The notes beneath the pieces are model-generated. The model was not told the origin of the DNA and searched no databases. It saw only the letters and a list, made by a program, of their open reading frames with translations. From Patescibacteria group bacterium (GTDB lineage: Bacteria > Patescibacteriota > Patescibacteriia > UBA2591 > JAQUPP01): DNA of 64,000 bases. How positions within the stretch are numbered: position 1 is the stretch's first letter; each line of letters opens with the position of its first letter. The translations under genes were made by a program, and so were the position numbers. The DNA lies in NCBI GenBank assembly GCA_041649955.1, contig JBAZMD010000001.1, forward strand, positions 68,079 through 132,078. Reading direction: 5' to 3'. Shown here piece by piece: positions 1-64,000 of this stretch.

Positions 1-83
1 AGGCCGCCACCAAACCGAATCCGGCCGTAATTAAAGAAGATAATTTTTCTAAAATTTCCAACTTGAGTGATTTTTGATTTTGT

Positions 84-1199
84 TTAGACATATTTTCTCG
101 AAATTAATGAATTAATTCTGCAAACTGTTTCGTAATTAATAGTGCCTATTTTCTTGGCCAAATCATCAACTGTAATTTCATTTTTATTTTGTCTGCCGAT
201 TAAAACCACTTCTTCACCTTCTTTGATATCCGGTATTTTACTGACATCAACCATTGTTAAATTCATGCAGATTCTTCCGCGAATCGGGCAATATTTGCCG
301 CGAATTAAAACTTGGCCGCAGTTTGAAAGATGGCGATCATAACCGTCAAAATAACCGATTGGCAGAACAGCCAATTTTGTCGCCTTGTCTGTTTGATAAG
401 TTCTGTCATATCCGACAAAAGTTCCGGCCGGCACATTTTTAATTTGAATAATTTTTGTTTTCCACGATAAAGCCGGCTCAAGTTTGATTTTTTTCTTTTT
501 AGCCGATAATTCAGTATTGTTTGAAGGATAAAGGCCGTACATGCCAAGACCGACTCTGACTAAATTAAAAAATGTTTTTGAATTATTCATTGTTGAAGCC
601 GAACAACCGCTGTGAACCAAAGGTATTTTGATGCCGAAAAATCGCAACAGAGATAATATTTTTTGAAATTTTTCAGTTTGTTGATTGGTATAAGATTGGT
701 CTTTTGATTCCGATTCGGCATAATGAGTAAAAATTCCGACAATATTCAAGTTCGGCAAATTCTTAACATTTTTTATAAAATTAACCGCTTCTTCGGTGGA
801 GACACCTATTCTTGTCGCGCCAGTGTCAATTTTAATGTGGATGTTAACTTGCTTTTTAGAAAGATTGGATAAAAACTTTGCCTGCTCAAAAGTATAAACC
901 GGAAAATCTATATTTTGTTTAATCGCCTCTTTCACTTGATCTGTCATTTCCCAATAAGATAAAATAAAAATCGGGGCTTTGATTTTCGCCCGCCTAAGCA
1001 TCAGTGCTTCGTCTAAATTAACCACGCCCAGCCAATTAGCCCCTGATTTTAAGGCAATTTTGGCTATTTCAACCATTCCATGGCCGTAAGCATTGCTTTT
1101 AACCACAGCCATTAATTTCACTTTTGGGCCGATAATTTTTCTGAATTGGCCGAGATTATGTTTAATTGCCTGTTTTTTAATTTCAATCCAAGTGAACAT
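84..1199 (-). CDS. alr: alanine racemase
   Basis: 371-aa ORF; AVVKSNAYGHG PLP-lysine motif and overall alanine racemase layout. Confidence 0.85.
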   Translation of the reverse strand: MFTWIEIKKQAIKHNLGQFRKIIGPKVKLMAVVKSNAYGHGMVEIAKIALKSGANWLGVVNLDEALMLRRAKIKAPIFILSYWEMTDQVKEAIKQNIDFPVYTFEQAKFLSNLSKKQVNIHIKIDTGATRIGVSTEEAVNFIKNVKNLPNLNIVGIFTHYAESESKDQSYTNQQTEKFQKILSLLRFFGIKIPLVHSGCSASTMNNSKTFFNLVRVGLGMYGLYPSNNTELSAKKKKIKLEPALSWKTKIIQIKNVPAGTFVGYDRTYQTDKATKLAVLPIGYFDGYDRHLSNCGQVLIRGKYCPIRGRICMNLTMVDVSKIPDIKEGEEVVLIGRQNKNEITVDDLAKKIGTINYETVCRINSLISRKYV

Positions 1200-1230
1200 A
1201 CCAAATTTGTCGAAATTTATGAGTTAAGAA

Positions 1231-1385
1231 GTAGCGAAATAAATTTCGCTACAAATTTGAGTACCCCGTCTCCAAACCTGTCAACAAAATAAATATTGTT
1301 AATGTAAATAAGCCGCAGGCGTTACCGTGAGTTAAATTCACGATTATCTCAAAATTTTATTCGGGTTTGGGGCGTGGGTTAACGT
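1231..1385 (+). repeat. intergenic repeat family A, copy 1 (~155 bp; begins with agcgaaataaatttcgct hairpin, ends ttcgggtttggggcgtgggt)
   Basis: Two other copies at 38050-38202 and 40508-40657, all in plus orientation; conserved UNCG hairpin aagccgNaggcg. Confidence 0.6.
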
Positions 1386-1412
1386 GTCTATATTTTATCA
1401 GAAATAAACGAT

Positions 1413-1440
1413 TTGACAAGTATAAAATTTTTGCTATAAT
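1413..1440 (+). promoter_or_regulatory. sigma70-type promoter TTGACA-16nt-tgcTATAAT
   Basis: Consensus -35/-10 with TGn extended -10, 25 nt upstream of AAGGAGG RBS of small ORF. Confidence 0.5.
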
Positions 1441-1465
1441 AAATTTGAAATAAAGGAGGTGAAAA

Positions 1466-1642
1466 ATGATAGGCGGTATAATTCTTGTGGTAATTGGTTT
1501 TATATTATTTGAAGTTAGTTTTAGTTGGGATTTAAAAAATCTTGGTTCATTAAATCTCAATTTAATACAAGATTACGGGCCTCCAATAACAATAATATGC
1601 GCAGGCGCCATGATCTTAATAGGAATAAATAAAATCTTCTAA
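1466..1642 (+). CDS. small hydrophobic membrane protein (58 aa), below ORF-track cutoff
   Basis: ATG 7 nt after AAAGGAGGTG; two predicted TM segments; hairpin+T-run terminator after stop. Confidence 0.45.
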   Translation: MIGGIILVVIGFILFEVSFSWDLKNLGSLNLNLIQDYGPPITIICAGAMILIGINKIF

Positions 1643-1744
1643 AACTTTACCACTAAAATACAAAATAAGCATCCATTTAATATCGGGTGCTTATTTTTTT
1701 ATCCCGCACCTTCCTAATAAAAAAGATGCGGGATTTATTCTATT

Positions 1745-3073
1745 TTATTTCTTTTCAATTTTTGAAAAACCGCAATATTTTTGCAAGACTTCTGGAATCA
1801 AGATTGATCCGTCTTTTTGCTGATAATTTTCCAAAACAGCCAAAATCATTCTTCCCAAAGCCACGCCGGTATCATTAACAGTATAACAATATCCTTTTTC
1901 ATTATTATTTTTTTGATAGCGAATATTCAATCTTCTGGCTTGAAAATCAGTCGCGTTGGTGTCAGTCATTGTTTCCATAAATTCATTGGCCGCTATTCTC
2001 CAAGTTTCAACATCATATTGCTTGTGACTGGCGGCATAACCGGCATCACCGGTGCATTTTTGAATCACCCGATAAGGCATTTTAAGTTGTTGCAGCAACC
2101 ATTCATTAATAGACACCAATTCTTCAAAAATTTCATCTGCTTGCTCGGGAAGGCAAATAACGTCCATTTCCAATTTATCAAATTGATGGACTCTTTTTAT
2201 TCCGTGAACGTCTTTTCCCCAAGAACCGACCTCGCTTCTAAAACAAGAAGACAGAGAGCACATTTTAAAAGGCATATCTTTTTCTGAAAATCTTCTATCC
2301 ATTCCGTAGCCGAAAAGTGACGGCTCGGAAGAACCGACTAAAAATAATTTATTTTTATCTTCCACGTTTTCATCGCTGATTTTATAAACCTGATCATATC
2401 CTTCGGGAAAATGGCTGGTGCCAAAAAGCACTCTTTCTTTAACCATCAAAGGCACAACCATTGGCATGAACTTTCTTCTTAAAAGTTCTTTGAATAACAA
2501 ATCAATAATCGCAAATTGCAAAATAACCGCTTCTTTTTTTAAGTAACAAAATCTTGAACCCGAAGTCAGGGCGCTTTGTTCTACGTCAATAATATCCAAA
2601 TCTTTGCCCAATTCAATATGATCCTTGCCCGGAAAATCAGATTTCGGCATCTGAGCAACGACTTCAAATCCTTTTCCCAATAAAGATTTATCTAAATATC
2701 CTTTTTCCGGAGTCCAGACTCTGACATCAATATTATCGTCTTCGCTTTTGCCGATTGGCGTATCTTCGCTCATCAAATTGGGAACCCAAACAGCCAATTT
2801 GTCCATTTTAGTTTTAATTTCTTCAAGTGATTCTTCTGTGGTTTTTAATTTTTCTTTCAATTCTTTTCCTTTGGCTCTTATCGCTTCATCTTTACCGGCA
2901 GTTAAATTATTTCTCTCAGCGCGAATATTTTCCACTTCTGTTAATTTTTTTCTGTATTCTTCGTCCAATTCCAATAACGCATCCACATCAGCTTTTTGCA
3001 AATCCATTTTTCGATTGATAATATTTTGCTTGATTTTTTCTTTGTTTTCTCTGATGAATTTAATATCTAACAT
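1745..3073 (-). CDS. serS: seryl-tRNA synthetase
   Basis: 442 aa; N-terminal coiled-coil tRNA-binding arm plus class II core motifs. Confidence 0.9.
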   Translation of the reverse strand: MLDIKFIRENKEKIKQNIINRKMDLQKADVDALLELDEEYRKKLTEVENIRAERNNLTAGKDEAIRAKGKELKEKLKTTEESLEEIKTKMDKLAVWVPNLMSEDTPIGKSEDDNIDVRVWTPEKGYLDKSLLGKGFEVVAQMPKSDFPGKDHIELGKDLDIIDVEQSALTSGSRFCYLKKEAVILQFAIIDLLFKELLRRKFMPMVVPLMVKERVLFGTSHFPEGYDQVYKISDENVEDKNKLFLVGSSEPSLFGYGMDRRFSEKDMPFKMCSLSSCFRSEVGSWGKDVHGIKRVHQFDKLEMDVICLPEQADEIFEELVSINEWLLQQLKMPYRVIQKCTGDAGYAASHKQYDVETWRIAANEFMETMTDTNATDFQARRLNIRYQKNNNEKGYCYTVNDTGVALGRMILAVLENYQQKDGSILIPEVLQKYCGFSKIEKK

Positions 3074-3099
3074 AATGATTAAAAAAAATTATACATTTA

Positions 3100-3270
3100 T
3101 AGCGAAATTAGCTCGAACGAAGTCGCGGAAAAGCCTTAGAAAATTAAGGAGTTTTATTGAAAAATTCATCTGTTTGACGACCTCTTCGGGAGGAGTTATG
3201 AATTTTTCAAAATAAAACGAGTATAATTTTCAAGGTTTTGGAGCGCTGGAGTGAAAGCGAAATTCGCGGC
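3100..3270 (+). repeat. intergenic repeat family B, copy 1 (~170 bp)
   Basis: ~90% identical to 38612-38782; contains CCTCttcgGGAGG hairpin and SD-like gggaggag + ATG mini-ORF (MNFSK*). Confidence 0.6.
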
Positions 3271-3273
3271 TAT

Positions 3274-4734
3274 TTATAATTTGGGGCGCAAAATTGGGAA
3301 TAAAATAACTTCCCGAATATTGCAAGTATTGGTTAAAATAAGAGCCAATCGATCAATGCCAATTCCTTCGCCGGCTGTGGGCGGCATGCCGTATTTTAAA
3401 GCTTTAACGAAATCTTCATCAAGACCTTGCGCTTCTTGGTCCCCTTTTTCGCGCAGTTTATCTTGCTCGTCAAATCTTGATTCTTGATCCAAAGGATCGT
3501 TTAATTCTGAAAAAGCATTGCAAATTTCCATTCCGGCCACCAATAGTTGAAATCTTTCCACATAATTCGGATTATCAGGGCATTTTTTGGCCAATGGCGA
3601 AAGTTCAATCGGATGATGAATTAAAAAAGTCGGATTAATAAGTTTCGGCCTGACGCGCTCTTTAAAAAGTTCATCTAAAATTTTTCCTCTGTCCCATGAT
3701 TTTTCAACTGTTATGCCAAGTTTTTTCACTTGTTCAATCAATCCTTTTAAATCGCGGTATTCTTCAATATCAAGGCCTGTTTCATTTTTAATCGCTTGCC
3801 TGAATTCCAATCGCGGATAAGGCGGTTTGAAATTCAAAGTATTATTTTGATATTCAATGGTCAGTTTTCCTTCCAAATTAGACAACAAATATTCAAATAA
3901 TTCTTCGGTCAGTTTCATTAAAACATTATAATCGGCATAGGATTGATAAAATTCTATTTGGGTAAATTCAGGATTGTGAGAAGCATCAATGCCTTCATTG
4001 CGGAAACATTTTGCAATTTCATAAACTCTTTCAAATCCGCCGATAATCAATCTTTTTAAATAAAGTTCCGGCGCAACTCTTAAATATAAATCAATATCCA
4101 AAGCGTGATTATGAGTGACAAACGGCCTGGCAATTGCTCCGCCGGCTATTGCTTGAAGAACAGGCGTGCTGACTTCCATATAATCCCGCTGATTGAAAAA
4201 ATCTCTGATTAATTGTATCATTTTCGTCCTTTTGACAAAAATATCTCTTACTTCTTGATTGGCAATTAAATCCAAATATCTTTGACGATATCTTGTTTCC
4301 ACATCAGACAAGCCGTGCCATTTTTCAGGAAGCGGTAAAAGAGCCTTGGATAAAAGTTTCCAACTCGTCGCTTTAATTGTTTTCTCGCCTCTTTTGGTAA
4401 TAAAAAGATGACCCTTGATTTCCAAAAAATCGCCGACATCAATATTTTCATTAAAAAACTGATATTCTTTTTCTCCAACATTATCTTGAGCGAAAAAAAT
4501 CTGAAAACGGCCGGTTCCATCTTCCAGATTGGCAAAACACGCCTTGCCGTGAAGCCGCAATAAAACCAAGCGTCCGACTAAACTTACCAAAATTTCTTTT
4601 TCCGATAATTTATCAAAATCATCAATCGCTTGTTTTACGGTATGAGACCTCTCGGATAAAGCCGGATACGGATTAACTTGGCTTGATTTAATTTTTTCTA
4701 ATTTTTCTATTCTTGATTGTTCTTCGTTAGTCAT
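3274..4734 (-). CDS. lysS: lysyl-tRNA synthetase (class II)
   Basis: 486 aa; N-terminal OB anticodon-binding domain and class II catalytic motifs. Confidence 0.9.
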   Translation of the reverse strand: MTNEEQSRIEKLEKIKSSQVNPYPALSERSHTVKQAIDDFDKLSEKEILVSLVGRLVLLRLHGKACFANLEDGTGRFQIFFAQDNVGEKEYQFFNENIDVGDFLEIKGHLFITKRGEKTIKATSWKLLSKALLPLPEKWHGLSDVETRYRQRYLDLIANQEVRDIFVKRTKMIQLIRDFFNQRDYMEVSTPVLQAIAGGAIARPFVTHNHALDIDLYLRVAPELYLKRLIIGGFERVYEIAKCFRNEGIDASHNPEFTQIEFYQSYADYNVLMKLTEELFEYLLSNLEGKLTIEYQNNTLNFKPPYPRLEFRQAIKNETGLDIEEYRDLKGLIEQVKKLGITVEKSWDRGKILDELFKERVRPKLINPTFLIHHPIELSPLAKKCPDNPNYVERFQLLVAGMEICNAFSELNDPLDQESRFDEQDKLREKGDQEAQGLDEDFVKALKYGMPPTAGEGIGIDRLALILTNTCNIREVILFPILRPKL

Positions 4735-4796
4735 AAATTTATGGTTAAAATAGATGTAATTATTATAACATTATTATAAAATATTATCAACAACTA

Positions 4797-4825
4797 AAAA
4801 TGACCCTTTAAAGGGTCATTTTTAT
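4797..4825 (-). terminator. perfect hairpin aaaaatgacccttTAAagggtcattttt, bidirectional rho-independent terminator
   Basis: 11-bp stem flanked by A/T runs immediately after greA stop. Confidence 0.6.
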
Positions 4826-4841
4826 TGATAAAATAATTATT

Positions 4842-5300
4842 TTATTTAATTTCAATAATTGTAAAAGTCGTAAGACCGGTTGGAACCTGAAATTCCACTT
4901 TTTCATTAAGTCTCTTATTTAAAAGGGCTTGCCCTAATGGAGACTCATAGGAAATTCTGCCTTGCGCCGGATCTGATTCTTCACTGTCCACGATCATGAA
5001 AGTCTTAAAATCATCTTTAATTTTAAGTTTGACCGTTGAACCTATTCTAACCACATCTTTATTTTTCTGATGGCTGTCAATAATTTCAACATTTCTCAAT
5101 AAATTTTCCAGTCTTATTATCTCATTTTCTACCCATCCCTGCTCTTCCTTAGCTGTCGTATATTCCGCATTTTCGCTTAAATCACCCAGTTCTTTGGCAG
5201 CACGAATCCGGTCCGCAACTTGCGGCCTTCTTACGCTTCTTAATTCTTCCAATTCTTGTTCAATTTTTTTTCGCCCTTCAGGCGTTAAGAAAAATGTCAT
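4842..5300 (-). CDS. greA: transcription elongation factor GreA
   Basis: 152 aa; N-terminal coiled coil + C-terminal FKBP-like domain pattern. Confidence 0.85.
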   Translation of the reverse strand: MTFFLTPEGRKKIEQELEELRSVRRPQVADRIRAAKELGDLSENAEYTTAKEEQGWVENEIIRLENLLRNVEIIDSHQKNKDVVRIGSTVKLKIKDDFKTFMIVDSEESDPAQGRISYESPLGQALLNKRLNEKVEFQVPTGLTTFTIIEIK

Positions 5301-5480
5301 ATAGATTCATTATTATTTATTGTTTGTTACTCCATTCATTCCCGCCGCTACACGGCGGTATTTCTGGAGACAAACAATAAAATTAAAAAAACACCGAGTT
5401 AATTGGTATTAGTTTATATTATTATAGCAGGTATCCTGCAAAAGTCAAATCCCCTTGTGGAAAACTTTTTACTCCAAATA

Positions 5481-7406
5481 TTATTTTTTCTTTTGTTCCG
5501 CCCACCAAGATAAAATTTCTTTGGCAGCCGGTGCGGCAAAAGACGAACCTTCACCCCCATTTTCCACTAAAATAGTCAAAGCTATTTCCGGATTTTCATA
5601 AGGCGCAAAGCAAGTAAACCAAGCGTGATTGCCCTTACCTTCTACCTGAGCCGTGCCGGTTTTACCGGCGACTTGAATCGGCAGAGTATTTAAACTGCGA
5701 GCGCTGCCCGTCGTGATAGTCTGGCGCATTCCTTCTCTGACTAATTCCAAATATTTTGCATCAATAAAATTTTCTCTGATAATTTGGGGATGAATAATTA
5801 TTTTTTGGCCGGTTTCCGGATTATCAATTTCTTTGACCAAGCGAGGTTGAAAAAGAGTTTTGCCATTGGCGATTGCCGCCGTATAATTCGCCACTTGAAT
5901 CGGCGTTACCAAAATATTGCTCTGACCAATAGACAAATGATAAGTGTCGCCGATGTACCACGGTTCTTTTATAACATTTTCTTTATAAGCGGGAGTCAAT
6001 AAAAAACCGGTTGCCTCGCCTTTTAAATCAATGCCTGTCTTGCTGTTTAAACCGAAAAGTTCGGCATATTGAATAATTTTTTCCGGCCCAAGGCCTTCAA
6101 AATTTCCAAATCCTCCGCCAATATAATAAAAGAAAGTATTTACCGATTCGGCTAAAGCTTTTCTAAAATCAGTCACACCGTGCCCGCCTGTTTTCCAATC
6201 ACCGAAAAACCACTGTCCGATTCTTACTCCTCCGGTAGAAAGGATTGTTGTTTTCTCGTTGATAATGCCTTCGGCAAAAGCAGCGGCTATTTCAATCGGC
6301 TTAAAAATTGAACCGGACGGATATTGGCCGCTGATCGCCCTGAAAAATAATGGTTTGGATGGATCTTCTATTAAGGTTTTGAAATCACTGGCGCTTGCTT
6401 GAATAAAAATATTATTATCAAAAGTCGGCCAGCTGACAATAGCTAAAATCTCGCCGTTTCGCGGATCTATTGCTACGGCTGATCCGGCACGAGCGCCGGC
6501 AGCTTTAATATAATGGCTTAAAACATCAGTAACTTTTTTTTGCAAACTCGCGTCAATGGTTAAAATCAAATCTTGCCCGGTTTGAGGCGTTTTTTGGCTG
6601 GCGATTCTTTTTTCTCTTCCAAGCGAATCAACTTCAATATTTTTTTCTCCATTCTCTCCTTTCAAAATATTTTCGTAATTTAATTCCAATCCTGTTTTGC
6701 CGAGAGAATCAGTCATTGAGTATTCTTTATTATCAGCCAATTCTTCCGGAGTAATTTTACCCATATAGCCGATAACATGCGAAAAATACGTGGGATCCGA
6801 ATATTGCCTTTTCGGTTCTATGTTTACGGAAACGCCGGGCAGTTCTTCCAATTTTAATTTTATCGCTTCTTCATAACTCAAATTATCTTTTAAAATAATA
6901 GGATATATTGATTGATTGGGCTGTTCAGCCGTAAGCTTGGATAATTCCTCTTTAGTTGAATTTTCCAATGATTCTCCCAAAAAAGATAAAATTTTGTTAA
7001 CAATTTCTATTCTCGTTTCTTTATTTTTAGGCAAATCCAAAGGCGTTATTATCAAAGAAAAATTCGGCATATTTTTAACCAAAGGCGTCTGATAACGGTC
7101 ATAAATAAGCCCTCTGTCCGCTTTAATTGTTTCAACGCGGATTCTGTTGCCCTCGGCCATATTTCTGAATTCATGTCCGGAAAAAACTTGAAGCCAAAAA
7201 ATCCTGCCGAATACTATGGTTAAAATCGCAATCATTAAAAAAATAAAAATATTGAGAGATTTTTTCTCCATAGGCAAAACTATCGGCCCGGCCCAATTTT
7301 CTTCCGGCGGCCAATAATTGCCCGCGTATCGGCGCTGATTAAACCCTTCTAATTTTCCATCTCTGATATTTTTGTCTTCTTGTTTAATTTTAAACGGATC
7401 ATCCAT
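5481..7406 (-). CDS. mrdA: penicillin-binding protein 2 (peptidoglycan D,D-transpeptidase)
   Basis: 641 aa; N-terminal TM, SxxK (SIFK) and KTGT motifs; follows mreCD. Confidence 0.8.
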   Translation of the reverse strand: MDDPFKIKQEDKNIRDGKLEGFNQRRYAGNYWPPEENWAGPIVLPMEKKSLNIFIFLMIAILTIVFGRIFWLQVFSGHEFRNMAEGNRIRVETIKADRGLIYDRYQTPLVKNMPNFSLIITPLDLPKNKETRIEIVNKILSFLGESLENSTKEELSKLTAEQPNQSIYPIILKDNLSYEEAIKLKLEELPGVSVNIEPKRQYSDPTYFSHVIGYMGKITPEELADNKEYSMTDSLGKTGLELNYENILKGENGEKNIEVDSLGREKRIASQKTPQTGQDLILTIDASLQKKVTDVLSHYIKAAGARAGSAVAIDPRNGEILAIVSWPTFDNNIFIQASASDFKTLIEDPSKPLFFRAISGQYPSGSIFKPIEIAAAFAEGIINEKTTILSTGGVRIGQWFFGDWKTGGHGVTDFRKALAESVNTFFYYIGGGFGNFEGLGPEKIIQYAELFGLNSKTGIDLKGEATGFLLTPAYKENVIKEPWYIGDTYHLSIGQSNILVTPIQVANYTAAIANGKTLFQPRLVKEIDNPETGQKIIIHPQIIRENFIDAKYLELVREGMRQTITTGSARSLNTLPIQVAGKTGTAQVEGKGNHAWFTCFAPYENPEIALTILVENGGEGSSFAAPAAKEILSWWAEQKKK

Positions 7407-7429
7407 AAAAAATACTTTTTATTACTGTT

Positions 7430-7930
7430 TTATTTTTGACGCAAAGTTTTAATAATTGAATATCCAATGATTATCGCCAAGCTATTTGCCAAAACAGACC
7501 AACCAAAATTAAACCAATAAAATTTGTCCATCACCACCATAAAATCCTGAAAATTCAAAAAATAAGCCAGCCAAACAATAATTAAAATAATGGCTTGATA
7601 AGCAAGATTGCATAAAATCGCCACAATTAAAACGCTGTTTGTGGACATTTGGCTGAATTCCTTGATAATTTTATAAGAAATAACCAGAATCAATAGAAAA
7701 GTCAGAAAAAAAATGCCCGGCTTAAAAATGGAATATAAATCAAATAAAATGCCGCTTGCCAATGCGACCAAAAGGGCGAATTTAAATTTATTAAAAATAA
7801 GCAAAAGAATCATTAAAATCAAAGTCAGATTTAAATATTTTAAAACCGGAGATTTAAATAAAAAAGAAATCTGTAAAATATTTAAACAGATTATTAACAA
7901 AAACAGTAAAATAAGTTTCAGTTTAGCCAT
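7430..7930 (-). CDS. mreD: rod shape-determining protein MreD (polytopic membrane protein)
   Basis: 166 aa multi-TM protein between mreC and PBP2 in canonical order. Confidence 0.55.
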   Translation of the reverse strand: MAKLKLILLFLLIICLNILQISFLFKSPVLKYLNLTLILMILLLIFNKFKFALLVALASGILFDLYSIFKPGIFFLTFLLILVISYKIIKEFSQMSTNSVLIVAILCNLAYQAIILIIVWLAYFLNFQDFMVVMDKFYWFNFGWSVLANSLAIIIGYSIIKTLRQK

Positions 7931-7938
7931 AAATTACA

Positions 7939-8742
7939 TTATGGAAGATTTTTTAATATTATTGCCGCAACTCTCAGATCCGAAAGAGATTTGGGCGATT
8001 TGATAACCGCTTCTTGAAAAACAGCATTTGGTTTTTTGTTAATTTCGGCTATTTCGCCGATTATTAGTCCTCTCCTGATATTTTCTTCCAAACCCGAAGT
8101 GATAATAATATCCCCTGTTTTTATCGGTTTATCAAGTGGAATGTAATTCATTTTCATAGTTAAACCGTATTCTCCCTGCACTATTCCGGAAACTGAATTC
8201 GGACTCTCGCCTTTTATGATAATATCAGCGGTAATTTGCGAATGGCTGTCAAAAACCGGCTGTAAAAACGAGAGATAATCTTCAACTTTTATTATCGTAC
8301 CGACCAAGGTTCCATTTTCATCAACAACCGCCAAACCGACATTTACGCCGTCTTTTTCGCCTTTATCAAGTAGAAACCATGTATAACCGGTTTCTATTCT
8401 TTTGCCGACAATATTGGTCAAAATAAATGAATTCTTGGAATTATCCAAAAAATTCAAATGATTTTTCAGAACTTGATTTTCCGTTTGATATATTTGGAGC
8501 TTGGCATTTTCGGTTTTAAGATTATTTATTTCTTTTTCCAATACCGATTTATCATTCTGCCAATTTTGACATTCAATAAAATTTTTTGGATGGCCTGAAA
8601 TTTTATAAGACAATTTTTCAAATGGCGTTAATAAGAAAAAAAGAGCGCTTTTTCCTCCATTGGAAAAAGCGAAAAAAAGCAAAACTATTACTATAAAAAA
8701 AATAACCACTCTTTTTTTAATGATTAAATCATTTATGGACAT
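7939..8742 (-). CDS. mreC: rod shape-determining protein MreC
   Basis: 267 aa; N-terminal TM, coiled coil, C-terminal beta domains. Confidence 0.75.
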   Translation of the reverse strand: MSINDLIIKKRVVIFFIVIVLLFFAFSNGGKSALFFLLTPFEKLSYKISGHPKNFIECQNWQNDKSVLEKEINNLKTENAKLQIYQTENQVLKNHLNFLDNSKNSFILTNIVGKRIETGYTWFLLDKGEKDGVNVGLAVVDENGTLVGTIIKVEDYLSFLQPVFDSHSQITADIIIKGESPNSVSGIVQGEYGLTMKMNYIPLDKPIKTGDIIITSGLEENIRRGLIIGEIAEINKKPNAVFQEAVIKSPKSLSDLRVAAIILKNLP

Positions 8743-8759
8743 ATTGATTATTTAAAGAT

Positions 8760-10340
8760 TTATTCTGATTCATTTTCATCAATAATAGAACCATCCGGAA
8801 AAGTTTCGGTTGTTGGAATTTCTATCACATTTTCCCATTTATAACCCAATTTTTCAAAAATTTCTCCTGATTTAAAAACTCTTTTACTGCCATTTTCAAT
8901 CAAATAAACCATAGCACTATCCGGATATTTTATTAAAGTTCCATTTGGCCTTGACGAAACCGGAGCGATAAATTGAAAACTATTGATCAACATTTTGAAA
9001 GTAGTCTTAAAATTCGCTTCTTTTTCAGTGCCGACATTATATGAAATCACATAAACATTTTCGCCCTTGGAAATATAAATCGTCAAATGATCCGAACTCC
9101 AAAGAGCCGGCTGATTATTGACAATAACGGCAGTTAATGAACTTTTTTCAGTTGTCGGCGATTGTTTTGAATACCAATCAATCAAAGACAATTGATCGGG
9201 ATTCTTTTCTGCAGTCGCGCTGAAAAATTCTCCGGTATTAGTAATCACTAAAACCTCTTCATTATTGGTTTCCGGAATTGCTCTGGTTATCCATGAAGAC
9301 GGATAGAAAAAACTGTAAGAAAAAGTGGAATTAGTATAAATATTGATCAAACCGGCGGCTGAAAGCTTATTCTCGCCCGTTTGCAGCGGATCGGTTAAAT
9401 TGGCTATTTCTTGGCCGTCGCTAATGCCATCGCCGTCAGTATCAGGATTATTAACGCTGGTGCGATAGATAGTTTCTTCCGTGTCGGTCAAACTGTCTTG
9501 ATCCGAATCAACAGTGGAAGAAATTTGCGGCGCTATTTGAAATATTTCCGTTTGAGGAATTGCCTTGCTTTTTGAAACAATTAAAGCAAAAGTGTCGGAC
9601 GGCAAAAGATCCAATTGAGCAATAATTAAATTATTTTCCACGTCTTGCGTACTTGATAAAGGAGTCCAAATATTATCTTTCAAATAGCCCAAAACAATAT
9701 CATTTTCCCAATTGCTTTCAACAATTTTATTATGATAAAAAGCTCTTAAGGTTGCTGATTTTTGCAAAATAAGATTAGTGGATTGAATTTTATAAGTCCC
9801 TCCAATAACCTTGTAATCATTGAATGTATTTTCATTGGTTATCGGCTCCGAGATTAATTCAATTTTTAAATTCTGGTCAACGGCTCCGGCAGGCAGATAA
9901 AATTCCAGCCAAGAAACAGTTTCGCCCGTTTGATCTTTTATCTCGGCTTTCAAAGTTTGTTCAATTGAAACATTCGCAGCCGGAACAGAGGGAGAATTAT
10001 TTTCTTCGGGCTGAGTAATGGCAGGAATTTGAGTGACAACCGGAATATTAGGATGGTAATTGGTGATCCAAAAATAAAACGCAAAACCTCCGCCGACAAT
10101 AATAATTAGAAGGCATAAAATTAAAATAAGAGATTTATTTTTATCTTTTTTGGACAATTTACGCTGAGCTTTGCGAAATTTCTCCGGCATCACATAAATC
10201 ATTTCTCCAGTGGTTCCATATTGAGTCACTTCTTCAATAATTTCCTTTTTAGCCGCAGGAGGAGGATTAGCAAAAATATCCTGCACCGCAGAAGCGTCTG
10301 TTTTTTGAGATTCCGGTTGTATAGGTGTTTCTTCTGGCAT
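8760..10340 (-). CDS. membrane-anchored protein with thrombospondin type 3 Ca-binding repeats and a C-terminal ~50-aa module shared with the giant protein 30882-37808
   Basis: 526 aa; single TM after ~90-aa cytoplasmic N-terminus; DxDxDGxxDxxE repeats. Confidence 0.6.
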   Translation of the reverse strand: MPEETPIQPESQKTDASAVQDIFANPPPAAKKEIIEEVTQYGTTGEMIYVMPEKFRKAQRKLSKKDKNKSLILILCLLIIIVGGGFAFYFWITNYHPNIPVVTQIPAITQPEENNSPSVPAANVSIEQTLKAEIKDQTGETVSWLEFYLPAGAVDQNLKIELISEPITNENTFNDYKVIGGTYKIQSTNLILQKSATLRAFYHNKIVESNWENDIVLGYLKDNIWTPLSSTQDVENNLIIAQLDLLPSDTFALIVSKSKAIPQTEIFQIAPQISSTVDSDQDSLTDTEETIYRTSVNNPDTDGDGISDGQEIANLTDPLQTGENKLSAAGLINIYTNSTFSYSFFYPSSWITRAIPETNNEEVLVITNTGEFFSATAEKNPDQLSLIDWYSKQSPTTEKSSLTAVIVNNQPALWSSDHLTIYISKGENVYVISYNVGTEKEANFKTTFKMLINSFQFIAPVSSRPNGTLIKYPDSAMVYLIENGSKRVFKSGEIFEKLGYKWENVIEIPTTETFPDGSIIDENESE

Positions 10341-10351
10341 AGTAAAATTAT

Positions 10352-10951
10352 TTACTTTAATTTATCAATTTCTTTTTGTAAATTCAATAACTTAGCATTT
10401 GGATTGGAATTATTCGGATCGGTATTATTTTTAATTTCTTGTCCGTCACTGATGCCGTCACCGTCAGTATCAGGTTTTAAAGGATTTGTTAAATAAACCT
10501 TAACTTCTTCTCTATCAGAAAGACCATCGTTGTCAGTATCAGATTTATTTTTATCAGTGCCCAAGGTAGTTTCTTCTTCATCAGTTAAACCGTCTCCATC
10601 AGCGTCAGGAGCCATTTCAATCGGTTTGGTAATAATTATCGGTGATATCTTGTTATCTTCCGGATTTATTTGAGGCTGACCGGTTTGATTGAGTTTTTTT
10701 ATTTTCGCCTGTTCTGTTAAACTTTTGATTTTAGGCAAAGCGTAATAATAAACTCCCGCTCCGACAATCGCAATAATGATAATAATCAAAATAACGCGAA
10801 TAAAATTTTTATTGATTTTCTTGCGATTTGATGATGAATTGCCGGAATTTTTATTTTCATCAGAAATAAAATTTTTACGTTCAACGTCTTCAAAAATATC
10901 TTCCACTTGGTTAGCGGAGTTTGGATTTAAATTTTTTATTTCGTCTGGCAT
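10352..10951 (-). CDS. small membrane protein with thrombospondin type 3 repeats
   Basis: 199 aa; TM helix then [12 protein letters not shown] / [12 protein letters not shown] / [12 protein letters not shown] repeats. Confidence 0.6.
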
Positions 10952-10986
10952 AATAAATTATATTTTATAAATTTATAAAAATTCTA

Positions 10987-13900
10987 TTATTGCAAAACAC
11001 TGCCGCCTATTTCACTAGTCCATGGATCATTTTTTGTTTTCTCAATAATCGGACCATAAACAGAATTAAAACATTTAAAAGCATCTGAATTATAGCCGAA
11101 TAATTTTTGCTGGCATTTAGTCGTCCAGCCACATAAATAGTGAGTTTCACAAGTATTTCTATCCATACCACCGCAATTTGCCTGCCATTTTGAAGAATCT
11201 GTTTCAAAATTCAGATATAAACGATAATCGTCTTCACTTATGGACACATACTGATAGACAGATGAGCCAACCGGACATTCATATTTACTTGTACTTTGAT
11301 TATAACAGGTTCCGCCGCATTGGCTAGTATCGCTGCAACCGGCGCAATAACCGCTTGTCGGGTTTGAAAATTGATTAGTCGGATCATTCGGCATACTGGA
11401 AATAAATTGCCCTTGAGGATTTTTCCAAGAAGGCCATTTGGAAACGGTCATTCCTTTTATAAAACTGCCTGATTCAAGTTTCGGATAATAACCATTAGTT
11501 GATTTATAATCTGTCAGTTTTTGGTTTATTGTTTTTAAATCATAAAGACGGAATAAATCTCGCTGAATTTTTTGCTGTTCATCAGTAGTTTTATTTGTGT
11601 TAAATTGCCAATTATTAACCAATTGATTAAAAATATCAATTGTCTCAGATTTAGCGCTATCAGAATACGAGATAAGATAAATTAAACCCTCAATTTTTCC
11701 GTCATCTTTAACATTTGTTGCCCCCACATAAACCGTTCTCCCCTCTTTTACCGCTTGATAACCATTAACAATAAACGATGTCGGTGAACCGGGGTTTGGC
11801 ACATTTTTCTTATACCATTCAAAAGGAGTAAGATAATCTGGATTTTTCAAAACCTTAAGACCGATCACGTCATTGTTAGCATTATTGGTAAAAAGAAATT
11901 CTTTAACTACATTTGATTTCGTAGTATCGGTTGCAATAAGAGATGGTAAGGATGGAAAATTTTGATATTCAGTCGGTTGCGCTCCTTTTTCCAATTGAAT
12001 ATTAGTCATATGGATTACATCTTCTTTTGTGGAAGCAGTCCATAATATCCCAACCTTAATTGCGGTATCATCAGGTCCGGTGGTAAAAGTATTGGAAATT
12101 TTAGCCAAAGCGCCAGTAGAAATCGCGTTTCCGGGCCAAACTAAATTATAATATGAAGAAGCAATCTTACTTTGAACATAAATGTATGCCAAAGACGTCC
12201 CTGTTCTATTTACTAACATGGATAGAGTATACTGCGTATTTGGAGAAACCTTAATCCAATTTGTTGATATTACTCCGGGAGTGCTTTTGGATTGCTTATT
12301 CGTGACTTTTAAAACATTATAATTAGATTGTTTAACAGTTGAAATGTCTACGCTTTGATTTTTACTCCAACCATTTGTGCCATCAAACATAGCACCGTTA
12401 AAAACTAAATTTTTCTCTAAATTTCCACGGCAATATTGCAATCTAAAATGAGTTTCTGAATCTGTAAATCCCCCTTGTATCCACGGAAATTCACAAAGAA
12501 AAACTTTGGCTTGTGCCATGGCTGAAAAGCTTTTACCAATATCTGATTTGGAAGTATCGGCTGTAATCTTAGCTGTAACTTTAATCTGCGAATCACCGTT
12601 TTGATTTTGGGCCGTGGCCGTTTGCGATGAATTAGCGCTGATTGGAACTAAAACCACGTTGGGTTTTGAAGAATCCCAAGACCAAGTCCAATTATAATCA
12701 GAAACGCCGTGAATCTCGGCTCCTTTATTATCAAGAGCTTTTGTTGAAAATTTTATTGTTGAATCTTTCTTATAAAACTCCACTGATGCTGGAGAAATAA
12801 TTTTTGGTTTTCCCGGATCTGTATTTACAGGATTAACTTTTTCATCCACTTCTTCGGCGGTTATTTCCACTTTGCTTAATTTGCAAATATCCGCACCAGT
12901 GGTAAATGTCCAAGAATTATTTTCCGCCATCTCAATGCCATATTTGCTTTTTACGATATTTTCTTTACCGGCAATTTCTTCTTTACCGGAAATTTCTACT
13001 TGATAAGTGCAAGCGCCGCTGGCATCTAATAAGCCTAAACCGGAATTTAAATAAACAATGGTTTGTTTTGTGGTATTATTATCAACCGCGGAAATATCCG
13101 CTTTTAAATCATAAATAACTGTTTTTCCCGCTTCAGCTTTTTTCAGAAAAATATTTTTTAAACTATTAAAAAATCTGACAAAAATATTATTTTTCTCCAA
13201 ACTGGCTGTAGCAGGACAATATTTATACAATTTAATTGTATCTGAATTAAGCGTGGATTTGTCCATTAATTGGTCAAAAGTGGCGTAAATTACGGTATTG
13301 CGGCAAACATTACCATTAGGATAACTATTCACTACTGTCGGCTGAGTAGCGACGACTAGATGGGAACTGTCGGAAATCGGTTGTTCACCTTTTGAAGTGG
13401 TAATTGTCGTGCTCACTGTAATATCTGTTTCACCTAAATTTTTACCTTTAACAGTCGCACTCTCGTTTGGCGTACCGACAAATTCAGCGATGTTCGGCGG
13501 ATCAGCGTCACCGTCGTCCCATGACCAAGAATATTTGCTTGATTCCAAATAATTACAATTTGAAGTATAAATTTGAGGAGTGTAAACTTTGGTTTCATTT
13601 TGTAAAATTTGGTTTGTACCCGCGGAATCAAGACAAATTTTATTCAAAGGACAATCATCATTATTCGCGATAAACATCCAAGTATAATCATCTCCTTGAA
13701 CGCCATTTTTGTCTCCATCCAGTTCCAATCCGAATTTATCTTTTATGCCGTTTGATCCGCTTTTTAAAATTATGCGGTAAATTTTATTTTTTTCCAAAGA
13801 AGCAGCAGGTTTGAAATAAAAGCCATTTTTTTCAATCGTAAAAGTGCCGAGAGCTATATTACTTGTCTCATTGTCCGGACATCCAGAATTATTAAAATCA

Positions 13901-16900
13901 CTAGTGCCGCATTTTTGAATTATTATATTTTTATTGGCAGCAGTATCAGTATTATTGGTGGTATCAATCACTACTTCCCGATTAAATCGAGCCCTGATTT
14001 GCGCTTGAGTGCAAGCGTCAGTAGATTGACTGGATGGCGAAGGTGATTGATCTCCCAATTTGCATTCACTGCAACCAGATTCTTCAGATACTTGCGGCGG
14101 TCCGCCCGGAGAAACTGTCAATAAAGCGCAAGTGCGCGGCTCTGTATAAGTACATACATTATCGCCCGTCGAAGCCATAATTAAAGATTGACCAAAATCT
14201 TTGGGTTTAGCAATTGTAGATAAACCGCTTGATGGTGAAATTGTGGCAATATTTGTTTTTGCGGAAGTCCAATTAAAACTATCCACGCAAATCTGGCGGC
14301 CATTTGAATCTAAAGCTGAAGCACCAAATGTCGGTGTTTGATTTAATCCATTAACTGTTAAATCAGTCGGAATAACTTTTATTGTTGTGATACGACATGT
14401 TCCATCTCCGGTAGTAAAATCCCAAGCAGTATCGTTCATAGAAACTCCCATTTTACTTATAGCTCCGCTTCCATATATTCCTCCCTTGACCCATATTTTA
14501 TAAGTAGAATTTGGATTTAGTTGACAGCCGGAAGGATAAAAATCAGTAGTTGTTTCTTTCTTAATATTATCATCAACGCTGGTGATTCTGCCCTTAACTT
14601 GATGAGGAGCTAAAATATCTTCTTCGGTTAAAGCTTTATTATAAATACGAACTTCGTCAATAACGCCTCTAAAATTAGAGTAATAGCATGATCCAAATTT
14701 TGGATCTGGACAGAGAGAATCTGCGTAAGATTGCCGGCCGATTACCAAATTGCCGGCATTGACTAAAGATTTTTCTCCAAATGTTTTTAGTTGAATACCG
14801 TCTAATTTTCCATTAACATAAATTTTAAGATTTTCTCCGTCATAAGTTGCTGTAATGCGATAAAAAACATCTTCTGATAACCATGTTGAACCGCGTACAT
14901 TAGTAAGATCAGGATGTATTCCAGTTCCCACTACGAAACCCGGCTGCCATTGACCGGTGTTTGGGCCTTTTCTATATAAATCCAATACATAGTTATTTCT
15001 TGCCGTCATACCCTCATCCCCTTTGGCTAAAATAACCAGTCTGCCCTTGTCAGGATCAGTAGAAGTGTCTTTTTTAATTTTTATAAAAACATCTAATGTT
15101 AATTTTTGCAAATCTAAAGAAGAACTATCAGGAATAGTTATATAATCACCATCGTCGCCTAGAGCACCATCAAATTCTAAAGCTTTTCCAAATTTTCCAT
15201 TAACCCAAGCTGCTCCGGAAATTGTTCCGTCATTTAACCCTTTCGCATCTTCAACGATTAATCCTGCTCCTTTGTTAAAATGCCAAAGCGCTACCATTCC
15301 TTCTTCAAAATTAGTTTCATAACCCGGATCAACATCAGAAGACAATAATTTGATATTATCATTTAAAGAATTATGATCCATTAAATCATCGAAGGTCATT
15401 GAAACTGACGCATTTTTACAAACATTAATTTCTCCATCAGCGGGTGATTTGCTTGCATTTATTATAATTGGTTGAGGATAACAGCATTTATTCGGATCTA
15501 AGATACCGCAACCGGCGCCGGTACCGCATTGAGCATCATTTTTGCAACCGCAACAGAGACCGCGAGGATTATCCTCTGGACCCTTACAATTACCTTGATT
15601 GGCTAAACAAGTTAAACCGACAGCGCAAGAATTCTGTTGTTTAGGATTGCAGCAACAACGACAAGTGTCAGCACCGCTTAAACATTTATAAGGCGCTGAA
15701 CAACTGCCTGAATTATTCGGACAAGATACATCTTGGCATTTATCTCCGGGTTTTGGCGCTCTATGTAAAACTTCAAAAGGCAAACTATTGCTTGTCCCGC
15801 TGGAATTTTTTACCACCACATTACCCTTTTGAGCGTCAGCCGGCACAAAGACTTCTATAATTTGCGTATCAGACCAATTTGCATCTAAAAAATCAGCAAC
15901 TACTTGATTATAAAAAATTATTTTGCTGCCGTCATTTTTTGTACCGAATCTTAAACCATTAAAACTGACTTTTGTTTCGCTTGGATCGCCTTTTGGATAA
16001 CCGCTGGAAGGATTAATTGACAAAAGACACGGACCGGATGATTCACTATTATCATTAACCAAAAATTTATCCCAACTCACAGTTTCTGATTTGCTGGCAT
16101 CTCCATCATAAGTAATCCCCACTTTAACGCCCAATGAATCCGAAATATCAGTTGCCGGATCGCCAAAAACCGCAGGAATAACCGTGGTAATAAAATCCGG
16201 ACCGGATGATTCTACGATTGCATTTATTGGCCCATCTTCTCCATTTGGTCGGGACTCAGCAGGCGGAATAACCGGATATTTATCATCAAATTGAAATTTA
16301 GTTATAGTCGCCGGACGATTAGTGGTGCCAGTAAAACAGCGGCCAAAAACAGTTACGCAACTTTTTCGTGAACCGGAATCGGGCGTTACTTTATAAATTA
16401 CCGGCGAACAAGCGCATTTGGTCAAATCAGTGGTTGTAAAATCCCAATCTTTGCCGAGTTTATTTTGATCAACATCCATTATTAAATCAGTAGTTGCGCT
16501 GATATAATAAGAAGTGCCGACAGTCAAATTATTATTTAATTTAATTTCAAAAACCTTAAATTGAGTGGAAATATTTTCAATATCAGCGTCAATAACTTTA
16601 ATTTTTCCAATCGTATTTTTGCCATCTTCGGTCGTGACGGATGCTTCAATTTCTTTCGGTTTAATAGAGCCTTGGAAAACAATATTTTTTCCGATTTTAC
16701 CCTGAATCGTTACCGTATTATCGTACATACTGGTGGCGAAGCTGACGCCAATCGGTTCGTCCGGACAAACATTTTTATCCTTTGGCCAATAATCGCTGAT
16801 CCCCGGAACAATATCATTTGTTTCAAATTTCCAAGATTGCGGCGCAGCCATTGGATTACCGCATAAATCTTTAACATTGGCCACGGTGATTTTATACCAA

Positions 16901-18165
16901 GTAAACGGATCAAGTAAATTAGGATTGCTTAAAGAAACAAAAAATCCTTGATATTTATCTTTAACAATTAATATTCCATTAATTGCCGTGCCGGATTCAG
17001 CATCTCGAGAAGCTAATTTTTCTATTGTAAAACTTGTGGAAATTGGATGTCCGTCAGCATCAGCCACTGTATCAAAATCTATACTTTCGTTAAAATTCAA
17101 ATCAATAATCGGCGCTCGAGAAACCCATTGATTTGGCTTTGCCGAATCAATAGTCGGATAAGTTTTATTCAAATAAGGCGCTTCTGTGTCTACGATATTA
17201 TTAGTTTCAAAATCCCAAATAACAGTATCAGCGTTTTTTGAGCAATGATATTTTGGATTAAATCCGTTACTGCAGCCATATAAAGGAAGACTGGGAATAT
17301 AAGTATCTTTAATTGATTTTGGGACAATAACATTATATTTAGTATCCGAGTCCCATATAGTTTTAGGAGTAAATAAAACCGAACTGCCTGAAATTTTCCA
17401 AGTTCCTTCAATAGCTTTTTTATCCGCATCAGTGGCTTTAACAACTTTCAAAGTTTCGTCGGTTATTACCGCGTTTACCTCATTAGAATTTAAATTATGA
17501 TTAAAAACTGGTTTTATCTTGCTGCAGCGATAAACTTTCGCATTTGGATTTTCAACTATATTCTCTGTACTGAAAGCAGCTTCGCCGCTCTTTAAAAGTA
17601 AAGACATTGAATCGGAAGAAAAATAACAAGTATCTTCTGCTGGAATAGTACATTCGCAATTCTCATCAAATTTCATGCCTATACCATTGCCGCAGCAAGA
17701 ATCCGGCTTGCAGCACTTGCTTCCTACGCAATAAGTTGAAGGTTCGGTCACCTCCGAAAGTTTACTCATAATAAAGCTGGCAATGGCGTAAGCTAAAACA
17801 ATAATTAAAATGCCGATAATGCCGGCAATCATCAATTTTTTGGCTCCGGCAATTTTAGTTTCATCTCCACCCGAAGTCATCCATCTAAAACCGCCCATAA
17901 TTATAATAACCGCCGCCGCCAATCCGAGCACGCCTAAAACAATTCTCATTATATTACCCATGGCAGAAGGGAGGTCAGTGTTTCCATAAGTCGCATGAGT
18001 GCGAAAATTTTCCAAACCGTTATTCATTTCTTGCGCATTGGTTAAAGCCGGATTTAAAACAAAAAATAAAAATCCGGATGCCATCAATAAACATAAAAAA
18101 CCTAAAAATATATTTTTTTTAAATTGTTTTTTTTCCGCCATCCGGCGAATTATTTCAATTTTCAT
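10987..18165 (-). CDS. giant (2392 aa) cell-surface protein with N-terminal T4SS/VirB2-like pilin double-TM domain, LamG/ConA-like lectin domain, Ig-like and Cys-rich modules
   Basis: N-terminus has signal/TM + GNIMRIVLGVLGLAAAVIIIMGGFRWMTSGGDETKIAGAKKLMIAGIIGILIIVLAYAIASFI, resembling the CPR T4SS-pilin fold; uninterrupted 7.2-kb ORF. Confidence 0.7.
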   Translation of the reverse strand: MKIEIIRRMAEKKQFKKNIFLGFLCLLMASGFLFFVLNPALTNAQEMNNGLENFRTHATYGNTDLPSAMGNIMRIVLGVLGLAAAVIIIMGGFRWMTSGGDETKIAGAKKLMIAGIIGILIIVLAYAIASFIMSKLSEVTEPSTYCVGSKCCKPDSCCGNGIGMKFDENCECTIPAEDTCYFSSDSMSLLLKSGEAAFSTENIVENPNAKVYRCSKIKPVFNHNLNSNEVNAVITDETLKVVKATDADKKAIEGTWKISGSSVLFTPKTIWDSDTKYNVIVPKSIKDTYIPSLPLYGCSNGFNPKYHCSKNADTVIWDFETNNIVDTEAPYLNKTYPTIDSAKPNQWVSRAPIIDLNFNESIDFDTVADADGHPISTSFTIEKLASRDAESGTAINGILIVKDKYQGFFVSLSNPNLLDPFTWYKITVANVKDLCGNPMAAPQSWKFETNDIVPGISDYWPKDKNVCPDEPIGVSFATSMYDNTVTIQGKIGKNIVFQGSIKPKEIEASVTTEDGKNTIGKIKVIDADIENISTQFKVFEIKLNNNLTVGTSYYISATTDLIMDVDQNKLGKDWDFTTTDLTKCACSPVIYKVTPDSGSRKSCVTVFGRCFTGTTNRPATITKFQFDDKYPVIPPAESRPNGEDGPINAIVESSGPDFITTVIPAVFGDPATDISDSLGVKVGITYDGDASKSETVSWDKFLVNDNSESSGPCLLSINPSSGYPKGDPSETKVSFNGLRFGTKNDGSKIIFYNQVVADFLDANWSDTQIIEVFVPADAQKGNVVVKNSSGTSNSLPFEVLHRAPKPGDKCQDVSCPNNSGSCSAPYKCLSGADTCRCCCNPKQQNSCAVGLTCLANQGNCKGPEDNPRGLCCGCKNDAQCGTGAGCGILDPNKCCYPQPIIINASKSPADGEINVCKNASVSMTFDDLMDHNSLNDNIKLLSSDVDPGYETNFEEGMVALWHFNKGAGLIVEDAKGLNDGTISGAAWVNGKFGKALEFDGALGDDGDYITIPDSSSLDLQKLTLDVFIKIKKDTSTDPDKGRLVILAKGDEGMTARNNYVLDLYRKGPNTGQWQPGFVVGTGIHPDLTNVRGSTWLSEDVFYRITATYDGENLKIYVNGKLDGIQLKTFGEKSLVNAGNLVIGRQSYADSLCPDPKFGSCYYSNFRGVIDEVRIYNKALTEEDILAPHQVKGRITSVDDNIKKETTTDFYPSGCQLNPNSTYKIWVKGGIYGSGAISKMGVSMNDTAWDFTTGDGTCRITTIKVIPTDLTVNGLNQTPTFGASALDSNGRQICVDSFNWTSAKTNIATISPSSGLSTIAKPKDFGQSLIMASTGDNVCTYTEPRTCALLTVSPGGPPQVSEESGCSECKLGDQSPSPSSQSTDACTQAQIRARFNREVVIDTTNNTDTAANKNIIIQKCGTSDFNNSGCPDNETSNIALGTFTIEKNGFYFKPAASLEKNKIYRIILKSGSNGIKDKFGLELDGDKNGVQGDDYTWMFIANNDDCPLNKICLDSAGTNQILQNETKVYTPQIYTSNCNYLESSKYSWSWDDGDADPPNIAEFVGTPNESATVKGKNLGETDITVSTTITTSKGEQPISDSSHLVVATQPTVVNSYPNGNVCRNTVIYATFDQLMDKSTLNSDTIKLYKYCPATASLEKNNIFVRFFNSLKNIFLKKAEAGKTVIYDLKADISAVDNNTTKQTIVYLNSGLGLLDASGACTYQVEISGKEEIAGKENIVKSKYGIEMAENNSWTFTTGADICKLSKVEITAEEVDEKVNPVNTDPGKPKIISPASVEFYKKDSTIKFSTKALDNKGAEIHGVSDYNWTWSWDSSKPNVVLVPISANSSQTATAQNQNGDSQIKVTAKITADTSKSDIGKSFSAMAQAKVFLCEFPWIQGGFTDSETHFRLQYCRGNLEKNLVFNGAMFDGTNGWSKNQSVDISTVKQSNYNVLKVTNKQSKSTPGVISTNWIKVSPNTQYTLSMLVNRTGTSLAYIYVQSKIASSYYNLVWPGNAISTGALAKISNTFTTGPDDTAIKVGILWTASTKEDVIHMTNIQLEKGAQPTEYQNFPSLPSLIATDTTKSNVVKEFLFTNNANNDVIGLKVLKNPDYLTPFEWYKKNVPNPGSPTSFIVNGYQAVKEGRTVYVGATNVKDDGKIEGLIYLISYSDSAKSETIDIFNQLVNNWQFNTNKTTDEQQKIQRDLFRLYDLKTINQKLTDYKSTNGYYPKLESGSFIKGMTVSKWPSWKNPQGQFISSMPNDPTNQFSNPTSGYCAGCSDTSQCGGTCYNQSTSKYECPVGSSVYQYVSISEDDYRLYLNFETDSSKWQANCGGMDRNTCETHYLCGWTTKCQQKLFGYNSDAFKCFNSVYGPIIEKTKNDPWTSEIGGSVLQ

Positions 18166-18187
18166 AAAAAAATTTTAGGTTTAAATT

Positions 18188-18643
18188 TTAGATATTATTT
18201 AATTGTTCTTTGACTATTTGGCTGACTTGATTGCCGTCCGCTTTGCCCTTGGTTTGTTTCGCCACCAAGCCCATTACTTTGCCGAAATCCGAAGGACCGT
18301 TGGCATTGATTTCTTTAATAACATTTAAAACTATTTCTTTCACTTGATCGCCCGATAATTGTTCGGGCATATATTTAAAAAGTATTTCCAATTCTTTTTT
18401 TTCTTTGGCGGCTAATTCCGGCCGATTCCCCTTTTCATATAATTCTATCGCCTCTTTGCGTTTTTTTATTTCTCCGCCGACAATATCAACAGCCAGTTCA
18501 TCGGTTAATTCTTGTTTCTTGGGTCTTAATTCAATAGCTTTATACGCCAAGGCGGATTTTAACATACGCAAAACAGCCTTCGTGTCTTCCTCTCCTTCAC
18601 GCAAGGCTTGTTTAAAATCTTTTTCAATACGTTCGAGCAACAT
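18188..18643 (-). CDS. yqeY: GatB/YqeY domain protein
   Basis: 151 aa; typical YqeY sequence, downstream of rpsU as in Firmicutes. Confidence 0.8.
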   Translation of the reverse strand: MLLERIEKDFKQALREGEEDTKAVLRMLKSALAYKAIELRPKKQELTDELAVDIVGGEIKKRKEAIELYEKGNRPELAAKEKKELEILFKYMPEQLSGDQVKEIVLNVIKEINANGPSDFGKVMGLVAKQTKGKADGNQVSQIVKEQLNNI

Positions 18644-18649
18644 ATTTAC

Positions 18650-18812
18650 CTCATTGGGGCGAGGATTATGTCGCTAAGAAAAGTGTCTTCCGCCAAAGGG
18701 CGGATAAACTCCGGGCGAGTAGTTCGCCAGCTGGGGCGGAGAGCCCGAGAGCCAAGCGACAATTTTCCCGCTGGGAAAATTGATCGTGTCTTTTCGTGCG
18801 ACTAATCCGAAC
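18650..18812 (-). ncRNA. candidate structured RNA / GC-rich structured spacer between rpsU and yqeY
   Basis: ~160 nt of markedly higher GC than flanks, several perfect hairpins (ttttcccGCTgggaaaa, ccgccAAAGggcgg), no ORF. Confidence 0.3.
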
Positions 18813-18815
18813 CTT

Positions 18816-19034
18816 TTACTTAATTTTACCAAGTTTTCTTAAATATTCCATTTTCTCGCGAGACGATTTTCTGCACAAAGCGCTTGCTCTGCGAAGAAGC
18901 TTGCTTTGCGGTTTAACATAAAATTGGCCTTTTTTGGCAAGGTCAAGCACGCCGCTTCTTTTAATGCGTTCGCTGAATCTTCTTAAAAAAATATTTAAGG
19001 ATTCGTTTGGTTTTCTTTTAAGTTCAATACTCAT
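18816..19034 (-). CDS. rpsU: 30S ribosomal protein S21
   Basis: 72 aa, basic, canonical S21 sequence. Confidence 0.85.
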   Translation of the reverse strand: MSIELKRKPNESLNIFLRRFSERIKRSGVLDLAKKGQFYVKPQSKLLRRASALCRKSSREKMEYLRKLGKIK

Positions 19035-19256
19035 ACTTTATATTATAATATATAATAATTAAAAAGCAAGCCCCACCACATGGAAATTATTGTTTTTCTG
19101 TAAAATTACGATTTAATAAGTATAAATTAAAAAAAATATTTTAGTTAGATATTTGAAATTATTAAGCATATAAAAAAACAAGAGAACAGTAATTTTAATA
19201 ATTTCCTTGTGGTGGGGCAAGCCTATTCTAACACATATTTTTATAGACGGGAAGAA

Positions 19257-20864
19257 CTACAAATTGCTATTTTTCTCTTGATAATATTTCGCTATATTGG
19301 CGCAATGAGTGGCTATTCCTCCCAGATTAACCAAAATATCATTAAAAATCGGGCCGTCGGCCGCATTGCATTCTCGGCGGTAAAATCTCTCCAAATGTTT
19401 TTCTTTTGCCGTAATTATCATTTCTTTTATTTTTTCATTATGTCTTAAAATTTTTTCCGCTAATTCTTGATTGGGCATTTCAATTAAAATAATCAAATCT
19501 TTAATGATTTTATCCAAAAATATTTTTATGTCTTCTATTTCTTGCTTGGCCGCTTTGGAAAATTTCACTTTGCATTGAATGCGATATTTGGCCAATTCAA
19601 CCAAATTTATAATATGATCGCCTATTCTTTCTATGTCGTCAACTATGCTTGAACATTGAATCAGTTGGGCGGCATTTTTTTGAGTTAATTTATTCTTGGG
19701 TATTTTATCTATAAAATTCATTACTTCTTTTTGAAGATTATCAATAACCAATTCCAAATAATTCAAATTTCTGTATCCCCTTTCGCTAAAAACGGAAATT
19801 ATTTTAAAAGCTCTTTTAAACATTTCTTCAGTTAACTGCACTCCTCTCTTCAATTCTTTTTGAACCGCTTCCAATGCCAGGGACGGTTCTTTTAAATATT
19901 GCTTGTCTAAAAATTCCGACCAAAGCGGCAATATTTTTTCCTGACCTGGAATTACTTTTTCCAATAATTTAGCAAATGGTTTTATTAAAAAAATAAACAA
20001 GCAGGCTACTAAAATACTGAAAAAGAAATGGCTGTTTACGATTTGTTGGGCAGTATTGCCGGTCAAATGTTTTATAAAATTGACATAATAATTAAGAAAC
20101 GGAAAAAGAAGAATAACAGTTATGGATTTAAAAAATATATTGGCAATGCCAGTTCTTCTAGCGTTTATTCCCCCTCCCAAACTGAATAAAAACGGTATTA
20201 TTGTCGCGCCGATATTGGCACCTAAAATTAAAGGCAAACCGACTTCAAGAGTTATCAAAGATTGCTGGCCTAAAAGAACAAGAATACTGGTGACAATTGA
20301 GCTGGATTGAATGAGAATTGTCGCCGCAATTCCGATTAATATGCCCAAAACAGGATTTTTTATGCTTTGAAAAAAATTTAAAAAATCTTGATTTCCTTTT
20401 AAAGGAATAATGACGTTGTTAATCAAATTCAGACCGAAAAAAATAAGACCGAAATAAAAAATTACCTTGCCGATGTTCTTGAGTTTTTCCGTAGGCGCGA
20501 CGAGCCAAAATATCATGCCGATAATCAAAAAAATCGGCGCGATATTCATAATATTGAAAGCAACCAATTGGGCAGTAAGAATCGTACCGATATTAGCGCC
20601 CAAAATTATACCCAATGAATTTTCAACACTGATAACTCCGGCGCTGACTAAACCAATGGTGATAAAAATAATCGTCGCACTGCATTGAAAAATTGCCGTG
20701 GAAACAGCGCCGAGCCCCATTCCGTAAATCGGTTTTTGTGACAAATATTTAATGTATTGGCGGATTCTGGAATTAAAAACCATTTGCATCCGATAACTTA
20801 ATCGGATCATGCCGAACAACACGAACATTAAGCCCGTTAAAAATAAAATAATTTCTTGAGCCAT
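19257..20864 (-). CDS. Na+/phosphate symporter (NptA family) with C-terminal PhoU-like domain
   Basis: 535 aa; multi-TM N-terminal half plus cytoplasmic helical PhoU-like half. Confidence 0.8.
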   Translation of the reverse strand: MAQEIILFLTGLMFVLFGMIRLSYRMQMVFNSRIRQYIKYLSQKPIYGMGLGAVSTAIFQCSATIIFITIGLVSAGVISVENSLGIILGANIGTILTAQLVAFNIMNIAPIFLIIGMIFWLVAPTEKLKNIGKVIFYFGLIFFGLNLINNVIIPLKGNQDFLNFFQSIKNPVLGILIGIAATILIQSSSIVTSILVLLGQQSLITLEVGLPLILGANIGATIIPFLFSLGGGINARRTGIANIFFKSITVILLFPFLNYYVNFIKHLTGNTAQQIVNSHFFFSILVACLFIFLIKPFAKLLEKVIPGQEKILPLWSEFLDKQYLKEPSLALEAVQKELKRGVQLTEEMFKRAFKIISVFSERGYRNLNYLELVIDNLQKEVMNFIDKIPKNKLTQKNAAQLIQCSSIVDDIERIGDHIINLVELAKYRIQCKVKFSKAAKQEIEDIKIFLDKIIKDLIILIEMPNQELAEKILRHNEKIKEMIITAKEKHLERFYRRECNAADGPIFNDILVNLGGIATHCANIAKYYQEKNSNL

Positions 20865-20872
20865 AAAAAAAT

Positions 20873-21265
20873 TTATATCTCCGGTTTTACAACAATATAT
20901 TTGCCGATCTTATCCAAAATATCGGTCAAATGAACATTAGATTTAATCAAATAATCCACTGCCCCGAGCGCCTTGCCCTTGGCCACTTCTTTATCCTGTC
21001 CGAGATTTGAAAGAATAACCACCGGAATCGTACTGCCTACCGGGTCATATCTTAATTTTTCCAAAACCTCGAAACCGTTCAATTTCGGCATTGAGAGATC
21101 AAGTAAAATAAGATCCGGTTTTTCTTTAATAGCCAAATTAAGCGCTCGTTCGCCGTCTTCGGCTTGAACCACATTGTAACCGGCACTTTCAATCATGCTG
21201 GCTAAAATACCGCGCATGTCCGGTTCGTCTTCGGCAATTAAAATTTTTTTAATTGTTTCTGCCAT
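20873..21265 (-). CDS. stand-alone response regulator receiver domain
   Basis: 130 aa CheY-like: DD pair, phospho-acceptor D in LILLDLSMP, conserved K. Confidence 0.8.
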   Translation of the reverse strand: MAETIKKILIAEDEPDMRGILASMIESAGYNVVQAEDGERALNLAIKEKPDLILLDLSMPKLNGFEVLEKLRYDPVGSTIPVVILSNLGQDKEVAKGKALGAVDYLIKSNVHLTDILDKIGKYIVVKPEI

Positions 21266-21296
21266 AATTTAAAATTAATTAATTAATTAATATATT

Positions 21297-23756
21297 TTAT
21301 TTACTAATCGGCAAGGTGAAACAAAAAGTCGTGCCTTTATTTTCTTCGCTTTCAAACCAAATTTTTCCGCCGCTTACTTCCACTAACCCCTTGGCTAAAT
21401 AAAGTCCAAGACCGGTTCCCGGTTTTTGGCTAACATTATCAGCTCTGAAAAATCTGGAGAAAATTTTTTCTTGCTGGGATTTTGGTATACCCATACCCTG
21501 ATCGGAAGTTTGATAAAGTATTTCTTCTCCTTTTTGTTCAATTTTTATTTTTATTTCCGAATTATCCGGAGAATATTTAATGGCATTATCCAATAAAATA
21601 ATAATCACTTGGCGAATTTTCTCCTCGTCAATTTTAACTTTCGGTAAAAGAACTGGCGGTTTTTCCACATTTAATTTAATATTTTTCTTTTCCAAATACG
21701 GTTTATATTCGTCCAAAATAGAATTCACTAATTCTTCAATTTGTTTTTCTTCTGTTTTAAAAACCAATCTGCCTGCATCAAGCCGCGAAACATTAAGCAG
21801 ATCATTGACCAATTCCACCATCCTTTCGCTTCCGCGATGAATTCTCTCAACTTCTCCTTTTTCTTTGTCGTCTAATTTTTTACCAAGTGTTTGAAGCAAG
21901 GCTTCCGCCCCCCATTTAATAATAGTCGCCGGCGTTCTGAGCTGATGAGAAGCCAAAGAAATAAATTGAGATTTAAGTTTGTCAATTTCTCTCTCTCGAG
22001 TAATATCGCGCAATACTACCACTCCGCCGATAATTTGGCCATTTTCATCTTTCAAGGGCGCGGCTGAACTGGCAATCGGCACCTCTTTTCCGTCGCTGGT
22101 AAACAAAATAGATGGATCAATCAAATTGGTTAATTTTCCGCTTACTAAAGCTTGACTGATAAAATCTTTATTTTCCGTTTTATCTTCTTCTTTAAAAATT
22201 TTAAGAATTTGATCATAGGGCTTACCTAAACAATCTTTCTCCAGAAAACCCGTGATTCGCGTGATAGCCGGATTAATAAGAGCCAATCTTTTTTCCGAAT
22301 CAATCACAAAAACGCCGTCACCGATGCTGATTAAAATTGTTTCCAATCTGTTTTTTTCTTGTTCAATTTCCGCTTTGGCTATTCTCAATTCTTCGGTTCT
22401 TTCTTTTACTTTTTGTTCCAAAGTTTCATAATAAGCCCTCAATTTCAAAGTCATCTGATTAAAACTGTCGGCCAATTGTTCAATTTCGTCGCGGGTATTT
22501 ATTTTTATTTGATAAAATAAATTTCCTTTGCTGATTTCTTCCGCGCCTCTGGTTAATTTTTTAATCGGCGCGCTGATTGCTCTAGAACTGAAAAAAGCCA
22601 AAATAATCAAAATGATTGCCAAAACCAATAAAACAATAAAAATAAAATTTTTGGTATTTTGAGCGCTAGCAATTACCTCATTTACCGGAACCACTAATCC
22701 CAAACTCCAACCCGTATCTTTAATTGGATAATAAGCGATATATTTTTCTGATTGGTTGAATTTAATTGTTTCAATGCCGTTCTTGCCTTTAATCATGGAC
22801 ATTACCGCGTATTTCAAATCAGGATTGGAAGTTTCCAGCAAACTTGATTTTCTGATTTCGGAAATTCCCAATTGTTCGTCATTTATTCCCAAATCAGCCT
22901 GAGCTCGCACCGGCAAGCTTATTAATCTGGCTTCTTTGTCAATCATAAAAGCATAACCGGTTTTCCATAATTTAATGTCCAAAATGCGATTAGTGATATC
23001 TTCCAAAGTCAAATCAATGCCGGTTAACATTTTCATTTTATCATTTTGATAAACCGGGGCCAAAGCTGAAATCATCAAGCCATGACCGGTTACGTCAACG
23101 TATGGCGGCGTCCATTTGGCAAGTTTATTCGGATTGTTAATCTCGGTTAAATCATCCCAAAACGGAGCGGCTACGCCATCTTTATTGGCATCAGCCGGTA
23201 AAACATCCATGGCAAAACCGCCTTGATTATCAGGATTAGGATCGGAATTCGGATAAAAACGATACCAGCAATATTTATTGCCGATAATATAAATATTATC
23301 AGTATTCGGATTTTCATTTTTTATCGTCGGAAAAATAAAATCCAAATCAGCTGATAAATTCAAATCATTTTTTACTTGGTCATCAAGCGGACACCAATTA
23401 AAAACAATGACTGATGAAACTTCGTCGGCCGAATTTCCGTATTGCCCTTCCGGTCCTCTAAATAAACTGTCTGTTGACCAATAGTCCGGATGATAAAAAA
23501 GATCCGGGTTATTGAAAACATTGGTGGCAAAATCAGCCAAATTTTTGCTGGCCGAACTCACTTTTGATAATGATAAATTAATTTTATCAGCCTCGCTCTG
23601 TGAAAGACTTTTCAAGCGATTGGTGGCTTCATTCTCCAATTCTGTCGTTGTTTTGGAAATGGAAATAAAACCGATCAAAGCAATCGGCAATAAAGCAAAA
23701 AGGGTAAATATTAAAATCAATTTAATATTAAGCCCGAATTTAAACTTCTTTTTCAT
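21297..23756 (-). CDS. sensor histidine kinase (Cache-like periplasmic domain, HAMP, PAS, HisKA, HATPase_c)
   Basis: 819 aa; two TMs, H-box SHQLRTP, N/G1/G2 boxes. Confidence 0.85.
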   Translation of the reverse strand: MKKKFKFGLNIKLILIFTLFALLPIALIGFISISKTTTELENEATNRLKSLSQSEADKINLSLSKVSSASKNLADFATNVFNNPDLFYHPDYWSTDSLFRGPEGQYGNSADEVSSVIVFNWCPLDDQVKNDLNLSADLDFIFPTIKNENPNTDNIYIIGNKYCWYRFYPNSDPNPDNQGGFAMDVLPADANKDGVAAPFWDDLTEINNPNKLAKWTPPYVDVTGHGLMISALAPVYQNDKMKMLTGIDLTLEDITNRILDIKLWKTGYAFMIDKEARLISLPVRAQADLGINDEQLGISEIRKSSLLETSNPDLKYAVMSMIKGKNGIETIKFNQSEKYIAYYPIKDTGWSLGLVVPVNEVIASAQNTKNFIFIVLLVLAIILIILAFFSSRAISAPIKKLTRGAEEISKGNLFYQIKINTRDEIEQLADSFNQMTLKLRAYYETLEQKVKERTEELRIAKAEIEQEKNRLETILISIGDGVFVIDSEKRLALINPAITRITGFLEKDCLGKPYDQILKIFKEEDKTENKDFISQALVSGKLTNLIDPSILFTSDGKEVPIASSAAPLKDENGQIIGGVVVLRDITREREIDKLKSQFISLASHQLRTPATIIKWGAEALLQTLGKKLDDKEKGEVERIHRGSERMVELVNDLLNVSRLDAGRLVFKTEEKQIEELVNSILDEYKPYLEKKNIKLNVEKPPVLLPKVKIDEEKIRQVIIILLDNAIKYSPDNSEIKIKIEQKGEEILYQTSDQGMGIPKSQQEKIFSRFFRADNVSQKPGTGLGLYLAKGLVEVSGGKIWFESEENKGTTFCFTLPISK

Positions 23757-23789
23757 GCTTTAATTATACAATAATTCGGATAAAATAAA

Positions 23790-23825
23790 AGGCCTGCTTT
23801 GATAACTTCTCAAAGCAGGCTCTAA
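23790..23825 (-). terminator. rho-independent terminator after PLP-enzyme gene
   Basis: agcctgctttgaGAAGTTatcaaagcaggc hairpin followed by T-run on minus strand. Confidence 0.55.
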
Positions 23826-23838
23826 AAATGTAAATTCC

Positions 23839-25290
23839 TTATTTCACCGTCTCAATCACATCCAAAATCTTTTCCAATTCTTCTGGAGATTCATTGCCTC
23901 CGGCAATACGAATCATATCGCCAAAAACACCAACTCGGGTTTTTTCAAAAGCGAAACTGCCGCCGTATTCAACTAATCCTTTTAAACCGCCTTTTTCCAG
24001 CTTGTCCGCTGTTTCCCAAGCATTTTCACATTGGATGTAAAAAACAGCTGTCGCTCCATCGGGTAAATTCTTTTCCGTGTATTCATAATTGGGATGAGTC
24101 GGTAAATTGGGATGAGAAACAGCTGTAATTCCCATTCTTCCGATTGCTTTGGAGAAGCCCTGAGCTAAAATTTTGGTATTACTAAGGATTTGCTTATTGC
24201 GGATATTAAATTCTTTTTTGGTCGTTTCCGGCAAACGCGCTTCTGAACTTTTTGGCGGATATGTACCTTCTCTCATTCTCTCAATTTCAAGCTCAAGTAA
24301 TTTGTTAGGATCATTGCTATATGCCACACCTATTGTCGTCTTGTCTTTGGCAAAAAATTTAGTTCCCGAATCAACGACTAAAACCGACGCTTTAGTTTTT
24401 TTAATTTCTTGAGGCAAATTAAGATTTGTTTCAGTTGGCAAAGTATTATCCAAAATTAGAGTCATCGGCATTTCCCTTTTAGCCAGCCAAACCGTATCAA
24501 ATAAAGACTTTAATTCCAAAAGTGCACCTCGACGATCCTCGCTAATCATAATTGCCTCTTCTTCTAAATCCCGCAGTAAATCCTTTAGCGGCATATAACT
24601 TTGTTCTTTATTAATTTTTCGAGCAGTTCCCTCAAATTCTTTGACTAAATTTTCTAATTTGGCTTTTTGCTCAGGGCTATATTTTTCGCCTCGTCCAGCT
24701 CCTTCCCAATCGCCGGCTGTCAGCCAGTCACGAATCCAATCTTTATGAAACAATTGTTTCTCAATCAAGGTTGGCAGATTTAAATCTTTTTGATATTTTT
24801 CATTCATCTCTTCTGTTTTTTCAAAAAGATTTTTCAAATCAACCACCGGCATATCCTGAGCATTACCGACTGTTTCGGTAAAAATCGCTTTCGGACGATA
24901 CTGGTCAATCAATTTGTTCAGTTCGTCTTTTTCTCCGCTTTTAATCGGAATACATTTGACGCCGCGAATCATCAAATCTTTTTCAATAAAATTTTTTGAT
25001 TCGCCATAAGTTGAAGGACTGTAAAGTAAAACATCACCTTTGGTCAAATGCAAACTTTCTATGGCGCCATTAACTGCCGCCATACCGTCATTATAAAGTA
25101 AAACCTTGTCTGCACCAATTTCTTGGGCAACCTTCATCTGGCGTTCTCTTAAAGCGGGATAATCATAACGGGCATAAATCTCTACCGGTTCACCTTTTCC
25201 ATATTTTTCAAAAGCATCCTTCCACTCACCAAGGGTTTCATAAGTACCGGTAACGTCTAAATTTTTTTCACCAAATTTTTCTCTTTCCAT
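23839..25290 (-). CDS. PLP-dependent enzyme of the Cys/Met-metabolism (gamma-family) fold with ~110-aa insertion
   Basis: 483 aa; DSGTKFF (SxTK PLP-lysine motif), N-terminal aminotransferase-like region. Confidence 0.5.
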   Translation of the reverse strand: MEREKFGEKNLDVTGTYETLGEWKDAFEKYGKGEPVEIYARYDYPALRERQMKVAQEIGADKVLLYNDGMAAVNGAIESLHLTKGDVLLYSPSTYGESKNFIEKDLMIRGVKCIPIKSGEKDELNKLIDQYRPKAIFTETVGNAQDMPVVDLKNLFEKTEEMNEKYQKDLNLPTLIEKQLFHKDWIRDWLTAGDWEGAGRGEKYSPEQKAKLENLVKEFEGTARKINKEQSYMPLKDLLRDLEEEAIMISEDRRGALLELKSLFDTVWLAKREMPMTLILDNTLPTETNLNLPQEIKKTKASVLVVDSGTKFFAKDKTTIGVAYSNDPNKLLELEIERMREGTYPPKSSEARLPETTKKEFNIRNKQILSNTKILAQGFSKAIGRMGITAVSHPNLPTHPNYEYTEKNLPDGATAVFYIQCENAWETADKLEKGGLKGLVEYGGSFAFEKTRVGVFGDMIRIAGGNESPEELEKILDVIETVK

Positions 25291-25343
25291 AATTTTTTCC
25301 TCCTTTTTTTCCCATTATATAATGGGCTAACCTTTATAATTAA

Positions 25344-25378
25344 ATAATAGCAAAAATTTTGATTTTTGTCAATCCCCT
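25344..25378 (-). promoter_or_regulatory. stereotyped promoter GGGGATTGACAAAAATCAAAATTTTTGCTATTAT (read on minus)
   Basis: TTGACA-17-TGcTATTAT; one of >12 near-identical promoters. Confidence 0.55.
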
Positions 25379-26237
25379 ATTTTTGTTCTTCTTGCTTCCT
25401 AGATTGTACAATTATAGCTTTTTCTACTAGTTCAATATCATTAGGAAGTTTCTTCGCTTCAAAGTCGCCATTATTATCTTGTGAACTAATTTTTTCATAA
25501 AGTAACTTTAATCTATTTTGTTTTTCATCAGTAAGATTCCAACCTTTTTTGAAATCTTCCGTAGATAAAGGGATGTCATATCTGTATAAAATTTCGTTTT
25601 TAATAAAACCGGCATTTTTTAATAATTCTAATAAGGCTTGTTCATCTGTGATAAATTTTTCAACTGCTACTTTTTCTGCAATAATCTTTTCCCTTTCTGT
25701 ATAAAGATAATTAGTCATTTGATTATTTCGAACGGCCGGTGAAACTAAAGCGGATAAAATAAGCTTGCCATCATTTTTTAAAACCCTATTCACTTCTGAT
25801 AGAGCTTTTATCTGTAAGGGTTTTGGAAGATAATCTAAAACCTGTTTTATGGTAATTATGTCGACTGATTTATCATTCAGGGGAATGTCAATAATATCCC
25901 CTGGAAGTTTATCATAACCCTTTTTATCAGGAATCTCATTAAGCATGTCTAGATTCCTGTCAATAAAAATTGTTTTAATGTTAATTCCTTTGTCTTTTAA
26001 TTTCTTCTCAAATTCTTTATTAAAAAAATCCCCGCATATTCCGGGACCGCAACCAATATCAGCTAAAATAATTTCTTTTTTCTTAGCTATTTCTTCAAGA
26101 TCTAAACCGCGAAACATATTCTCTAATACGTCTTCTCTGGCCTGATAACCACGCAAGGATTCTCTATAATTTTTTATCCTCCAAGTATCTCTTGAAACAA
26201 TGTCGCCAGTTGAAACTCCTTTTTCAATATTTGTCAT
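25377..26237 (-). CDS. class I SAM-dependent methyltransferase
   Basis: 286 aa; motif I ILADIGCGPG, post-II LKNDGKLIL. Confidence 0.7.
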   Translation of the reverse strand: MTNIEKGVSTGDIVSRDTWRIKNYRESLRGYQAREDVLENMFRGLDLEEIAKKKEIILADIGCGPGICGDFFNKEFEKKLKDKGINIKTIFIDRNLDMLNEIPDKKGYDKLPGDIIDIPLNDKSVDIITIKQVLDYLPKPLQIKALSEVNRVLKNDGKLILSALVSPAVRNNQMTNYLYTEREKIIAEKVAVEKFITDEQALLELLKNAGFIKNEILYRYDIPLSTEDFKKGWNLTDEKQNRLKLLYEKISSQDNNGDFEAKKLPNDIELVEKAIIVQSRKQEEQK

Positions 26238-26266
26238 AATTTTGATTATATTTAAAAAAAATTAAG

Positions 26267-26614
26267 CTATTTTGAACCGGAATTTAATAAATTTTCAATT
26301 ATAGATAATTTATCTCCTGAAATATTCTTTAAAATTTTTGAGAAATAGTCAGTAGTAACATCATTTGTAACTTTTTTAGTTATGGCTTTAATTTCTTTTT
26401 CAGAATAATTTTCTTTAAGAAAATTATCTATTTCTTCATAGTTGAAATTTCCGTCCTTTGATTTATAACCTTTTTCTGTTAATGCTTCAACAATAATATT
26501 GGTTGATATTAAATCTCCCAATTTCTTTACGCTATTATTAATTTCGCTTTCCGAAAATTCAAGCACATTAAGAATTTTATAAATCTTTTCAATTTCTTCA
26601 GCGGCTATATTCAT
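26267..26614 (-). CDS. hypothetical protein
   Basis: 115-aa ORF, operon-like spacing. Confidence 0.4.
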   Translation of the reverse strand: MNIAAEEIEKIYKILNVLEFSESEINNSVKKLGDLISTNIIVEALTEKGYKSKDGNFNYEEIDNFLKENYSEKEIKAITKKVTNDVTTDYFSKILKNISGDKLSIIENLLNSGSK

Positions 26615-26639
26615 ATATTTGTAATGACTAAAAAATTTA

Positions 26640-27065
26640 TTATATTTTTTTTGATTTTTCCATTTTAATTTCTCTGTCCAATTTGATACGTTGAATTGCG
26701 CTCTTTATCCCCTCTGAAAAAATGAGTATTCCCATTCCTGTAACGGATATAGCAAGGGTTTCTGCTGCATGAATTTCCCCTCTTGTTAATGCTTGTCCCA
26801 TAATATTTATCATTTGTTCCTGATTTAAAAATGCTATTCTGGACATTTCTAAACCAGCAAGCGTACTAAGGGTTCCGAAAAATTTAGCAGCCGTATCTTC
26901 CAATTCATGAGGTCTGAGAATATTTAAAACATTTTTTATTTTATCAAAGACAGATTTTTGTTTTTCTTCAAAAAAATCCTTACTTAATTTTTCTGGATTT
27001 TTTTCTTGATCTATTTGTTGTTCCGGAGTTAGTATCTCTTCTGGAATTGGTTTTTCTCCGTTCAT
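26640..27065 (-). CDS. hypothetical protein
   Basis: 141-aa ORF preceded by consensus promoter at 27126-27153. Confidence 0.4.
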   Translation of the reverse strand: MNGEKPIPEEILTPEQQIDQEKNPEKLSKDFFEEKQKSVFDKIKNVLNILRPHELEDTAAKFFGTLSTLAGLEMSRIAFLNQEQMINIMGQALTRGEIHAAETLAISVTGMGILIFSEGIKSAIQRIKLDREIKMEKSKKI

Positions 27066-27196
27066 ATATTTACCTCATTAAGATTGTTTTTAAACAATCT
27101 TTTAATTGATTATTTATCTATTTTCAGAATAGCATATTTTAAGGAATTTGTCAATTAACCGTTCAGTTAACGCTAAGGAATGACAATTTCAACTGT

Positions 27197-28054
27197 CTAC
27201 TTTTTAATCTTTAAAATATAAATTGGCATAAATTCCGTATAAGTCCAACGAGGAGCTTCTACAATTGCTTTAATGGCAAAATATTTTTTAAGCATATTCT
27301 CAAATTCTTTTTTAAAAAAAGTAATATGAATGATTTTACCACCGTGTTTCTCTATATTGTGTATTTTCCAAACATCTTCTTTTCTAAGTTTTATTTCCCC
27401 TTTTTCCAAGGCAGGATTAAAAAGATCAAACATTTTTTTCACAGACCATTCTTTCGTTTTTTCGTTGTATATTTTTTTCTTCCATTTTGTATAGTATCCT
27501 AGGGCAAACCAAAACATAAGCCAAGTGGTTTTTTTCTGATTATATTGTTTTTGAAAATAAGAAAAATTTTCTTGCGGTTTCTCCGGCAAATAAATAAAAT
27601 TGCGCGTAATAAAATATCCATCGGGTTTTAAAAGTTTGTTGATGTTTTTTAATAATTCAGGATGAAGTTTAACCGGTATATTATTAAGAGAAGCATCAGC
27701 AAGTACTGCGTCAAAACAATGCTCCGGCAAAAATTGTACCATTTTTAACCAATCGCATCTCATCATTAAATTCTTATCATCGTCTCTAAATTTCATTGTT
27801 TGATACATTGATTCAATGACATTAAAACTTATATCAATTGCTAAAGTTTCGCAGCCCAAACCAATGGCCATGTCTCTTAATTCCGGCGTAGCGCCCAAAA
27901 CTAAAACACGCGGATCCTTTTTTCCCTTAATGGCTAATTTCAAATATTTTTTATAAATATCTAATTCTTCTTTTATCGGCGCTGAAGACCCTTCCCGCTT
28001 AGCGCGGGAAGAAGCTACTTTTTTTATATCCCAACGTGACAATATTGTTTTCAT
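27197..28054 (-). CDS. SAM-dependent methyltransferase, paralog of 38786-39673 and 39646-40479
   Basis: 285 aa; VLVLGATPELRD...LKPDGYF; C-terminal KYFAIKA motif shared with the two paralogs. Confidence 0.6.
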   Translation of the reverse strand: MKTILSRWDIKKVASSRAKREGSSAPIKEELDIYKKYLKLAIKGKKDPRVLVLGATPELRDMAIGLGCETLAIDISFNVIESMYQTMKFRDDDKNLMMRCDWLKMVQFLPEHCFDAVLADASLNNIPVKLHPELLKNINKLLKPDGYFITRNFIYLPEKPQENFSYFQKQYNQKKTTWLMFWFALGYYTKWKKKIYNEKTKEWSVKKMFDLFNPALEKGEIKLRKEDVWKIHNIEKHGGKIIHITFFKKEFENMLKKYFAIKAIVEAPRWTYTEFMPIYILKIKK

Positions 28055-28196
28055 ATTATTATTTATTATTTTAAACTTTTTTAGTCTTTAATTTAAAAAT
28101 AGCAAAATTTAGTCTTTTGTCAATGATAAAAATGTAAAAAAAAGAGGCCAGATGTTTCCAATGTTGAAAAACACCTGGCCTGGCAAGGGTTAATTT

Positions 28197-28433
28197 TTAA
28201 GCCCATCTTATTGTGGATCCAATTCTGAATCCACATTCTTCCGCTACTGCAGTCGCCTTTTGAAACTCTTCGTTAAATTTTTGTGCTTGAACAAGATCCT
28301 GATTATCACATGCATTCCGAACTTTAAGAGCCATTTCTTTTAATTTCTGTATAACTCTTCCACTGGCACTATTCTGAGGCCAAATTCCAAAGACGGAATG
28401 AAAATTCTTTATATTTAAATAAATTTTTTTCAT
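28197..28433 (-). CDS. hypothetical small protein
   Basis: 78-aa ORF directly downstream of stereotyped promoter at 28540-28574. Confidence 0.4.
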   Translation of the reverse strand: MKKIYLNIKNFHSVFGIWPQNSASGRVIQKLKEMALKVRNACDNQDLVQAQKFNEEFQKATAVAEECGFRIGSTIRWA

Positions 28434-28539
28434 CTTTCCTCCTTTTTCCCTTGTTTTTCAAGGGAATTTCTGAAAAATTTGATTTCTTGTTTTTAAACCC
28501 TTGTTATTAAATTACAAAGAACTTTATCTTTTATGTTAA

Positions 28540-28574
28540 AATAATAGCATATTTTTTGATTTTTGTCAACCCCT
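28540..28574 (-). promoter_or_regulatory. stereotyped promoter GGGGTTGACAAAAATCAAAAAATATGCTATTAT
   Basis: perfect -35, 17-nt A-rich spacer, TGn-extended -10. Confidence 0.6.
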
Positions 28575-28639
28575 TTATTAAAAATTCAAAAAGGCGAGAA
28601 TTAATCTCGCCTTTTTGCTTATCTAAAACCCTATATAAT

Positions 28640-30037
28640 CTATTGAGTTTTTTCTTCGTCTGTAGTCGAATCGGTGTTTTGAGTACCGAATTTCTTATCC
28701 ATTAATTGATTGAGTTTGTCTATCTTTGATTGAATAGTAGGATCTATGTTTGTTCTGTTTTTAGTGGCATAATTCATCACTTTGTTTAATTCATTACGGA
28801 CATCATTGATACTCTGGCAAGCGTCTCTGTAACCTTGATTTTCAACAGATTCAATAATCGGATCAATAATCTCTTGAATGGATTGTTTTATTTCCGGATC
28901 TTTCACTCTTAAAAGTTGTTTACTGATATCTTTAAAAGAAGTTACCACGCAATAAATATCACCCGGGTGCATACCTTCGCGCATTGGCGTTAAAGCTTCC
29001 ATTGCATCTTCTATTTCACCGGCTTGATATTTAGTATTGGCTTCAGTTAAAGCGGTTCTTACCTCAACAACATCGGCTTTAATTTTTTCCATATCCAAAC
29101 CTATTTTCTGATAATTTTTATTGACAACCAACTTCTCCGTTTTTTTAAGCTGAGTTTCTATTTGTTTGGTTTCTTTCGGAAATTCAACTTTCATTCTTAT
29201 TTCATTAAGAGTTTCCCAAAGTTGAGCGTCATAAAATTCTTGCATTGCTTCACGTTGAGTCATATCTGTCGGCGGAGTTTTAATATTTTGAGCAAAGATG
29301 TCTAATTGACTATTAATTTCTTGTAATTTAGCTCCTTCTTCGGATAAATTCGGTAATTTTTTCAAAGCAGTGGTTAAAGTTTTAATCTGCTTTTTCATGT
29401 CTTTTATCTGTTTGGTTACTCCTTTAATTTCTTGAGGGTCTACAAAATCGTTTTGATCTTGTCCTTCTTCATTCTGATCCTGATTCTGATTTACCTGAAC
29501 CTGTTTTGGTTGAGTTTGATTTGGTTTAATTTGATTTGATTGAGTGTTGTTCATCGGTTGAGGCATTTGTTGATTTTGCATCGGTTGTCCGGGTTGAGAT
29601 GTCTGTTGGCCTTCGCCTCCTGAAGTTGTTTGTCCGGGTTGTCCTGGCTGATTGATAATTATTTTCTGGCCTTGATTTTGTCCTTGATTCATTGGCTGAT
29701 TCGGCTGATTTCCATTTTGATTAAAATTCATTCCCGGCTGTTGGGTACCATTCATTGGTTGACTTTGCATTGGTTGTCCAGGCTGAAAATTTTGCTGATT
29801 GTTTGGTTGATTATTGGGTATTTGTTGGCCTTCATTTCCTTGCAAAATTTGTCCTTGCTGATTTTGCATTGGTTGATTAATAATTGTTTTCTGCTCCTGA
29901 TTTATCGGGGGCAAGGGTGATAAAATCTCAGCATTTTGAGCAATAGTCCGGCTAATTAAAACCGCGCCCGCGGCTATAGAAGCCAAACCGATCGCTAAAG
30001 GAATTTGAATAAAAGCTTTTTTGTTGTTGATTTGCAT
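28640..30037 (-). CDS. secreted/membrane-anchored protein with Gln/Pro/Asn-rich low-complexity region and C-terminal coiled coil
   Basis: Likely start MQINNKKAF... (the longer ORF-track N-terminus would overlap mpg); signal-anchor then Q/P/N-rich repeats. Confidence 0.5.
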   Translation of the reverse strand: MQINNKKAFIQIPLAIGLASIAAGAVLISRTIAQNAEILSPLPPINQEQKTIINQPMQNQQGQILQGNEGQQIPNNQPNNQQNFQPGQPMQSQPMNGTQQPGMNFNQNGNQPNQPMNQGQNQGQKIIINQPGQPGQTTSGGEGQQTSQPGQPMQNQQMPQPMNNTQSNQIKPNQTQPKQVQVNQNQDQNEEGQDQNDFVDPQEIKGVTKQIKDMKKQIKTLTTALKKLPNLSEEGAKLQEINSQLDIFAQNIKTPPTDMTQREAMQEFYDAQLWETLNEIRMKVEFPKETKQIETQLKKTEKLVVNKNYQKIGLDMEKIKADVVEVRTALTEANTKYQAGEIEDAMEALTPMREGMHPGDIYCVVTSFKDISKQLLRVKDPEIKQSIQEIIDPIIESVENQGYRDACQSINDVRNELNKVMNYATKNRTNIDPTIQSKIDKLNQLMDKKFGTQNTDSTTDEEKTQ

Positions 30038-30125
30038 AAATTTATTATTATTTAATATATTTAGAAACCTTTCTATATTTAATAGTAACCCAAAACAAAA
30101 CATTTGACAAGTGGATAAGGGTGGG

Positions 30126-30668
30126 CTAATTTTTAAGCGAAAATCTCCATTTTTTGTTTGCCCAATAAGGTCCGGCATAATCAATCCCAACTCTCTTAGT
30201 CGCAAAAATGCGGGATTTATTTATTTTTTCTCCTCTGTCTTCCAACCAAAATCTTTTGCTTTCAATAACATCTTCGCCGTAAAATGATTTGTCCAATTTT
30301 AAATATCTACAAAGTTTTCCCGGCCCGGAAGTTAAATTTTTTTCTTTAGAAGCTAGAGCGCGAATTAAAACGCATTCCGGCTTGCCTGATTTAGAAGTAG
30401 TGATATTCAATTGCCAATACATGCCATAAACCAAATAAATATAAATATGCCCGCCCTTGAAATATTCAGCAATATTTCGAGAAGTCATTCGATTGTTATA
30501 AGCATGGCAAGCTCTGTCTTTTGGGCCGACATAAGCTTCTGTTTCAATAATTTTTCCTTCTAATTTTTTATTGCCGATTTTTCTGACAATATATTTCCCC
30601 AATAATTCCTTGGCTACTTTTAAAGTCGGCCGAGTATAAAAATTTCTGGTTAATTTTTTTATTTTCAT
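30126..30668 (-). CDS. mpg: DNA-3-methyladenine glycosylase (Mpg/AAG family)
   Basis: 180 aa; ETEAYVGPKDRACHAY and GHIYIYLVYGMYW are Mpg signatures. Confidence 0.8.
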   Translation of the reverse strand: MKIKKLTRNFYTRPTLKVAKELLGKYIVRKIGNKKLEGKIIETEAYVGPKDRACHAYNNRMTSRNIAEYFKGGHIYIYLVYGMYWQLNITTSKSGKPECVLIRALASKEKNLTSGPGKLCRYLKLDKSFYGEDVIESKRFWLEDRGEKINKSRIFATKRVGIDYAGPYWANKKWRFSLKN

Positions 30669-30823
30669 CCCTCACCCTTCGACGATAATATTCGCCCTCG
30701 TATTTTCCAATTGCCTTTTATAAAATAAAAATAAATTTTCTTGAATCCAGATTAAACTGAATAAATTAGTAAAGACAGGCTCGTATTTGGAAAATAACAT
30801 CGTCGAAGGGTGAGGGATAAACT

Positions 30824-30858
30824 AAAGCCCTAGCTTTTTAATTAAGCTAGGGCTTTAA
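30824..30858 (-). terminator. perfect hairpin aaagccctagc-N12-gctagggcttt, terminator of giant gene 30882-37808
   Basis: 11-bp GC-rich stem with flanking T/A runs. Confidence 0.55.
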
Positions 30859-30881
30859 AATTAATATCCTATTCTAACAAT

Positions 30882-33800
30882 TTATTTCGCGGCTAAGAAT
30901 TTCGGCGTGACTAAATTCTCGGCAAAATCTGAAATTGTTCCGCCGTCAGAATAAGTTTCAGCCTTAGAAATAGTCATTACCGGCACTTTGCTGTAACCAT
31001 TGTTGGTTAAAGCTTTGGCGGATAATTTATATTTCTTGCCGTTCTGAATCAGATAAATCTGAGAAGTTCCCGTGTATTTAACCAATGTTCCATTAGGATG
31101 TTTAGTCGTGGAATCAATCGTATCGCCTAAAGGATAATTGAATTTGGATAATAAATCATCAGGCACCCAAGTCACCAATTTCCATTTCGGATCATTGAAA
31201 AGTTTCTGATAAATCGCTGAAGATTTAACCGGTCTCAATTTGCCGTCAGAAACCATGAATACTGCCGAAGCGCTTAAACCGTGAAGCGATGTAGTCTTGC
31301 CTCTGAATAATGAACCGTCGCGGAATGTCATTGCTACGCCTTCAGAATATTTCGCAAATTCTTCAGAAGTAACCTTCTTGACTGTTGAGAAATTGGATGG
31401 ATAACCCCAAGAGAGATAAACATTAAGATGCGGGAAAACGTGCGCCTTGCCGTCCAAAATCATATAAACCGCGCCTGGTTGAGCAGTACAAGTCGGACAA
31501 ATAACCAAATCTCTATTTTTGAGATTATAAGTTATAACTTCTGCTGTTTCTTCTGATTCAGAAATAATTATTGCTGAAATTATTGAAGAGAGATTAAAAG
31601 TCTTATCTCTGAAACGGATATAAACCACTTTTTCTCCCTTACCAACTGGTAGTAACCAAGAACGAGTAGCTTGATACGGTTCCCAATTAATACCGACAAA
31701 ATCAATCGTATTACTAATCATCATTTCCGCGGCATCAGTAGCAGTAATGTTTAAAGTAACATTTCTGGAAGTAGTTTTCGCGGCACCACTATTTATCTTT
31801 AAGGATAAATCTTTTGGACCAAGATTACCTGCATTGCCACCACCTCCTGAACTGCCACTCATTGGGGTCGAATCTCCGCCAGCAGTAACAAACTTTCCTC
31901 CGGTAATACCGCCAGGTGTAAAATGGTTTGTGGTAACAATTATAACATTATTAGTTGCATCGCGAACCACTGATTTATAATTTTCCCAAGTGTTTGTGGT
32001 GTCATCAAAATATTTTGGCGTAATATCAGCTTCAGTATATCCATAATCTGTAATTAAATCCGGATCATAAGGGAATGTAATCTTTACGTCATTATCAAAT
32101 TGAGTGATTTCTTGACCAGTAGAGTCCTTAGCCGTGAAATCATAGTTAACGCCAAGCGGTTTATCTTTAGCATCCGGTTTCACTGATACCGTAGTTTGAT
32201 TTTCATCACCAACAGTCGGCGTAATAGTTACGGTAACTGTGCCACTGCTGGCTAAAGCTCCGGCTGGAATTTCAAGCGTCAGACCATTTGTAAGTTCAAT
32301 AGTTTTACTGTCTGAAGCGTTGAAAGTCGTAGTTTTAGCTTCAGGAACGGCAAGACCTGTGGTAACAAGAGTTAAATTCTTAGTTTGAGCGCCTGCTACG
32401 GTTATAACTTCAGTCGCAGCGCTTTCATAAAGGACTCCATCAATTTTGGCCGTGGCCTTAACATACCATGTTTCACCGGACTTAACTTTTAAAGTATAAG
32501 TTCCGTCAGAAGCCATTGTACCGGTTCCCTTATCCTCAGACCAAGCTTGTATCATTGCTTGTTTTCTAACGCTGTCTAAAGTAACCTCACCGGTGATAGT
32601 GGCATCTGATAAACTGAATTGAAGATCCTTACCTGTTACATTGGAATCGCCAACCGTCACACTGAGTAATGGCGGGTTAATCAAATCTCTCGCATCCCAA
32701 GGAGGAATACCGGCACCAATTTTGAAAGTACCACTGGTAACATTTAAAGTATAAGTGCCGTCATTTCCGGTAAAAGTACCAACACCCAAACCGCCCGGAC
32801 CCTTAAAATCATTTTTGGTCGTTTCATCACCAAAGTCAGCATAGACCCAAACTCCACTCATACCAACATCATCCGGATCCGTGATTGTACCGCTGATTGT
32901 TTTATCAAGTTTTTTAAGTTGGAAATTACGAGTAGTTGTACTATCGGCAATAACGGTTGATTTTACGTCTTCGGCTACTATTTTGTATTTATCATTATCA
33001 TCTCCAAAATTCATCATCGGATCAATAAAAGCGTCAACGTACCAACTGCCTGCTGAAACTTTTAATGAATATTTATCATTAACACTGCTTGGAGCAAATT
33101 CTGTTTGCGACCAGCCGCCATTTTCTTTATCACCATTGATAAAAGCGCGAACTCCTGTCACAACCGTATCTGTTCCTGCAGTATAAGAACTATCGCTATT
33201 AGTATCAAGATAAAATTTACCTTCAATCGTAGCATTATTCGGTGCCACCACTAAATCAATTTCTTTACATCCGGTTGTTTCGTCAGTACAAGTATCGCTT
33301 TCACCAACAGTAACAGTTTTAGTTACGGTTAAAGTATATTTAGAACCCGGAGGCGTATTTAAACCTAATTCATAACTGCCGAGCGGAACTTTAATTTCAG
33401 TATAACCATTAGCTAATCCTCCGCCGGCAAAACCACCTTTATCCATACCTGCTCCCATTGCTCCGCCGCCACCGCTGCCGCCACCTACAGCTGTTCCACC
33501 ACTACCTGCATCGCCGCTTCCACCTGCCATCATTTTCGGATCACCGAAATCAATAAAATCATTTACTGTCGGATCCGTATCTTTAACCCAAACTCCACCC
33601 CAAATATCGGAAACACGATTACCGTCAGCATCCACTACATTTACTTTAAGCAGACCATCGGCTACCTTTAATAAAAAGTCATTATTATCAGAAGTTTGAT
33701 TGGCGGTTATTGTTACTTGTTGCGGACCACCTTGATAAATATATTGAGTTGACATTGGCATAATCATTACGCCCCAATTTCCTTCACTGACAGTTAAATC

Positions 33801-36800
33801 AAATCTGCCGGTATTAGAATCTGTTTGTGTATTAGCCCAGCCCGGTCCATTCATTTGCCAAGCATTAACCATCACACTGCCAATTGCATTACCGGCCGAA
33901 TCTGTAACCGTTCCTTTAATATGAGCATTCTTTGCTGTTAAAATAAGTGTGCCTGCGTCAGTTGTTTGTTCAGAAATAGCTTTGATTTTAACCGGAGTGG
34001 AACCGCCATAACTCTGACCTTGTTCGCCCCAGTTTGGATTAGCCACCAAATCATAAGTACCAGCTGGAACTTTAAAAGTAAAACGTCCATCAGAATCAGT
34101 ATTGGCACCATTGCCACCACCCATCATACCGCCGCTATTGGCCATTACCCAAGAATTGGCAATTGCCGTAGCACCGGTTGGATCTTTAACTAAACCTGTA
34201 ATAATAGCATTGGCCACTTGAACTTCAAAATCCAAACCAGCATCAAGTATAGTAGCGCCTCCCGGACAATTTCCCACTGTACCGCGGCATTCCGTGCTGC
34301 CATCTTCGGTAAAAGTAGTTCTCTTTGGAGATTCATTATAAACCCAATCAGGTTGACCCATGCTCCAATCAGGATTTACACTTAACCACCAGCCGCCGCC
34401 GGCAAGTTTTAAAGTATATTCACCACTTGAATTTGTTAATGTTTCAAAATGTCCACCTCCCATATCGCGATTAGCTTGAACGCGGGCATTAGCGACTAAT
34501 GCACCGCTGCCCTTTTTAGTCACTGTACCGGTTAAAGTTTTTGTTGGGACAGTTAAGGTAATTAAATTATTTGCCTGAGCCACATTGGCCACTTTAACTG
34601 TGCCTACGTCATCAGCAACATCAACGGTTAATCCGCTTGGTTGAATCCAAGCTTTTTCACCGCCCCAAGGCAAATTGATTTCCATGGATAATCCGGTGGC
34701 ATTGGTTAAACCGCCGATTCGGAAATAACCTTGATCATCAGTTGAAGCACCACCCTGATTTTGCCACATTTGATCATGAATCATAATCCAAGACCATTGG
34801 ACAGGTTGATCATCCGCAGTTCCGGCAACTTCATCCGCACCCGGATTCATTACTCTTCCGGTAACTTGCGGCGTACCAAGTATGAGTTTACCGCCGGTTC
34901 CATAAGTCACACCTAAATCTAAATTAGAAGTTCCGGCAGCTACGGCAGAGGAAATTGTAATATTAGAATATTTTTTTGTTGAATAATTACGATAAACAGC
35001 TTGTTCTTCAGGCGTCCCCCAACGTGGAGCTTCAATTTCTAAAGCATAAGTTCCTGCTGTCACACCACCAAAAGAGAATTGACCGTTCTGATTAGTGTTT
35101 GTGCCATACCAACCACCCGTAGTACCGCCTTGCATTGGTCCTTCAATATGGAAATTAATCCAAGCATTAGCCACAGTTGTAGTAGTATTTGGAATAACAA
35201 CCGTACCGCTAATATTCGGAGTGCTTAAAATTATATTTTTGGTTCTGCTTGATTGAGAACTGGTAACTGTAACATTCTGAACAAGTTTTCTCCCGCAAGT
35301 AATATTTCCGCAACCATTCCAAGGATTTGCTTCCACTTCATAAGTACCAATAGTCACACCGCCAATGGCATAATTTCCATTAGCATCTGTTTGTGACCAT
35401 TGAGAACCGGACATTGAACCTTGTGATCGCATATTAATACCAACATTAGTTGCACCGATATCAGGATAACCCACCGGATCATCGCATTCAGCTTGAGTCA
35501 CAGTTGAATTGTCGTCATGTTTCGGTTTGCAAACACGACCGGTTAAACCATTAACTGTCGGGTCGCTTAACAAAACAAGTAAACTATTATTAGCAATTGT
35601 CAAAGCAGTACCCGGATCTGATACCTCGGTAATAGTAGTTCCGGCAACACTTACTACCATGCCTTGCGGCGCAGCATAAAGACTGCCGTATTGAGTATTG
35701 ACATTAAAATTCCAGCTGCCCGTAGGAACATTTAAACTAAATGTTCCATCACTTTGAGCACTGGCGCCATAACAACTACCGGCTGATTGATAAGGACAAA
35801 AATCAATCCAAATTCCGCTTTGTCCGGTTGTACCGGTTGGATCTTTAACTACACCAGTAACATTGGGTGCTGATAAAGTAAATGCGTCATCATCAACGCT
35901 ATCAAGAGTGTCAGCTTGATCTTTTAAATCATTAGAAGTAGTTGAAGTAATGGAAACTGAAAAATTACCGCTGGCACAAGCACTGCCGCTCGCCGGTTGA
36001 ATTCGAAGATTATAAGTACCAAGTGCCACGCCACCAAGAGAAAAATTACCACTATCATCAGTATTTACACCATACCAAGAACCATCTTTATCCATATTTA
36101 TCCAAGCGACGGTTGTTACACCACCGCATTTTACTTTTCCAAAAACATTTGGCAAAGCAAAAGTTTTATTTCCCAAATCAGTAATTTGTCCATCCGTAAC
36201 ATCAATGGCAAATTCAGCAGTTCTTGTTCTTGGATAACTTCTAAAGTCGCCGCTGTATGGCGGCTCAATTTCTAAAATATAATGAGTACTGTCTGTCACT
36301 CCGCCAAAATAAACTATGCCATCAGCATCGGTCTGTGCCCATTGATTGTAAGACCAATCCATAGTATGAAGACCAATATTGGCATAAGGCACTGGCAAAC
36401 CAGGCTGAGGATTACTTGCCGTAGCAGTATCACCTAAAGTACCAGGAGCCTTAATCGTTACTTTAACATTTTGAGCGGATAAATTGATATTAATGCCGGT
36501 TGCAGTTTGACCTGAAGTTAAACATTGAGAAGTTCTAACGCTTTTATATTGTAAAACTCTGTCTTGATAATCTTTGGGTCTGGCTTCAATTTCATAACAT
36601 TGGCTGCTGGTATCATTTGGAACATAAAGTTTCCATGTTCCGTTTGGACCGGTTGTTGTTCTTTGCTCATAGTCCCAAGTATAAGGACGAGCAACCACTT
36701 CTACGCCTTCCAATAATGTTGCGCCACTGGGAGATTTAACCGTACCGGAAAGAGTGGCTGTTCTAAAAGCTTGGGTGGCTAGTGTTGCCACTGAACCCAC

Positions 36801-37808
36801 CGTAGCTGTTTGACTGCTTAACTTGGAGGGCGCCACATAAGTCGCGCCGGCCGGGGTGCTGAATTGTATATTATAACTTCCGGTCGCACTTAATAATAAA
36901 GCATATTTGCCATTGGAATGAGTTTCCCCAAGCACGACATTTCCCATTTGTCCGGGCGTAAAAGATTCAACCTGGACTCTATCTATGTCACCGGCCGTAT
37001 CTGAGGTAAGACTACCTATAAATATGCCTTGCGTGCTATTCCAAATTATAAATGGTCGTGAATCTGAAACACGACGCGTATTCAAATCACTAATTATTAT
37101 ATCTACGCGGCCGTTTAATCCGGTTGGAATTGTAGCCGTAAGTTCAGTAGCTCCGGCAGTTGCAGGCGTGGATGTTACACTTCCTCCGTTAAAATTCCAA
37201 TATATTTCTGTTGCGTCAGTTGAGGTGGAATAATTAGAACCGGTAATCGTTACTGTATCGCCGACATTGCCGCACGGATAACCATTGCAAAGATCAGACT
37301 CAGTAGTATTGGTTATATAATTGATAATCGGATCAATAGAAGCGCTAACAGTATTGTTGGCAGTAAAATCTTCTATAGTTTGAGTTCCTGCTAAATTTTT
37401 AATATCTCCGGCTGTCATCTGCCAAGTTTGTCCTTCGCTTAATTTTAAATTTTTTAAACCGTAAATTCTTAAACGATAATCATTCTCGCCCGCCTGAATA
37501 CTTTGAGTTGACATATCATAAGGACTGAATCGACTTAATGTTCTGTCTGTTAATCCCGCTCCTGTTTCAAAAATAAAATTACGCAAATCTGTCGCGTAAT
37601 TGGTTGCACTTCCTGCTTCGGTTGTTGAAGATGGGGTTGTTTCTGCGGAAAATTGTCCGTTGAATGTAATTTCCGCTGAAGTTGTCGAGACCGTAATATC
37701 GGTCACGGCTATTGGTGCTAATGCACTCACTGATGTGGACAGCCCCATTGACCACAACATGGTCGTGGCTGTCACAAAAATTGAAAAAAACTTTTTTGTG
37801 TTGTTCAT
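30882..37808 (-). CDS. giant (2308 aa) secreted surface protein with many Ig-like/CarboxypepD_reg-like beta-sandwich repeats, Gly-rich segment and triple C-terminal ~50-aa module
   Basis: N-terminal signal peptide; SGTVKSPSGATLLEGVEVVA-type repeats; C-terminal GxLxKxxxSxxVYxIxNGxK modules shared with 8760-10340. Confidence 0.7.
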   Translation of the reverse strand: MNNTKKFFSIFVTATTMLWSMGLSTSVSALAPIAVTDITVSTTSAEITFNGQFSAETTPSSTTEAGSATNYATDLRNFIFETGAGLTDRTLSRFSPYDMSTQSIQAGENDYRLRIYGLKNLKLSEGQTWQMTAGDIKNLAGTQTIEDFTANNTVSASIDPIINYITNTTESDLCNGYPCGNVGDTVTITGSNYSTSTDATEIYWNFNGGSVTSTPATAGATELTATIPTGLNGRVDIIISDLNTRRVSDSRPFIIWNSTQGIFIGSLTSDTAGDIDRVQVESFTPGQMGNVVLGETHSNGKYALLLSATGSYNIQFSTPAGATYVAPSKLSSQTATVGSVATLATQAFRTATLSGTVKSPSGATLLEGVEVVARPYTWDYEQRTTTGPNGTWKLYVPNDTSSQCYEIEARPKDYQDRVLQYKSVRTSQCLTSGQTATGININLSAQNVKVTIKAPGTLGDTATASNPQPGLPVPYANIGLHTMDWSYNQWAQTDADGIVYFGGVTDSTHYILEIEPPYSGDFRSYPRTRTAEFAIDVTDGQITDLGNKTFALPNVFGKVKCGGVTTVAWINMDKDGSWYGVNTDDSGNFSLGGVALGTYNLRIQPASGSACASGNFSVSITSTTSNDLKDQADTLDSVDDDAFTLSAPNVTGVVKDPTGTTGQSGIWIDFCPYQSAGSCYGASAQSDGTFSLNVPTGSWNFNVNTQYGSLYAAPQGMVVSVAGTTITEVSDPGTALTIANNSLLVLLSDPTVNGLTGRVCKPKHDDNSTVTQAECDDPVGYPDIGATNVGINMRSQGSMSGSQWSQTDANGNYAIGGVTIGTYEVEANPWNGCGNITCGRKLVQNVTVTSSQSSRTKNIILSTPNISGTVVIPNTTTTVANAWINFHIEGPMQGGTTGGWYGTNTNQNGQFSFGGVTAGTYALEIEAPRWGTPEEQAVYRNYSTKKYSNITISSAVAAGTSNLDLGVTYGTGGKLILGTPQVTGRVMNPGADEVAGTADDQPVQWSWIMIHDQMWQNQGGASTDDQGYFRIGGLTNATGLSMEINLPWGGEKAWIQPSGLTVDVADDVGTVKVANVAQANNLITLTVPTKTLTGTVTKKGSGALVANARVQANRDMGGGHFETLTNSSGEYTLKLAGGGWWLSVNPDWSMGQPDWVYNESPKRTTFTEDGSTECRGTVGNCPGGATILDAGLDFEVQVANAIITGLVKDPTGATAIANSWVMANSGGMMGGGNGANTDSDGRFTFKVPAGTYDLVANPNWGEQGQSYGGSTPVKIKAISEQTTDAGTLILTAKNAHIKGTVTDSAGNAIGSVMVNAWQMNGPGWANTQTDSNTGRFDLTVSEGNWGVMIMPMSTQYIYQGGPQQVTITANQTSDNNDFLLKVADGLLKVNVVDADGNRVSDIWGGVWVKDTDPTVNDFIDFGDPKMMAGGSGDAGSGGTAVGGGSGGGGAMGAGMDKGGFAGGGLANGYTEIKVPLGSYELGLNTPPGSKYTLTVTKTVTVGESDTCTDETTGCKEIDLVVAPNNATIEGKFYLDTNSDSSYTAGTDTVVTGVRAFINGDKENGGWSQTEFAPSSVNDKYSLKVSAGSWYVDAFIDPMMNFGDDNDKYKIVAEDVKSTVIADSTTTRNFQLKKLDKTISGTITDPDDVGMSGVWVYADFGDETTKNDFKGPGGLGVGTFTGNDGTYTLNVTSGTFKIGAGIPPWDARDLINPPLLSVTVGDSNVTGKDLQFSLSDATITGEVTLDSVRKQAMIQAWSEDKGTGTMASDGTYTLKVKSGETWYVKATAKIDGVLYESAATEVITVAGAQTKNLTLVTTGLAVPEAKTTTFNASDSKTIELTNGLTLEIPAGALASSGTVTVTITPTVGDENQTTVSVKPDAKDKPLGVNYDFTAKDSTGQEITQFDNDVKITFPYDPDLITDYGYTEADITPKYFDDTTNTWENYKSVVRDATNNVIIVTTNHFTPGGITGGKFVTAGGDSTPMSGSSGGGGNAGNLGPKDLSLKINSGAAKTTSRNVTLNITATDAAEMMISNTIDFVGINWEPYQATRSWLLPVGKGEKVVYIRFRDKTFNLSSIISAIIISESEETAEVITYNLKNRDLVICPTCTAQPGAVYMILDGKAHVFPHLNVYLSWGYPSNFSTVKKVTSEEFAKYSEGVAMTFRDGSLFRGKTTSLHGLSASAVFMVSDGKLRPVKSSAIYQKLFNDPKWKLVTWVPDDLLSKFNYPLGDTIDSTTKHPNGTLVKYTGTSQIYLIQNGKKYKLSAKALTNNGYSKVPVMTISKAETYSDGGTISDFAENLVTPKFLAAK

Positions 37809-38049
37809 AGTTTTTCTAAAAAATAAATTTAATAAAAATATATTTAAAATTTCTAATTAGTAAAAACTCCCCCTATCTAAATAATCTTATTTTAATTTAC
37901 GAGTGAGTGAAAGAAAAGCAAAATTAATTTACTTTTTCAAATGAAGAAAATATAAAATTTAATGTCTTTTTATTATAACACTTTAAAAAATGAAAGGGTG
38001 GGGATGGTTGTGGATAACTTCCAAGGTTATCAAAAATTGCGAGTTTAAA

Positions 38050-38202
38050 AAACAAAGCAATTTTTGCTATAACCTTGAGAATCCCGCTTCAAATCTCTGA
38101 ATAAAATTGGTTTAAAAACCAAAGTAAGCCGAAGGCGTTTCCGCGGGATAAATTAAATTATTTTTAAAAAACTTTTTTTGGATTTGAGGCGTGGGTTACC
38201 GT
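38050..38202 (+). repeat. intergenic repeat family A, copy 2
   Basis: Aligns with 1231-1385 and 40508-40657. Confidence 0.55.
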
Positions 38203-38224
38203 AAATTTTAGTCCCCTTTTATTA

Positions 38225-38252
38225 GTTGACACATTTTTTAAATATGCTATTA
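38225..38252 (+). promoter_or_regulatory. promoter TTGACA-16-TGcTATTAT for the Lrp-like gene
   Basis: consensus boxes 45 nt upstream of AAGGAGG RBS. Confidence 0.5.
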
Positions 38253-38299
38253 TATATAAATAATTATTTTAAAAATCAAAATAATTAAAAGGAGGAGAA

Positions 38300-38542
38300 A
38301 TGGAAAAAGTAGAGGCTCATGTCTTTTTAAAAGTAAAAACTTCGGAAGAGGCAGCGGAAAAAATATTGAAAACATTACGCTCTATTGAAGGAGTGGTTAG
38401 GGCGAATATGGTAACGGGGATTTACGATATGATTGTCAATGTTAAGAGTGAAAATCTCAAAACGCTGGGAGAACTTATTGCATGTAAAATCAGTAATATA
38501 GAAAATGTAATATCCAGTATTACCTGTATTGTTGTAAAATAG
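38300..38542 (+). CDS. stand-alone Lrp/AsnC C-terminal (RAM) ligand-binding domain protein
   Basis: 80 aa; VFLKVK...IEGVVRANMVTGIYDMIV pattern typical of RAM domain. Confidence 0.65.
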   Translation: MEKVEAHVFLKVKTSEEAAEKILKTLRSIEGVVRANMVTGIYDMIVNVKSENLKTLGELIACKISNIENVISSITCIVVK

Positions 38543-38554
38543 CCCAGACAAAAA

Positions 38555-38590
38555 AGGTCCTGCAAGAAATTGCAGGCCTTTGATTTTTAA
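38555..38590 (+). terminator. rho-independent terminator aggtcctgcaaGAAAttgcaggcct + T-run
   Basis: 10-bp stem followed by ttgattttt. Confidence 0.65.
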
Positions 38591-38611
38591 TCCTTCATCC
38601 CTCCACGCTTG

Positions 38612-38782
38612 TGGCGAAATTCGCCTGAACGATGTCGCGGAAAAACCTTAGAAAATTAAGGAGTTTTATTGAAAAACTCATCTGTTTGACGACCTATTTG
38701 GGAGGAGTTATGAATTTTTCAGAATAAAACGAATATAATTTTCAAGGATTTAGAGCGTTGAGTGAAGGTGAATTTTGCAACA
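38612..38782 (+). repeat. intergenic repeat family B, copy 2
   Basis: ~90% identity to 3100-3270. Confidence 0.6.
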
Positions 38783-38785
38783 CTT

Positions 38786-39673
38786 TTATTTTTTTCTTAA
38801 TTGATAAATGGTGTAGAATTTGGAAAAAGCGGGATGTTTAACCGGCTCTTTTATTTTTTTAACAATCGTAAAATATTTTTTAACCAGCCGGTCAAACATT
38901 TTTTCCGGCAGCATAGTAACGCGATGCGGCTGATTGTAAAAATCAAAAGTCATTAAATCATATTCTTTTTGAGTGATTTCTTTGTTTTTTAATTTCTCGC
39001 CTAAAAACAGATTAAATTTGTTCATCTCGGTAGTGTATTCTTTCTTGTTGTAAAATCGCGGATCTGAATAAGCGCAGCTTTCCCAAATATAAATTTTATT
39101 ATTCAATGATTTGAAATAATTCGGCTGGCGCTTGCATTTTTCAATCACGCTTTCCGCGGTCTGCAATATCGGACTCGCGTTGGTAACGGTAATAATCAAT
39201 TCTCCTCCCGGTTTCAGAATAGTTTTCATTGCCTTAAAAAATTGTTCGTACAACTCAAGATTGACCAAATTATTGGTTACGGCATGGCCGATAATGCAAT
39301 CAAATGTTTTGGGAAGAAAATATTTTGTCGCTTCTGTCCAAAGACCGTTGGTTATTTTTTCTTTGCTTTCTATTTTTTTTAAACCGTTCATTGTTTCAAC
39401 CATATTTTGGCTGAATTCCAAAAGCGTGACCTTAAATTTCATTTTTGCCAGACAATCCCGAATGGCCGGCGTACAGCCTAAAACCAAGGCCTTATTGCCT
39501 GATTTCTTTTTAATGATTTTTAAAATTTTAGCGCAAGCGGCAATATGCTTTTTTGAAGGCACAAAAGGCGGCGGAATTTTGGCATAGGTTTGAGTATACC
39601 CTTCTTGCCACACTTTTTTATTTATTGCTTCTTTTTCCATGTTAGTTATTTTTTTAAAAAATAAATTGGGCAT
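38786..39673 (-). CDS. SAM-dependent methyltransferase (paralog group with 27197-28054, 39646-40479)
   Basis: 295 aa; ALVLGCTPAIRD...LKPGGELIIT. Confidence 0.6.
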   Translation of the reverse strand: MPNLFFKKITNMEKEAINKKVWQEGYTQTYAKIPPPFVPSKKHIAACAKILKIIKKKSGNKALVLGCTPAIRDCLAKMKFKVTLLEFSQNMVETMNGLKKIESKEKITNGLWTEATKYFLPKTFDCIIGHAVTNNLVNLELYEQFFKAMKTILKPGGELIITVTNASPILQTAESVIEKCKRQPNYFKSLNNKIYIWESCAYSDPRFYNKKEYTTEMNKFNLFLGEKLKNKEITQKEYDLMTFDFYNQPHRVTMLPEKMFDRLVKKYFTIVKKIKEPVKHPAFSKFYTIYQLRKK

Positions 39674-40479
39674 TGGTGAACAAAAGGATGATCTGTACCG
39701 TATTTAACGGCAGAAATCTTGAAATATTTTTTCATCATTTTCTCCCCTTCTTTTTCCGGCAGAGTCCACCAAGTTTTGCCCAACGGCCATTGTTGATGAA
39801 AAATCTTAATCAATTTGGCTATTTGCTTTTTTCTGGCCGCGTTCTTTTCATCTTGCCAAGATTTTTTAAGCGCTGAACTGATGCCGTCCGTACTCGTACT
39901 ACTGTCTTTTGCTTTCCAAACAACAAATAATCCGCCATAAGCAAATTCACTGATACTTTCTTGATTAAATTTTTTCTTAATCACGAGATTAATAAATTCT
40001 TGAATTGATTTTTTGGGAAAAATAGGAAAAAGATGGCGGGTAATAAAACAACCGCCCGGCTTTAAAACCTCTCTGATTTTAGCCAAAAATTTCGGCTGTA
40101 ATTTAATCGGAATATTACAAATAACAAAATCTCCCAGAACAAAATCATAATAATTTTGAGCCACGGGCATAGTCAGCCAGCCGGCCTTAATCCAAGTTTC
40201 CTTGTCTGCATTTTTTTGATATTTCACCCATTTGGTCATAGCCATTAGCATATCCAAACTAATATCAACGCAAGTCACTTCTGCTTTTTGGCGATGCACC
40301 AAGTCGCGAAATTCGGGCGTTCCGCCTAAAATCAAAATTTTAGCCGGTTTTTTATGTTGAGCAATGAATTTTTCTATAATCTGGCATTCGCTTTTTGACG
40401 GCCGGTTGGGCGGAGTATAAACTTGCCATTGATGTGCCATTTTTTGCGCGTGATAATAAGCTACTTTTGGTTCTGCCAT
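39646..40479 (-). CDS. SAM-dependent methyltransferase (paralog)
   Basis: 277 aa; ILILGGTPEFRD...LKPGGCFIT; overlaps downstream paralog by 28 nt. Confidence 0.6.
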   Translation of the reverse strand: MAEPKVAYYHAQKMAHQWQVYTPPNRPSKSECQIIEKFIAQHKKPAKILILGGTPEFRDLVHRQKAEVTCVDISLDMLMAMTKWVKYQKNADKETWIKAGWLTMPVAQNYYDFVLGDFVICNIPIKLQPKFLAKIREVLKPGGCFITRHLFPIFPKKSIQEFINLVIKKKFNQESISEFAYGGLFVVWKAKDSSTSTDGISSALKKSWQDEKNAARKKQIAKLIKIFHQQWPLGKTWWTLPEKEGEKMMKKYFKISAVKYGTDHPFVHQCPIYFLKK

Positions 40480-40507
40480 AATTGTCGATTTAGATCCGCC
40501 AACTGGC

Positions 40508-40657
40508 GGAGAAATAAATTTTCGCTACAATTTATGAGCACCCTGCTTCAAACCTCTAAACAAAATCAGTTCAAAGATAGCGTAAGCCGAAGGCGTTTCC
40601 ATGAATTAAATTAATTATTTTTTCACGAACCTTCTTCGGGTTTGGGGCGTGGGTCGC
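40508..40657 (+). repeat. intergenic repeat family A, copy 3
   Basis: Between two MTase genes; conserved gaaataaattttcgctac and ttcgggtttggggcgtgggt. Confidence 0.55.
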
Positions 40658-40669
40658 CATAAAATAATT

Positions 40670-41506
40670 TTAATTATATTTTTGAAGAATAAAATAAAAA
40701 TATTTTCTTTTTCCATTTTTAAATGAATTGCATAACTCTGAATCTTTAACTCCCGCGAATTGCTTGCCGAGATTTTGCAAAAATTTCGGCAAAAATTGCC
40801 TAACAAGTTTCATCCTTCTTTCATTATCCAAATTCAATGCCCTAAAAACATTTTCCGTTATATCTTCTTTTTTTATTATTTTCAATTTTGATTTATTAAT
40901 GGAGTCAAAAAAAGATTGAATTAATTCCCGGCTTCTGAAATCGGCGAATAAAAAATATCCTTTAGGTTTTAATATTCTTTTCGCTTCCTGTAAAAATTTA
41001 TTAAAATTAGGGTAAGAATGAGAAGATTCTATGTTTATCGCCGCGTCAAAACTTTCATCTTCAAAAGGAATTTTTATGGCGTTTCCGTATTCAAATTTTA
41101 AATTTTTTTCATAATGATGCTCTCTGTCAAATTTTATTTCTGCTTTGGAATTATCTATGCCGACGATCAGTTTGGGCTTGAAATATCTGGCAATGAAAGA
41201 AGTTCCGCCGCCCTTCCCGCATCCTACTTCTAAAACTTTTTTATCTTTTATATTAATAGAACTCACTACCTTATGATACAACTGGGCGCAATATCTGTTT
41301 TCTTCATCAATTTTTTCCAATCTTAATTTTTCCCGGTATTGATATCCGTAATTCAAAAAAATCACCTCTCCTTTTGAATCAATTTTTGAAAGATGATTAT
41401 ACCACTTATTCACCACTAAAGACTGGCCCTTAAGATAAATCTTGTTGACTAAATTAAAAAAATTTAATATCTTTATTAATTTTTTAATCCAATCTTTCTT
41501 CGTCAT
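40670..41506 (-). CDS. class I SAM-dependent methyltransferase
   Basis: 278 aa; motif I VLEVGCGKGGGTSF, LKPKGYFLFAD. Confidence 0.7.
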   Translation of the reverse strand: MTKKDWIKKLIKILNFFNLVNKIYLKGQSLVVNKWYNHLSKIDSKGEVIFLNYGYQYREKLRLEKIDEENRYCAQLYHKVVSSINIKDKKVLEVGCGKGGGTSFIARYFKPKLIVGIDNSKAEIKFDREHHYEKNLKFEYGNAIKIPFEDESFDAAINIESSHSYPNFNKFLQEAKRILKPKGYFLFADFRSRELIQSFFDSINKSKLKIIKKEDITENVFRALNLDNERRMKLVRQFLPKFLQNLGKQFAGVKDSELCNSFKNGKRKYFYFILQKYN

Positions 41507-41513
41507 ATATTTT

Positions 41514-42962
41514 TTATTTTCGCCCTCTTTTAATTATTATAACCTTCCCGTGTGTTGCGTCAACTTCTATCAAATCACCGTCTTTCAAAACCTTAGTGGC
41601 GATTTTGGTGCCGATAATACACGGCTTTCCCATTTCACGGGCAATGATAGCCGCATGACAAGTTAATCCGCCATCATTTGTAATTATTGCTTTAGTTTTT
41701 GAAATTGCCCCCATAAAATCTGGAGTTGTCATAAAAGTAACAAGAATTTCTCCTTTTTTCATTTTAGATATTTCGGCCGCATTTCTGATAATTCTAACTC
41801 TACCCTTAACATAACCGGCCGAGGCTGACACACCTTTAATAATCCGTATTAAAGAATCTTTAACAATTTTATTCTTGGGTATAAAAATTTTTATTTTTCC
41901 TTTATGTAATCTTATAAAATAATTATTGTTTCTTTTTTTAAGCTCGGGGGTGGAAATTAAAAGTTTTCCAATTTTTAAACTGGCAATTAATTCATCTGAA
42001 GTCAAATTAGTTAAATCAGTATAATCAACAGAAAGTCGCTTGCCAACTTCTGAAAAAAAGAATCTCATTAAGTATTCCGAGTTTTCTATGAAAGAAAGCA
42101 TTTCTGTTCTATAAAAAGACAGATTAGCTAAATCTTTAAATAATTTTTTTGTAATTTTATCAATTGCATATTTTTTATATAATGCCTTCTTGTCAGAAGC
42201 TAAATCAATTTTCATTTTGGGATAATTTTTTTTCTTTAGAGCAATTTTTATTTCCTCAATGGTGTCTATAATTGTAGGGTATTTATCAGTAGTAAAAAAG
42301 ACACAACCCATTCTCACATATTTTTGATGAAATTTATTTATTATTTTTTTTAGTCTTTTGGGGGAATTATCAATTATTTCATTCAATTTTCTATTAAACA
42401 ATTTTTGGTATTTCGCTCTTCTGATAAAATTAACGATTTTTTGCAAATCATCCTGCTTTTTTTCGATATAATTTTTTCTAGAGGACTGCATTAATATCCC
42501 AAATTCTTCATCTTCTTGTTTTTTATTAACAACTGATAGCAAATTTTTAGTAAGTGCATCAATGCTAAAATTTCCTGTATACACATAACCTATAAAACGC
42601 GCATAATAATCTGTCCAAGCTGTAAATAATTTTATCAATTTTCTATTTGAATACTTCTCTATTTTATAGGAGCTGACCTTTTTACTGAATTTATATAATT
42701 TCCTTCCATATTTTTTGTATTCAGCAAAAAGTTTTTTTAATTTACCATTTTTAATATTCTTCAATATTTCATGATGCGCAACCTCTATATCTTCTAACCC
42801 AAAATAAGCTTGAGCTTTAATCTGACTATTTATATATTTATAATCTTGGATTATCCTGCTATGCAAGGGTGTTTTAGAAACATAACCCGCTAAGGCGTAT
42901 TTAGTGGCTATATATCTGGGAAGCAGAGGTAGGGCCTTTTGTGTTGTAGCTATCCATTTCAT
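41514..42962 (-). CDS. PEP-utilizing-enzyme mobile (swivel phosphohistidine) domain protein with novel ~380-aa N-terminal region (P1)
   Basis: 482 aa; C-terminus ILVTFMTTPDFMGAISKTKAIITNDGGLTCHAAIIAREMGKPCIIG matches the PpsA/PPDK His domain; no ATP-grasp or TIM barrel. Confidence 0.75.
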   Translation of the reverse strand: MKWIATTQKALPLLPRYIATKYALAGYVSKTPLHSRIIQDYKYINSQIKAQAYFGLEDIEVAHHEILKNIKNGKLKKLFAEYKKYGRKLYKFSKKVSSYKIEKYSNRKLIKLFTAWTDYYARFIGYVYTGNFSIDALTKNLLSVVNKKQEDEEFGILMQSSRKNYIEKKQDDLQKIVNFIRRAKYQKLFNRKLNEIIDNSPKRLKKIINKFHQKYVRMGCVFFTTDKYPTIIDTIEEIKIALKKKNYPKMKIDLASDKKALYKKYAIDKITKKLFKDLANLSFYRTEMLSFIENSEYLMRFFFSEVGKRLSVDYTDLTNLTSDELIASLKIGKLLISTPELKKRNNNYFIRLHKGKIKIFIPKNKIVKDSLIRIIKGVSASAGYVKGRVRIIRNAAEISKMKKGEILVTFMTTPDFMGAISKTKAIITNDGGLTCHAAIIAREMGKPCIIGTKIATKVLKDGDLIEVDATHGKVIIIKRGRK

Positions 42963-42980
42963 AATTTAATTTTAAATTAT

Positions 42981-43925
42981 TTACAAAGTCGTAATCGGCC
43001 TACTTTGTACGATATAGAACTTTTTATTTTCCAAAGCCCACTCAATATCGCAGGGAAATTTATAATGTTTTTCAATTTGAGCGCACAATTTAGCCAATTC
43101 AATAATTTGTTTGTTGTTGAATTTTTGTTTAGCACGCAATTTATTCGGCACTTTTACCCATTCGCTGCCAATGCCTGATTTTTTCTGAACAATCATTTTT
43201 TCTTGCTCTGAAATATTAATATCAATAATTTTCCATGTTTTTTTATTAATCACATAACTGTCAGGCGTAATATGTCCGCCGACAATCGCCTCTCCCAAAC
43301 CCCAACCGGCTTCAATAATCAGCTGGTTTTTATCTTTTGTAACAGGATGAGTGGTAAAACAAATGCCTGAAATTTCCGATTGAATCATTTTCTGAATTAC
43401 CACGGCCACGGAAACTTTTGATTTTCTCATTCCTTGTTCCCGGCGATAAACAATTGCTCTTTGAGTAAAAAGCGAAGACCAGCAATCTTTAACTCGACCT
43501 AATAAATTCTGCCGAGTTGTATTGAGATAACTTTCCAGTTCTCCGGCCCATGAAGCGACTGACGAATCTTCGGCTGTCGCGCTGCTCCGAACCGCCACAT
43601 GTTTTGCTTTTAATTTATCAAAATCAATTAAAATTTCTTGCTGTAAATCTTTAGGCATTTTTGCGTCATGAATTAAATCGCGAATTAATTTTGATGCCTG
43701 ATCAACCGAATTAACATCTTTATAATTCACTTTATTTAAAGCCGATTCAATTTCAACATCTATATCAGTTTCTGTTAAAAATCTTTCAAAGGCATCAGCC
43801 AAAACCACAAATCCCGGCGGCACTTGAATTCCCGCTTGTGTCATTTCTCCCAACGACGCCCCCTTGCCTCCGGCAATTCCAACATCTTTTTTTGATAATT
43901 GTTTAAAATTTTTAGTAAATTTCAT
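42981..43925 (-). CDS. stand-alone PEP synthase/PPDK N-terminal ATP-binding (ATP-grasp, PPDK_N) domain protein
   Basis: 314 aa; AGGKGASLGEM, AVRSSATAEDSSVASWAG, AGWGLGEAIVGG, IEKHYKFPCDIEWA, YIVQSRP all parallel the E. coli PpsA N-terminal domain. Confidence 0.85.
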   Translation of the reverse strand: MKFTKNFKQLSKKDVGIAGGKGASLGEMTQAGIQVPPGFVVLADAFERFLTETDIDVEIESALNKVNYKDVNSVDQASKLIRDLIHDAKMPKDLQQEILIDFDKLKAKHVAVRSSATAEDSSVASWAGELESYLNTTRQNLLGRVKDCWSSLFTQRAIVYRREQGMRKSKVSVAVVIQKMIQSEISGICFTTHPVTKDKNQLIIEAGWGLGEAIVGGHITPDSYVINKKTWKIIDINISEQEKMIVQKKSGIGSEWVKVPNKLRAKQKFNNKQIIELAKLCAQIEKHYKFPCDIEWALENKKFYIVQSRPITTL

Positions 43926-43945
43926 ATATTTTTATTTTAATTTAT

Positions 43946-45397
43946 TTATTTATTTTTTAAAATTTTGACTAATCCATGATTTGCATTAACTTCCACCAAA
44001 TCACCGTCTTTCAAAACCTTAGTGGCAATTTTGGTGCCAACCAAGCACGGAATCCCTAATTCCCTTGAAACAATAGCCGCGTGGCAAGTTAATCCTCCTT
44101 CGTCGGTAATAACCGCCCCTGCTTTTTTTATTGCCACAATAAATTCAGGCGAAGTCATTGGGGCAACCAAAATTTCACCTTGCTTCATTTTATTTAGATT
44201 ACGGGGTGTTAATAATATTCTGACTCTTCCCTGAATTTTACCGCAACCGGCGCTGACAACCATACCATTTATTATCCCAGATTCTCTATTGACTTCCTTT
44301 TTCAAGAAAGGCCTGATTAAATTTATCTGTTTTTTCCCGCTCTTGAGAGTCAAAACATTTTTATAATAATGAATTAAGGCAAATTTTTTTCTATTTGCTA
44401 TTTCTTTAGAAGATACTTTTGCGCCATTTTTTAATAATTTGATAATTTCATTCGGCCAATAAAACATTAAATCGGAAAAATTAATTTTTTTTCTTCTGGA
44501 AATCTCTTTCAAGAATAAATCAACATAATGATTGGCGATAAAAATTTCTTTTTTCCTCGTATCCTGCCACCAGATTGAAGCCGAAAGCCTTTTAACTGTC
44601 TTAATGGTTTTTGCGTTAAGTTTATATTTTCTGAATAATTGATTTTTTTGAAAAATTATTTTTCTCGGCAAATTTTTGATTTCCTTTATTTTTTGATTAA
44701 CTTGCCTGATGCCTGATAATATTTTTTTAAAATACTCCGCTTTCAATTGTTTTTGTTCAAAATAACTGTTTCTAATCCAAAAATATCGTCGGATATGTTT
44801 TTCAATCAATTGATCAAATTTTTTTGTTCCCTGATATTTTTTTATTTCCAATAAATCCAATTCTTCTTTTTGATAAAAAGAAAGATTTTCCGGAGCGGCT
44901 AATTTTTCAAGGGCTGAAATAAATTCTTTTTGGTTGTCAATTTGCTTGGATAATTCTTCTTTTAAAATTTCTTCACCGCCCAAATTGGCAAGTTCCGGAA
45001 CTAATCCCACTCCCCAAAAATTTATATACAAATTGTGCCATTTATTGTAAGTATCGGCGAAGGCCTTATCAGTCAATAAACCGAGAGATTTTTCTGAAAT
45101 TTTCGTCTGGAAATTTTTTAATTTATTCAAGGCTTTTTTATAATCAGCTTGAACTTTTTTAAAATTTAAATCATTCAAAATCCATGTATTAAAATGTTTT
45201 CTTCCGGCTGTCCTGACATTTTTTTCATCGGAAATAAAAGTCATTTTATCTTTTGTAAAATAAAACAAAATCTCGGGCCAGTGATATTTGTAATAACGGG
45301 GCAAGTTCGTGGCAATCCCTATCATAAAATAGGATATATAAATCATTCTCCCGTCAATCGGTCCCCAAATCCAAAGTTTTTTTTGTGAATTAATCAT
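43946..45397 (-). CDS. PEP-utilizing-enzyme mobile domain protein, paralog P2
   Basis: 483 aa; C-terminus ILVAPMTSPEFIVAIKKAGAVITDEGGLTCHAAIVSRELGIPCLVG. Confidence 0.75.
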   Translation of the reverse strand: MINSQKKLWIWGPIDGRMIYISYFMIGIATNLPRYYKYHWPEILFYFTKDKMTFISDEKNVRTAGRKHFNTWILNDLNFKKVQADYKKALNKLKNFQTKISEKSLGLLTDKAFADTYNKWHNLYINFWGVGLVPELANLGGEEILKEELSKQIDNQKEFISALEKLAAPENLSFYQKEELDLLEIKKYQGTKKFDQLIEKHIRRYFWIRNSYFEQKQLKAEYFKKILSGIRQVNQKIKEIKNLPRKIIFQKNQLFRKYKLNAKTIKTVKRLSASIWWQDTRKKEIFIANHYVDLFLKEISRRKKINFSDLMFYWPNEIIKLLKNGAKVSSKEIANRKKFALIHYYKNVLTLKSGKKQINLIRPFLKKEVNRESGIINGMVVSAGCGKIQGRVRILLTPRNLNKMKQGEILVAPMTSPEFIVAIKKAGAVITDEGGLTCHAAIVSRELGIPCLVGTKIATKVLKDGDLVEVNANHGLVKILKNK

Positions 45398-46868
45398 TGT
45401 TTAAATGTTTTAAAATTTTAACAATTCCCCTGTTCGCATCCACCTCCACCAAATCCCCGTTACGTAATGTCCCTGTTAAACCGTGAATTCCTACTATACA
45501 AGGTGTTTTCAACTCTCGCGAAACAATGGCCGCATGAGAAGTGATACCACCCCTTTCGGTTAAAATCGCTTTTGCTTGCTTCATAAGAAAGATATAATCC
45601 GGCGTAGTGTGGGAGGCAACCAATATAGCTCCCTTTTTAAATTTAGAAAAATCTCTTTCTGATTTTATAATTAAAACTTGGCCGATAACGTTTCCAGGAT
45701 AAACGGCTGCCCCGCAAAGAACCTTTTTCTTTTCTTGGCGCAATAAAATTGATCTTATTTTCAGAGCTGACTCACCTTCTAATAATGAGTAATCTTTATC
45801 AATCCCCAAAAAGATAATGGTGGATTTTTGTCTTTTTTTAATAAGATTTAAAAAATTATTTTTATTTTTTAAATTTATCTGCAACTGCTCTTCCCAAGTT
45901 AACCATCTGAATTTTTCGTAATCCAGCGCATAATTTTTTGCCACTCTTTTAAGCCAAGTCTTAATGGGTATTGTTGTTTGTAAATTAAAAGCTTTTCTTT
46001 GGTCTCTTAATTTATACAGAATATCAAGAAAATTAATCAATTTTTTAATATTTTCAGGTTTTGTTTTTAAAATTTTTCTCTTCTTTTTTCTTTGTTTTTC
46101 CGAACATTTTATTTTTTCCCACTCATTTTTAAAATTCTGTGCCAAATCTATACCATGTTCTATAAATAAAATTTCTTTTGGCAAAGCGTGCGACTTAAAA
46201 TTTAAAAATACCCAACCCCATTTTTGAGCGTGAAAAATAATTTTTTTACTTAAAATCTCATATTTTGCCAAATCTCGTACTCCGCTTTTTAGCTTTTTAA
46301 ATTCTTCAGACGGCAAACTTTTAATCAATTCTAATAAATTTTTATGTTCTTCCATTACAAAAGAGTCCTGTAAGGGCGTCATCAGCAACATTAATTCTTT
46401 CTCGTCTTTAATGGTTTCTTTGATTTTTATTTCCAAATATTTTTCAACAGCTTCACAGGTATTCATTAATAAAGCCATCCACTTCTGAATAACTTCTACA
46501 AAATTCGTATATATTTTTTTGTCTATCTTTGCTGATTTTTCTAATCTATCAAGAGCTTGCCAATTTTTTTTCGTCAGATTAATAAATTCTTTTTCTAATT
46601 GAATTGGATTATTCTTATATTTCAAATAAAATACCTGGCCCAATTTTAATAATGATTTTTTATCCAAACAATAATAAAAAGAATCTTTGTCATAAATTTG
46701 AATTAATTTAGCGCAGATTCCAAACATTTTTTTCTGAAGAGTACAGCTTCTCTTAAAACCCAAGTCCGTCCACCAAAAAAAATCAGCGTCATATTTGCCG
46801 ATTTCAAGATCGTCTTTTATCTTTTTTATTTTATTGATAAAGCTAGACACAAGTTTCTTTTCGGACAT
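45390..46868 (-). CDS. PEP-utilizing-enzyme mobile domain protein, paralog P3
   Basis: 492 aa; C-terminus ILVASHTTPDYIFLMKQAKAILTERGGITSHAAIVSRELKTPCIVG. Confidence 0.75.
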   Translation of the reverse strand: MSEKKLVSSFINKIKKIKDDLEIGKYDADFFWWTDLGFKRSCTLQKKMFGICAKLIQIYDKDSFYYCLDKKSLLKLGQVFYLKYKNNPIQLEKEFINLTKKNWQALDRLEKSAKIDKKIYTNFVEVIQKWMALLMNTCEAVEKYLEIKIKETIKDEKELMLLMTPLQDSFVMEEHKNLLELIKSLPSEEFKKLKSGVRDLAKYEILSKKIIFHAQKWGWVFLNFKSHALPKEILFIEHGIDLAQNFKNEWEKIKCSEKQRKKKRKILKTKPENIKKLINFLDILYKLRDQRKAFNLQTTIPIKTWLKRVAKNYALDYEKFRWLTWEEQLQINLKNKNNFLNLIKKRQKSTIIFLGIDKDYSLLEGESALKIRSILLRQEKKKVLCGAAVYPGNVIGQVLIIKSERDFSKFKKGAILVASHTTPDYIFLMKQAKAILTERGGITSHAAIVSRELKTPCIVGIHGLTGTLRNGDLVEVDANRGIVKILKHLNND

Positions 46869-46872
46869 ATTT

Positions 46873-47787
46873 TTATGGTTGTAAAATATCTTCTGTTCGG
46901 CCGTTAATGGAAATAGTCACATTTTGAACGGTCGGAAATTGTTTTAATGTTTCAATAATTTGGGCTCTGATGGCTGATACTTTACAAGAACCGCCGACTT
47001 GAAATTCCAATTGCTTGTCAAAATCAACTTTTGCCGTTCCATTGTTAATGGTCAATTTTTGAATTTTTACGCCCGAATTGATACTGGAAAAAAATCCTTG
47101 CGCTTTTTCCGCTTCAGTCGCTCCTTTTAATAATTCTTCCAAAGCAGCCCGGCCGATTGCTTCTGTTTTAATTATTTTTCTTTCAACCGGAAAAACTTTA
47201 TTGCAGGAAATTTCCGGATCTAATTTATTATTATTGAAATAAACTTTTATTGTCGTCATTTCAGTTGGATTGATAACAACCGGCACTCGCAATTCATCGG
47301 CATTTTGCGGCAAACCCGAAGGATTATCTTTTTCTAAAATTAAAATACCTTTAGTTTCGATTGGTGCGTTAAATTGCAAGGTGGCCGTGAAAGGCACAAA
47401 ATTTTCCGTCATCCAATCGCTTTTGGCCTGAGCAATTCCTTTGGCAATTTCTGCACCCGAAGAATCCAAAAGTTTAATTGGAAAACTTGCTTCAAAAAAC
47501 CAATTTCCTCTCGCCTCGCCTTCAATTTCCAAAGGACTGGAAATAATTTCATCCGGCTGAGGTTTTGTCACTTTTATATCAGCGGTTTTATTTTCTGTCT
47601 GTTGATTATTTTTTACAGCACTATTGCACGATTGAGTCGGCATTGACGCGCTGGGATTTCCATGTTTTATCCATTGGCCGTTTGAACAAATCCAATTATC
47701 TTCCGGTCCGCCGATTAAAAATCTTAGAACTAAAACAATAATTACTAAAATCAACGGGCTTAATATTATTAATCTTTTTTTTATCAT
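46873..47787 (-). CDS. GerMN/Gmad2 domain lipoprotein-like protein
   Basis: 304 aa; N-terminal TM, Gmad2 Ig-like segment, C-terminal GerMN-like segment. Confidence 0.55.
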   Translation of the reverse strand: MIKKRLIILSPLILVIIVLVLRFLIGGPEDNWICSNGQWIKHGNPSASMPTQSCNSAVKNNQQTENKTADIKVTKPQPDEIISSPLEIEGEARGNWFFEASFPIKLLDSSGAEIAKGIAQAKSDWMTENFVPFTATLQFNAPIETKGILILEKDNPSGLPQNADELRVPVVINPTEMTTIKVYFNNNKLDPEISCNKVFPVERKIIKTEAIGRAALEELLKGATEAEKAQGFFSSINSGVKIQKLTINNGTAKVDFDKQLEFQVGGSCKVSAIRAQIIETLKQFPTVQNVTISINGRTEDILQP

Positions 47788-47813
47788 ACTTATCAGCTTA
47801 TCTACTTATTAAC

Positions 47814-48086
47814 TTATCTACTTACCCAAAAAATGTCAGCTTCTTTTTCCATTTTATCCAATCTGGTGTAATAATCCGGAAATTCGTTTAAGTGCGCCAA
47901 AGCAATTTTACCGGTGGTTGTCAAATCATCATTGGTCACATTGGTGTGATCGTCACGTAAGCCGTGTTCTAGTTCCACATCCATTCCCATTCTAAATTGC
48001 TCAACATCAAATTTAGTCCAATCAATACCCAATGACTCGCCTATTTGCTTGGCTTCTTCAATTGTAAAACTTTTTCTTAATTCCAT
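47814..48086 (-). CDS. hypothetical protein
   Basis: 90-aa ORF. Confidence 0.4.
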   Translation of the reverse strand: MELRKSFTIEEAKQIGESLGIDWTKFDVEQFRMGMDVELEHGLRDDHTNVTNDDLTTTGKIALAHLNEFPDYYTRLDKMEKEADIFWVSR

Positions 48087-48127
48087 GTTTTTATCTTACA
48101 CTAAAAATCAACGACAGTCAATTTTTT

Positions 48128-48183
48128 AAAAATACAAAGAGCGAGTCATCCCCAAAGGGGGCCCCTTGGGCTTGACTCGCTCT
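48128..48183 (-). terminator. nested GC-rich hairpin terminator (agagcgagtca...tgactcgctct around ccccaaagggggccccttgggc)
   Basis: 11-bp outer stem + inner palindrome, T-run on minus strand after RRM gene stop. Confidence 0.55.
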
Positions 48184-48210
48184 TTGCTAAACGAATTTAC
48201 GTTCTGTGGA

Positions 48211-48561
48211 CTAATTGTCCCGTCCGTATCCGCCTCTGCTTCCACCGCCGTATCCACCGCGGCTTCCGCCACCACCACCAAATCCTCTTCCACCACCGGT
48301 TCTTGGTCTTTCTTCTCTTGGTCTAGCTTCGCTGACCTTAAGATTGCGGCCGTCGATTGGTTGGTTGTTGAACATTTCAATGGCTTTTGCGGCTTCGTCT
48401 TCTGTGGACATTTCCACAAAACCGAATCCTTTGCTTCTACCGGAATATTTATCGGTAATAATACTCGCTGAGACAACTGTTCCGGCCTGGCCGAAAGTTT
48501 CTTTCAATTGATCGTCAGTGAGATTATATGATAAATTTCCGATGTAAAGTTTCTTTTCCAT
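48211..48561 (-). CDS. glycine-rich RNA-binding protein (RRM domain)
   Basis: 116 aa; RNP2 LYIGNL, RNP1 KGFGFVEM, C-terminal RGG/GGYGGG tail. Confidence 0.85.
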   Translation of the reverse strand: MEKKLYIGNLSYNLTDDQLKETFGQAGTVVSASIITDKYSGRSKGFGFVEMSTEDEAAKAIEMFNNQPIDGRNLKVSEARPREERPRTGGGRGFGGGGGSRGGYGGGSRGGYGRDN

Positions 48562-48817
48562 ATAACTCTAACATTTTATGCGCGGGTAAGTTTTAACACT
48601 TATAAGCGCAACTCTTTTAAATTAATTTTCCCTGAACTCGACCGCGCATCATATTTAGATGCGTAATATTAAATTATATTAACTACAGGGCTACTTTTCC
48701 AATATATACCTTTTTAGATAATTGTCAAAAAAAGTTATTAACAGCTTTTACATCATTTATTTGTACACTTATTTTTCACGGCCGTGTAAAATAAGTGTAT
48801 ATTCCAAAAAATTCGAG

Positions 48818-48850
48818 AGAGTAGGTTTCGTCTACTCTCTAAATACAGAG
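48818..48850 (-). terminator. rho-independent terminator gagagtagacGAAAcctactctctc + T-run (minus)
   Basis: hairpin right after stop of 48875-49225. Confidence 0.55.
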
Positions 48851-48874
48851 ATTTGATTTTAAAATTTAGTTTTT

Positions 48875-49225
48875 TTATTTATCTCTTTGTAAAAATATTT
48901 TTTCTAAATCAGCCACTGTTTTCTCTAAAAGGTCAAAATAATGATTCTTTTTTTTATTGTTAATTTCTTTTTCGCAAAAGGTGTCATATTTCCATAAAAG
49001 AAGATGAATTAGCTCGTGTAAAATAATAGTATTATCTTTACCTGTTTTTTCTTTGGTGATTAAAATAATTGCTGATTTATTTTTTAAATTAATCTTAATA
49101 TCACCTGATTGTACAAAATCAGTTCTTTTAAAGTCAACTAATTTAACTTTTAATTTCCACTGGCTTAATTCAAAAACTCTTTGCCAGTATTTTAAATATT
49201 GATTTATTTTTTCTAATCTATCCAT
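48875..49225 (-). CDS. small hypothetical protein with HELIH motif
   Basis: 116-aa ORF; IILHELIHLL. Confidence 0.4.
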   Translation of the reverse strand: MDRLEKINQYLKYWQRVFELSQWKLKVKLVDFKRTDFVQSGDIKINLKNKSAIILITKEKTGKDNTIILHELIHLLLWKYDTFCEKEINNKKKNHYFDLLEKTVADLEKIFLQRDK

Positions 49226-49249
49226 ATTTTCAAAAACTAAATAAAGGAT

Positions 49250-50491
49250 TTACTCATAACGCAAAGCTTCAATCGGATTTTTCAAAGATGCTCGGCGAGC
49301 CGGATAAATTCCAAAAACTAAACCGACAAAAGCCGACACTCCCAAACCAAGTAAGGCGCCGGAAACAGGAAAAGCAAAAGTCCAATTCAAAGCCATTATT
49401 TTTGACAAAATCAATGAAATCAAAAACGAAAAACCCGCTCCCAAAAGAATGCCGATGATTCCGCCGATAATGGTCAGCATCATAGATTCTATTAAAAACT
49501 GGCTTAAAATATCCTGATTGGTCGCGCCCAAAGCTTTGCGCAAACCGATTTCGTGAGTTCTTTCCGTTACCGAAACCAACATTATATTCATAATTCCGAC
49601 CCCGCCGACAATCAGAGAAATAGCGGCCATGGCTGTCAAAAAAAGAGTCAAGGTATTCATTACTGTTCCAACCATTTCCATTACTTGAGCTTGGGTTTCA
49701 AGAAAAAAATCGTCTTTGTCCGGATCGGTAATATTGTGATTATTGCGCAAAGTTATTTTAATATCTTCTATCGTCCGATCAACATTTTTTTCTTCATCAA
49801 CTTCCACGACAAGACGATTATAATATTTAATGCCGAAAATATATTGCTGAGCGGTTGAATAAGGAACGATTAAAGCGTCGTCAAAACTGATAAAAGAAAA
49901 TTGTCCTTTTTTCGGAAGAACGCCGATAATGCGCAAATTCTGATTTTTAACTTTTATTTTTTGGCCCAAAACTTGTTCGTCAGTTTCAAATAATTTTTCT
50001 TTTATTTTTGAACCGATAATCACTACGGCTGATTTGGAAGCGATTTCTTCGTCAGTAAAAAGGCGCCCTTCTTCCGGATAAATATCATAAATTTGAGCGA
50101 AAAAATTATTAACGCCGAAAATCGTAGTTTGATGAATTTTATTTTCCCGAGTGGCCGATTCCGAACCGAAAACTATGGGCATAATTTTGGCCAGATGCGG
50201 CACGTTTGATTTTTTTTGCAAATCTTCCACATCTTTATTTTTTAACGAGTCGGTAAAAGTGTTAAGCGAATCAGTCATACCGCTGGGCTGGCGGCCCGGA
50301 GCAATGGCAATCGTTTTGGAACCCATGCTTTGAATCTGCCCTAAAATTAAATTTTGCGCCCCTCTCCCCAAAGACATGACCAAAATAATAGCCGTAATGC
50401 CGATGACAATACCTAAAATAGTCAAGAATGATCTTGATTTATTTGTTTTCAATCCGGTTAAAGATGTTTTGATGCTGTATTTTATGTTCAT
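49250..50491 (-). CDS. ABC transporter permease, MacB/FtsX-like
   Basis: 413 aa; N-terminal TM, large periplasmic MacB_PCD-like domain, C-terminal FtsX 3-TM bundle. Confidence 0.8.
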   Translation of the reverse strand: MNIKYSIKTSLTGLKTNKSRSFLTILGIVIGITAIILVMSLGRGAQNLILGQIQSMGSKTIAIAPGRQPSGMTDSLNTFTDSLKNKDVEDLQKKSNVPHLAKIMPIVFGSESATRENKIHQTTIFGVNNFFAQIYDIYPEEGRLFTDEEIASKSAVVIIGSKIKEKLFETDEQVLGQKIKVKNQNLRIIGVLPKKGQFSFISFDDALIVPYSTAQQYIFGIKYYNRLVVEVDEEKNVDRTIEDIKITLRNNHNITDPDKDDFFLETQAQVMEMVGTVMNTLTLFLTAMAAISLIVGGVGIMNIMLVSVTERTHEIGLRKALGATNQDILSQFLIESMMLTIIGGIIGILLGAGFSFLISLILSKIMALNWTFAFPVSGALLGLGVSAFVGLVFGIYPARRASLKNPIEALRYE

Positions 50492-50494
50492 GAT

Positions 50495-51214
50495 TTATTT
50501 GCTAAACGAATCCGTAGCTCGACGAGGAGCGCTAACCATTTTATCACTGTCAATTTGCCCATCCAACATATGAATAATTCTCTGAGCGTGTTCGGCCGTT
50601 TGAGTTTCATGGGTGATTAAAATAATTGTCTTGCCTTCTTTCTCATTTAATCGCTGAATGATTTCCATAATAATTTGTCCTGATTTTGAATCAAGATTGC
50701 CGGTCGGTTCATCGGCAAAAATAACTTGCGGATTATTAATCAAAGCTCTGGCAATGGCCACTCTTTGTTTTTCTCCGCCGGAAAGCTGCGAAGGCAAATG
50801 ATTGATTCTATGTGAAAGCCCGACTGACTCAATCGCCTTTTTCGCCATTTCATTCCAAAGCGATTCTTTAACATCGGAATAAAGAAGGGGTAATTTTACA
50901 TTTTCCAAAACAGTAGTTCGGCTGAGCAAATTGAAAGTCTGAAAAATAAATCCCATTTTTTTATTTCTGACCATGGCTATTTCTTTTTGCGAATAATCGC
51001 TGAATGGTTTTCCGTCAAAATAATATTCGCCGCCGGTCGGTTCATCTAAAAATCCCAAAATATGAAGCAAGGTTGATTTCCCCGAACCCGATGGTCCCAT
51101 TATCGCCACAAATTGACCCTCTTCTATTTTAAAAGAAGTATCAATCAAGGCCGGCGTTTCCACGCTGTCCGTATGATAAATTTTTTCCAAATTTTTAACT
51201 TCAATTAAAGACAT
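50495..51214 (-). CDS. ABC transporter ATP-binding protein (MacB/LolD-type)
   Basis: 239 aa; Walker [10 protein letters not shown], signature LSGGEKQR, Walker B IIFADEPT. Confidence 0.85.
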
Positions 51215-51348
51215 ATTAAAATTTCTAATTTTTAATTTCTAATTGACCTAAATAAATCCCAATGACCAATCAATTCTCAATTTCTAATTTGGGATTTGGA
51301 GCTTGGGTCATTATTTAGAAATTAGGTTAATTAGGTCAATTTATGTTA

Positions 51349-52983
51349 TTACTTCTGCGAAGTAATAACCTTGTCTCCTTCATTAAGTCCTTTAATAATT
51401 TCTATTTCTCCTTCCGAACCGCGCATTCCGGTTTCCACTTCAATTTCTTTAAATCCATCACCATCAACAATCTTTACTATTTTTTTGCCGTCTTTATCAA
51501 TAATCGCTCTTTGCGGAACGGCAATAACATTTTCATGTTGAGCGGCAATAATATCAATATTGGCTGTCATTCCGGACTTAACTCTTTCATCTTCATTTTT
51601 AAATTGAAAATTTGTTTTGTAAGTTGAAACTCCCTCAACCATTGTTTCAGCCGGATCAATTTTTACCAATTCGGCCTGCCAAACAACGCTTGCGCCATAA
51701 GCGTCAAGAGTCACATTAGCCAGATTGCCGATTTTAACTTTGGCAATATCCGCCTCGGGAATATTTGTTTCAATTTCAAAATTTTTATCGCTCATTATTC
51801 CAACCATCACGGTATTGGCCATAACAAATTCTCCTACTTTGGCTTCTTGTTTAGTGATCACGCCTGCAATCGGCGAACGCAAAATTAGTTTTTCCATTTG
51901 AACTCTGGTATTTTCCACGCTTGCTTCAGCTTGATTAATTTTTGCTTGCTGCGAAACAACATTGGCCTCGGCTTGTTTTACTTGAAATTTTTGAGAATCA
52001 ATTTGTTCTTTAATTGTTCCCGCCTTGCTTAAAATAAGCTCTTGCTCCGCCAAATTAAGACTTGACTGAGCGGTTTTAAGTCCTTCTTCCGCGGCGCTTA
52101 AATTAACGACTGCCGTATTCATATTTGTTCTGGCGATTGAAGTATTTGATTTATAAGTATCAATTGTCGTTTGTGAAATTCCTGAAATCGCCGGCGTTAA
52201 ACCGTTAACCACATTGGCGATTTGTTCTAGAAAAGAATTGATTTGATCTAAGTTTTTTTCAGCCTGAGATGAATAAATATCAAAATCGCTTGAAGCGGAA
52301 ATTTTATTTAAAGAATCATTCCAATCAATCAGCATATTTTCAATTAACATCCTGTCTTGTTCAAGTTTTATTTCTAAACTGAAATTATTCAATGAAAAAT
52401 TAAATTGCGGATCTGAGGTAGTCGGATCATCAAACATTTGGTCAATTTTATTTTTAATTGAATCATCTGATTTTGTGTAAGCATCTTTTAATTTATCAAT
52501 CAAATCGTTTTTGGCGTTTGCCAAAGATATTTTGGCATTTGCCACTTTGATTTCTTGAACCTGAATTTCTTCTATTCTTGTGCCGCTTTCCATTTCAGTC
52601 AATTTTGATTTTTGCGAGTCAAGCGCGGCTTGATATTGACTAAGCTGGGCTTGGGCACTTTCCAAATTGGCTTGGTTTTGATGAAGTTCGGTTAAAACTT
52701 CCGTACTATCAAGTTTAACCAATACTTTTCCTTTTTCTATTTTATCGCCGATTTTTACGTTAATTTCAATTACTTTGCCGTTTTTTTCAAAAGCCAGATC
52801 AACTGTTTCCACGGGCTTAATATGACCGGTAACACTGACTTCTTGAATAATATTTTGCTTGCTCAGTGTTATGGATTCAAATTGCTGTTTCTGCGGCCGG
52901 CGCGAAATAATAAAACCGCCGATCGCCAAAATAATAATGACTATTAAAATGATTAATTTTTTGTTTAATTTGGGTAAATGCAT
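51349..52983 (-). CDS. HlyD/MacA-family periplasmic adaptor (membrane fusion) protein
   Basis: 544 aa; N-terminal TM, barrel-sandwich/lipoyl halves flanking a very long coiled-coil hairpin. Confidence 0.75.
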   Translation of the reverse strand: MHLPKLNKKLIILIVIIILAIGGFIISRRPQKQQFESITLSKQNIIQEVSVTGHIKPVETVDLAFEKNGKVIEINVKIGDKIEKGKVLVKLDSTEVLTELHQNQANLESAQAQLSQYQAALDSQKSKLTEMESGTRIEEIQVQEIKVANAKISLANAKNDLIDKLKDAYTKSDDSIKNKIDQMFDDPTTSDPQFNFSLNNFSLEIKLEQDRMLIENMLIDWNDSLNKISASSDFDIYSSQAEKNLDQINSFLEQIANVVNGLTPAISGISQTTIDTYKSNTSIARTNMNTAVVNLSAAEEGLKTAQSSLNLAEQELILSKAGTIKEQIDSQKFQVKQAEANVVSQQAKINQAEASVENTRVQMEKLILRSPIAGVITKQEAKVGEFVMANTVMVGIMSDKNFEIETNIPEADIAKVKIGNLANVTLDAYGASVVWQAELVKIDPAETMVEGVSTYKTNFQFKNEDERVKSGMTANIDIIAAQHENVIAVPQRAIIDKDGKKIVKIVDGDGFKEIEVETGMRGSEGEIEIIKGLNEGDKVITSQK

Positions 52984-53001
52984 ATTTTATTTATTTGTTA
53001 A

Positions 53002-53238
53002 TTATTTAATTAATTCTGTTAATTTATCAAGTTTTTTATGAAACACGGAAACAATCTTGCCGAATTGATTGCTCGGAATAAGAATTATTGTTTCTGCCGG
53101 AGTCAAAAAAGCCACCAGCTTATCGCCGCTTTTTATTTTCAATTTTTTGCGGATTTCGGCCGGAACTACAATCTGTCCCCGTTCGCCGACTGTGGCGGTA
53201 TCAAAACAAATTATGCTTTCAAAAAAATCTTTTTTCAT
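53002..53238 (-). CDS. AbrB/MazE/SpoVT-family DNA-binding protein
   Basis: 78 aa; swapped-hairpin motif GQIVVPAEIRKKLKIKSGDKLV. Confidence 0.75.
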   Translation of the reverse strand: MKKDFFESIICFDTATVGERGQIVVPAEIRKKLKIKSGDKLVAFLTPAETIILIPSNQFGKIVSVFHKKLDKLTELIK

Positions 53239-53329
53239 AAATTTTTATATTAAATAATATGATTTATATGATACTTCATACAAATCATATTATAGCTAAT
53301 CTAAAATCTTCGTCAACCCCCACACCAAA

Positions 53330-53730
53330 CTTAGCGCTTGATTTACATATTATAAAAGTCGTAAGACGGAAGCCGCTTCGCTCTTATCTCTTCATATTAA
53401 AAAAGCCTTACGTTGAGTTGTGGTGTGGGGGTCAACCCCTCTGTGGACAAATTACAAATAACTCTAACAAAATAAATAGGGGTGAGAGAACTTGTCTCAC
53501 ACCCCCCTGGAGGATAACAGTGTATAAAGCTGTTATATCGATATTAGTGTTTTAAGGCGGTATTCCCCTATAATGGGACATGAGGACCTCCTATTTTTAG
53601 CAATTTAGGTAGCGCTCAAATTTGATCCCTTTCAGGATCTGGCTAGCGCTAAGCCATTGCTTTCATAAAAACCACCTCCTTTATATTATGATATAAACGA
53701 GTATATCACATTTTAAAATTTTGTCAACTC
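53330..53730 (-). ncRNA. candidate non-coding/leader transcription unit (promoter, two SD-preceded tiny ORFs MKAMA* and MSHYRGIPP*, multiple hairpins)
   Basis: minus strand: TTGACA-16-TATACT promoter at ~53712-53684, then AAGGAGGTG-8nt-ATG and ATAGGAGG-6nt-ATG; no ORF >10 aa on this strand. Confidence 0.3.
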
Positions 53731-53733
53731 TTT

Positions 53734-54135
53734 TTATTTAATTTTATCCACATTTCCATTGAGAATAATCGGTTTCATCGCTTCTATTTCATCCGTATAA
53801 TTCATTTTGGGAATCTGGTTTAATAAAAATATCTTTTTATTCAAGATATGCGCAAAAGCCATTTCTATCAAACTATTGCCGCCGATATAATTTTTAATAC
53901 CTTGCTTGTCTTTATTAATAACCAGTATCGCGTCGCACTTTTTTATTTCTTCAAAATATTCTTTAAAAACATCACCTTCAATTTTTGACCATTTATCTTC
54001 ATGATTAACTTCACCCTCGGCGTATTTTAAAATATCCTTTGGTGCAATCGCAATTAATCCTTTTGCTTCAAGGATTTTTTGAGTTTCCAATATTTCTTTT
54101 GAAAAGGCAATACTGCCGCAAATCGCAATTTTCAT
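53734..54135 (-). CDS. nucleoside 2-deoxyribosyltransferase-like (Rossmann-like) protein
   Basis: Start reassigned to MKIAICGSIAF (the ORF-track N-terminus translates a palindromic promoter region); ILVINKD...GGNSLIEMAFAH pattern. Confidence 0.45.
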   Translation of the reverse strand: MKIAICGSIAFSKEILETQKILEAKGLIAIAPKDILKYAEGEVNHEDKWSKIEGDVFKEYFEEIKKCDAILVINKDKQGIKNYIGGNSLIEMAFAHILNKKIFLLNQIPKMNYTDEIEAMKPIILNGNVDKIK

Positions 54136-54166
54136 ATTTTTAGTATAATATTTTTTAAAATTATGT

Positions 54167-54227
54167 CCACCCCACCACCAAGAAATTATACTTCGCGTTA
54201 AAAAAATATAATTTCTAGGTGGCGGGG
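54167..54227 (-). promoter_or_regulatory. palindromic operator-like site (ccaccccaccaccaagaaattata / tataatttctaggtggcgggg) overlapping promoter of 53734-54135
   Basis: ~21-bp inverted arms separated by 16 nt; -35 TTGACC and -10-like boxes within. Confidence 0.4.
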
Positions 54228-54281
54228 TCAATAAAAAAAATTGGGTGCAGACTAGTCAAACTAGTTCTGCACCCTGATATG

Positions 54282-54695
54282 TTATATACTCGCTATTTGG
54301 ATATTTAGCTCTTCCTGTTGTCTTCTTAGTGTGTCTCTAGCTTGAAAAACTAGAGAATTCTTATCTTCAATTCTAACCTTATTCAAAGATAAAGTTGAAG
54401 AGTTCTCAACAGAATTGACCGGTTTTACTATATTCACCTTTAGAATATTGAATTCGATTTTTCCAATCTCTTTTTTTACCGGTTTTACTAAAACCTGCGA
54501 AACTAATTCAACGGGCTGAGCAACGGTAGATAAATCATTATTACTTATCTCTATACTCATCGGCAATACTTCTGGCATTGTTGTTACCTTGCTTACAACC
54601 GGTGTAAATTTGTTTTCCAAATTTGTAGTAGAAGCATAAGCTCCTATGGCAGTAAACACAACAACAACTAACAGAATTTTTTGAAATTTATTCAT
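54282..54695 (-). CDS. secreted hypothetical protein
   Basis: 137 aa with N-terminal signal peptide; stereotyped promoter upstream at 54786-54818. Confidence 0.45.
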   Translation of the reverse strand: MNKFQKILLVVVVFTAIGAYASTTNLENKFTPVVSKVTTMPEVLPMSIEISNNDLSTVAQPVELVSQVLVKPVKKEIGKIEFNILKVNIVKPVNSVENSSTLSLNKVRIEDKNSLVFQARDTLRRQQEELNIQIASI

Positions 54696-55029
54696 TTAAG
54701 ACCTCCCGTCTTATTAGTTTTGCGAATCCTTTCTTTTTAGCCCGGATTCGCTTCGGCTATTTACAAAGAACTATTGTGTTATATATAATAGCATATTTTT
54801 GAATTTTGTCAACCCCCTCACATGTGGAAAACCATAAAGGGCATACTGTCTTTCGTTTTTTTATATATACACTGATTTTATCTTATCTATATGCTTATTT
54901 TTAACTTTATGCCTATTAAACTGTAATTTCCAAGAAAGACAATGGTTTTCCTTGTGAGGGGGCCAAGAGCAAATTTGGGGATAAATAAAAGGGGCGATTT
55001 CTCGCCCCCCGTTTAAATACTTACTATTC

Positions 55030-55473
55030 CTATTCTTTTAGCTTCTTCATCCATGCCTTTAAACATTCTTCTACTTTTGGAAAGTCCTGAAACGTTGTGT
55101 TATCAGGACAGGAGATAATAATGACCATACTCTTACGTTCTATGACCGGATGCACCAGAACGCACATATCTTCCATGTCAAAGATGTTAAATTGATCATT
55201 ATCAATATCCCCAACATTTACATATGAAGCTGTCTTCCTGTGCTGCTTATACTGAAAAGTAAGAATAATGCCGGTATCTCGCGCAACTTTAGGATTTAAA
55301 ACTTCATAATCCATTATCTCTTCAATTTTCTCGGCTCCATAGAACATCAACTTGCCCACTTTTATTTTCCGCTGCTCTAATAAAATATATTTAAGCGCGG
55401 GAATATTATTCAGCTCCTCATCTATCTTTTCCGAATCTACTAATACATTATTCACTGCTGTTGTTGCGCCCAT
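55030..55473 (-). CDS. hypothetical protein
   Basis: 147-aa ORF; stereotyped promoter at 55527-55558; GC hairpin terminator ggggggcgagaaatcgcccc downstream. Confidence 0.45.
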   Translation of the reverse strand: MGATTAVNNVLVDSEKIDEELNNIPALKYILLEQRKIKVGKLMFYGAEKIEEIMDYEVLNPKVARDTGIILTFQYKQHRKTASYVNVGDIDNDQFNIFDMEDMCVLVHPVIERKSMVIIISCPDNTTFQDFPKVEECLKAWMKKLKE

Positions 55474-55585
55474 TATTGCCCCCCCCTTTTTTTTCTATTC
55501 AACGAACTTTAATTTTTATATGTTTTAATTATAGCATATTTTTGATTTTTGTCAATAGATTGAAAAAAGGCGCTTAATTATTTAA

Positions 55586-55795
55586 TTAATACGCCTTCTT
55601 ATTCATACAGGCCTCCAAGATTTCTCTGAATGTCCTTTTATCCGATTTATCCGCATTGGGACAATGAGAAATTGGTTCTATTGGTAAAATTCCTAATCCC
55701 CTTAAAGTTTTCCTAACCTCATCCGCTTTAATCGCAGAATTGGGATTAGTAGGAATCTGCCAATAACCTGGATGGTTATTATCAAAAATGTCCAT
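55586..55795 (-). CDS. hypothetical small protein
   Basis: 69-aa ORF with promoter at 55811-55844. Confidence 0.4.
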   Translation of the reverse strand: MDIFDNNHPGYWQIPTNPNSAIKADEVRKTLRGLGILPIEPISHCPNADKSDKRTFREILEACMNKKAY

Positions 55796-55897
55796 TTTTC
55801 CTCCTTTATATTAATAGCATAGCATAAAATTGAGAAATGTCAAGATAGTTAAATTTAACTGTAATTTTCAGAAAAATAATAATCCCCATATGGGGAC

Positions 55898-55926
55898 TTG
55901 ACAAAAATCGGAAAATATGATATTTT
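55898..55926 (+). promoter_or_regulatory. plus-strand stereotyped promoter TTGACAAAAATCGGAAAATATGATATTTT preceded by ccccatatgggg palindrome
   Basis: Same motif as the minus-strand promoters; AAGGAGG RBS 8 nt before ATG 55997. Confidence 0.5.
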
Positions 55927-55996
55927 AAATGTATATAAATCAGTTATTTGAAAACCAAAAAAAAGTAAGAAGTAAAGAAAGAAGGAGGAGGTGAAC

Positions 55997-56473
55997 ATGT
56001 TTAATTTATTGGTGGCAGCAATGCTTATAGCCGCTCCCAAGACATATACAGTTCAAGGGGGTCCGGGACTTAGTTGCGACGGTTTCATATTTAGGGGTTC
56101 GGTAGACTACGGAAAGGTTGGTCTACAAATTTCGGAGTCCATATATTACAACATCGAGAAGAGTTACAACTTTCTTCACAGAGCAGAGTTCAGAACACTG
56201 CTTACCGGGACTGATTGTGACTATTTCTTTGTAGGGGGAGCTATCAATGAAACCAAAGGAAAGATTCCTACTACTGGTGTGGGAATAAGTGCCGGAGTGG
56301 GAGGTAGATTCACTTCTTGGTTCATTATAGAAGTGGGTCTTATCTGGGAAGTGTTCGGGGAATTCGGCGGAACATACAAATATGTATGTGACCGCAATTC
56401 ATTTGATAACTCATCCAGTAATAAATCAAAGTACGGTTGCATTTTCAATGTAACTGTTCCTCTGATAAGGTGA
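55997..56473 (+). CDS. secreted hypothetical protein (the only substantial plus-strand gene in this island)
   Basis: Start at ATG 55997 (AAGGAGG 8 nt upstream) rather than GTG 55991; signal peptide MFNLLVAAMLIAAPKTYT; visibly less AT-rich than neighbours. Confidence 0.55.
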   Translation: MFNLLVAAMLIAAPKTYTVQGGPGLSCDGFIFRGSVDYGKVGLQISESIYYNIEKSYNFLHRAEFRTLLTGTDCDYFFVGGAINETKGKIPTTGVGISAGVGGRFTSWFIIEVGLIWEVFGEFGGTYKYVCDRNSFDNSSSNKSKYGCIFNVTVPLIR

Positions 56474-56479
56474 GAATTT

Positions 56480-56535
56480 TAGGGCCTTAGTCTATACACA
56501 TAATAGTATAGATTGAGGCCCGTTTTTTTATCTAA
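56480..56535 (+). terminator. rho-independent terminator gggcct...aggccc + T7
   Basis: hairpin followed by gttttttta. Confidence 0.6.
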
Positions 56536-56573
56536 AAAGCGTAATGGGCGACAGATTTTCTGTCGCCCATTGA

Positions 56574-56969
56574 TTATATTTGACATCCGGGATATCGCTC
56601 TGTGGGGATTCTTTCCCCGCCATTGTGATTTTGCGTCATTGCAATCTTTCGTTCAATGTTATCGCACCTTATACATTGAACACTGCCAAGTTTTTGAACC
56701 AATCGCAGAAATATACAGCAATCTTTCCCTCTGCCTCCTCCGCATTTTTTGATGTCGGTGATCTTTATTTCTTTTTCAAGTTCTATAACTTTCAGTTCAT
56801 CAGTTTTTACCGCTATTGCCGCAATAATGCCATCTCCAAAAAACAACACCGCTGTTTCGTCCAAATTGCAATGAGAAAATACACCTTGTATCGGACCTAC
56901 TAAATTACCACAACTGATACCTTCCATTCCTTTATAGGATACTACTGTTTGTTTCGGAATTTGTTCCAT
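56574..56969 (-). CDS. hypothetical protein with Cys-rich C-terminal half
   Basis: 131 aa; CGGGRGKDCC...CIRCDN; promoter motif at 57034-57067 supports this strand over the antisense ORF. Confidence 0.45.
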   Translation of the reverse strand: MEQIPKQTVVSYKGMEGISCGNLVGPIQGVFSHCNLDETAVLFFGDGIIAAIAVKTDELKVIELEKEIKITDIKKCGGGRGKDCCIFLRLVQKLGSVQCIRCDNIERKIAMTQNHNGGERIPTERYPGCQI

Positions 56970-57078
56970 TCATCCCACCTCCTTTTAAAAGATGCTTTTA
57001 AATCCTTAATTATTAGATTTAATTTGTTACTATTATTTAAGCAAATTTTTTGATTTTTGTCAACCCCTATTACAAAAA

Positions 57079-57825
57079 TTATTCTTTGACCAATTCAACA
57101 GACAAGCTTTCAAGAGGGATTCCTTGATATTGCTTTTTGCTTATCTCTTTATTTTCCAATAAAATATTGGCAATAAATCCCACTTTTTTTATTTTATTCA
57201 AATAATCTTCTTTTAATAACGCTCCTGCCACGCAACCGGATAATAACTCTTCATTATTTCTTTGCTCGTCCGATAATTCTTTTAATAAAACAATATCAGA
57301 AACATACATTCTGCCTCCTCTTTTCAAAACCCTATAAGCTTCTTTAAACGTTTTTTCTTTATCCGGAGTAAGATTTATGACGCAGTTTGTTATTATAACA
57401 TCCACGGTATTGTCTTTAATCGGCAGATTTTCTATTTCTCCTAAAATAAATTCTAAATTTTTTAAATTATTATTTTTGGCGATTGATTTTGCTCTTTCAA
57501 CCATTGCCTCGGTCATATCTATTCCGATAACTTTGCCGTTTTCACCAACTTTTTTTGCGGCCAAGAAACAATCAATACCAGCCCCTGATCCCAAATCCAA
57601 AACCGTATCCCCTTCTTTTATCTTGCTTAGAGCTACCGGATTCCCGCAGCCAAGACCAAGATTCGCGCTCCCTGCTACTTTGAGATCATTTTCCGAATAT
57701 CCTATATCTTTTGAAATATTAACGCCTTTTCCGCAACTACAGCTGCAACCGCATTGAGAACCGCTCTTCGCCAATTCTTCATATTTACTTTTTACGATTT
57801 GTTTTATATCTTTAGAATTTTTCAT
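57079..57825 (-). CDS. arsM: arsenite S-adenosylmethionine methyltransferase-like (ArsM family)
   Basis: 248 aa; N-terminal Cys cluster CGCSCSCG, NLGLGCGNP, motif I LDLGSGAGID, conserved C in LSGCVAGAL. Confidence 0.75.
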   Translation of the reverse strand: MKNSKDIKQIVKSKYEELAKSGSQCGCSCSCGKGVNISKDIGYSENDLKVAGSANLGLGCGNPVALSKIKEGDTVLDLGSGAGIDCFLAAKKVGENGKVIGIDMTEAMVERAKSIAKNNNLKNLEFILGEIENLPIKDNTVDVIITNCVINLTPDKEKTFKEAYRVLKRGGRMYVSDIVLLKELSDEQRNNEELLSGCVAGALLKEDYLNKIKKVGFIANILLENKEISKKQYQGIPLESLSVELVKE

Positions 57826-57952
57826 AATTTAATTTTGCTTATAATATTTTATATTTTTAGTATAGCAAATTTAAATAAAAAAATATAGCAGCTTGTTTTG
57901 AATAAATTTTAAATGGGGAAAAGCTTTTGCCTTTCCCCATTTCCTTCAATTA

Positions 57953-58384
57953 TTATTTTCTAAATGTCAGAGAAGAGAAGAAAGCAGGCAAGGCCTCAAT
58001 AATACGGCGCCGAAAATCAGCCTCTACTTCTAAAAATGGTTTCTCTTCTTGGATAGCCACTTTTAACATCCCGAATGTATTACCAATTAGAGCTCGGTGA
58101 CCCATTTCGTCTTCTACTTCCTTAAGTTCATCCTGATATTTCTGAAGTCCTAATTTGATGCTCATTACCAAACCATCTATCCTGGCAGGCTGATTTGAGA
58201 ATTTAACAATTTGCAAGACCTGGTATATATGTTTTAAGGTATCTTCCTGAATCCGCTTAACTTCTACTGTATAAAAATTACTATTTTTTTGGGCTAACCT
58301 TAATACATCTTGTTCTCTTTCCAGAATTTCTTTTATCTCTTCCCACTGTTTTTGATAAAGAACTTCTTTGCTCATTTCAATCAC
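57953..58384 (-). CDS. hypothetical protein
   Basis: 143-aa ORF with promoter at 58411-58435 and hairpin terminator 57912-57942. Confidence 0.45.
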   Translation of the reverse strand: MIEMSKEVLYQKQWEEIKEILEREQDVLRLAQKNSNFYTVEVKRIQEDTLKHIYQVLQIVKFSNQPARIDGLVMSIKLGLQKYQDELKEVEDEMGHRALIGNTFGMLKVAIQEEKPFLEVEADFRRRIIEALPAFFSSLTFRK

Positions 58385-58475
58385 CCCCTTTTTTTAATTA
58401 TTTAAAATATATCATAATTTTTACTTTTTGTCAAGACATTTTTGAATAATAAAAAAAGATTTAAAGAATCTAGTT

Positions 58476-59066
58476 TTATACAGTGGCATCTCTCCTTTCT
58501 TTCACAAATCCTATCCGCTTGTTTTGTGCTGTCATTTTTATAAAGTAAGCGAGCGTTTTTTTATACATATCCATATGGTGCTGTTTGCGATCCTCAATAT
58601 ATGCAATTCTAATGCGCCGATATGAGAGCGGAAATGCTTGAAAATATTTCCAAGCATTCTTATTCCTCCGCAACGCCTTATAAATATCTTTGGGAACTGC
58701 AAATTTATTAGTTTCATCTATTTTCGGATTGAATGCATGCGCGATAGCTTTAAGTCCATATTTTGTCATCTTTTTTTCTTTTATGAGCTCATATATGCGC
58801 TCTCTATTCATCTGCGAAAGCCCGCTTCTTGATTTGCGCGGTGAAAAACGTTGCGCAAAACGCTCTTTGTCAATCTTTTTAACAGTGCTGTCAATCCACC
58901 CATAGCAAAGAGCTTCCAGGACCGCATCGTCATATGAAATACGAGGTTTCCCGGTTTCTTTGCGATAATATATAAGCCATATTTCTTTTTGGTTTTTATG
59001 ATTTTTTATCAGCCATTTCCGCCAATTTTTCCTATTGGTTACGTAAAGTGTATTTTTAATTTCCAT
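58476..59066 (-). CDS. YdeI/OmpD-associated family protein (DUF1801-like)
   Basis: 196 aa; WRKWL...EIWL, ALCYGWIDS, FKAL motifs typical of YdeI family. Confidence 0.75.
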   Translation of the reverse strand: MEIKNTLYVTNRKNWRKWLIKNHKNQKEIWLIYYRKETGKPRISYDDAVLEALCYGWIDSTVKKIDKERFAQRFSPRKSRSGLSQMNRERIYELIKEKKMTKYGLKAIAHAFNPKIDETNKFAVPKDIYKALRRNKNAWKYFQAFPLSYRRIRIAYIEDRKQHHMDMYKKTLAYFIKMTAQNKRIGFVKERRDATV

Positions 59067-59156
59067 ATTTTTATAATATCATTTTTTGTTCAAAAGTACC
59101 AGATTTAAAAAAAATCAGGGGCGAACATAAGTTCGCCCCTTTATAATTCTCTCCTT

Positions 59157-60914
59157 TCATTTAAGATTATCGTTTATCGCTTTATAAGCCTTTTGAATAT
59201 TCCAGCCATCTCTATTACAGAGATGGTAAACAAAATTGTGGAGTTCTTTAAGATCGTATTCATCGTAGATAGAAATAAGCTTTCGAGTAAGAACAAAAAG
59301 ATGTTCTGCTATCAAATCATTGTCTGTCCTTTTTGTATCCACGTGAAGTTTCCCGCTTTCTGTGACCGTGATAATACTTGCGGCCATCAGCTTATTCAAA
59401 ATTCCCATGCATTCGTTGACGTATGGAGCCACGGTTGGATTATTAAAATTACTCTGTTCCAACATTCTGATTAAGTGAGAAATAATCATGGCAGCAAGAC
59501 TTGAGAAAGCTTCTTTTCTAATTTCATCACTGAGCGAACCATTTTCAATTGCCTGACGAACCCCTTCAATATCAAGCAGTGTTGCTTTCATTTCCTCAAC
59601 CTTTGACTTATTATCGCCAAAGACCTCAATTAAACGTTCATTAATACAGAAACAATGTCCAAATTCGTGGCCAAAGACGTCCAAGTAAGCGAATTCTTCT
59701 TTCAAAAATTTCATGGCCCAAGTTGAACTTTCCGGGTCAAGCACTTTTTGAATAAGACTCTGAAATCCGTGAAAACGCTGTTTCATGGATTCTTGATCTA
59801 AAAAAACTTTCATTCCCAGTGCTTGCGCTTCCGGATAATTTGGCACTGACTGACCGGCTAAACGAAAATCAATATTGGAACCGCTAGCCAAAATAGTCAG
59901 AAAAACTCCCACATCAGTTCTCTTAATCTTTTCAACGGCCCTTGGGTCAAATTTCTTTGCGAGATCGCTCATTTCTTTGCGCATAAGACCCAATTCTTTC
60001 GCATGACAACCTGTTCGCCATAATAAACGGTATTCCGGCGCTACGCGAATTGGAACCTCATAATCACTTTCCATCATATGAACAGGAATAAGACGACGGT
60101 CAGAACTGATTTCTATCCATTTTTTATCAACTTCTATCCAAAGAGTTTCCATTTGTTCCAAATCCTTATTAATCAAAGCAGTGCGAAGTGCTAAAAAATA
60201 TTCCCGATAATCAGTATCATCCGGCAAATTCTTTGCCAGTTGTTTTAGAATCTTGGCAATTCCATTAATTTCAATCGGAAACATCTCGACAAGCGGAATT
60301 TGTTTTGCCTTTTCAATTTGCTTTGCAGTAAGCGGTTTGGTATAAGGATTATTTGGACCCCTGGCAAGTACTGAATACTTATCGGTTTTCCCAAATTTTT
60401 GAATCAATTCCTTAAGTTCATCCGCACTCAACTTGCTTGTCCGAAACGGAATGACAACCCATTTCCACCACTTGCTGAAAAGATCATCAAAAAGCGTGCC
60501 TATTTTGTATCCGGCCTCGGCAATAAAATTTTCTTCATCAAACGCCAAAATATTAGGGCATGCCATACAGACATCTTTTAGGGCTGCGTGAATCGCATCC
60601 TGACATGGACGGACGACCAGCGAATAAAAAAATGACAACTTAACGGCGTCATCTTTTGGCAGTTGAGCACCTGCCGTATTGGTTCTTCTGGCCGCGTATT
60701 CCACTGCCAAATCAACCGGCACATTGAAATCAATTGCAATTATAATTTTTGCAATTTGATTTCTGATTTTCTTATCATTTATAAGAAAATAGTCAACACT
60801 GTCCATCATTTCCTTGAGTACCTCTGTGGGTTCTGACAAAATAAATTCTTTCGGCCTTTCTTTCAAAATCTCAATTAACTCCGCAGAGTATTCCTTTGCT
60901 TTTTTCAAATCCAT
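59157..60914 (-). CDS. large hypothetical protein with HExxH (HEFGH) zincin-like motif
   Basis: 585 aa soluble protein; DVFGHEFGHCF. Confidence 0.45.
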   Translation of the reverse strand: MDLKKAKEYSAELIEILKERPKEFILSEPTEVLKEMMDSVDYFLINDKKIRNQIAKIIIAIDFNVPVDLAVEYAARRTNTAGAQLPKDDAVKLSFFYSLVVRPCQDAIHAALKDVCMACPNILAFDEENFIAEAGYKIGTLFDDLFSKWWKWVVIPFRTSKLSADELKELIQKFGKTDKYSVLARGPNNPYTKPLTAKQIEKAKQIPLVEMFPIEINGIAKILKQLAKNLPDDTDYREYFLALRTALINKDLEQMETLWIEVDKKWIEISSDRRLIPVHMMESDYEVPIRVAPEYRLLWRTGCHAKELGLMRKEMSDLAKKFDPRAVEKIKRTDVGVFLTILASGSNIDFRLAGQSVPNYPEAQALGMKVFLDQESMKQRFHGFQSLIQKVLDPESSTWAMKFLKEEFAYLDVFGHEFGHCFCINERLIEVFGDNKSKVEEMKATLLDIEGVRQAIENGSLSDEIRKEAFSSLAAMIISHLIRMLEQSNFNNPTVAPYVNECMGILNKLMAASIITVTESGKLHVDTKRTDNDLIAEHLFVLTRKLISIYDEYDLKELHNFVYHLCNRDGWNIQKAYKAINDNLK

Positions 60915-61130
60915 CTCCCACCTCCTTGTGGTTAAATTTAATTTTTTTCAATGAACAACTATTCCTCCTTTAATTTAATTATTTATATATTAATTTATTT
61001 TTTGGAAAATGTCAATATCAAAAAAAGACATTATTACTGCAGGTATTATTGATTGCACGAAAACCATTTGAATAAATTTTGAATAATAATACCGGGTTAA
61101 TCGCTTAACCCGGTAAATACTTATTTTTTA

Positions 61131-61523
61131 TTACGCCCACCTGAAAGCGGAATTTTCCAACTTCGCAATATCCTCTTTTGAGAGAACGGTCATAACCGGT
61201 CTTTCACCCCAATCAGGATTAGAAATACTGAGATATTCCAGAGAAATAGCCTGCTTACTATCGGGACTAACGAGAAGCGGCAATTCTTTTATCTCATTCC
61301 TTGTTTTCGGAAGTTTTTTAAGCACTTCCGGAAATAAACTGCAATCAGCGCAGAAAAACGGCTCATGCGACTTATGACCATTAAGCTTTACAAGAGCAGG
61401 AAGGAAACTTCCCATACCGTGTTTTTTCTCTATCAATCCACCTTTGACAATCCTCCAGCCATTAAGCTTTACGCCCTGCAATTCGCCTAATTTTTTAGGG
61501 TACTCATTTTTTAAATTTTTCAT
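61131..61523 (-). CDS. hypothetical protein
   Basis: 130-aa ORF; promoter 61546-61574; hairpin terminator accgggttaaTCGCttaacccggt at 61092-61116. Confidence 0.45.
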   Translation of the reverse strand: MKNLKNEYPKKLGELQGVKLNGWRIVKGGLIEKKHGMGSFLPALVKLNGHKSHEPFFCADCSLFPEVLKKLPKTRNEIKELPLLVSPDSKQAISLEYLSISNPDWGERPVMTVLSKEDIAKLENSAFRWA

Positions 61524-61589
61524 CTTTACCTCCTTCTAGATAAAAAGATAACATAAAAATATTTTTTTGTCAATATCAAAAAAAGCCCT

Positions 61590-61943
61590 CTATGAAGGCT
61601 CTTTTTTAAAAATTTGCTTTTGTGCCAACAATAAACTTATTAATACTAAAATATTTAAAATCAGAGAAATGACATCAAAAATACCGACTTCATCTGTTAT
61701 TGATAATATTGCGTTAAATAGGGAGAAAATAATTGAGAATACGAAAATTATTTTAATTCTTTTTATTAATCCAAAAAGCGCAATGGCAAAAAATAAGGGT
61801 TCAAGAAATAATAATATTTTAAGTATTAAATAATTTTCGTAGGAAGCAAATTTAAAAAATGAAAAATAAACGGCGATTATGCTCCAAAAAATAATGCTTA
61901 TTATCAGAAGTATCTTGCATAAAATTAAAGGAAAAAATTTCAT
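61590..61943 (-). CDS. hypothetical integral membrane protein
   Basis: 117 aa, 3-4 predicted TM helices. Confidence 0.45.
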   Translation of the reverse strand: MKFFPLILCKILLIISIIFWSIIAVYFSFFKFASYENYLILKILLFLEPLFFAIALFGLIKRIKIIFVFSIIFSLFNAILSITDEVGIFDVISLILNILVLISLLLAQKQIFKKEPS

Positions 61944-61960
61944 AATTTTAACTTTCGGCT

Positions 61961-62434
61961 TTATTTTTTTCTAAAAACTTTAATTTCTGAAAGATATTTT
62001 CTGCTCAAAAAAAGAGCGCCCAGTATAATAGCCGGAATAGATATGATCATTGATTCAAAACGGGAAAGAATAAGCATCAATAATCCAATGATAAGAAAAA
62101 TAAATCCTCCCAGTCGCTCATGTTTCCATGCAACGATAATCAGTATAAGCAAAGCAAATGACGGCAATAAATGCATAAAAAGAGGTAGAATAACTCTCCA
62201 GCCGCTGTATTCAGAAAACACATCAAGCGAAAACAAAGATAAAAATACGACAAATCCAATGCTTAAAATTCTCGGCAGCCAATAAATAATTTTATTCATA
62301 TGATTAATATATTTATTTATAAAGATTGATTTAATCATAGCAAAAATGGAAAAAATAACAAGGTGAAATAAAATAGCGAATCTACGTTTGGTATTATAAA
62401 TTTTAATTATTCCATTCCTACAATTTGGCCTCAT
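61961..62434 (-). CDS. hypothetical integral membrane protein
   Basis: 157 aa, 4 predicted TM helices. Confidence 0.45.
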   Translation of the reverse strand: MRPNCRNGIIKIYNTKRRFAILFHLVIFSIFAMIKSIFINKYINHMNKIIYWLPRILSIGFVVFLSLFSLDVFSEYSGWRVILPLFMHLLPSFALLILIIVAWKHERLGGFIFLIIGLLMLILSRFESMIISIPAIILGALFLSRKYLSEIKVFRKK

Positions 62435-62515
62435 TTGGAAACCGCGGCTTTAATTTAATAAAGATTAAAAAAACCGCCCTAATTTTCATTAGTGGCGGTT
62501 TAAATTCGAATTTAA

Positions 62516-62758
62516 TTACATTTTAAGAAATGTCCATCCATACTTTACAAACATGCCTATCATAGCCAGGATACTTCCAAAAACCATTCCGATTCCGGCG
62601 ATACAGGTAACATTGAATGATTGATGAAATTTGGCCCAATCTTTTATAATTGGCCAGTAGCTCCCTTTTACTCCGTCTGTGAACATTGAGATAGCGAATA
62701 CTATGAATGAAAGTATCAGTATACCCAAACCCATCTTAACGAGAAAAAAATTAGTCAT
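62516..62758 (-). CDS. small membrane protein (start reassigned to MTNFFLVKMGL)
   Basis: ORF-track N-terminus overlaps the promoter at 62815-62844; two TM helices. Confidence 0.4.
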   Translation of the reverse strand: MTNFFLVKMGLGILILSFIVFAISMFTDGVKGSYWPIIKDWAKFHQSFNVTCIAGIGMVFGSILAMIGMFVKYGWTFLKM

Positions 62759-62896
62759 CTCTCCCCCTTTATTGCTTTTTAAAAAACTATTGTTAGTTTT
62801 TATATTATATTTAAATAATAGCACATTTTTCACTTTTTGTCAAGTGTAATTATCTCTAATTTTAAAAAATAACCGCTTAAATAAACGGTTATTTTT

Positions 62897-62970
62897 TGGC
62901 TGCGGGAGATGGATTCGAACCATCATAGCCAGCTCCAAAGGCTGGAGTCCTACCATTAGACGATCCCGCA
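62897..62970 (-). tRNA. tRNA-Gln (anticodon UUG), CCA encoded
   Basis: Manual fold: acceptor TGCGGGA/TCCCGCA (U1:A72), D-arm GTCT/GGAC, anticodon stem CCAGC/GCTGG with loop CTTTGGA, T-arm GATGG-TTCGAAT-CCATC, discriminator G73. Confidence 0.85.
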
Positions 62971-62979
62971 ATATATATT

Positions 62980-63234
62980 TTATATTATTTTATTTTTAAG
63001 TATTCTTTTACCTTTCGCGGTCTTATAAAATCTTTCCATTCTATAAGCTTCATATTTATCAGGGTAATTTTCAAAATAAATTAACTTTATCGGCAACCTA
63101 CTACGAGTAGAAAAAACTTTTTTACTTTTATGTTCTATTAATCTCTTCTGTAAATTAGAAGTACAGCCTATATATAAATTATCATCTTTTAGACTTCTTA
63201 AAACATAGATTGTATGCATTGTTTTATTTACCAT
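62980..63234 (-). CDS. small GIY-YIG nuclease family protein (YhbQ/UPF0213-like)
   Basis: 84 aa; IYVLRSLKDDNLYIGCTSNLQKRLIEH = GIY...YIG...R...H catalytic core. Confidence 0.75.
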   Translation of the reverse strand: MVNKTMHTIYVLRSLKDDNLYIGCTSNLQKRLIEHKSKKVFSTRSRLPIKLIYFENYPDKYEAYRMERFYKTAKGKRILKNKII

Positions 63235-63293
63235 TAGCCTCGCCCGTAGGCAGTAGCCTACTGGCTACGGCCGTCTCACCCGTAGGTTACGAC

Positions 63294-63313
63294 CGAGGGA
63301 GGGACGATCCCGC
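63294..63313 (-). repeat. direct repeat of the tRNA-Gln 5' end (gggacgatcccgcaatat), att-like partial duplication
   Basis: 13-17 nt identical to 62958-62975; flanks the GIY-YIG gene with the tRNA. Confidence 0.5.
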
Positions 63314-63354
63314 AATATTCAAATTATTATAACAAATTTTAAAAATTTGGCAAA

Positions 63355-63993
63355 TTATTTACCTCGCCATTTCCAAAAATATTTAATCCCGCTGGCAATA
63401 TGAATCCATGTAATTTTAGATAATAAAGTCGGACTAGTGCTGCGTTCCGCAGAAAGCCGCTGATGGAAATGATACATATGAGCTTCGGGAAAATAATAAA
63501 CTTTTTTGCCGAATTTCCAAATCCGCCGCGCCAAATCAGTGTCTTCAAAATAAAGAAAAAATCTTTCATCAAAATAATTAATTTTTTCCAAAACTTCTTT
63601 TTTAATCATTAAGGCCGCGCCCAAAAGCCAATCCACTTCTTTTGTTTCATTGTGTTGCCAATCTGACATTAAATATCTGCCTAATTTCTTTTTCAAAAAA
63701 GGAAGTTTTCCTAAAAAAGTTCGGCGGAGAATCGGCATATACCAACAAGGAAATTGACAGCTGGAATACTGGATTGTTCCATTGGGATTTAATAGTTTGG
63801 GTCCGACCATCGCCGCTTCATTATTTTCTTCTAAAAATTTATAAAGTTTTTCCACTGAATCTTTTAAAACAATCACGTCCGGATTTAAAATTAAAACATA
63901 TTTTCCCTGAGCCAATTTAATCCCCTGATTATTCGCCCGGGCAAAACCATAATTCTTATTATTTAAAATAACCCTAAGTTTTAAAGACGGCAT
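63355..63993 (-). CDS. family 2 glycosyltransferase (N-terminally truncated by window edge)
   Basis: GFARANNQG, LNPDVI, DED-type fragments of the GT-A fold; ORF runs to window end. Confidence 0.65.
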   Translation of the reverse strand: MPSLKLRVILNNKNYGFARANNQGIKLAQGKYVLILNPDVIVLKDSVEKLYKFLEENNEAAMVGPKLLNPNGTIQYSSCQFPCWYMPILRRTFLGKLPFLKKKLGRYLMSDWQHNETKEVDWLLGAALMIKKEVLEKINYFDERFFLYFEDTDLARRIWKFGKKVYYFPEAHMYHFHQRLSAERSTSPTLLSKITWIHIASGIKYFWKWRGK

Positions 63994-64000
63994 ATTAAGT

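What the first reader, a model, noticed from the sequence alone, without database searches (positions are those of the whole stretch)
62897..63313. tRNA-Gln(UUG) with a duplicated 5'-end flanking a GIY-YIG nuclease gene
The 74-nt tRNA-Gln sits on the minus strand at 62897-62970. The first ~17 nt of its 5' end plus flank (agacgatcccgcaatat) recur at 63294-63313. The 84-aa GIY-YIG gene (62980-63234) lies between them, together with a palindrome-rich non-tRNA segment (cctcgcccgtaggcagtagcctactggctacggcc). This looks like an att-type partial tRNA duplication left by insertion of a small cassette, unusually at the tRNA 5' side. The ~10-kb accessory island to the left (53000-62850) may be part of the same integration history.
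Basis: seen in the sequence. Interest (0 to 1): 0.55.

Follow-up and report, generated by a model that had tools for sequence, protein, structure and literature searches.

The report
Nuclease gene cassette riding on tRNA-Gln
A tiny nuclease gene, a short palindromic DNA element and a spare copy of the first 20 bases of tRNA-Gln sit between that tRNA gene and its promoter; the same layout recurs in dozens of Patescibacteria and is missing from a close relative, so it looks like an undescribed selfish cassette aimed at tRNA genes.

Summary
tRNA-Gln(UUG) lies at 62970-62897 on the minus strand. A 16-nt exact copy of its 5' end lies at 63318-63303, an intact 79/84-aa GIY-YIG gene lies between them, and a 65-nt GC-rich palindromic segment splits the upstream tRNA copy. 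This is not a one-off scar. All 36 non-redundant loci carrying a close homologue of the nuclease show the same order, apart from one cut by a contig end and one variant order: promoter, tRNA nt 1-12, conserved palindrome "E", tRNA nt 12-20..49, GIY-YIG ORF, then an intact tRNA-Gln or tRNA-Glu. The ORF stop codon often lies inside the tRNA. A close relative (L088) has the same neighbouring genes and an identical tRNA but no cassette, which gives an empty site. No integrase is present, and the variable DNA to the left is unrelated to the cassette. The protein belongs to the SLX1/UPF0213 branch of GIY-YIG nucleases, not the I-TevI branch. My best reading is a selfish, recombination-mobile nuclease cassette that uses the tRNA promoter and keeps the tRNA intact by duplicating its 5' end. 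How it inserts, and what palindrome E does, are unresolved. I found no description of it in the literature available to me.

The parts
63326..63353 (-). Sigma-70-type promoter, TTGCCA-16 nt-TGtTATAAT. The predicted transcript start is about 63320-63318, 4-6 nt before the tRNA fragment.
   Evidence: Best promoter match in 62700-63500, 11 of 12 positions with an extended -10. It is conserved in L001 and, as TTGAAA..TGTTATAAT, in front of the tRNA at the empty site L088.
63303..63318 (-). Upstream copy of the tRNA-Gln 5' end: ATAT plus tRNA nt 1-12 (TGCGGGATCGTC).
   Evidence: 16 of 16 identical to 62974-62959, with 0.01 expected by chance. The same fragment occurs at the same place in 29 forward-type relatives.
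63238..63302 (-). Palindromic element E (CCTC..GGCCGTAGCC AGTA GGCTAC TG CCTACGGGCGAGG), carrying a nested second mini-palindrome E'.
   Evidence: Forty-three good copies of E were found in relatives. The arms are CCTCGGCCGTAG / CTACGGGCGAGG, the G.G mismatch is invariant, and the flanks are always ..TC|E|C...
63274..63299 (-). Nested mini-palindrome E' (CCTCGGTCGTAACCTACGGGTGAGA). It is a clean 26-nt insertion relative to the closest relative; its position is uncertain by about 3 nt because CCTCGG is repeated.
   Evidence: Alignment with L001 shows a single 26-nt gap. Near-identical E' copies are nested at other positions of E in L018 and L033.
63229..63237 (-). Continuation of the upstream tRNA copy: CTAATGGTA, tRNA nt 12-20 (D-loop).
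   Evidence: Collinear 9-nt match. In relatives this piece runs to tRNA nt 20-49 and supplies an AGGA ribosome-binding site.
62980..63234 (-). GIY-YIG nuclease gene. It is 84 aa from ATG 63234, or 79 aa from ATG 63219, which matches the family's MHTIYVL start.
   Evidence: Pfam PF01541 at 1e-14. A PDB profile search hits UPF0213 BH0048 at 3e-10 and SLX1 at 1e-4. The AF2 model has pLDDT 94, and Foldseek finds UPF0213 and SLX1 at TM 0.64-0.71, against E=0.46 for I-TevI. Y10, Y21, H35 and E67 are invariant and R31 nearly so.
62897..62970 (-). Intact tRNA-Gln(UUG) with encoded CCA, starting 9 nt after the ORF stop codon.
   Evidence: It is 74 of 74 identical to the tRNA at the empty site L088.
62864..62897 (-). 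Terminator-like hairpin followed by a T run (AAAAAATAACCGtttatttaaGCGGTTATTTTTT).
   Evidence: Inverted repeat I1, 16-nt arms, 94% complementary. It is conserved in L001 with compensating changes.

Best explanation
This is one member of a widespread Patescibacteria cassette: a minimal (~80 aa) SLX1/UPF0213-type GIY-YIG nuclease gene lodged between a tRNA-Gln (or tRNA-Glu) gene and that gene's promoter. Shown: the cassette is bounded upstream by a duplicate of the tRNA 5' end that is broken by a conserved 26-40-nt palindrome (E). Downstream the ORF runs up to, or into, nt 1-15 of an intact tRNA. The cassette is present or absent among close relatives. Inferred: one transcript starts at the tRNA promoter and carries the broken tRNA piece, E, the nuclease mRNA and the tRNA, so the nuclease gene needs no promoter of its own. 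The tRNA stays functional because its 5' end was duplicated. The cassette spreads by recombination at the tRNA sequence, probably stimulated by DNA cleavage by its own nuclease, that is, homing-like and without a recombinase. E travels with it and can itself be copied into further tRNA copies. The exact joining mechanism and the role of E are not resolved.
For: Recurrence: among the close homologues (about 55% identity or more), 45 of the 47 fetched loci have a tRNA starting 229-267 nt after the ORF start (longer in three loci that carry an extra pseudo-copy). The two exceptions are L037, cut by a contig end, and L046, where the order is intact tRNA, ORF, E-laden tRNA copy. The tRNAs are 42 Gln and 3 Glu. 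In 39 non-redundant loci the stop codon lies inside the tRNA in 21, mostly the D-loop UAA, and within 14 nt upstream in 14. This explains the C-terminal ..CGIV tails. An upstream tRNA fragment plus E is present in all but one locus.

Empty site: L088.

Mobility: the cassette sits on both Gln isoacceptors, interspersed in the protein tree, with a tRNA-Glu clade nested among them. The Glu cassettes carry the same E flanked by Glu-specific sequence. Some tRNA remnants differ from the resident tRNA by compensated stem changes (L042, L046, L018) or cannot pair with the resident acceptor strand (L044, L019). Identical E copies in two tRNA copies of one locus (L010, L020, L042) point to local gene conversion.

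Expression: the only strong promoter lies upstream of the fragment, and no complete promoter precedes the tRNA.

Nuclease integrity: catalytic residues are conserved, and the comparison with L001 gives 7 synonymous against 8 conservative non-synonymous codon changes.
Against: No cleavage activity or target is known. The protein lacks the DNA-binding domain of classical GIY-YIG homing enzymes, and its nearest structural relatives are structure-selective rather than sequence-specific nucleases. The intact tRNA beside the cassette is identical to the empty-site tRNA, so a tRNA-targeting nuclease would not spare its own locus. The left homology arm is only 12 nt. In 17 of 29 loci the fragment equals the host's own tRNA although acceptor stems differ widely between lineages. 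That needs either target duplication at each insertion or homogenisation, and no single simple model explains it together with E. L088 could be a loss rather than the ancestral state. The patchy distribution could reflect many losses.
Confidence: 0.55

Rival explanations
1. The palindrome E is the primary mobile element and the minimal structure-selective GIY-YIG nuclease is its mobilising enzyme. This would be a GIY-YIG counterpart of REP/RAYT or IS200/IS605 hairpin systems. E lands after a TC at defined sites of tRNA-Gln/Glu genes (the D-stem, the T-loop, or the opposite strand at nt 4-7) and kills that copy. Only cells with a duplicated tRNA survive, which produces the observed pseudo-copies.
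For: E has the same DNA sequence in both orientations, and the asymmetric mismatch is invariant in 43 of 43 copies. The flanks are always 5' TC and 3' C. It occupies three distinct insertion sites, and E also sits nested inside E (window, L018, L022, L026, L033). The 26-nt E' is a clean indel between the window and L001. Full-length pseudo-tRNAs carry E in both the D and T sites (L040, L042, L046). E is absent from about 560 kb outside cassettes, so it is tied to the nuclease gene. The nearest structural relatives of the protein cut hairpin or branched DNA. More distant tRNA-linked GIY-YIG genes carry different GC hairpins (L053, L059, L063, L073, L081, L153).
Against: GIY-YIG enzymes are hydrolytic and are not known to catalyse strand transfer. 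A few ancient insertions followed by inheritance and gene conversion could explain most copies. Copy numbers are very low. There is no experimental evidence.
Confidence: 0.2
2. A domesticated operon. The GIY-YIG protein serves the cell, for example in repair of the heavily transcribed tRNA locus or in nucleic-acid processing. The broken tRNA piece plus hairpin is a 5' leader that stabilises the mRNA or tunes translation against tRNA maturation.
For: The ORF is intact and conserved. In relatives the D-arm piece supplies an AGGA 2-12 nt before the ATG. E is a stable hairpin (-15 to -25 kcal/mol, z -2.8 to -3.9). At stem position 9, G.U falls on the sense strand 12 times against 1. A stop codon inside the tRNA couples translation to processing.
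Against: The cassette is absent from close relatives with the same tRNA (L088; also L154-L159), so it is dispensable. The distribution is patchy. E works in either orientation, which would give a different RNA. Over all stem positions the G.U bias is not significant (14 against 8, p=0.29). In the window itself the AGGA is missing and the ORF has its own early stop.
Confidence: 0.15
3. A classical integrase-mediated island: the partial tRNA repeat is an att site, and the ~10 kb on the left is part of the same integration event.
For: A tRNA-flanking repeat and variable gene content next to the tRNA.
Against: No integrase or recombinase domain is found in 51.3-64 kb. The repeat is at the 5' end and encloses only 330 bp. 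There is no direct repeat of the tRNA 3' end. Presence of the variable left region and presence of the cassette are uncoupled in L001 and L088.
Confidence: 0.03
4. A decaying tandem tRNA duplication with no mobility. A chance local duplication trapped an unrelated ORF, and the hairpin is junk.
For: The upstream piece is a truncated pseudo-tRNA, and its 3' extent varies from nt 12 to nt 49 among relatives.
Against: The same ORF family, the same palindrome and the same junctions recur in at least 36 species, on four different tRNA genes and in unrelated gene neighbourhoods.
Confidence: 0.04

Closest known systems
Free-standing GIY-YIG homing endonuclease genes, e.g. phage T4 SegB in the tRNA gene cluster (PMC2330249) and I-TevI
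   Same: A small selfish GIY-YIG nuclease gene inserted at a fixed site next to or within tRNA genes, with presence/absence polymorphism between relatives and no recombinase.
   Different: This one lies in a cellular genome. The protein is only the ~80-aa catalytic domain, of the SLX1/UPF0213 branch, with no DNA-binding domain. The target gene's 5' end is duplicated, a conserved palindrome is part of the unit, and the ORF overlaps the tRNA.
SLX1 / UPF0213 (YhbQ, YazA, BH0048) structure-selective GIY-YIG nucleases (PMC7017083; PDB 1zg2, 7cq2)
   Same: These are the best sequence and fold matches, and the catalytic residues are conserved.
   Different: The protein has no zinc-finger domain and no partner such as SLX4. 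None of these proteins has been described as a tRNA-linked cassette with a palindrome.
Insertion sequences in CPR rRNA genes that encode GIY-YIG proteins and are not introns (PMC11270868)
   Same: The same phylum, with a GIY-YIG ORF inserted in a structural RNA gene and no ribozyme.
   Different: Here the target is a tRNA, and the RNA gene is kept whole by duplicating its 5' end. Homology between the two sets of ORFs was not tested.
tRNA-targeting integrative elements (att sites that regenerate the tRNA)
   Same: The element carries, or creates, a partial tRNA copy so that a functional tRNA survives insertion.
   Different: The 5' end is duplicated rather than the 3' end. The cassette is 330 bp and has no integrase.
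REP elements with RAYT transposases, and IS200/IS605 hairpin ends (PMC3733652)
   Same: A 26-40-nt imperfect palindrome with an asymmetric mismatch and a fixed flanking nucleotide context, tied to a nearby nuclease gene.
   Different: There are 1-4 copies, only inside the cassette, rather than dispersed copies. No HUH/Y1 transposase is present; the associated enzyme is GIY-YIG.
'Fractured genes' split by free-standing homing endonuclease genes (PMC2677866)
   Same: A nuclease gene sits inside a host gene without an intron or intein to remove it.
   Different: There the host gene stays split and is repaired at protein level by split inteins. Here the gene is restored at DNA level by duplication.

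Membership tests
GIY-YIG nuclease superfamily (Pfam PF01541) | GIY and YIG motifs plus the conserved Arg, His/Tyr and Glu of the active site | tested here: met
   Pfam E=1e-14, 55 bits against a cut-off of 22.6. Y10, Y21, H35 and E67 are invariant and R31 is at least 90% conserved in 35 sequences.
GIY-YIG nuclease superfamily (Pfam PF01541) | Three-stranded sheet flanked by helices (the GIY-YIG fold) | tested here: met
   The AF2 model has pLDDT 94.4 with secondary structure E-E-H-H-E-H-H. Foldseek matches UPF0213 and SLX1 nuclease domains at TM 0.57-0.71.
SLX1/UPF0213 (URI) branch | Closer in sequence and fold to UPF0213/SLX1 than to I-TevI or UvrC | tested here: met
   PDB profile search: 1zg2 at 3e-10, 1ywl at 3.5e-9, SLX1 at 1e-4, with no I-TevI or UvrC hit. 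Foldseek: I-TevI E=0.46, UvrC E=1.2.
SLX1/UPF0213 (URI) branch | C-terminal zinc-finger domain of SLX1 proper | tested here: not met
   The protein is 79-84 aa, all of it the nuclease domain.
Homing endonuclease gene | Presence/absence polymorphism at one fixed genomic site among close relatives | tested here: met
   The window and L001 are filled. L088 is empty, with the same flanking genes and an identical tRNA. In Portnoybacteria with FtsX-tRNA-Gln synteny, L004 is filled and L154-L159 are empty.
Homing endonuclease gene | The encoded enzyme cleaves the empty allele at or near the insertion site | not testable with these tools
   This needs biochemistry.
Homing endonuclease gene | The occupied allele is immune because the insertion destroys the target | tested here: inconclusive
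   The upstream copy is split by E, but the intact tRNA is 74 of 74 identical to the empty-site tRNA.
Homing endonuclease gene | A sequence-specific DNA-binding module, as in I-TevI or the Seg proteins | tested here: not met
   There is no domain beyond the catalytic core.
Integrase-type tRNA island (att site) | A tyrosine or serine recombinase encoded in the element | tested here: not met
   Pfam scans of the ORFs from 51.3 to 64 kb find none.
Integrase-type tRNA island (att site) | A direct repeat of the tRNA 3' part at the far boundary | tested here: not met
   Only 11-12-nt matches in inverted orientation, E 0.2-0.8.
Group I intron in a tRNA gene | A ribozyme core, with the tRNA complete only after splicing | tested here: not met
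   No Intron_gpI or other Rfam hit at E<=10 in 62700-63500. The tRNA is complete as encoded.
REP / PATE-type palindromic repeats | A 20-40-nt imperfect palindrome | tested here: met
   E is 25-42 nt with 12-nt arms and one mismatch.
REP / PATE-type palindromic repeats | Many dispersed copies per genome | tested here: not met
   There are no copies in the rest of the 64-kb window or in about 500 kb of other loci. Whole genomes were not available.
REP / PATE-type palindromic repeats | An associated HUH/Y1 transposase (RAYT or TnpA) | tested here: not met
   None is found in the window or in the flanks of the cassettes.

The most novel reading that the evidence does not exclude
A new kind of mobile element. 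A bare ~80-aa structure-selective GIY-YIG nuclease recognises a 26-40-nt palindrome as a hairpin or cruciform. It uses that palindrome to move both the palindrome and its own gene into defined sites of tRNA genes, and the tRNA is rescued by duplication of its 5' end. This would be a third enzymatic solution to hairpin-guided DNA mobility, beside HUH transposases and RAYTs. It may be general for the many tRNA-adjacent minimal GIY-YIG genes.
Probability: 0.2. Interest if true: 0.85.

Novelty: new variant of a known kind. Interest (0 to 1): 0.62.

Why it matters
If this reading is right, it shows how a selfish nuclease gene can occupy an essential single-copy tRNA gene without harm: it borrows the tRNA promoter and regenerates the 5' end of the tRNA. 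It also assigns a concrete genomic role to a subgroup of the very large UPF0213/SLX1-like family of minimal GIY-YIG proteins, whose bacterial function is unknown (5,048 cluster representatives at E<=1e-10). It adds a third type of insertion in the RNA genes of Patescibacteria, beside rRNA insertions and tRNA group I introns. The palindrome-nuclease pairing can be tested directly and could reveal a new sequence- or structure-specific cutter. In practice, such cassettes cause ORF calls that run into tRNAs (..CGIV tails, N-termini translated from hairpins) and pseudo-tRNA fragments that confuse annotation.

Tried and rejected
- An exact look-up of the window's protein found nothing on record.
- An Rfam scan at E<=10 found no known RNA family for E or the leader. 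It returned only the tRNA and spurious terminator-driven hits, so a group I intron or small ribozyme is rejected.
- The integrase/att island reading is rejected.
- E is not found in viral contigs.
- The whole leader 63320-63225 folds with only z=-1.9. E alone is significant.
- The test for an RNA-level hairpin by G.U bias gave 14 against 8 (p=0.29) over all stem positions. Only position 9 is biased (12 against 1), and that is post hoc and not phylogenetically independent. No covariation test was worthwhile because the arms are nearly invariant.
- A model in which the whole module, including its tRNA, moves as a unit is disfavoured. The tRNA-Glu cassettes carry Glu-specific flanks around a Gln-type E.
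- A model in which nt 13-26 are cassette-borne is disfavoured. Host-specific fragments of up to 38 nt occur (L025, L043).
- Seven literature searches found no description of this arrangement.
- The collections of E. coli genomes, plasmids and phages were not searched, as they are irrelevant to a Patescibacteria locus.
Full report
1. WHAT IS IN THE WINDOW. All features read on the minus strand, which is the tRNA sense strand. The window has about 35% G+C. Its homologues identify it as Patescibacteria (CPR). From 63353 down to 62864 the order is as follows.
- A strong sigma-70-type promoter, TTGCCA-16-TGtTATAAT, at 63353-63326. It is the best in the region, 11 of 12 positions.
- ATAT plus tRNA-Gln nt 1-12, at 63318-63303.
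- A 65-nt GC-rich palindromic segment, at 63302-63238.
- CTAATGGTA, tRNA nt 12-20, at 63237-63229.
- A GIY-YIG ORF. ATG 63234 gives 84 aa. ATG 63219 gives 79 aa and matches the family's MHTIYVL start. The stop codon is at 62982-62980.
- After 9 nt, a complete tRNA-Gln(UUG) with encoded CCA, at 62970-62897.
- A terminator-like hairpin with a T run, at 62897-62864.

The 16-nt repeat is exact, against 0.01 matches expected by chance. The tRNA is the only one in the 64 kb and scores 63.4 bits. The only correction is that the upstream repeat is at 63303-63318 and continues, after the 65-nt interruption, for 9 more nt.

2. THE PROTEIN. It matches Pfam GIY-YIG at E=1e-14. A profile of 35 homologues hits the UPF0213 proteins BH0048 (3e-10) and EF2693, then SLX1 (1e-4), among solved structures. 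The AlphaFold model is confident (pLDDT 94). Its best structural matches are UPF0213 and the nuclease domains of SLX1 (TM 0.57-0.71). I-TevI (E=0.46) and UvrC (E=1.2) are far behind. The protein is therefore a bare catalytic domain of the structure-selective SLX1/UPF0213 branch and has no DNA-binding module. The catalytic Tyr, Tyr, Arg, His and Glu are conserved across the family. Against the closest relative (92% aa) there are 7 synonymous and 8 conservative non-synonymous codon differences. The gene looks functional.

3. THE ARRANGEMENT RECURS.
- A search of 5.8 billion proteins gave 63 homologues, all from CPR or uncultured sources. The first three I placed on contigs (L001, L003, L004-L009) lie in three unrelated gene neighbourhoods: GT2 glycosyltransferases, MnmA, and FtsX. 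All sit directly upstream of a tRNA-Gln.
- A scan of one genome per GTDB species gave 78 more loci. Among the close homologues (about 55% identity or more), 45 of the 47 fetched loci have a tRNA starting 229-267 nt after the ORF start, or further in three loci with an extra pseudo-copy. The tRNAs are 26 Gln(CUG), 16 Gln(UUG) and 3 Glu.
- The two exceptions are L037, cut by a contig end, and L046, where the order is intact tRNA, ORF, E-laden tRNA copy.
- Homologues below about 50% identity mostly lack an adjacent tRNA. Six abut tRNA-Tyr, Asn, Asp or Phe.
- In 39 non-redundant loci the stop codon lies inside the tRNA in 21, usually the D-loop UAA at nt 13-15, and within 14 nt upstream in 14. This is why so many family members end in ..C/S-G-I/V-V, the translation of tRNA nt 1-12. 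The window's ORF has an earlier stop and lacks this tail.

4. THE UPSTREAM PSEUDO-tRNA AND THE PALINDROME E.
- All but one locus have, upstream of the ORF, a piece of the same tRNA interrupted by a conserved palindrome, 5'-CCTCGGCCGTAG-(0-18 nt)-CTACGGGCGAGG-3'.
- In the common form, E sits between tRNA nt 12 and 13 (GATCGTC|E|CTAAYGG). The tRNA sequence then resumes and runs to nt 20-32, or to nt 49 in L025, ending 0-12 nt before the ATG. Its GGTAGGAC provides an AGGA ribosome-binding site.
- In seven species E is inverted and sits at nt 4-7, and the fragment ends at nt 11-16.
- Of 43 good copies, 36 are forward and 7 inverted. The asymmetric G.G mismatch is present in all 43. The 5' flank always ends in TC and the 3' flank starts with C.
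- Some loci hold further, nearly full-length tRNA-Gln pseudo-copies with E in the D site and a second E in the T-loop (GGTTC|E|GAGTCC): L040, L042, L046.
- E also occurs nested inside E. In the window a 26-nt variant, E' (CCTCGGTCGTAACCTACGGGTGAGA, 63299-63274), interrupts the 5' arm. This is a clean indel relative to L001. Near-identical E' copies sit at other positions of E in L018 and L033. A further variant is nested in L022 and L026.
- E folds as a stable hairpin: -25.1 kcal/mol, z=-3.9 for the L001 copy, and -32.7, z=-3.2 for the window composite on the sense strand.
- No Rfam family matches it. It is absent from the rest of the window, from about 500 kb of other loci, and from viral contigs.
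- E is therefore a low-copy palindrome confined to these cassettes. It is not a dispersed REP or MITE, and it is not a known RNA motif.

5. THE EMPTY SITE AND THE NEIGHBOURHOOD.
- Using the adjacent GT2 protein as a probe, I found L088 (metagenome contig Ga0265297_10018074). GT2 is 93% identical in protein. It is followed by a related promoter (TTGAAA..TGTTATAAT), a 24-nt leader and a tRNA-Gln 74 of 74 identical to the window's. There is no fragment, no E and no ORF. Next comes the DUF7670 gene, 94% nt identical to window 61568-62301.
- L001 (GT2 plus cassette plus tRNA, 88% nt identical) is filled and lacks only E'.
- L088 is not the product of simple recombination between the window's 16-nt repeats, because its leader and terminator differ.
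- In Portnoybacteria the synteny RF1-FtsE-FtsX-tRNA-Gln is conserved. The cassette is present in L004-L009 and absent in L154-L159. Three different tRNA-Gln sequence types occupy that position.
- The region to the left of the tRNA is a mosaic of small membrane-protein genes. Window 59118-62863 is missing from L001. Window 62302-62894 and 61028-61567 are missing from L088.
- No recombinase domain occurs from 51.3 to 64 kb. No direct repeat of the tRNA 3' end is present.
- The cassette is thus an insertion polymorphism of its own. It is unrelated to an integrase island.

6. EVIDENCE THAT BEARS ON THE MECHANISM.
(a) Shared transcription is inferred. The only good promoter precedes the fragment. 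The weak match inside the ORF end would start downstream of tRNA nt 1.
(b) Movement between tRNA genes has occurred. CUG and UUG hosts are interspersed in a neighbour-joining tree of the 75-aa core, and the Glu clade is nested among Gln cassettes (the tree is short and poorly resolved).
(c) After the jump to tRNA-Glu, the same E is flanked on both sides by Glu-specific sequence (GGCCCTATCGTC|E|CTAACGGTTAGGA). In 17 of 29 forward-type loci the nt 1-12 fragment equals the host's own tRNA, although acceptor stems differ widely between lineages. Fragments of up to 38 nt are host-identical. The flanking tRNA pieces are therefore made from, or homogenised with, the host gene.
(d) Twelve loci show 1-3 differences. 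Some fragments cannot pair with the resident 3' strand (L044, L019). Full-length pseudo-copies in L042, L046 and L018 differ from the resident by compensated stem changes. These are remnants of other tRNA-Gln lineages, which suggests horizontal transfer.
(e) Identical E copies in two tRNA copies of one locus (L010, L020, L042) show local copying of E into an intact copy. A further intact copy then takes over.

I considered four joining models: insertion at nt 12/13 with cassette-borne tRNA pieces; ORF insertion with a long target duplication followed by E copying; a circle recombining at the 12-nt repeat; and movement of the whole module with its tRNA. The last is contradicted by point (c). 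None of the others explains every observation, so I leave the joining step open.

7. INTERPRETATION AND RIVALS.
- Best supported (0.55): a selfish, recombination-mobile nuclease cassette that sits between the tRNA and its promoter and keeps the tRNA functional through the 5' duplication. Its spread is probably stimulated by its own nuclease.
- Main rival, and the most novel reading (0.2): E is the mobile unit and the structure-selective nuclease is its mobilising enzyme.
- A domesticated operon with a structured leader (0.15) is weakened by the empty sites and by E working in both orientations. The G.U-on-sense bias is not significant overall (14 against 8), and the bias at stem position 9 (12 against 1) is post hoc.
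- The integrase/att model (0.03) and a non-mobile tandem pseudogene (0.04) are contradicted by the data.
- Open problems. The intact tRNA next to the cassette is identical to the empty-site tRNA, so target immunity is unexplained. E's DNA-level conservation in both orientations, together with its restriction to cassettes, has no precedent that I could find.

8. COMPARISON WITH WHAT IS KNOWN. The closest functional analogues are free-standing GIY-YIG homing endonuclease genes such as T4 segB in the phage tRNA cluster (PMC2330249). The closest in phylum are the non-intron GIY-YIG-encoding insertions in CPR rRNA genes (PMC11270868). [quoted passage not shown] It mentions neither GIY-YIG nor tRNA-Gln (PMC13011429). 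REP/RAYT systems (PMC3733652) are the nearest analogue for a palindrome tied to a nuclease gene, and 'fractured genes' (PMC2677866) for a nuclease gene inside a host gene without an intron. Seven full-text searches found no description of this cassette. The library does not hold all journals, so prior description cannot be excluded. I rate it a new variant of a known kind (a homing-type selfish nuclease gene). There is a 0.2 chance that the palindrome-nuclease pair is something categorically new.

9. BREADTH. A profile search of 1.84 billion cluster representatives finds 21,414 relatives at E<=1e-3 and 5,048 at E<=1e-10. Several annotated N-termini among the best hits are translations of tRNA sequence (..RFESLHPS..WFESKHTH..EWWNWQTRR..PGSSNG). 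Adjacency of minimal GIY-YIG genes to tRNAs is therefore probably much wider than the Gln/Glu clade studied here.

Noticed in passing
window 59118-62863; also 62302-62894 and 61028-61567: The DNA just beyond the tRNA terminator is a mosaic among three close relatives. L001 lacks 59118-62863. L088 lacks 62302-62894 (a 105-aa membrane-protein ORF with its own promoter-like sites) and 61028-61567 (a 130-aa ORF). No recombinase or att-like repeat explains these indels.
   Followed up: partly
L001 4874-4899; window 63363-63369: L001 has a third, degenerate E copy (CCTCGGCTGTAGCCTTACGGGCGAAG) that forms the last codons and stop of the GT2 gene. In the window only GGCGAGG remains there, and the GT2 C-terminus differs (..WRGK* against ..WLNPRL*). 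The empty-site relative has ..WRK*.
   Followed up: partly
L053, L059, L063, L073, L081 (upstream of the ORF start at about 2501 or 1298): More distant GIY-YIG homologues abut tRNA-Phe, Tyr, Asn and Asp genes. They also have an upstream 5' fragment of that tRNA, interrupted or followed by GC-rich hairpins of quite different sequence (for example CCCCGCC-loop-GGCGGGG types, many with UUCG or GNRA-like loops).
   Followed up: partly
L152/L153 2466-2970: In a Portnoybacteria lineage an intact tRNA-Gln(CUG) with a different D-arm is followed by about 170 nt of pseudo-tRNA pieces riddled with other GC hairpins, then a different GIY-YIG subfamily ORF (2710-2970). No tRNA lies downstream.
   Followed up: no
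L010 2380-3055; L020 2440-2887; L040, L042, L046 2740-3000: These loci hold two or three tRNA-Gln copies. The copy abutting the ORF has itself received E (identical to the upstream E), and a further intact tRNA follows. Full-length pseudo-tRNAs carry E in both the D-stem and the T-loop.
   Followed up: partly
L156 2489-2660: About 60 nt downstream of an uninterrupted tRNA-Gln there is a 19-nt copy of its 3' end (GAATCCCTCCTCCCTAACA). This looks like an ordinary 3'-side att-type scar and is unrelated to the cassette.
   Followed up: no
proteins P0009, P0010, P0185, P0186, P0188, P0206: Public gene calls for this family often start too early or end too late. N-termini such as MPDRPSAVARP.. are translations of E. 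Others are translations of tRNA T-arms or D-arms, and the ..CGIV tails are tRNA nt 1-12. These are annotation artefacts that could serve as a search signature.
   Followed up: partly
window 60908-60919 and 57642-57652 (+ strand): There are 12-nt and 11-nt exact matches to the tRNA-Gln 3' part (nt 56-67 and 64-74) in inverted orientation. E is 0.2 and 0.8, so they are probably chance.
   Followed up: no
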